Source: a candidate division WOR-3 bacterium
GTDB taxonomy: Bacteria; Hydrothermota; Tepidihabitantia; Tepidihabitantales; CAIPLT01
Assembly (NCBI GenBank): GCA_965649215.1
Contig: CBFGJZ010000022.1
Coordinates: 1-26,483 of the forward strand
DNA: 26,483 bases
Reading direction: 5' to 3'
Numbering within the stretch: position 1 is the first letter of the stretch; each line of letters starts with the position of its first letter. The position numbers were made by a program, and so were the translations under genes. Under the pieces are notes generated by a model. It was given only the letters and a program-made list of their open reading frames with translations. It was not told the DNA's origin and made no database searches. Shown here in pieces: positions 1 through 26,483 of this stretch.

Positions 1-14
1 AGTTTATATAATTA

Positions 15-42
15 AATATAAGTGCTAAATAAGTAATGTCAA
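15..42 (-). promoter_or_regulatory. sigma70-type promoter for a gene beyond the left edge
   Basis: Minus strand TTGACA (42-37), 16 bp spacer, TATATT (20-15). Confidence 0.45.
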
Positions 43-53
43 GCAAATTTTTT

Positions 54-335
54 GTCATTGCGAAGGAGTATAACGACCGAAGCAATCTTACCGACAGTAT
101 TTAGCATTCTCATCTTATTACTGTATGCAAGATTGCCACGCTCATTCCATTCGCTCGCAATGACATTTGTGTAGTCTTGTCATTGCGAGGGAGCAAAGCG
201 ACCAAAGCAATCTTACCGACAGTATTTCCCATTTGTCATTGCAAGGGAGCAAAGCGACGAAGCAATCTTACCGACAGTCTTTCCCGTTTGTCATTGCGAG
301 GGAGTATAACGACCGAAGCAATCTTACCGACAGTA
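54..335. repeat. Cluster of 5 REP-like palindromic repeats (GTCATTGC[G/A]A..GCAATCTT, with ACCGACAGT tail on forward copies)
   Basis: Forward copies at 54-99, 179-224, 235-278, 290-335; inverted copy at 129-164. Copies starting at 179, 235 and 290 are tandem with 56/55-bp spacing. Confidence 0.9.
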
Positions 336-427
336 AAAAATCTAAAATCATCTCTTTGTCCTTACTTTCCTTTATGTCTTTATCTTTTTTAAGATTATAA
401 CCATAAAAGATTCTCGATACCTTACTT

Positions 428-643
428 AGCCATCTAAATAACCCAGTCGGTCACCATCTAGACAATATATTGGGCAATCGGTTATCTAACCTACTAATTA
501 AAATAGTAGATAATATAACAGATAACCGAATTAGTAATCTTTATAATGACATCGTCGGTCACATAATAGGTGAGCCGGGGGGCTACCTAATAGGCAACCT
601 ACAAGGTGACCTGCTAACTTAACTATCTGATAACCAATAAGGT
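428..643. repeat. Degenerate 12-bp-period tandem array, consensus AACCTANTAGGT
   Basis: 17 in-register units from 440 to 643 counted by hand: position 2 = A in 17/17, position 4 = C/A in 17/17, position 12 = T/C in 17/17, position 10 = purine in 16/17; weaker units at 428 and 416. Confidence 0.8.
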
Positions 644-699
644 TAGAGTGTACCCTGCGATTTTATAAAAGTATTTGATAAGTGTTCTCAAGTGGTTAT

Positions 700-845
700 A
701 AGATTGCCACGCTCATTTCATTCGCTCGCAATGACGGTAAAGGGCGTATGCAAGATTGCCACGCCGTCTTTGATGGCTCGCAATGACACCCTGCTATTTG
801 TCATTGCGAGGGAGTATAACGACCCAAGCAATCTTACCGACAGTA
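700..845. repeat. Cluster of 3 REP-like palindromic repeats, same family
   Basis: Inverted copies at 700-735 and 752-787; forward copy at 800-845 differs by one base from 290-335. Confidence 0.9.
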
Positions 846-866
846 TTTTGTCCTCCTGTATCAATC

Positions 867-895
867 TTGACATAAGATAGTATTGGCTTTATACT
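867..895 (+). promoter_or_regulatory. sigma70-type promoter for tRNA-Leu and the tig-clpP-clpX operon
   Basis: TTGACA (867-872), 17 bp spacer, TATACT (890-895), 9 bp before the tRNA. Confidence 0.75.
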
Positions 896-904
896 TAAAG
901 ACCT

Positions 905-988
905 GCGAGGATGGCGGAATCTGGCAGACGCACTGGATTTAGGATCCAGTGGAGAAAATCCGTGGGGGTTCAACTCCCCCTCCTCGCA
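905..988 (+). tRNA. tRNA-Leu(TAG)
   Basis: Acceptor stem GCGAGGA/TCCTCGC, anticodon arm CTGGA-TTTAGGA-TCCAG, long variable arm, GGTTCAACTCC T-arm; CCA not encoded; usual position upstream of tig. Confidence 0.95.
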
Positions 989-1038
989 TAAAAAGTAAAA
1001 AATAATAAAAAACTAAATAAAGAAAGAACTAATATAAA

Positions 1039-2253
1039 ATGGAAATAAAATTTAAAGAAACAAAACCTTATCTTAAAGAGATTGAAGTTACAATAGAACC
1101 ACAAACCGTGATTCAGAAGATTGAACAAGTAACTTCATCTTATGCCCAAAAAGCACAAATTCCCGGTTTTCGTAAAGGTATGGCACCCCGTCCTATCTTA
1201 CAAAAACGCTACGGTGCTACTTTTGAAGCAATGGCAATTGATGAACTGATTGAAGAGTCTTATAAAGAAATAATTGAAAAGCATAGTCTTGAACCTATCA
1301 GTCAAGCCAAAGTTAATGATTATCAAATTAGTGACGATAAAACCTTAAAGTTTGATTTAAGTTTTGAAGTGATTCCTGACTTTGAACTTAAAAATTACTT
1401 AGGTATCAAAATTAAGAAATTAGAACCAACTGGCTTTGATGAAGAGTTTGATAAACGGATTAAAGCTTTACAAGAACGATGTGCTACCTTCAGCACTCTT
1501 AATCGTCCTGCTCAAAATGGCGACTATGTATTAGTTGACTATGATATTTATGAAAATGAACAGAGTGTAAGCAAAAAGCAAACTGGCGTTATGATTGAAG
1601 TTGGTGGTGAAAAAAATATGCCTGAAATTAACCAAGCCCTGCTTAATGGTCAAGCCGGTGAACAAAAATCAGCAACAATTACTTTTCCTGCGGATTATCC
1701 TGAAAAAACTTTAGCAAATCGGACTTTGACTTATAAATTTTATATTCGTGATGTTAAAGAGAAAAAATTGCCTGAAATTGATGATAATTTTGCAATTGAT
1801 TTAGGATTCAAAGACCTAAGCGAACTTCGCAATCAGATCAATGAAGAAATTCTACAAGACCGAGCCCAGATTATTAACGAAGATATGAAAAATCAAATTT
1901 ATAAGTATCTTATTCGGGAGCATGATTTTGAAGTCCCGCCAAGTTATGTTGAGCAAACCTATCAAGAGTTATTAAACGAATTTAATATTCAAGACGACAC
2001 TAAAGCCAAAGAAAAATTATATCCTTTTGCTATTGAACGAGCCAAGTTTAATATTATTATCAATCGGATTGCTCGTAAAGAAGGGATCATGCCTACGGAA
2101 AAAGATATTGAACAAGAATTACAAAAATATCTTAATGCCGGTCTTAAACAAGACCAATTAGAAATGTTAAGCAAGAGCCCTGTGTTTTTAGGACGCTTGA
2201 TACAAAATAAGACTTTGGATTGGCTCATTGAACGAGCCGATATATCTAATTAA
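1039..2253 (+). CDS. tig: Trigger factor
   Basis: IPGFRKGMAP ribosome-binding signature, FKBP-like middle domain (TFPADY), position before clpP-clpX. Confidence 0.95.
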   Translation: MEIKFKETKPYLKEIEVTIEPQTVIQKIEQVTSSYAQKAQIPGFRKGMAPRPILQKRYGATFEAMAIDELIEESYKEIIEKHSLEPISQAKVNDYQISDDKTLKFDLSFEVIPDFELKNYLGIKIKKLEPTGFDEEFDKRIKALQERCATFSTLNRPAQNGDYVLVDYDIYENEQSVSKKQTGVMIEVGGEKNMPEINQALLNGQAGEQKSATITFPADYPEKTLANRTLTYKFYIRDVKEKKLPEIDDNFAIDLGFKDLSELRNQINEEILQDRAQIINEDMKNQIYKYLIREHDFEVPPSYVEQTYQELLNEFNIQDDTKAKEKLYPFAIERAKFNIIINRIARKEGIMPTEKDIEQELQKYLNAGLKQDQLEMLSKSPVFLGRLIQNKTLDWLIERADISN

Positions 2254-2264
2254 GGAGGTAATTT

Positions 2265-2846
2265 ATGTATATTCCAATTGTGATTGAACAGACCGGCCGG
2301 GGTGAACGAGCGTATGATATCTATTCTCGGCTACTAAAAGAACGGATTATCTTTGTTGGAATGCCGATTGACGACACGGTGGCTAATTTAGTAATTGCTC
2401 AACTATTGTTTTTAGAAGCTGAAGACCCTGATAAAGATATTTCATTATACATCAATTCGCCAGGTGGTATTGTTTCATCCGGACTGGCAATTTATGATAC
2501 TATTCAATATATTCGACCTAAAGTATCAACAATTTGTATGGGTATGGCGGCCAGTTTTGCCGCTTTGCTTTTGGCGTGTGGTGAAAAAGGTAAACGCTTT
2601 GCCCTGCCCCATTCACGGATTATGATTCATCAACCTGAAGTTGCCGGCCTTTCAGGTCAAGCCACTGATATTGAAATCCATGCTAAAGAAGTTATTAAAC
2701 TTAAACAGCAATTAGCCGAACTTTTAGCCAAACATACGGGTCAAACCGTTGAGAAAATCTTAGCCGACACTGACCGAAATTATTTTATGTCGGCTCAAGA
2801 AGCTAAAAATTATGGCATTATTGATGAAGTGATTGAACGAAGATAA
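2265..2846 (+). CDS. clpP: ATP-dependent Clp protease proteolytic subunit
   Basis: [26 protein letters not shown] (S97), IMIHQP (H122); AAGGAGGT SD. Confidence 0.97.
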
Positions 2847-2847
2847 A

Positions 2848-4086
2848 ATGTCTAAATCCCAATTGCGACGCTGTTCATTCTGTAATCGACCCGAAACCAC
2901 GGTTCGCGCTATGATCAGTGGACTTAAAGCAAATATCTGTGATGACTGCATTCGCTTTAGTCAAAAGATGCTGGATGATAAAGAAAAACATAAGTTTTTT
3001 GCAACTGTTCACTCAGTCCCGCCACCCGCAGAAATTATGTCATTCTTAAATGAATATGTCATTGGTCAAGAACAAGCCAAAAAAGTCTTATCCGTCGCAG
3101 TTTATAATCATTATAAACGGGTCTTTTCCAGTAAAGCCAAAGTTGATATCGAAAAGAGTAATATATTATTAATTGGTCCGACTGGCGTTGGAAAAACCCT
3201 CTTAGCCGAAACCTTAGCAAAAGTCTTAAATGTCCCATTCTCAATTTCCGATGCCACTCCGCTAACCGAAGCCGGTTATGTGGGTGAAGATGTTGAAAAT
3301 ATTCTACTCCGTTTAATCCAAGCCGCTAATTATGATTTAGAATTAGCATCCATTGGTATTGTCTATTTAGATGAACTTGATAAAATTGGTAGAAAGAGTG
3401 ATTCGCCTTCAATCACTCGTGATGTTTCCGGTGAAGGTGTCCAACAAGCATTGCTTAAAATTTTAGAAGGCACGATTGCCAATATTCCACCTCACGGAGG
3501 CCGTAAACATCCCGAACAAGAATATATTCAACTAAATACGAAAAATATCCTTTTTATCTGTGGCGGTTCGTTTGTCGGATTAGAAAAGATTATTGAACAA
3601 CGAATTCGAAAATCAAGCCTGGGTTTTCAAGCCAAAATCTTTTCTAAATCTGATTTTGATAAAGATAAATTGCTAAGTTATGTTGAGCCTGATGATTTGA
3701 TAAAATTTGGTTTAATTCCCGAATTAGTCGGTCGTCTTCCTGTGATTTGCACTTTACATAGTCTCTCGCGCAGTGCTTTATTAGATATTCTCACTAAACC
3801 TCGTAATGCTTTAATAAAGCAGTATGAATATTATTTTGAATTAGAAGGAATTAAATTAACTTTTCAAGAAAAAGCGTTAGAAGCAGTTGCTGATTTAGCT
3901 ATGGCAAGAAATACTGGTGCCCGTGGCCTTCGAGCAATAATGGAAAATGCCTTATTGGATATTATGTTTGACTTGCCGTCCAAAAAAGAAGAAGATATTG
4001 AAGAATGTATTATCACACCTGAAGTTATCCTTTCTAAAGCCCAACCAATTTATGTGCCAAAATCACGCAAACGCAAAAAAGCATAA
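2848..4086 (+). CDS. clpX: ATP-dependent Clp protease ATP-binding subunit
   Basis: CSFC..CDDC zinc domain, GPTGVGKT Walker [18 protein letters not shown] and LGF loops; ATG at 2848 just after the clpP stop. Confidence 0.97.
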
Positions 4087-4102
4087 ACTATATCGTATCC
4101 CT

Positions 4103-5410
4103 ATGAAAAAAATATTCCGCTATTTTTTAGTATTACTATTTTTAATGTTAATTTTCGGGTGGCAAAAAATTAAGGCCCAATCTGAAATCTGGGCAAAGAT
4201 AACCGCAGGTGCAACGCGTCAGAGAATTCGTTTAGCTATCGCTGACTTTTATACTGAAGTAAATACCCCCCAAAGTCTTCTCGATAATATCCTGGAAATT
4301 AGAAATGTCATTATTGATGATTTAGAGTTTTCTCTTTATTTTGATGTGATCCGCCCCGACTCGACTAAGAAATTTAGTGCAATTGATAAAAAAATTGATT
4401 ATCAAGGTTGGCAAAGTACTGGTGCCCAAGTGCTTTTAGCGGCTGATTTACAAATTAAGAAACGAACGAATCTAACAATTCGCTTATATGATCTCTTCAC
4501 CCGTAAACAGATTGGCAGTAAAAATTATGAGTTGACTGATAATTATCGGGCTTTAAGTCATCGCATCGCTGATGAGGTCATTAAAATCTTAACTGGTGAA
4601 GACGGCATTAATCAAACCCAAATCGCTTTTTCTTTACGAAAAGGCAATGCCAAAGAACTTGCAATTGTTGATTATGATGGTTATAACTTAAAACAATTAA
4701 CCGATGCTGGCGGTCTCAAATTGTTTCCTGACTGGTCTCATAATGGACAAAAGATTGCTTTTTGTAGTTATGCAAATAATAATCTCAACATCTACACTTA
4801 CGATACGAAAAGAGCCACGATTGATTTAATCGTTGATAAGTATGGCTTAAATACTACGCCCGCATATTCTCCTGATGGTAAACTTATTGCCGCAAGTTTA
4901 AGTTTTGAAGGTAATTCTGATATCTATCTTATGAATGCGGATGGTAAAAATTTACGACGATTAACCTTTGGCAATTCAATTGAAATTTCACCTACTTGGT
5001 CACCCAGTGGCCAAGAGATTGCTTTTGTTTCTGACCGCACCGGTACACCCCAAATTTATATTATGAACATTGACGGGACTAATGTTCGCCGTTTGACCTT
5101 TGAAGGAGCTTATAACACTTCACCGGCTTGGTCACCTCGTGGTGATTTAATTGCTTATGTCTCCCGAGTCGGTGGTAATCACCAAATCTTCGTCAGTGAT
5201 ATTACAGGGACTAACCAGGTACAGTTGACTCATATCAGAAATAATGAAGAACCAAGTTGGTCACCAGATGGTCTGCATATTGTCTTCAGTTCTAATCGAG
5301 ATGGTAATAATGAACTCTATCTGATGCATTGGAATGGCAGTGGCCAAAGAAAAATAACCAATACCGCAGGTGCTTTTTCACCAGCTTGGTCACCCCGTTT
5401 AGGGAGATAA
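4103..5410 (+). CDS. tolB: Tol-Pal beta-propeller protein TolB-like, periplasmic
   Basis: Signal-peptide-like MKKIFRYFLVLLFLML from ATG 4103, TolB-N-like segment (DDLEFSLYF, HRIADEVIKILTGEDG), repeated P-x-(W/Y)-SP-x-G blades. Confidence 0.85.
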   Translation: MKKIFRYFLVLLFLMLIFGWQKIKAQSEIWAKITAGATRQRIRLAIADFYTEVNTPQSLLDNILEIRNVIIDDLEFSLYFDVIRPDSTKKFSAIDKKIDYQGWQSTGAQVLLAADLQIKKRTNLTIRLYDLFTRKQIGSKNYELTDNYRALSHRIADEVIKILTGEDGINQTQIAFSLRKGNAKELAIVDYDGYNLKQLTDAGGLKLFPDWSHNGQKIAFCSYANNNLNIYTYDTKRATIDLIVDKYGLNTTPAYSPDGKLIAASLSFEGNSDIYLMNADGKNLRRLTFGNSIEISPTWSPSGQEIAFVSDRTGTPQIYIMNIDGTNVRRLTFEGAYNTSPAWSPRGDLIAYVSRVGGNHQIFVSDITGTNQVQLTHIRNNEEPSWSPDGLHIVFSSNRDGNNELYLMHWNGSGQRKITNTAGAFSPAWSPRLGR

Positions 5411-5416
5411 AAGAAA

Positions 5417-6772
5417 ATGTCAAAACGCCTACAAAGACCAGTTAATCCTGCTCGCTTATTGATAATTGGTTATCTGTCTATTATTCTAATCGGTGCTGTT
5501 CTTTTATACCTACCAATCTCTTCTGAAAATATCTCACCGATTGATGCCTTATATACCTCAACATCAGCAGTTTGTGTTACGGGTTTAATTGTCAAAGATA
5601 CAGCGACTGATTTTACTTTAATTGGCAAGATTATTATTCTCTTGTTAATTCAGATTGGTGGCCTTGGTTATATGACCTTATCTACTGCATTTTTCTTTTT
5701 TATCGGTCAGAAATTAAGTTTACGGGATAGACTTTTAACCCGAGAATCAATTAATTATTTAAGTTATGATAACTTACGACGATTTGCCTTTAATGTTGTT
5801 CGTCTCACTTTTATATTTGAGCTTTTAGGAGCGATTGTCCTTACTATTAAATTTGTGCAACAAGATATGAAAATTGAAACTGCAATTGGTCATGCCATCT
5901 TTCATTCAGTCTCCGCTTTCTGTAATGCTGGTTTTTCAACATTTTCAAATAACCTTGGCAGTTTTTCGCATAGTATCTTAGTACCCTTAACAATTGCCAC
6001 TTTATTTATTTGTGGCGGAGTTGGCTTTGTCGTTTTATCAGATATTTATAAGACATTTATCAAAAGAACTAATCGTTATTTATCTTTACATAGTAAGACT
6101 GTTTTATCAGTCAGCGCATTTTTAATTCTTTTTGGTACGATTATTATTTTATTACTAGAATGGGATCATAGCTTACACGGTTATTCGTTCACCCAACGCA
6201 TTATTTTAGGTTTATTTCATGCGGTTACGCCTCGTACCGCAGGTTTTAATATCTTAAACATTGCTAATTTTTACCCTGCTACATTATTTTTTATCATAAT
6301 TTTAATGTTTATCGGTGCATCCTCAGGTAGCACCGGTGGCGGTATCAAAACAACTACTTTCAGTTTAATTATTCTTCAACTAAAAGCATTGCTTACAGGA
6401 CAAACCGAAATTTTAGTCTTTCAGAGAAAAATAAACCAAGAACAGATTTTTAAGGCATTTTTAATTGTCGGACTGGCTGTAACTTGGCTCTTGACATCTT
6501 TAATTTTACTCTTAATCTTTAATAAAGAGAATATGGATATAATGTCTTTAATATTTGAACTATTTTCTGCCTTTGGCACAGTCGGCTTATCGGTCGGTTC
6601 TAAAGTGGTTAGTAATCTATCAGCATCTTATGATTATTCGGTCCTTGGTAAATTAGTTATTATTTTAACTATGATTATTGGACGAGTTGGTATTTTAACC
6701 TTAGCCACTGCTTTAATAAAAAAGAAAATTGTATCTTATACACATCCGGAAGGGGTGATTTTAGTTGGCTAA
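5417..6772 (+). CDS. ktrB: Trk/Ktr potassium uptake membrane subunit
   Basis: Four pore motifs SAVCVTGL, SAFCNAGF, PRTAGF, SAFGTVGLS; STGGGIKTTTF. Confidence 0.9.
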   Translation: MSKRLQRPVNPARLLIIGYLSIILIGAVLLYLPISSENISPIDALYTSTSAVCVTGLIVKDTATDFTLIGKIIILLLIQIGGLGYMTLSTAFFFFIGQKLSLRDRLLTRESINYLSYDNLRRFAFNVVRLTFIFELLGAIVLTIKFVQQDMKIETAIGHAIFHSVSAFCNAGFSTFSNNLGSFSHSILVPLTIATLFICGGVGFVVLSDIYKTFIKRTNRYLSLHSKTVLSVSAFLILFGTIIILLLEWDHSLHGYSFTQRIILGLFHAVTPRTAGFNILNIANFYPATLFFIIILMFIGASSGSTGGGIKTTTFSLIILQLKALLTGQTEILVFQRKINQEQIFKAFLIVGLAVTWLLTSLILLLIFNKENMDIMSLIFELFSAFGTVGLSVGSKVVSNLSASYDYSVLGKLVIILTMIIGRVGILTLATALIKKKIVSYTHPEGVILVG

Positions 6773-7454
6773 AACATTTGCTGTAATTGGTTTAGGTCGC
6801 TTTGGCTCAAATATTGCTAAAGCCTTAGCTGAAAAAGGGTTTGATGTGATGGTTATTGATTCAGATGAAAACGAAGTGCGAGAATTTTCGGAAATTGTAA
6901 CCAATAGTTTAGTATTAGACGCTACTGATGAACGCGCTCTGAAAGAAGCAGGTATTAGTGATGTTGATGTGGCAATTGTCAGTGTTGGTCAAAACATTGA
7001 TACCAGTATTCTCATCACTTTATTACTTAAAGAACTGGGTGTAAAGTATGTAGTTGTCAAGGCAGTTAACGATAAACATGGAAAAATTTTACAACGGATT
7101 GGTGCTGATAAAGTAATTTATCCCGAGCGTGAAGTTGCCACCCGCTTAGCAGAAAGTTTTGTCTCACCAAAGATTTTTGATTATATTGAACTCTCCCCTA
7201 CGCACAGTATTATTGAAATTGCTGCCCCAAAAGAATTTGTGGGAAAAACTATTCGAGAATTAGCCTTACGAGAAAAATATCGGGTTTCGTTAATTGCAAT
7301 TAAACGGCGCATTCCAATTATTACTAATAAAGGCACACCTGACTTTAAAGAAGAAATTAATATCTCACCAGCCGCAGATGATGAAATCCAAGAAGGCGAT
7401 GTGATCACATTGCTTGGTAAATATGAAGATTTAGAACGAATCGAACGCTTATAA
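6765..7454 (+). CDS. ktrA: Trk/Ktr potassium uptake RCK regulatory subunit
   Basis: VIGLGRFG Rossmann motif, GADKVIYPE, C-terminal RCK_C; TTG start overlapping the upstream gene with GGGGTG SD. Confidence 0.9.
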   Translation: MAKTFAVIGLGRFGSNIAKALAEKGFDVMVIDSDENEVREFSEIVTNSLVLDATDERALKEAGISDVDVAIVSVGQNIDTSILITLLLKELGVKYVVVKAVNDKHGKILQRIGADKVIYPEREVATRLAESFVSPKIFDYIELSPTHSIIEIAAPKEFVGKTIRELALREKYRVSLIAIKRRIPIITNKGTPDFKEEINISPAADDEIQEGDVITLLGKYEDLERIERL

Positions 7455-7465
7455 TTATTCCTCGT

Positions 7466-7729
7466 ATGAAAAAAAAGAAAAACTCTTCCTGCCAAGATCA
7501 TATTGAATTAGCCCAGTTCTATATGCTTAATCAGAAATATCAAGAAGCAATTAAACATTTCAAAATCGCTTTAGAAATTAAACCCGATGCTCAAGTTTAT
7601 TACCAACTTGGTTTAGCCTATGAAGCATCTAATGAAATTTCCTTAGCCCAAGAAATGTATCGTAAAGCATTAGAATTAGACAAAACCTTAAATGAAGCAG
7701 CGGAACATCTCAAGAACATTACTACCTAG
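7466..7729 (+). CDS. Small tetratricopeptide repeat protein
   Basis: Two TPR-like units (AIKHFKIALEIKP; YYQLGLAY..YRKALELD); in operon context. Confidence 0.75.
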   Translation: MKKKKNSSCQDHIELAQFYMLNQKYQEAIKHFKIALEIKPDAQVYYQLGLAYEASNEISLAQEMYRKALELDKTLNEAAEHLKNITT

Positions 7730-7745
7730 TCTTAACCATTTTAAG

Positions 7746-9206
7746 ATGAAAATTTTAATCATAATATTTTTAACAATATTATTTAATATTACAGAGGGGG
7801 GAAAGATGATAAGAACACCAGTTGTAAGTGGACAATTTTATCCTGCAGATAGTAAAACTCTAACTAAAACTATTGATGATTTGTTAAATCAAGTAAAAGT
7901 GCCTGCAATTAGTGGTCATATTTATGGCATCGTTGTGCCCCACGCCGGTTATCCTTATTCTGGTTTCACTGCTGCCCATGCTTATAAAATTATCGCTAAC
8001 CAAGATATCCAGACGGTGATTCTATTGGGTCCAACTCATCAAGTTTTTCTTAATGATTTTGCAATTTATGGTGAAGGTACCTGGCAAACCCCCTTAGGCG
8101 AAGTCGAGATTGATACCAACCTAGCTAATGTCTTAATAAAAAGTTATTCTAAAATAAAAAACCTACCCCAAGCCCATAACCAAGAACACTCTCTTGAAGT
8201 GCAAATTCCCTTTTTACAACGAACTTTGAAAAATATTAAAATAGTTCCGATTATGATGTTAGAGCCATCTTATGATGAATGTCAAAAATTAGCCAAAACA
8301 ATTGCCCACGTTTGCCAAGATAAAAAAGTTTTGGTATTAGCATCATCAGATTTATATCATGGTTATTCCTATACAGATTGCCAAAAAACTGATGCTTTAA
8401 CTTTAAGTTATCTAACAAAATATGACCCTGCTGGTTTATATAAAGCACTTCAAACCAATAAAGCTCAAGCTTGTGGAGGATATCCAATTGTTGTGGCAAT
8501 GCTTACAGCCCAACATTTAGGTGCGGATAAATCGCGCATTCTTTATCAAACTAATTCTAACGATGTCATTGGAGAGCGAGGTGGTTATTGTGTGGGTTAT
8601 GCTTCAGCCATCTTTTTTAAGGAAACTAATCAATCAAACAATAAACAAGAAGATGCTATTGAATTTACTAAACAAGAACAACAAGAATTGATTAATATCG
8701 CCCGAAAGACTTTAGAATCATATATCAATAATAAAATTAAACCAATTTTCAAACCTAGCACTGAACGGCTTAAAGAAGAATATGGCGTCTTTGTAACCTT
8801 AAAAAAGCATGGAGAATTAAGAGGTTGTATTGGTTATGTCCAGGGTATTAAGCCATTATACGAAGCAGTTGCGGACATGACCATTGCTGCTGCTACTGAA
8901 GACCCCCGATTTCCTTCAGTTCAGAAATTTGAACTTAAAGATATTGACATTGAAATTACAGTTATGACGCCACTTAAAAAAATAGCTAGCATTGATGAAA
9001 TCATAGTTGGTAAACATGGTTTATTAATTAAAAGAGGCAATCGATCAGGACTTTTATTACCACAAGTTGCTACTGAAGAAGGTTGGGATAAAATTACATT
9101 CTTACAACACACATGTTGGAAAGCAGGCTTGCCGGAAAATGCTTGGCAAGATAAAAATACAGAAATCTACATCTTTTCTGGCACAATTATCCACGAAAAA
9201 AAATAA
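7746..9206 (+). CDS. AmmeMemoRadiSam system protein B (MEMO-like) fused to protein A (AMMECR1-like)
   Basis: SGQFYP, VPHAGYPYSG, EHSLEVQIPFLQ, ASSDLYH, ACG (MEMO); GVFVTLKKHGELRGCIG, DPRF, GLLLPQVA, CWKAGL (AMMECR1). Start is ATG 7746 or ATG 7806, the latter with GAGGGG upstream. Confidence 0.9.
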   Translation: MKILIIIFLTILFNITEGGKMIRTPVVSGQFYPADSKTLTKTIDDLLNQVKVPAISGHIYGIVVPHAGYPYSGFTAAHAYKIIANQDIQTVILLGPTHQVFLNDFAIYGEGTWQTPLGEVEIDTNLANVLIKSYSKIKNLPQAHNQEHSLEVQIPFLQRTLKNIKIVPIMMLEPSYDECQKLAKTIAHVCQDKKVLVLASSDLYHGYSYTDCQKTDALTLSYLTKYDPAGLYKALQTNKAQACGGYPIVVAMLTAQHLGADKSRILYQTNSNDVIGERGGYCVGYASAIFFKETNQSNNKQEDAIEFTKQEQQELINIARKTLESYINNKIKPIFKPSTERLKEEYGVFVTLKKHGELRGCIGYVQGIKPLYEAVADMTIAAATEDPRFPSVQKFELKDIDIEITVMTPLKKIASIDEIIVGKHGLLIKRGNRSGLLLPQVATEEGWDKITFLQHTCWKAGLPENAWQDKNTEIYIFSGTIIHEKK

Positions 9207-9272
9207 CAATCGTTTAGATTATTTATATTTATTATATATATTTCATTCAGAGCGAGCGAAAAAGTATTTGTC

Positions 9273-9301
9273 TTGACTTATTAATATTTATTATTTATTA
9301 T
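9273..9301 (+). promoter_or_regulatory. sigma70-type promoter for tRNA-Pro
   Basis: TTGACT (9273-9278), 17 bp spacer, TATTAT (9296-9301). Confidence 0.65.
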
Positions 9302-9308
9302 TATTTCA

Positions 9309-9383
<75 letters not shown>

Positions 9384-9429
9384 TTTTATTGTATAATATT
9401 AAATTTTTTTAGAGGAAATAATAAAGATG

Positions 9430-10440
9430 CTAAAATTGTTTTAAAAATCGAATATCGTTTTCGTAAAACAAACGAATATCATTAATACGGTATTTAATCA
9501 TGGCAATTCGTTCTACCCCTAATCCAAATGCAAAGCCTGTATACTTTTCAGGATCAATGCCAACATTCTCAAAAACAGCGGGATGGACCATTCCTGACCC
9601 TAATATTTCTAACCAACCACTATTTTTACATGTTTGACAACCTTTGCCATTACAAATAACACAAGAAATTGAAACCTCAGCACTTGGTTCAGTAAATGGA
9701 AAGTACGATGGTGTAAATCGTACTTTGACTTCATCTCCAAACATTTGCTGACAGAATACTTCTAACGTCCCCTTGAGTTCTGCAAAGGATACATTTTCAT
9801 CTACATATAAGCCCTCAACTTGATGAAAAACCGGGGAATGAGATGCATCAAAATCATCGGGTCGAAAGACTCGCCCCGGCGCAATAATTCGAATTGGTGG
9901 TTTTTGTTGTTCCATAACTCGAATTTGCACCGGTGATGTATGGCTTCGTAATAATAAATTATCGGATAAATAAAAACAAGCAATTTGATCACGGGCCGGA
10001 TGATTCTCTGGAAAGTTTAATGCCGTATAATTATACCATTCCGTTTCAATCTCTGGTCCTAATTTTTCTTCAAATCCCATCCCAACAAAGATATCAACAA
10101 TTTCGTTTAATACCTTAGTTAAGGGATGTAAATTACCAACCCAAACTCTTCGACCAGGTAAAGTTAAATCATATTGAGTCTTTGTTTCACCTAATTCTTG
10201 TTGTTGGATTAACTCCGACTTTTTCTTTTCTAAATGGGTATTAAAATCTTGCTTGATTTGGTTAGCGATTTGACCAGCATGTTTACGTTCTTCTAATGGT
10301 AAATTTGCTAAGTTTTTAAGAAAATTAGTAAGTAACCCTTTCCGACCTAAATATTTAATACGAACTTCTTCAAGTTCTTCTAAGGTTGATGCTTTCTTTA
10401 ATTCATTAAGGGCATCAGCACCAATCTGCTCAATATCCAT
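9430..10440 (-). CDS. pheS: Phenylalanine--tRNA ligase alpha subunit
   Basis: HPARD, LLRSHTSPVQ, FHQVEGL, YFPFTEPS, GFAFGLGVERIAM. Confidence 0.97.
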   Translation of the reverse strand: MDIEQIGADALNELKKASTLEELEEVRIKYLGRKGLLTNFLKNLANLPLEERKHAGQIANQIKQDFNTHLEKKKSELIQQQELGETKTQYDLTLPGRRVWVGNLHPLTKVLNEIVDIFVGMGFEEKLGPEIETEWYNYTALNFPENHPARDQIACFYLSDNLLLRSHTSPVQIRVMEQQKPPIRIIAPGRVFRPDDFDASHSPVFHQVEGLYVDENVSFAELKGTLEVFCQQMFGDEVKVRFTPSYFPFTEPSAEVSISCVICNGKGCQTCKNSGWLEILGSGMVHPAVFENVGIDPEKYTGFAFGLGVERIAMIKYRINDIRLFYENDIRFLKQF

Positions 10441-10458
10441 TTAAAAACGATATATTGT

Positions 10459-10812
10459 TTAAGGTTTAGTTTTAGCTAATTCAACTAATGTCTTAAAGTC
10501 TTCAGGATTTCTTATTGCTAATTCTGATAGTGTTTTTCGGTCTAAATCGATATTATGAAGTTTAAGACCATGAATAAATTTATTATAACTTAATGCAAAT
10601 GGTTTTAGCGCGGCAGTAATGCGAGTTATCCATAATGCACGATAGGTTCGTTTCTTACGTTTACGTTCTCGATAAGCAGATTGTAAGGCTTTCATTACTT
10701 GTAGACGAGCAGTCTTATATAATTTTGATTTTGCGCCCCAATAACCTTTAGCTCGTTTAAGCCATTTTTTTCTTCTTTTCCGTGTAACTGGTCCAGTCTT
10801 TACTCGTGGCAT
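10459..10812 (-). CDS. rplT: 50S ribosomal protein L20
   Basis: MPRVK..AKGYWG..RALWITRI..LDRKTLSELA; thrS-infC-rpmI-rplT-pheS synteny. Confidence 0.97.
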   Translation of the reverse strand: MPRVKTGPVTRKRRKKWLKRAKGYWGAKSKLYKTARLQVMKALQSAYRERKRKKRTYRALWITRITAALKPFALSYNKFIHGLKLHNIDLDRKTLSELAIRNPEDFKTLVELAKTKP

Positions 10813-10827
10813 ATTGTCTCCTTCTTA

Positions 10828-11022
10828 TTAATAACCCGGCAATAGACGCCGTATTTTTTTTGTAAAAGTTTTATCAATTAATGTTGCTTTCGAAAGGGCT
10901 CTTTTACGGGCTCTTGATTTAGAGCTTAAAAGATGTTTACGACCTGCTTTACTTCTTTTGTAATGACCTTTTGCAGTTACTTTGATGCGTTTTTTTAATG
11001 AACTTAATGATTTTTGTTTCAT
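10828..11022 (-). CDS. rpmI: 50S ribosomal protein L35
   Basis: 64-aa basic protein KKRIKVTAKG..HLLSSKS..LLP; synteny. Confidence 0.93.
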   Translation of the reverse strand: MKQKSLSSLKKRIKVTAKGHYKRSKAGRKHLLSSKSRARKRALSKATLIDKTFTKKIRRLLPGY

Positions 11023-11034
11023 AATCCATCCTTC

Positions 11035-11553
11035 CTAACTTTTCGGTAACAACATTATTTGAATTGTTTGCCGACCTTCACCGAATACTTTTGGTGGTCC
11101 TTCAACAACTGCAACACTTTTAAGATCTTCAATTACTCGTTTGATAATGTCCATGGCTAAATTTTTATGTAGGATTTCTCGGCCTCGGAGTTGAAGTGAA
11201 ACTCGTACTCGATCTCGATCTGCCAAAAATTCTTTTATTTTATTTAATTTTACTTGATAGTCATTATCGCTAATCTTCATCGACAATCTAATTTCCCGTA
11301 CTGAAGTCGTATGTTGCTTTTTCTTCATTTCTTTTACTTTACTTTTTAACTCGTAAAGAAATTTACCTAAATTTACAATACCACACACAGGCGGTTGTGC
11401 ATTGGGTGCAATTTCAACTAAATCTAAACCTTGACTTCGCGCAATACGTAATGCTTCTTTGACCGGCATAATTCCTATAATTTTCTTATCCGCACCGATT
11501 AAACGCACATACGGACTTTTTATCTCTTCATTAGCGCGTGGACGATTTTTTAT
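11035..11553 (-). CDS. infC: Translation initiation factor IF-3, predicted AUA start
   Basis: Frame extends upstream of the ORF-track GTG through conserved RANEEIKSPYVRLI to ATA at 11553-11551, preceded by GGAGGT; LDLVEIAPNAQPPVC motif. Confidence 0.92.
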   Translation of the reverse strand: MKNRPRANEEIKSPYVRLIGADKKIIGIMPVKEALRIARSQGLDLVEIAPNAQPPVCGIVNLGKFLYELKSKVKEMKKKQHTTSVREIRLSMKISDNDYQVKLNKIKEFLADRDRVRVSLQLRGREILHKNLAMDIIKRVIEDLKSVAVVEGPPKVFGEGRQTIQIMLLPKS

Positions 11554-11557
11554 ACTC

Positions 11558-13456
11558 TTACCTCCGTTTATTAATATCTTCTTTGATACTACTTATCACA
11601 GTATCAAGAGTACTCGCACCTAAATCACCTTGTTGTCGTTTACGCAAAGCAACCTGCCGATTTTCCTTTTCGCGTTTACCGATAATCAAGATATATGGTA
11701 TTTTTTCTCGTTCAGCTTCTGATATTTTATAACTAATTTTTTCATTTCGAAAATCACCTTCAACCCGAATTTTTTCTGATTTTAACTTATTAATAACTTC
11801 TTGGGCATAGTCCATTTCACCTTCAGTTATGGTCATCACTTTTACCTGCACAGGACATAGCCAAACAGGAAAAGCACCACCATAATGTTCAATTAAAATA
11901 CCCAGAAACCTCTCTAAAGCACCTAAAATCGCTCGATGAATCATAAAAGGAGTATGATGACGACCATCGGCTCCCATATAATAAAGGTTAAATCGTGCCG
12001 GTAGATTAAAGTCAAATTGAATTGTTGGGCACTGCCATTCACGACCTAAACTATCCAATAATTTAATATCAATCTTAGGTGCATAAAAAGTTGCTTCACC
12101 TTCTCTTTTGGTATAACTTAAACTCGATTTCTCTAAAGCTTTAATTAAGGCACGTTCACCCATTTCCCATTGTTCATCAGTACCAACATATTGCTCTTTA
12201 TGGGCAGGATCTCGTAATGATAAATCAATATGAAAATCGTTAAATCCAAAATCAGACATTATCTTTAATGCTAATTGCAAAGTTCGATAAATTTCATCTT
12301 CAATTTGCTCAGGGGTGCAAAAAATATGCGCATCATCTTGGGTAAATCCCCTAACTCGTAACGCCCCATGCATGACACCTGATCGTTCGTTGCGATATAC
12401 GGTTCCTAATTCTGCATATCGAATCGGCAATTCACGATAACTTCTCACTGCGGAACGATAGATTAAAATGTGACCTGGACAATTCATTGGTTTTAATGAA
12501 TATTCTTCTTTTTCAATAGTCAATGTAAACATATTCTCTTTATAATAAGAGAAATGTCCTGAGGTTTCCCATAAATGACCTCTCGCAATATGTGGGGTAT
12601 ATATTAATTCATAACCAGCTTGATAGTGAGTATCAATCCAATAATCCTCAATAATTCTTCTTAATTTTGCTCCTTTCGGAGTCCATAACATCAATCCTGG
12701 TCCTAATTCTTCTGAGAAAAGAAATAATCCTAATTGCGGTCCGAGTTTTCTGTGATCGCGTCGTTTTGCATCTTCTAATTTTTTTAAATAATCATCTAAC
12801 TCCGTTTGACTTGGGAAAGATATACCATAGATTCTTTGTAACATCGGATTATGTTCATCACCTTTCCAATAAGCACCTGCTACAGAGAGTAATTTAAATG
12901 CTTTAATCACACCCGTATTGGGTACATGGGGTCCTAAACAAAGATCAAAAAAACCATTTTGTTCGTAAATGGAAATCTGTTCATCTGGTAACTCGGAAAG
13001 AATTTCTAATTTATATTTTTCGTTTTTAACTTGAAATAAGCTCTCAATCTCAGTTCGTGATTTCAATTTATGGATGATTGGTATTCTCTTTTCAACTAAT
13101 TCGTGCATCTTGCTTTCAATCTTTTCTAAATCAGCTTCTGTTAAAGATTGATTCAAATCAAAATCATAATAAAAACCTTCATCAATAGCTGGTCCAATCG
13201 CTAACTTAACATTTGGATAAAGCATCGTTACTGCATGTGCCATTAAATGAGCTGTGGAATGCCAAAAAATTGATTTCCCTTCTGAAGATTGAAAAGTTAT
13301 TGGTGAAATTTCCGCATCTTCTTTTATCTCCGTTGATAAATCAACTAATTGTCCATTCATTTTTGCTGCAATAATATTATCATCCTTTAATAATTCATTA
13401 ATCTTAATACCTGGTTTGCTACTAATTATGTTCTCACCTAATTTAATTTTAATCAT
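11558..13456 (-). CDS. thrS: Threonine--tRNA ligase
   Basis: HSTAHLMAHA editing motif, KPMNCPGH, RGFTQDDAH, IHRAILG. Confidence 0.97.
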   Translation of the reverse strand: MIKIKLGENIISSKPGIKINELLKDDNIIAAKMNGQLVDLSTEIKEDAEISPITFQSSEGKSIFWHSTAHLMAHAVTMLYPNVKLAIGPAIDEGFYYDFDLNQSLTEADLEKIESKMHELVEKRIPIIHKLKSRTEIESLFQVKNEKYKLEILSELPDEQISIYEQNGFFDLCLGPHVPNTGVIKAFKLLSVAGAYWKGDEHNPMLQRIYGISFPSQTELDDYLKKLEDAKRRDHRKLGPQLGLFLFSEELGPGLMLWTPKGAKLRRIIEDYWIDTHYQAGYELIYTPHIARGHLWETSGHFSYYKENMFTLTIEKEEYSLKPMNCPGHILIYRSAVRSYRELPIRYAELGTVYRNERSGVMHGALRVRGFTQDDAHIFCTPEQIEDEIYRTLQLALKIMSDFGFNDFHIDLSLRDPAHKEQYVGTDEQWEMGERALIKALEKSSLSYTKREGEATFYAPKIDIKLLDSLGREWQCPTIQFDFNLPARFNLYYMGADGRHHTPFMIHRAILGALERFLGILIEHYGGAFPVWLCPVQVKVMTITEGEMDYAQEVINKLKSEKIRVEGDFRNEKISYKISEAEREKIPYILIIGKREKENRQVALRKRQQGDLGASTLDTVISSIKEDINKRR

Positions 13457-13467
13457 AATAATATTAG

Positions 13468-13495
13468 ATAATAATTAGAAATTATTAAAAGTCAA
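13468..13495 (-). promoter_or_regulatory. sigma70-type promoter for the thrS operon
   Basis: Minus strand TTGACT (13495-13490), 16 bp spacer, TATTAT (13473-13468). Confidence 0.55.
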
Positions 13496-13535
13496 GAGAT
13501 ATTAACATCTTTCTCTTAACAAAATATTATATTTG

Positions 13536-14711
13536 CTAAAAATTAATATGAATTACTTTAGCCCCTGGAATACCGTTAAAGTTTGTTGATGAAGCAATCG
13601 TATAAGCACCAACTTTATCAGCAATTAATAAATCGCCAATTTCTAACTCACCGGGTAATTGTTCACTTGTAGAAATTTTATCAAAACTATCACAAGTTGG
13701 ACCAGCTACCGTACAAACTTCAATCTCCCCTTTCTGTTGATCTTTACTAAAAGGTCGAAAATGATAGATACAATGGTCAAAAACAACTCCTGAAAAGGTA
13801 TGATAGACTCCATCATTAACATAGTAGAAACGTTTACCATCTCTGCGGGACCGACCTTGAATTCTCACAATACAGGTTGCTGCATCACCAACCATAAAAC
13901 GACCAGGTTCAGCAATAATTTGATAATCATTAGGAAACAAACGATCTAATTCGTTATTTAATATTTCTGCTAATGTCTCAAATGCAGGAACATCATCAGT
14001 ATATGAGGTAGGGAAACCTCCGCCAATATCTAAAATTTTATAATCTCGGTCAGCCAGTCCGACTTTGAGTCCGTATCGTTCTGCTTCATGAAATACACTT
14101 GATGCGATTGCTAATGCATCAACATAATTTCGAAAATTGGTACATTGACTACCAACATGAAAACTTAAACCTTCAACATTTAAACCCAAGTCAATGGCAG
14201 CTTTTATCAAATCAATTGCTTCGGCTGGACGTACTCCAAACTTACCGCCCATTTCAACCATTGAACCAGTATCTGGTACTTTTAATCGCAAAATTAGGCC
14301 AGCGGTATCGCAATAGCGTTTAATCTTTAATAATTCATCAATATTATCATAAGTAACTAACGGTTTAAATTTTCTTAAAGCTTTCAGAGTTGATTCCGGT
14401 TTAATCGTATTTGAAAAGATAATTTTATCCCAGATATAATATTCAGAATCCTGTTCGGTCCAATCTTTAATAAGATTATATACTAAAAGAAATTCGCTTA
14501 ATGAAGCTGCATCAAAACTTGCCCCTTCATTAAAAAGGGTTGTAATAATAGCAGGTTCAGGATTTGCTTTTATCGCATAATAAACTTGAATACGCGGTAA
14601 ATTTTTCTTAAACCGATGATAATTTTCACGAATTTTGCTGTGATCAACAATAAATAATGATTGTTCACAACCATATTTATCAACTAATTCCAATAATTGT
14701 GCTTCCGTCAT
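13536..14711 (-). CDS. Fold-type III PLP-dependent decarboxylase, ornithine (or lysine/ornithine) decarboxylase-like
   Basis: YAIKAN PLP lysine, SFHVGSQC, DIGGGFP, EPGRF, GPTCDSFD, GAYT; 391 aa. Confidence 0.88.
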   Translation of the reverse strand: MTEAQLLELVDKYGCEQSLFIVDHSKIRENYHRFKKNLPRIQVYYAIKANPEPAIITTLFNEGASFDAASLSEFLLVYNLIKDWTEQDSEYYIWDKIIFSNTIKPESTLKALRKFKPLVTYDNIDELLKIKRYCDTAGLILRLKVPDTGSMVEMGGKFGVRPAEAIDLIKAAIDLGLNVEGLSFHVGSQCTNFRNYVDALAIASSVFHEAERYGLKVGLADRDYKILDIGGGFPTSYTDDVPAFETLAEILNNELDRLFPNDYQIIAEPGRFMVGDAATCIVRIQGRSRRDGKRFYYVNDGVYHTFSGVVFDHCIYHFRPFSKDQQKGEIEVCTVAGPTCDSFDKISTSEQLPGELEIGDLLIADKVGAYTIASSTNFNGIPGAKVIHINF

Positions 14712-14726
14712 TAAATGTATGGTCTT

Positions 14727-15863
14727 TTACTTCAATAAATTTAACAAATTGGGAATTTCTTTATTATATTGGAAATAAACTTTTCGTAATTTGTGATAAA
14801 GTTTAATACGACGAAAATATAGTTTTTTATATCTTTTTTTCGGAGTTTGTGACAGAACATAATTAGTAATTAATGGTAAGTAGACTGTTGAGTCACCATA
14901 AACAACTACATTTTCTTCAATTTTATTAGGATCAATTTTTCCCCAAGAAACTGCTTCGCTGGGTGTTGCGCCTGAAAGTCCACCGGTATCAGGACGAGCA
15001 TCGGTTATATTTATATCATAATCGTGACCCATTTCTTTAATTCGTAGAATTTCTTGAATTTGGGGCTCAGTTTGTAACATAAAATTCTTAGGACTGCCGC
15101 CTCCTACTAATATTACAGCGGATTTGCCACCGGACATCTTTGCATCTAAAACTATTGCGGTTGATTCATTAACATCAATACTTGGATTGATTTTTAAGCG
15201 AAAATTTTTGTCTTCTAATAATTCTAAACCAGCAATATTCATTCCAATCGTACTATCACCGGGAGACGAAGTAAAAATTGGAATTCCTAATCGATAGGCA
15301 CAAGCTAAAATACTAACTTCACCTGTTTTATTTTTCTTTTCATATTCATCCATGGCTTTGCCTAAAAGATAATAAAATTCTTGAGTTCCCATCTCTTTTT
15401 GAAATTCTTTACGAATCAGAATTCTTCTTAATTCAAAATCGGTTTTTAATAAGACATTATAATAATCGCCAAAAATATCGTAGATTCTTATCACACCACA
15501 CTTTCGCAAATCAGCATCATTTACATTTGGTTTACCTTGATGCAGTGGTAAATTAAAAGCAAAATGAATATCGTGATACATGTTGGCACCAGTTGCTACT
15601 AACCAATCAATATACCCATGTTTCATTAACGGAATGATACACGACGGACCTAAACCAGCAGGTGTTAAAGCACCTGCTAAACTCATTCCAATCGTCACTT
15701 TATCATCAGAATATTTTTCTTTAATAAGAATGCAAGCTGCTCTAAGTCGACCGCCATTATATGCTAACATTGTTTCTTCGATCAATTTTGCAACCGAATC
15801 TTTATCCGTAATAGCTTTAGGAAATATTCTTTTACCACATAAATATTTCTGTGATTTCTTCAT
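14727..15863 (-). CDS. speY: Deoxyhypusine synthase-like protein, putative homospermidine synthase (SpeY-like)
   Basis: AGALTPAGLG, ATGANMYHD, SSPGDSTIG, GGGSPKNF, DTGGLSGATPSEAVSWGK; start placed at ATG 15863 just downstream of a promoter. Confidence 0.8.
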   Translation of the reverse strand: MKKSQKYLCGKRIFPKAITDKDSVAKLIEETMLAYNGGRLRAACILIKEKYSDDKVTIGMSLAGALTPAGLGPSCIIPLMKHGYIDWLVATGANMYHDIHFAFNLPLHQGKPNVNDADLRKCGVIRIYDIFGDYYNVLLKTDFELRRILIRKEFQKEMGTQEFYYLLGKAMDEYEKKNKTGEVSILACAYRLGIPIFTSSPGDSTIGMNIAGLELLEDKNFRLKINPSIDVNESTAIVLDAKMSGGKSAVILVGGGSPKNFMLQTEPQIQEILRIKEMGHDYDINITDARPDTGGLSGATPSEAVSWGKIDPNKIEENVVVYGDSTVYLPLITNYVLSQTPKKRYKKLYFRRIKLYHKLRKVYFQYNKEIPNLLNLLK

Positions 15864-15870
15864 AAACTTT

Positions 15871-15934
15871 ATCATATTAAGAAAAGCATAAAAGTCAATA
15901 GTTTTATTGACACAAGCAATAAAACTTATATAAT
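15871..15934. promoter_or_regulatory. Back-to-back divergent sigma70-type promoters (speY-like / porin)
   Basis: Minus: TTGACT 15898-15893 and TATGAT 15876-15871. Plus: TTGACA 15907-15912 and TATAAT 15929-15934. Confidence 0.65.
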
Positions 15935-15954
15935 TGTAGATAAAAAGATAGGCT

Positions 15955-16875
15955 ATGAAAAAGATTTTCATTATTATTATATTTTTATTAGGTATAACTT
16001 TCGCTCAAGAAGTTACAATTAGCCACGGTAAATTATCCATTGATGGTCTTTTATGGCTTACCTATCAATACACAAAAGATACTATTGTCTCGAATACTTT
16101 TAATCGACGCGCAGCATTTTTAGGATTAAGTTCCAAACTAACGGAACAAATATCTGCTCGGATCTATATTGATATTGCGAATATGAGTGCTTATGACATC
16201 TATATAATGTATAAAACACATTCCAAAGTTTCTTTCCTCTTTGGACAATTCAAATTACCGCTGGGTATTGAAGTTTTAACCAAACCACAACAACTTGAAT
16301 TGATTCAATATTCACTAATTGGTCGAGATCCAATACGAACTCCGAAAGGCACACGGGATATTGGTATCCAAACTTCCCTGGCTTTTCCGTTTATTGATTT
16401 AACTTTAGCATTAGTTAATGGTAATGGTCGCAATACTTATGATGATGATAATAAAAAATGTCTGGCTTCTCGTCTTCTTATAAAACCCTTAAATACTGCC
16501 AATATATTTATTGGCGCAAACTATTTTGGGGGGCAATACAATAATTCCCAGCAAAAGTTCTCAAAACTTGGGTTAGAATTAAATTACACGGTTAAACCAA
16601 TTATTTTCAAAGCAGAATTTCTTTCTAATGATGATGCTTTAAAAGGAAGTGGTTATTATTTTCAATTAGGTTATAATTGGCTTTGGTTACAACCGATCTT
16701 TCGTTATTCTGCTTTCAAAATACAAAATCAAGACCGATTAGATGAATATACGTTCGGTCTGAATTTGTGTCCCCTTTCAGATAATTTAAAAATATTAATA
16801 AATTATAAATTCGAAAAAATTTCTCTTAATAACAAACAGAGTGGTATTTTAACACAAGTGCAATTTGCTTTTTAA
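15955..16875 (+). CDS. Outer-membrane beta-barrel porin (porin O/P-like)
   Basis: Signal peptide, GQFKLPLG motif, RDIGI, NGNG, alternating beta-strand pattern, C-terminal Phe (QVQFAF). Confidence 0.75.
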   Translation: MKKIFIIIIFLLGITFAQEVTISHGKLSIDGLLWLTYQYTKDTIVSNTFNRRAAFLGLSSKLTEQISARIYIDIANMSAYDIYIMYKTHSKVSFLFGQFKLPLGIEVLTKPQQLELIQYSLIGRDPIRTPKGTRDIGIQTSLAFPFIDLTLALVNGNGRNTYDDDNKKCLASRLLIKPLNTANIFIGANYFGGQYNNSQQKFSKLGLELNYTVKPIIFKAEFLSNDDALKGSGYYFQLGYNWLWLQPIFRYSAFKIQNQDRLDEYTFGLNLCPLSDNLKILINYKFEKISLNNKQSGILTQVQFAF

Positions 16876-16918
16876 TAGTCTTGACAATTATAATTTTTTT
16901 TATAATAATAAGTTAGTT

Positions 16919-16992
16919 GGGCCTATAGCTCAGTCGGCTAGAGCGCGTCCCTGATAAGGACGAGGTCAGTAGTTCAATTCTACTTAGGCCCA
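16919..16992 (+). tRNA. tRNA-Ile(GAT)
   Basis: GGGCCTA/TAGGCCC acceptor stem, CGTCC-CTGATAA-GGACG anticodon arm, AGTTCAATTCT T-arm; CCA not encoded; TTGACA at 16881 upstream. Confidence 0.95.
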
Positions 16993-17001
16993 TTTTTTCT
17001 T

Positions 17002-17856
17002 ATGAAAAAACCAGTTCTCATTACAATCATTATTTTAGCAAGTATTGTTTATTTACTAATTTTGACTTTTATCATAATATCTTTTAGAAAAACATCTACT
17101 TTTGCATCTGATGCCATTGCGGTTATTGAAGTTGAAGGTGTTATTAGTGAAGCCAAACCAATTGTTGATCAGTTAAAAAAATATACTAAAAATCCGTTTA
17201 TCAAAGGTATTCTGATACGAATCGATAGTCCAGGTGGTGGGGTTGTTGCTGCTCAAGAAATTTATAATGAAATTAAAAATACCAAAACTAAAGGCAAGAA
17301 AATTGTTGTTTCAATGGGTGCAATTTCTGCATCCGGTGGTTATTATATAGCATGTCCAGCAGATATAATCGTTGCTAATCCTGGTACTCTAACGGGTTCA
17401 ATTGGTGTTATTATGCAATTTCCGATTATTGATGAACTATTAAAGAAAATTGGTATTCGTTTTGAAACTATCAAATCCAAAGAACATAAAGATATTGCAT
17501 CCCCATTTCGTCCTTTAACCGAAAAGGAACGCAACTTACTGACGGAAACGACGTTAGATATTTATGACCAATTTATTGAAGTTATTGTGGATAATCGCAA
17601 TCTTCTCCGGGAACAAATTTTAGCGATTGCTGATGGTCGAATTTTCTCAGGCCAACAAGCTCAGAAATATGGATTAGTTGATAGTTTAGGAAGTTATCAA
17701 GATGCAATTAAAATTACGGCCCATCTTTGCGGTATAAAAAAAGAACCTAAAATAATTAAAGAGCGACCGCCCTTTTCCTTTTTTAGAAAAGCATTAAGTC
17801 GCTCTTTAAGTCGATTAGTATCGCCGATACCCTTGTATCTGTATCAGCTTAATTAA
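17002..17856 (+). CDS. sppA: Signal peptide peptidase SppA, short type (peptidase S49)
   Basis: N-terminal TM, RIDSPGGG, SASGGYYIA, TGSIGV, ADGRIFSG. Confidence 0.92.
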   Translation: MKKPVLITIIILASIVYLLILTFIIISFRKTSTFASDAIAVIEVEGVISEAKPIVDQLKKYTKNPFIKGILIRIDSPGGGVVAAQEIYNEIKNTKTKGKKIVVSMGAISASGGYYIACPADIIVANPGTLTGSIGVIMQFPIIDELLKKIGIRFETIKSKEHKDIASPFRPLTEKERNLLTETTLDIYDQFIEVIVDNRNLLREQILAIADGRIFSGQQAQKYGLVDSLGSYQDAIKITAHLCGIKKEPKIIKERPPFSFFRKALSRSLSRLVSPIPLYLYQLN

Positions 17857-18248
17857 TCCCCTTCGGTTGTTCCTCCCAAATCTCTAATCAATCGGCGGAT
17901 CTTTCGGATATGTTCTTGAGTATTATTATATCCTTCTTCTCTTTCTTCGCGGGTTGTTTTACCTTTTAATTCTTCCACCGATTTCATAAATTCTTCCATT
18001 TCTGCATCTAACGCTTGAATACTTCCTGCAACTTCTGATGCAGATCCATATTTTCGCTTAATTCGCTCAATACGTCGGTTAAATTGCTCAATTTGTCGTT
18101 CCATTCGATTGATATATCGTTCGTATGCTTCATCACTTAAAGGTTTCGTAACCTTTAATGCGGCGGCTTGCCTGCGGGTGGAAACAATAAAAATAACACC
18201 CAAAACCACGACAATTGCGACAATTGTCCAGATTACTACTCGACTCAT
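17853..18248 (-). CDS. Hypothetical membrane-anchored helical/coiled-coil protein
   Basis: AAGGAGG SD 17 bp gap after the secA stop; one N-terminal TM helix then charged helical sequence. Confidence 0.75.
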   Translation of the reverse strand: MSRVVIWTIVAIVVVLGVIFIVSTRRQAAALKVTKPLSDEAYERYINRMERQIEQFNRRIERIKRKYGSASEVAGSIQALDAEMEEFMKSVEELKGKTTREEREEGYNNTQEHIRKIRRLIRDLGGTTEGD

Positions 18249-18265
18249 TTTGCCTCCTTATGATT

Positions 18266-21256
18266 TTATATATTTTTTCCGCAACATTTTTTATATTTTT
18301 TTCCAGAACCGCAAGGACACGGCTCATTCCGTCCAATTTTTGCGGTTATATTTCGTTGCGGGGTTGTTTTTACGATATTAGTTTCTTGTTGGGTAGCTTG
18401 ATTGGGCGCTACGCCATTACGGGTAATTTCAGGTTTATACGCATGCATCGGTCGAATTATGCTCTTCCGTTCTGTTGTTTGTACTTGAGCTCTAAAGAGC
18501 AGAGCGAGTGCATCCCGATTAAACTCTTGCATCATTTCATTAAACATTTTGAATGACTCCTGTTTGTATTCGATTAAGGGATCCTTTTGTCCATAAGCAA
18601 CTAAAGATATACCTTCTCTTAATATATCCAATCCATATAGATGGTCTCGCCATTTAGTATCTATTATACGTAAAAAAACTGCTTTGACAAGTTCTAAAAA
18701 TAACTCTTTGCCTAATTCTTCTTCTCGTTGTTGAAATCTTTCGTGGGCAATTTTTATTAGGGCCTGTTTTAATATTTCAACTTTTATTTGTGCGATCTCT
18801 GAATTATCAATTTTAAAATCGGTTAAAAAAATCAGACCAAATTCACCTTTAATTGCATCCCAGTCCCATTCATCGGGATATTTCGAAATTGCGTATTTAT
18901 CTATGATCTGGTCAATTACTTTATGAGCGGTATTTTTATAGAGCTCTTCTAGATCTTCACCTTTTAAAACCTGGTCTCGGATGTGATAGACAACTTCGCG
19001 TTGGCGATTCATCACATCGTCATATTCTAATAAGTGTTTACGGATTTCAAAATTACGGGCTTCAACGCGTTTTTGAGCATTTTCAATCGCTCGACTCACC
19101 AATGTATTTTGAATTGGTTCCATCTCTTTCACACCAAATCGATCCATTAAATTAGCTAATCGGTCAGAACCGAATAAACGCATTAAATCATCTTCTAACG
19201 AAAGAAAAAAGCGCGATGACCCAGGATCCCCTTGCCGACCAGCCCGACCTCGTAATTGATTATCAATTCTTCGTGCTTCATGTCGTTCAGTACCAATAAT
19301 GTATAAGCCGCACGGAATATCATCTAAACAACTTCCTTCTTCTTCCCATTTTTTACAACGACCACCGGTATGTTTTGTAACATAGCAACCATCGCCGATG
19401 ATAACTTCTTTATCAAGTTTAATATCCGTACCTCGACCTGCCATATTAGTAGCAATGGTTACTGCACCTTTTTTACCGGCTTGGGCAACGATTTCAGCTT
19501 CTTGTTGATGATAGCGCGCATTTAAAACCTGATGATTAATACCTTGTCGCCTTAATAGTCGAGATAAAGTCTCTGAGACATCAACTGACGTAGTTCCGAC
19601 TAAGATTGGTCTACCGACTTTATGCCATTTTTCAATTTCTTTAATTACTGCAGCATACTTTTCTCGGCGAGTTTTATAAATTACATCGGGATAGTCAATT
19701 CGCCGTACGGGTGCATTAGTCGGAATTTCGACAACATCTAATTTATAAGTTGAATAAAATTCATTTGCGCTGGTCATAGCGGTACCGGTCATACCAGCTA
19801 ATTTTTCATACATTCGAAAATAATTTTGAATGGTAATCGTTGCTAATGTTTGAGTTTCGGCTTGAACTCTCACCCCTTCTTTGGCTTCCAAAGCTTGATG
19901 GAGACCATCCGAAAATCGCCGACCGGGCATCAACCGACCGGTAAATTCATCAACTATAATAACTTTATTATCTTGAACTATATAATCCACATCTTTTTCA
20001 AATAAGGTATAAGCCTTTAATAAAGCTTGAAAATTATGGAGGGTTTCACTTTTTTTTGCATATCGCTCATATGCTTTTTCTTTTTCAAAAATCTTCTCTT
20101 TAGGCGTCAGTTTTGAGTCGTTATCAATCTGTTGCAGTTCAGTTGACAAATCAGGAAGGATAAATAAAGATGGATCATTGGGTGATAATGTTTGACGACC
20201 TTTTTCGGTCAAATCAATCGTATTATTCTTTTCATCAACAACAAAATACAACTCTTCATCCAATTCGTGTAATTTTTTATCGCGCAGATAATCCAATTCC
20301 ACTTTCTCAATCAGTTTTTTAACCCCTTCTTCTTGTTCAATTTTTAAAAGTCGTTTATTTTTTGGCGCTCCTCGTCGGGCTTGCAATAACTTTTTAGCAG
20401 CTTCGTAAGTTTTATTTTCTTTTAATAATCGTTCGGCTTCTTCAACTAATCGATTCACAAAGATATTTTGAGCTTGATATGCTTTTTTAACCAAGGGAGT
20501 TAAATTATCAAAACCTTTATCCGATGCTTCTACGGGACCCGAAATAATCAAAGGGGTTCGAGCTTCATCAATTAAAATTGAATCAACTTCGTCAACAATT
20601 GCATAATAGTGACCTCGTTGGACTTTATCTTCCCAACGAATTACCATATTATCGCGTAGATAATCAAAACCAAATTCATTATTCGTACCATAAGTGATAT
20701 CAGCGTTATAATGTGGTTTGCGTTCTTGGGGTTCCATACCTTGTTGAATACAACCAACAGTCAATCCTAAAGTCTCATAAATTGGTCCCATCCATTCGCG
20801 GTCGCGAGCGGCTAAATAATCATTCACAGTTACTAAATGGGCACCCCGTTTGGTAAGACCGTTCAGATACATGGGCATCGTTGCAACTAAGGTTTTACCT
20901 TCCCCAGTCTTCATTTCCGCAATTTTGCCTTCATGTAAGATTATTGCACCAACTAATTGGACGTCAAAGGGAATCATATTCCAAGTTGTTTCAATATTAC
21001 GCACTAACCATTTTTTACCACATAATCGTCGACAAGTTTCTTTGACCAAAGCAAAAGCTTCGGGTAGGATTGAATCTAAACTCTCACCATCCTGATAACG
21101 ACGATAAAAATCTTCGGTCTTTTTTGGCAATTCGTTATCTGGGAGGTCTTTTAATTTCTCATAAATCGCATTAATTTCTTCAACGATAGGCCAAATTCGT
21201 TTCATTTCTCGATCGGTCTTGGTACCAAAAATTTTACTCAATATTTGTGAAAACAT
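18266..21256 (-). CDS. secA: Preprotein translocase subunit SecA
   Basis: [49 protein letters not shown]-terminal SEC-C motif [13 protein letters not shown]. Confidence 0.98.
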
Positions 21257-21267
21257 AGTTCTCTAGT

Positions 21268-21296
21268 ATTCTATAAATTCCTTTTCTGACTGTCAA
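21268..21296 (-). promoter_or_regulatory. sigma70-type promoter for secA
   Basis: Minus strand TTGACA (21296-21291), 17 bp spacer, TAGAAT (21273-21268). Confidence 0.75.
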
Positions 21297-21309
21297 TAAG
21301 TAAAGATTA

Positions 21310-21744
21310 CTATTTATTCAATTGTGAAGTACAATTTGGACAACGACTAGCTTTAATAGAAATTACGGAAAAACAAAACGGACATTCTTTGGTAGTAGGT
21401 TCGCTTACAGGTGCAGGTTTTTTGAAGCGATTAATTTGACGGATAATTAGGAAAATAACAAACGCCACGATAATAAAATCGATGACTGTATTAATAAACA
21501 TCCCATAATTAATTGTCGCCGCACCCGCAGCTTTGGCTTCAGCTAAAGTGGCATAATGTTTATCCGAAAGATTGATAAACAAATTAGAAAAATCAATTTT
21601 ACCTAACAACAATCCAATAGGAGGCATAATAATGTCATTAACTAACGAAGTGATGATTTTGCCAAAAGCAACGCCAATGATAATACCAACCGCCATATCC
21701 ACGACATTACCTCGCATTGCAAACTCTTTAAATTCCTTAAACAT
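21310..21744 (-). CDS. mscL: Large-conductance mechanosensitive channel with C-terminal zinc ribbon
   Basis: [38 protein letters not shown]; ends CPFC-x10-CPNC. Confidence 0.95.
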
Positions 21745-21781
21745 ATTTTCACCTCTCTTTCTTTATAGACATTACATATAA

Positions 21782-21847
21782 ATCATATATATTGATTAAA
21801 GCTTGTCAATAGTTATTCTTGACAATCAATAGTAAATATATGATAAT
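21782..21847. promoter_or_regulatory. Back-to-back divergent promoters (mscL / lemA-htpX)
   Basis: Minus: TTGACA 21809-21804 and TATGAT 21787-21782. Plus: TTGACA 21819-21824 and GATAAT 21842-21847. Confidence 0.6.
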
Positions 21848-21877
21848 TAAATACAATATCTATATAAAGGAGTAATT

Positions 21878-22435
21878 ATGGCAATTGGAACAATTATTAT
21901 TATCATTGTCGCCATTATTATTTTATGGCTGATTGGAACTTATAACTCGTTAATTACTAAGCGCAACCGTGTTAAAAATGCATGGGCACAAATTGATGTC
22001 CAACTTAAACGACGATACGATTTAATTCCTAATTTAGTAGAAACTGTCAAAGGTTATGCTCAGCATGAACGTGAACTATTTGAAAAGGTTACTCAAGCCC
22101 GCGCCTGGGCAATGAGTGCCAAATCAGTTGCTGATACTGCAAAAGCCAACAATGCATTAAGTGAAACCTTAAAATCACTCTTTGCGGTGGCAGAAAACTA
22201 TCCCACGCTCAAAGCCAATGAAAACTTTTTACGACTTCAAGAAGAACTCTCCGCCACGGAAAATAAAATTTCTTTTGCCCGTCAATTCTATAATGACGAA
22301 GCTATGTTATATCGGATTAAAATTGAAAAGTTTCCATCTAACATTATTGCGGCAATTTTTGGTTTTAAGCCAGAAGAATTATATACGATTCCGGAAGGCG
22401 AAAAAGAACCAATTAAAGTATCGTTTAGCAAATAA
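21878..22435 (+). CDS. lemA: LemA family protein
   Basis: N-terminal [55 protein letters not shown]. Confidence 0.95.
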
Positions 22436-22463
22436 CAACTTCATTTAGCAATAAAAAATCAAA

Positions 22464-23372
22464 ATGAAATCAACGCTTTACTCATTAATAACCCGTAATA
22501 AAATCCGCACTTTTTTATTTATTGTCGTTTTTTCGTTAATACTTGCTTTTATTGGTTACTTTGTTGGGAACATCTTTCAATTTGGAATCGGATTCTATGT
22601 TATATTTGGATTAATTATTATCTTTTACAATCTTATTCTTTATTACAATTCGGATAAATTAGCATTAGTCTTTTCAAATGCTCGGCCGGCATCAGTTCAC
22701 GAATACTATCAACTACATAACATTGTTGAAGAAGTTGCGTTAGCCGCAGGTATTCCTAAACCAAAGATTTATATCATTGAAGAGCCGATGCCGAATGCTT
22801 TTGCGACTGGTCGTAATCCCCAAAACGCTTCATTAGCAGTTACAACTGGTCTTCTTCAATTAATGAATCGGGAAGAACTACAAGGAGTGATTGCTCACGA
22901 AATCGCTCATATTCGCAATTATGATATTTTAATTATGACTATTGCTGCGATTATTGGTGGTTTAATCGTACTCTTGCGGGATATTTTTTTACGGATGATG
23001 TGGTTTGGTGGTCGAAGTCGTTCTCGTTATAACCAACGGGGTAATGCAGGAGCAATCTTTGTTATTGTGGGAATTGCTTTAGCCATTATTGCACCGATTT
23101 TAGTTGCGTTAATTCGTGCCGCAATTTCGCGGGAACGAGAATATTTGGCAGATGCTGATGGTGCGTATATTGTTCGTTATCCTCATGGCTTAGCTTCAGC
23201 GTTAAGTAAACTTGCCAGTTATAAAGGAAAAATGCAAAGTGCGTCGGATGCTACTGCGCATTTATTTATTGCTAATCCATTTGGCAAAGACCGTTTTTCA
23301 ATTTCAAATCTTTTTGCTACCCATCCCCCATTACACAAAAGAATTGAACGGCTAAAACAACTAGTTATTTAA
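22464..23372 (+). CDS. htpX: Zinc metalloprotease HtpX (M48)
   Basis: PNAFATGRNP, HEIAH zinc motif, SREREYLADA, FATHPP; typical lemA-htpX pair. Confidence 0.93.
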   Translation: MKSTLYSLITRNKIRTFLFIVVFSLILAFIGYFVGNIFQFGIGFYVIFGLIIIFYNLILYYNSDKLALVFSNARPASVHEYYQLHNIVEEVALAAGIPKPKIYIIEEPMPNAFATGRNPQNASLAVTTGLLQLMNREELQGVIAHEIAHIRNYDILIMTIAAIIGGLIVLLRDIFLRMMWFGGRSRSRYNQRGNAGAIFVIVGIALAIIAPILVALIRAAISREREYLADADGAYIVRYPHGLASALSKLASYKGKMQSASDATAHLFIANPFGKDRFSISNLFATHPPLHKRIERLKQLVI

Positions 23373-23401
23373 AATACATTTAAAAACACGAAAAGAAGAT
23401 T

Positions 23402-23501
23402 GTCATTACGAGCCGAAGGTGTGGCAATCTTACCGACGGTGAAACAAAGATTATCTTTACCGTCTATAAGATTGCTTCGTCGCTTTCGCTTCTCGCAATG
23501 A
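23402..23501. repeat. Inverted pair of REP-like repeats between convergent htpX and carboxypeptidase genes
   Basis: Forward copy 23402-23440 and inverted copy 23468-23501; tails GACGGT/ACCGTC also pair. Confidence 0.85.
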
Positions 23502-23520
23502 TATTAATATGCTTCCTTTG

Positions 23521-23547
23521 TGTCATGCTGAATTTATTTCAGCATCT
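23521..23547. repeat. Second GTCAT-headed palindrome type (TGTCATGCTGAA-N5-TTCAGCATCT)
   Basis: 8-bp perfect stem ATGCTGAA/TTCAGCAT; same GTCAT head and ATCT end as the main repeat family; single copy in this window. Confidence 0.65.
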
Positions 23548-23675
23548 TTCTTTATGTTCGTAAAAAAAACAAAATACCCTTTAAGCTGGACTTAATTTCA
23601 ACACCTCATACTTACAACTAATATAATGTTCTTACTAATCTTACTGACCAATAAAATCAAAAAGACCCGATAAAA

Positions 23676-25724
23676 TTATCTTATAACAATAAATCTCACC
23701 GCTGGCAAATTCATTCCATCAACTTTAATAAAATAAACACCATTTGCTAACTCTTTATTTTGATTAGTTTTCAAATCATAAGTAAAACTATTACTTGCTT
23801 GGGGTAAGACAATCTTATTTACCTTCATACCATTTATATCATAAACTGACAAAATCAACTCTTGATTAGTTAAAGTTGGATAATTCAATTTCAAATAGGT
23901 TTGGACAATATTATTTTGAAGTTGTAAACTAAAATCCTGTGAGATTACATTTTGGTTATGTTCAAGTAATCCGCTTGTTGGTTTATACTTTTCAATTGCA
24001 TCTAAATAAAAGGTACCCACCCCATCTAATCGCACATATTTTGCTGAATCAAAACCAACGGTTGCCAAATCAAAATGAGTTCTGCTTGCATTTGCAGTAC
24101 CGATTGTTGTCCACGGTCCTTTCCAATTATTAGAAACTTTAACTGTGGCAGTACCGTTACCTTGAGAACGAAAGACCGTAAAATCAAAACCAGAATCATT
24201 ACGAATCGGTTTAGCCATTTCTAAAACAATCCATTTGTTATTATCAAGTTGATACGCAACACTATCCCGAACTCCTAATGCCCGAACTGGATACGTTCGG
24301 TTAGTGCTGGTAGTGACATATAAGCAAGATATCACCTGCATTGCAAAATTACTCACAGCATTAGAATCGGGCAACATTGCAAAATTAACAACGGCAGTTG
24401 AATCCGTACTGGTAGGAATGATTACCAAAGAAGTCTCTGGTTTATAACCTGCACATTGAACAATTAAATTATACATACCGGGCAGATAGAACCGATGAAA
24501 ATCACCATTAATAGGCGAACTATAACTTAGATAATTGCGGGGATACATCCAAATTTGGGCATGTAATGGCTGTCCGGTTAGCGAATCATAAACTCGGCCA
24601 CGAATGCCGTGGCCCGCTTTATGACAGAGCCAAAGCATCGCATCTTTATTAATATTAAAAGTCGGGTCAATTGCTGAAGCAGGAGGAGTCTTAATATTAT
24701 GCAATTCAATTGACCAACTTACCTCACCGGCAAATCCATAACAATAATCTTTACTTGAGCCATTGATGGTATACATAATAATTGACCCTTGCCCATACGG
24801 ATAATTATTACCCCTTTGAGAATAACCCGCGGAAAGATACCACACTACAAATTTCTCTGGAATTGAGTCATAAGTAGTATAACTCCACGGATTAGAAATT
24901 ACGCTATCACCAGCATGATAAGTCGTATAAATTACAAATGGCTGTTTTCGATACAAATCATAATAAAAAGTTGCTTCGTTTTCACTGAATGCACTCGCTC
25001 CGCAATTTGATTCATTGCCCCACATCCATCCAAAATTACGGTTCAAATCAACACTCCGGCCATTATAACGCACATTATTCACATAGCCATCTGGATTAAT
25101 CATCGGTACAATCCAAATCTCTCGATTATCAACTAAATATGAAACGGTTGGGTTAAAATTATAATTATTAAGAAGATACTTAATAAACTCAAAACAAACT
25201 GCCCAACCAATTTTTTCATCGCCGTGAATATTCCCATCAAAATAAATTGCCGGTTCCATTTCATCAATAGCTGCTGAATCCGATATTTTCAAAGCTAAAA
25301 TCAATCGATTCTGATGGCTTAAACCTAAAGTTTCCAACTTACAAATTAATGGATTATTAATTGCTATAACATGCATTGTATCGACAAATTCAGTATAAGT
25401 CAGATATCGGCCTCGCTCAGATTCAGCAAAGAAATTCTCATAGTACAGATTACTGATATTTTCACTTAAAATTTCAAATTGGTAACCCTTTTTAGCAAGC
25501 TTTTCAAACAAGGTCGGTGAGATTTCAGCTAAACAATAACCATCCCGTATCTGATTGATAATTACACCCCATTGCTCTAATGTCTGTAATTGTCGATTAT
25601 CTTTTATTAAAATTTTAACCAAATCAAGTCGGGCCGGGATTTTCATTTCTTGCCGTGCTAATTGCCAACGATTCGCAAAAATTAAATTGCTTAATAACAA
25701 AAAAAGTAAAAAAAATTTTTTCAT
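23676..25724 (-). CDS. Secreted M14 zinc carboxypeptidase with C-terminal T9SS-CTD/FlgD-like domain
   Basis: Signal peptide from ATG 25724 with GGGAG SD; IHGDE (HxxE), NPDG, DLNRNF, TYHAG, SIEL; carboxypeptidase-regulatory-like domain; C-terminal VYDINGMKV..LANGVYFIKV. Confidence 0.88.
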   Translation of the reverse strand: MKKFFLLFLLLSNLIFANRWQLARQEMKIPARLDLVKILIKDNRQLQTLEQWGVIINQIRDGYCLAEISPTLFEKLAKKGYQFEILSENISNLYYENFFAESERGRYLTYTEFVDTMHVIAINNPLICKLETLGLSHQNRLILALKISDSAAIDEMEPAIYFDGNIHGDEKIGWAVCFEFIKYLLNNYNFNPTVSYLVDNREIWIVPMINPDGYVNNVRYNGRSVDLNRNFGWMWGNESNCGASAFSENEATFYYDLYRKQPFVIYTTYHAGDSVISNPWSYTTYDSIPEKFVVWYLSAGYSQRGNNYPYGQGSIIMYTINGSSKDYCYGFAGEVSWSIELHNIKTPPASAIDPTFNINKDAMLWLCHKAGHGIRGRVYDSLTGQPLHAQIWMYPRNYLSYSSPINGDFHRFYLPGMYNLIVQCAGYKPETSLVIIPTSTDSTAVVNFAMLPDSNAVSNFAMQVISCLYVTTSTNRTYPVRALGVRDSVAYQLDNNKWIVLEMAKPIRNDSGFDFTVFRSQGNGTATVKVSNNWKGPWTTIGTANASRTHFDLATVGFDSAKYVRLDGVGTFYLDAIEKYKPTSGLLEHNQNVISQDFSLQLQNNIVQTYLKLNYPTLTNQELILSVYDINGMKVNKIVLPQASNSFTYDLKTNQNKELANGVYFIKVDGMNLPAVRFIVIR

Positions 25725-25745
25725 ATTATTACTCCCATTGCTTAT

Positions 25746-25774
25746 ATTATAGATTTTAATAATAGTTCCGTCAA
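25746..25774 (-). promoter_or_regulatory. sigma70-type promoter for the carboxypeptidase gene
   Basis: Minus strand TTGACG (25774-25769), 17 bp spacer, TATAAT (25751-25746). Confidence 0.7.
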
Positions 25775-25902
25775 TCACTAATATTACATTAAATTAAAAG
25801 ATTCGGGGGGTCATTTTACCCTTCTGAATCGTTATAGATAGATAAAGAGATTTATGAAAAGGACTGAATGAGAAACGATACTAGAAAGGTAAAAGACAAA
25901 GT

Positions 25903-26005
25903 GTCATTGCGAACGAACAGAGTGAGCGTGGCAATCTTGCCGACAGTATTTCCCTTTTCGTCATTGCGAGCGAATGTAATGAGCGTGGCAATCTTAGCGA
26001 CGGTA
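25903..26005 (+). repeat. Two tandem REP-like repeats, same family
   Basis: Copies at 25903-25948 and 25960-26005 with the ..TGAGCGTGGCAATCT core; linker TATTTCCCTTTTC resembles the linkers at 225-234 and 279-289. Confidence 0.88.
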
Positions 26006-26015
26006 AAACCAAGAT

Positions 26016-26046
26016 ACCACAAAGACACAAAGGCACGAAAGAACAC
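26016..26046 (+). repeat. Short imperfect 8-bp tandem motif (CACAAAGA)n
   Basis: ACCACAAAGACACAAAGGCACGAAAGAACAC. Confidence 0.45.
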
Positions 26047-26366
26047 AGATGGTCCTATTTATATCACCTATAAATCCCTGCGCACAGTTAAACGCACCCT
26101 TTCCTCTGGAATAAAAAAATTTAAGAAAAAATGGGAAAAGAGATAAGGAGTGAAGTTGTTTTAATTTAACTAAGAATCTTTTGGGGCTAATTTTTTATCA
26201 ATGTCTTGTTTGCTGATTTTACCTAAATAAAAATCTATGAAATATTTTTCTTTGCCATATAAATTTTCAATGCGACTTTCAAGATAATTATAAATCAGAT
26301 GTCCGATAATTACCACAATCTTTGCACTAACCAAGGCAATAATGAAAGACCAAACAAATACTTTAA

Positions 26367-26483
26367 TTAAATATTTAGTTGATTTTCGATAATTACATAT
26401 CTAACGTTACTTTCATCTTTTGCAAGAATATCAACTTTGTACTTATCAACGGCTACTTCAGTTTGAACATGCGTAAATTTGAC
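26367..26483 (-). pseudogene. Truncated PD-(D/E)xK-like nuclease domain fragment (DUF4268/NucS-like), open at the window edge
   Basis: Hand translation VKFTHVQTEVAVDKYKVDILAKDESNVRYVIIENQLNI*; the stop falls right after the IIENQL motif. Confidence 0.55.

Follow-up and report, generated by a model that had tools for sequence, protein, structure and literature searches.

The 12-bp-periodic tract near the left end of the window is, with a probability that we put at about nine in ten, one copy of a dispersed, non-coding repeat element of the foldback type, about 240-260 bp long. The window, meaning the whole stretch of DNA that was analysed, is the entire 26.5-kb contig C22 of a draft genome (G000), which comprises 1.64 Mb in 39 contigs at 35% G+C and is 95% complete. 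The family stands out by the position-specific constraint on its units and by the 12-bp phase kept within the arms, in copies that have otherwise diverged almost to saturation. It behaves like the MITE/REP-type repeats and is apparently an undescribed cousin of them; unit-built palindromic repeats are of a known kind, and it is the 12-bp-phased sequence of this family that is apparently new.

The periodic array and the element around it

The 12-bp periodicity is confirmed. A preliminary description of this DNA cut positions 440-643 into seventeen 12-mers, and we obtain the same 17 units, all of them different. Its counts for unit positions 2 to 6 (A 17/17, C 10, C 12 with A in the other 5, T 11, A 11) and for positions 8 to 12 (T 11, A 10, G 12, G 9, T 13 with C in the other 4) are identical to ours, and the run of six G (577-582) and the TAA stops at 620 and 638 are where it placed them. 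The comparison with shuffled sequence that it proposed gives a clear answer. Over 428-643 the mean autocorrelation at lags 12, 24 and 36 is 0.469, against 0.265 in 2000 mononucleotide shuffles (sd 0.018, maximum 0.329) and 0.285 in 2000 in-frame triplet shuffles (sd 0.019, maximum 0.348); lags 6, 18 and 30 are depleted in the array (0.14-0.18). When 269,814 N-free 216-bp windows of the genome were scored in the same manner (mean 0.293, sd 0.027), the present locus scored 0.467 and took rank 8 among distinct loci. Ten of the 11 top-ranked loci inspected resemble the array under study, the remaining one (C13:3181) being unrelated AT-rich sequence. A position-weight scan shows that a single unbroken phase spans approximately 420-648, i.e., 19 units, slightly more than first described. 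Tandem Repeats Finder (TRF) did not report the array, because the units are too dissimilar from one another.

The array belongs to a full copy of the element, which extends over 405-664 from an A-run at the left end to a T-run at the right end. This copy aligns without gaps over its full length to those at C3:68583, C31:16384, C15:12837 and C17:16585; the five are gapless over about 240 bp and share about 60-97% identity. The left terminal region (405-431) consists of the A-run, a GC-richer patch and then ACTTAGCC; by eye it looks like the inverted counterpart of the right terminal region (641-664), which, also by eye, reads GGTTAG, a GC-richer patch (CCCTGCG) and then ATTTT. The 3' motif ...CCCTG-N-GATTTT is found in the C3, C15, C17 and C31 copies as well. 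The phased array itself (420-647) is defined by the phase scan and the unit matrix as 19 dyad-symmetric 12-bp units with the consensus A-A-C-C-T-A-n-T-A-G-G-T. It contains a core hairpin (567-589), TAGGT-g-AGCC / GGGG / GGCT-ACCTA, with 9 pairs and one bulged base, which is conserved across copies; the run of six G at 577-582 spans its 4-base loop and the two bases with which the 3' side of its stem begins.

A 505-bp segment that holds the element and flanking repeats (233-736) is duplicated at C3:68390-68894 with 96.2% identity, so that the C3 duplication takes in the window copy plus 240 bp of its flanks. The left flank (52-335) is occupied by another dispersed repeat family, with units of about 55 bp beginning tgtcattgcgag..., for which TRF reports a period of 55 at 177-335 and BLAST gives many matches across contigs. 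Further copies of this second family lie at 692-850, and it also flanks copies of the element in contigs C31 and C2 and in G001, a genome of the same genus. Downstream of the element and separate from it are a promoter-like site, TTGACA-17-TATACT (867-895, plus strand), and tRNA-Leu(tag) (904-989, plus strand).

The element is non-coding. A decayed or unusual coding sequence, with a tetrapeptide repeat of the form G/D/S/N - N/D/H/Y - L/P - I/L/V, would account for the indels, which come in multiples of 12 and never shift the frame, and for the small number of stops; one copy in G001 (L076) and the copies in G011, a genome from another family of the order, are open throughout. However, the pattern RRY-NAY-CYN-NTN makes no stop unless a unit departs from it, so an open frame is uninformative here, and in G011 both strands of the copies are open. 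Four independent copies together have 8 TAA stops in the array frame, and no start codon precedes 470 in the left arm of the window copy. The codon usage is not that of the genome's 573 long ORFs: CTA accounts for 26 of 53 Leu codons in the array frame (7.5% in the long ORFs), ATA for 23 of 32 Ile codons (17.7%) and AAC for 22 of 41 Asn codons (18.4%), which is 3-7 times their use in real genes. The 50-aa mechanical ORF inside the array (470-622, plus strand), which appears in the ORF listing and is not a gene, has no Pfam match and no relative among the proteins of 27-88 aa in a database of 5.8 billion clusters. The preliminary description would have yielded to an intact tetrapeptide-repeat ORF under codon-level selection; the stops and the alien codon usage speak against such an ORF, and we give the coding alternative next to no weight.

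Copies in this genome and in its relatives

An iterated nhmmer search, started from window positions 404-670 and run to convergence, found 26 loci in the 1.64-Mb genome. The further arrays for which the preliminary description proposed a genome-wide search therefore exist. Of the two alternatives that it offered, the new dispersed element is supported, with 26 loci here and more in relatives; the analogy that it drew for the other, with a parC/omega centromere or a Fur-box operator, is not supported at this locus, where the neighbours of the array are tRNA-Leu, tig, clpP and clpX. A long degenerate periodic pattern run on the same genome matched 14 loci and brought up no copy beyond those already known.

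A copy comprises what appear to be imperfect inverted ends, an array of 15-19 12-bp units and an invariant GC-rich hairpin core, and the copies differ in length by whole units. All 14 type-A copies with a recognisable core share TAGGT-g-AGCC, a 4-base loop (NGGG or CCYN) and GGCT-ACCTA; in the stem of these 14 copies, 4 of the 9 pairs never vary, 88.9% of the cells pair, and there is no covariation. In nine others (type B), register and layout are unchanged but the near-core units have the form TATCC-nnn-GGGT or GGAT, the two half-sites having changed jointly from ACCTA/TAGGT to ATCCC/GGGAT. Left ends and reverse-complemented right ends are alike over about 25 bases in several copies of G000; the likeness is clearer in G001 (CCTGACC...GGTCAGG) and in copy L083 of G004, a genome of a sister genus (all by eye and unscored). 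A search of window positions 1-1100 against Rfam 15, at E values up to 1, gave no match at 405-664; the matches obtained were the tRNA and one chance-level match lying on it. No description of a dispersed bacterial element with a 12-bp period was found in the open-access literature.

The copies lie between genes. Overlap with an ORF of at least 90 aa is absent at 24 of the 26 loci, and the remaining two overlap ORFs of 92-93 aa. The 24 placed copies occupy 8 convergent, 15 tandem and 1 divergent spacers, the genome totals being 118, 727 and 125, respectively. In tandem spacers the copy is closer to the stop of the upstream gene (3-341 bp) than to the next start in 14 of 14 cases, and its orientation relative to that gene is the same in 6 and opposite in 8. 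A locus-specific centromere of the parC/omega type or a Fur-box operator array serving the neighbouring genes would share with the present array its tandem dyad-symmetric units. Yet 26 copies are spread across many contigs, no partition or regulator gene is among the four neighbours of the window copy, and the promoter-like site of the tRNA is 200 bp further on. Moreover, the array is absent from this locus in related genomes: none was found upstream of tRNA-Leu/tig in about 1.1 kb of G001, G003 and G007, nor in the approximately 280 bases that precede the contig end in G009. We consider this alternative very improbable.

The core motif, searched with up to 2 mismatches in 272 genomes of the phylum, has 13 matches in G000, 9 in G011 and 1-3 in each of 12 other genomes, against 0-2 matches per genome for the reversed-core control. 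The G011 elements are about 300 bp long, GC-rich and 12-bp-phased; they are 75-92% alike, keep the same register, and have no gene common to their neighbourhoods. When the element was compared by BLAST with 41 genomes, namely G000 and 40 relatives, the matches beyond G000 itself were short and confined to the core. The covariance model R1, which has 132 columns, matches G000, G001 and G004, i.e., 3 of the 66 genomes of the order and 3 of the 132 genomes of the class; these counts are lower bounds, since R1 missed both the G011 family and a type-B-like copy that was spotted by eye in G007, which represents a third genus. The exact core was found neither in 185,579 species genomes nor in metagenome contigs, in searches from which records of the genome itself were possibly excluded.

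At some loci the element has been gained or lost, and others keep it. The spacer at 105.2 kb of contig C4 is a bare 190 bp in G000 and holds a copy together with the other repeat family in G001. In G000, G001 and G004 a copy of like orientation occupies the spacer behind a periplasmic binding-protein gene (Peripla_BP_6), with both flanking genes conserved; the G007 copy lies about 430 bp from the end of its Peripla_BP_6 gene, and no copy was found in this spacer in G008, which belongs to the genus of G004, or in G005. Either the pattern has long been maintained in place at this site or the site has been hit repeatedly. Copy identity is 0.64 within genomes and 0.61 between them, and positional orthologues, at about 0.6-0.7, are no closer than paralogues; the identities are too flat for orthologues and paralogues to be distinguished.

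With respect to mobility, the family fits the definition of a MITE in part only. It is small, non-coding, multi-copy and dispersed, and shows presence and absence at orthologous loci, even within one genus (present in G004 and absent from G008 at the Peripla_BP_6 locus). The features of a MITE that it did not show are a target-site duplication and a transposase-bearing relative, the latter sought in G000 as Y1 genes and IS-sized repeats. By eye, no direct repeats flank the ends in the copies inspected, and a loose regular expression for the element ends returned only noise. The assembly of G000 holds no IS-sized multi-copy repeat and only 3 repeat pairs of at least 350 bp; insertion sequences are often lost from draft assemblies. 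The Y1/RAYT gene (PF01797) has no match in G000, G002, G003 and G011, and one in G001. The sole comparison of a filled with an empty site, the C4 spacer, is obscured by other repeats.

Unit constraint, folding and possible readers of the array

The dyad symmetry of the unit, reported initially from the window copy, holds across 72 units of 4 independent copies. The constrained positions in this matrix are position 2 (A in 68), position 12 (a pyrimidine in all 72), position 4 (C in 52), position 9 (A in 48), position 5 (T in 46), position 6 (A in 45), position 3 (C in 43, T in 18) and position 10 (G in 43, A in 24); positions 1 and 7 are free, and the dyad is centred on a free base (...RGY-n-ACC...). 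Pairwise identity in homologous columns is 0.90 at position 2 and 0.79 at position 12, compared with 0.46-0.53 for free positions and 0.30 for flanking sequence. The arrays of G001 and G004 show the same matrix as those of G000. A single phase is kept in 24 of the 26 copies of G000 (over 156-234 bp in 21 of the 26) and in 5 of 5 arrays of G001. A second phase is present in the two other G000 copies, and 3 of the 5 G004 arrays shift by 1-2 bases near the core, so that the coherence of phase is a property of each arm and is not absolute. From these identities we conclude that the copies are old and that selection or an equivalent biased process maintains the unit pattern.

The units of G000 are asymmetric between strands (A 310 to T 241 and C 177 to G 136). 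We dropped this asymmetry as a sign of a strand-specific RNA, as it is not reproduced in the unit matrices of G001 and G004. Adenine mutagenesis of the DGR type does not fit the invariant A at position 2. Type III antitoxin repeats, CsrA sponges, integron attC sites and DnaA-box arrays were set aside as well; Rho-loading YC arrays with 12-nt spacing remain as an idea at low odds.

We tentatively prefer, at slightly less than even odds, to regard the family as a MITE/REP-like foldback element whose units serve as phased protein-binding sites on duplex DNA. A dyad-symmetric protein might bind to the 12-bp units and coat the array cooperatively, a step of the mechanism that we rate as possible but somewhat doubtful; it might be a host protein or the element's own mobilising transposase or recombinase. 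Selection would then keep the contact bases of the unit and the 12-bp phase, not particular long-range pairings. Cooperative protein binding on duplex DNA is what takes place at RHH-type repressor and partition arrays. A binder of duplex DNA is preferred because bases are fixed at given positions, because phase is kept per arm and because a unit is indifferent to the unit opposite. Likewise, the idea in the preliminary description of a polymerisation platform for a dimeric protein would best fit the conservation of units, the coherence of phase and the absence of copy-specific pairing. Mobility of the element, and any benefit to the host, we infer. Neither a binding protein nor a transposase nor a target-site duplication was found by the Y1/RAYT and IS-sized-repeat searches in G000 and by inspection of the flanks.

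Two other explanations dispense with a binder. According to one, the array functions as a hairpin of the REP kind, in transcripts or in single-stranded DNA: transcribed from either strand within a 3'-UTR, it would form long, imperfect hairpins that shield the upstream mRNA from 3' exonucleases or halt read-through, and the consensus would be kept only for its self-complementarity. Much of what is seen agrees with this. The window copy folds more strongly than its shuffles on both strands (-82.4 kcal/mol, z -5.4, for the minus strand; -63.6 kcal/mol, z -2.7, for the plus strand), and each of the five full-length copies gives a fold in which the ends pair and hairpins form inside. An A-run at one end and a T-run at the other flank the GC-richer end stems. 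The copies lie at gene 3' ends with enrichment between convergent genes, their orientation is indifferent, as expected of a palindromic element, and 4 genomes from 3 genera retain one behind the periplasmic binding-protein gene, a situation that resembles the classic REP sites following malE and hisJ. However, pairing within a copy is no better than pairing between arms of different copies. With the fold placed around the core, Watson-Crick pairing at the free positions is 0.277 within a copy and 0.278±0.035 between copies, and at the pattern positions 0.525 and 0.541±0.013. Of 20 candidate fold centres in the left arm none was clearly above the control, the best (near window position 500) giving 0.28 against 0.20±0.03; these covariation tests, made on 13 copies whose left-arm alignment may contain 12-bp slips, have low power. 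The shared dyad-symmetric unit thus accounts for the self-complementarity. The core hairpin, being invariant, is uninformative, and the predicted MFE folds vary from copy to copy. A hairpin tolerates bulges, which leaves the 12-base phase of the arms unexplained, and in type-B copies such as that in C7 the degenerate left arm is not complementary to the GC-rich right arm. Finally, canonical terminator hairpins were seen by eye beside several copies (C17, C24, C9, C28 and L083 of G004), so the element does not substitute for terminators. We see the hairpin explanation as the chief competitor of the preferred reading, though rather unlikely.

The other explanation is a neutral relic: a 12-mer would long ago have expanded in tandem, been copied to other places in the genome and since begun to decay, its units under no selection. 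That the units are degenerate, with none identical, that copies differ in length by whole units, and that the searches for Y1 genes and IS-sized repeats in G000 gave no partner gene would all follow from it. Decay should nevertheless be even, whereas positions 2 and 12 are far better kept than the free positions and the flanks, and the same positions are constrained in G001 and G004. The absence of phase-breaking indels in 24 of 26 copies, despite a divergence of about 55% at free sites, is also hard to reconcile with decay; we regard the neutral explanation as distinctly improbable.

A more far-reaching form of the preferred reading, namely phased binding sites on duplex DNA, is that the host itself uses the arrays as landing pads. 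A small dyad-symmetric protein would polymerise on the 15-19 sites into a nucleoprotein filament of about 220 bp that either organises the nucleoid or, behind gene ends, blocks or insulates transcription regardless of orientation; the pads would have been spread by a foldback MITE and then kept where they are by selection. Such pads would explain a copy retained downstream of the same gene in three genera, with the unit pattern kept and almost no sequence identity. We find this extension improbable.

In uncultured bacteria, much of the non-coding DNA is taken up by small dispersed repeats, the majority of which lack an explanation. Here we read the pattern of constraint and phase as the mark of a reader that would count in twelves rather than that of a simple hairpin. 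Should the binding protein exist, the element would offer a portable scaffold of natural origin and defined phase on which proteins polymerise along DNA, as well as a means to test whether such repeats insulate convergent genes. If it proves to be a REP-like hairpin and nothing more, it would still extend the range of designs known for such elements, and the R1 model would let annotators mask 26 false small-ORF regions in the lineage.

Comparison with known systems

The parC/ParR, omega heptad and MetJ met-box arrays consist of spacer-free tandem units to which dimers bind cooperatively and in which phase matters; they have 2-10 units and lie beside their cognate genes. Met-box arrays possess a double symmetry, within the box and across the junction between boxes. 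The present array shares this double symmetry; however, parC, omega and met-box arrays are single loci with a regulatory or partition function, and the present family comprises 26 scattered copies, each of 15-19 units and lacking a cognate gene nearby.

Among the closest described elements, together with REP/BIME and foldback elements, is the BrickBuilt MITE of Porphyromonas gingivalis, which, in the available part of the source, has a minisatellite of spacer-free 23-nt units, a leader and a tail with small inverted ends, about 19 copies that are always intergenic, and a narrow host range (PMC4596501). As in that account, the present element is small, non-coding, intergenic and multi-copy, with an array of short units between apparently inverted ends (PMC4596501). 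Compared by description with the same partial text, it differs from the 23-nt BrickBuilt units in that its units are 12 bp long, dyad-symmetric, all different and phased, with a GC core interrupting them (PMC4596501).

The family fails the definition of REP on size, composition and association with RAYT. REP and BIME sequences are presented, in the portions of the two articles considered, as extragenic palindromes after genes in either orientation, often between convergent genes, for which hairpin, mRNA-stabilising and protein-binding roles have been proposed (PMC3333891, PMC3733652). Our element resembles what these portions describe in being palindromic, in lying after genes in either orientation and in occupying convergent spacers (PMC3333891, PMC3733652); its extragenic position at gene 3' ends is thus that of a REP. 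A REP there is one GC-rich palindrome, 20-40 bp long, whereas the present element is about 250 bp long, AT-rich and built of 12-bp units (PMC3333891, PMC3733652), only its 23-bp core being GC-rich. REP sequences often carry a GTAG tag. The copy found after the binding-protein gene in 4 genomes would agree with a REP-like function in transcripts no less well than with DNA binding.

For the mechanism that we prefer, i.e., cooperative binding of a protein to phased duplex sites, foldback transposons with repetitive arms such as Galileo may serve as a model, on the basis of the part of the publication available (PMC3688188). Galileo of Drosophila is described there as a foldback-like transposon with long TIRs, the internal repeats of which hold multiple sites for a THAP transposase (PMC3688188). 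The likeness to this excerpt is that the whole element is an imperfect palindrome with arms of tandem short repeats; unlike the far larger, eukaryotic Galileo with its known transposase, the present element has units that are palindromic themselves (PMC3688188).

Lastly, the G-rich heptamer repeats of Xanthomonas and Nostoc are, in the accessible section of the report on them, dispersed, hairpin-capable and composed of short units; they lie directly behind stop codons and come and go between relatives (PMC4692102). By comparison with that section, the present family has a period of 12, each unit is a palindrome of its own, and the units are strongly diverged (PMC4692102).

A recurrent position downstream of a periplasmic binding-protein gene

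The same periplasmic binding-protein gene is followed by the 12-bp element in four genomes belonging to three genera: the source genome G000 (C24:15692-15940), its congener G001, the sister-genus genome G004 and G007 from a third genus. In three of the four, the next gene at this locus is glyS.

A GC-rich variant was found in G011, which represents another family of the order. It is about 300 bp long, retains the 12-bp phasing and occurs in at least nine copies with a mutual similarity of 75-92% (loci L044, L054, L058, L060, L062, L064 and L066). The open frames observed on both strands of this variant result from the repeat pattern alone.

Repeats adjoining the element

In the window, the 12-bp element is bordered by a second dispersed repeat family with units of about 55 bp (tgtcattgcgag...gcaatc), which is present in both orientations at positions 52-335, 692-850 and 25896-26008 and has further copies on many contigs. 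Repeats of this family likewise adjoin 12-bp elements in contigs C31 and C2 and in G001; shared spacers seem to accumulate both families.

Short AAGATT-type repeats (e.g., AAGATTnnAAGATT) directly abut the 12-bp elements in three genomes: at positions 391-412 of the window, at L079 in G001, and at L086 and L089 in G004. They may constitute the outer end of the 12-bp element or a separate small repeat.

Transposase, long repeat pair and tRNA promoter

A Y1 (IS200/RAYT-type) transposase gene was sought in the source genome, and none was found; such a gene is present in G001, of the same genus, at L074 (C27:7709-8050). The source genome also contains a pair of 1105-bp repeats with 96% identity (C5:68535-69639 and C8:60279-61383), one copy of which lies within an ORF of 1633 aa.

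The promoter of the tRNA-Leu(tag) gene of the window (867-989, including the promoter) is close to consensus, reading TTGACA-17-TATACT, and relatives retain this motif upstream of the tRNA gene.
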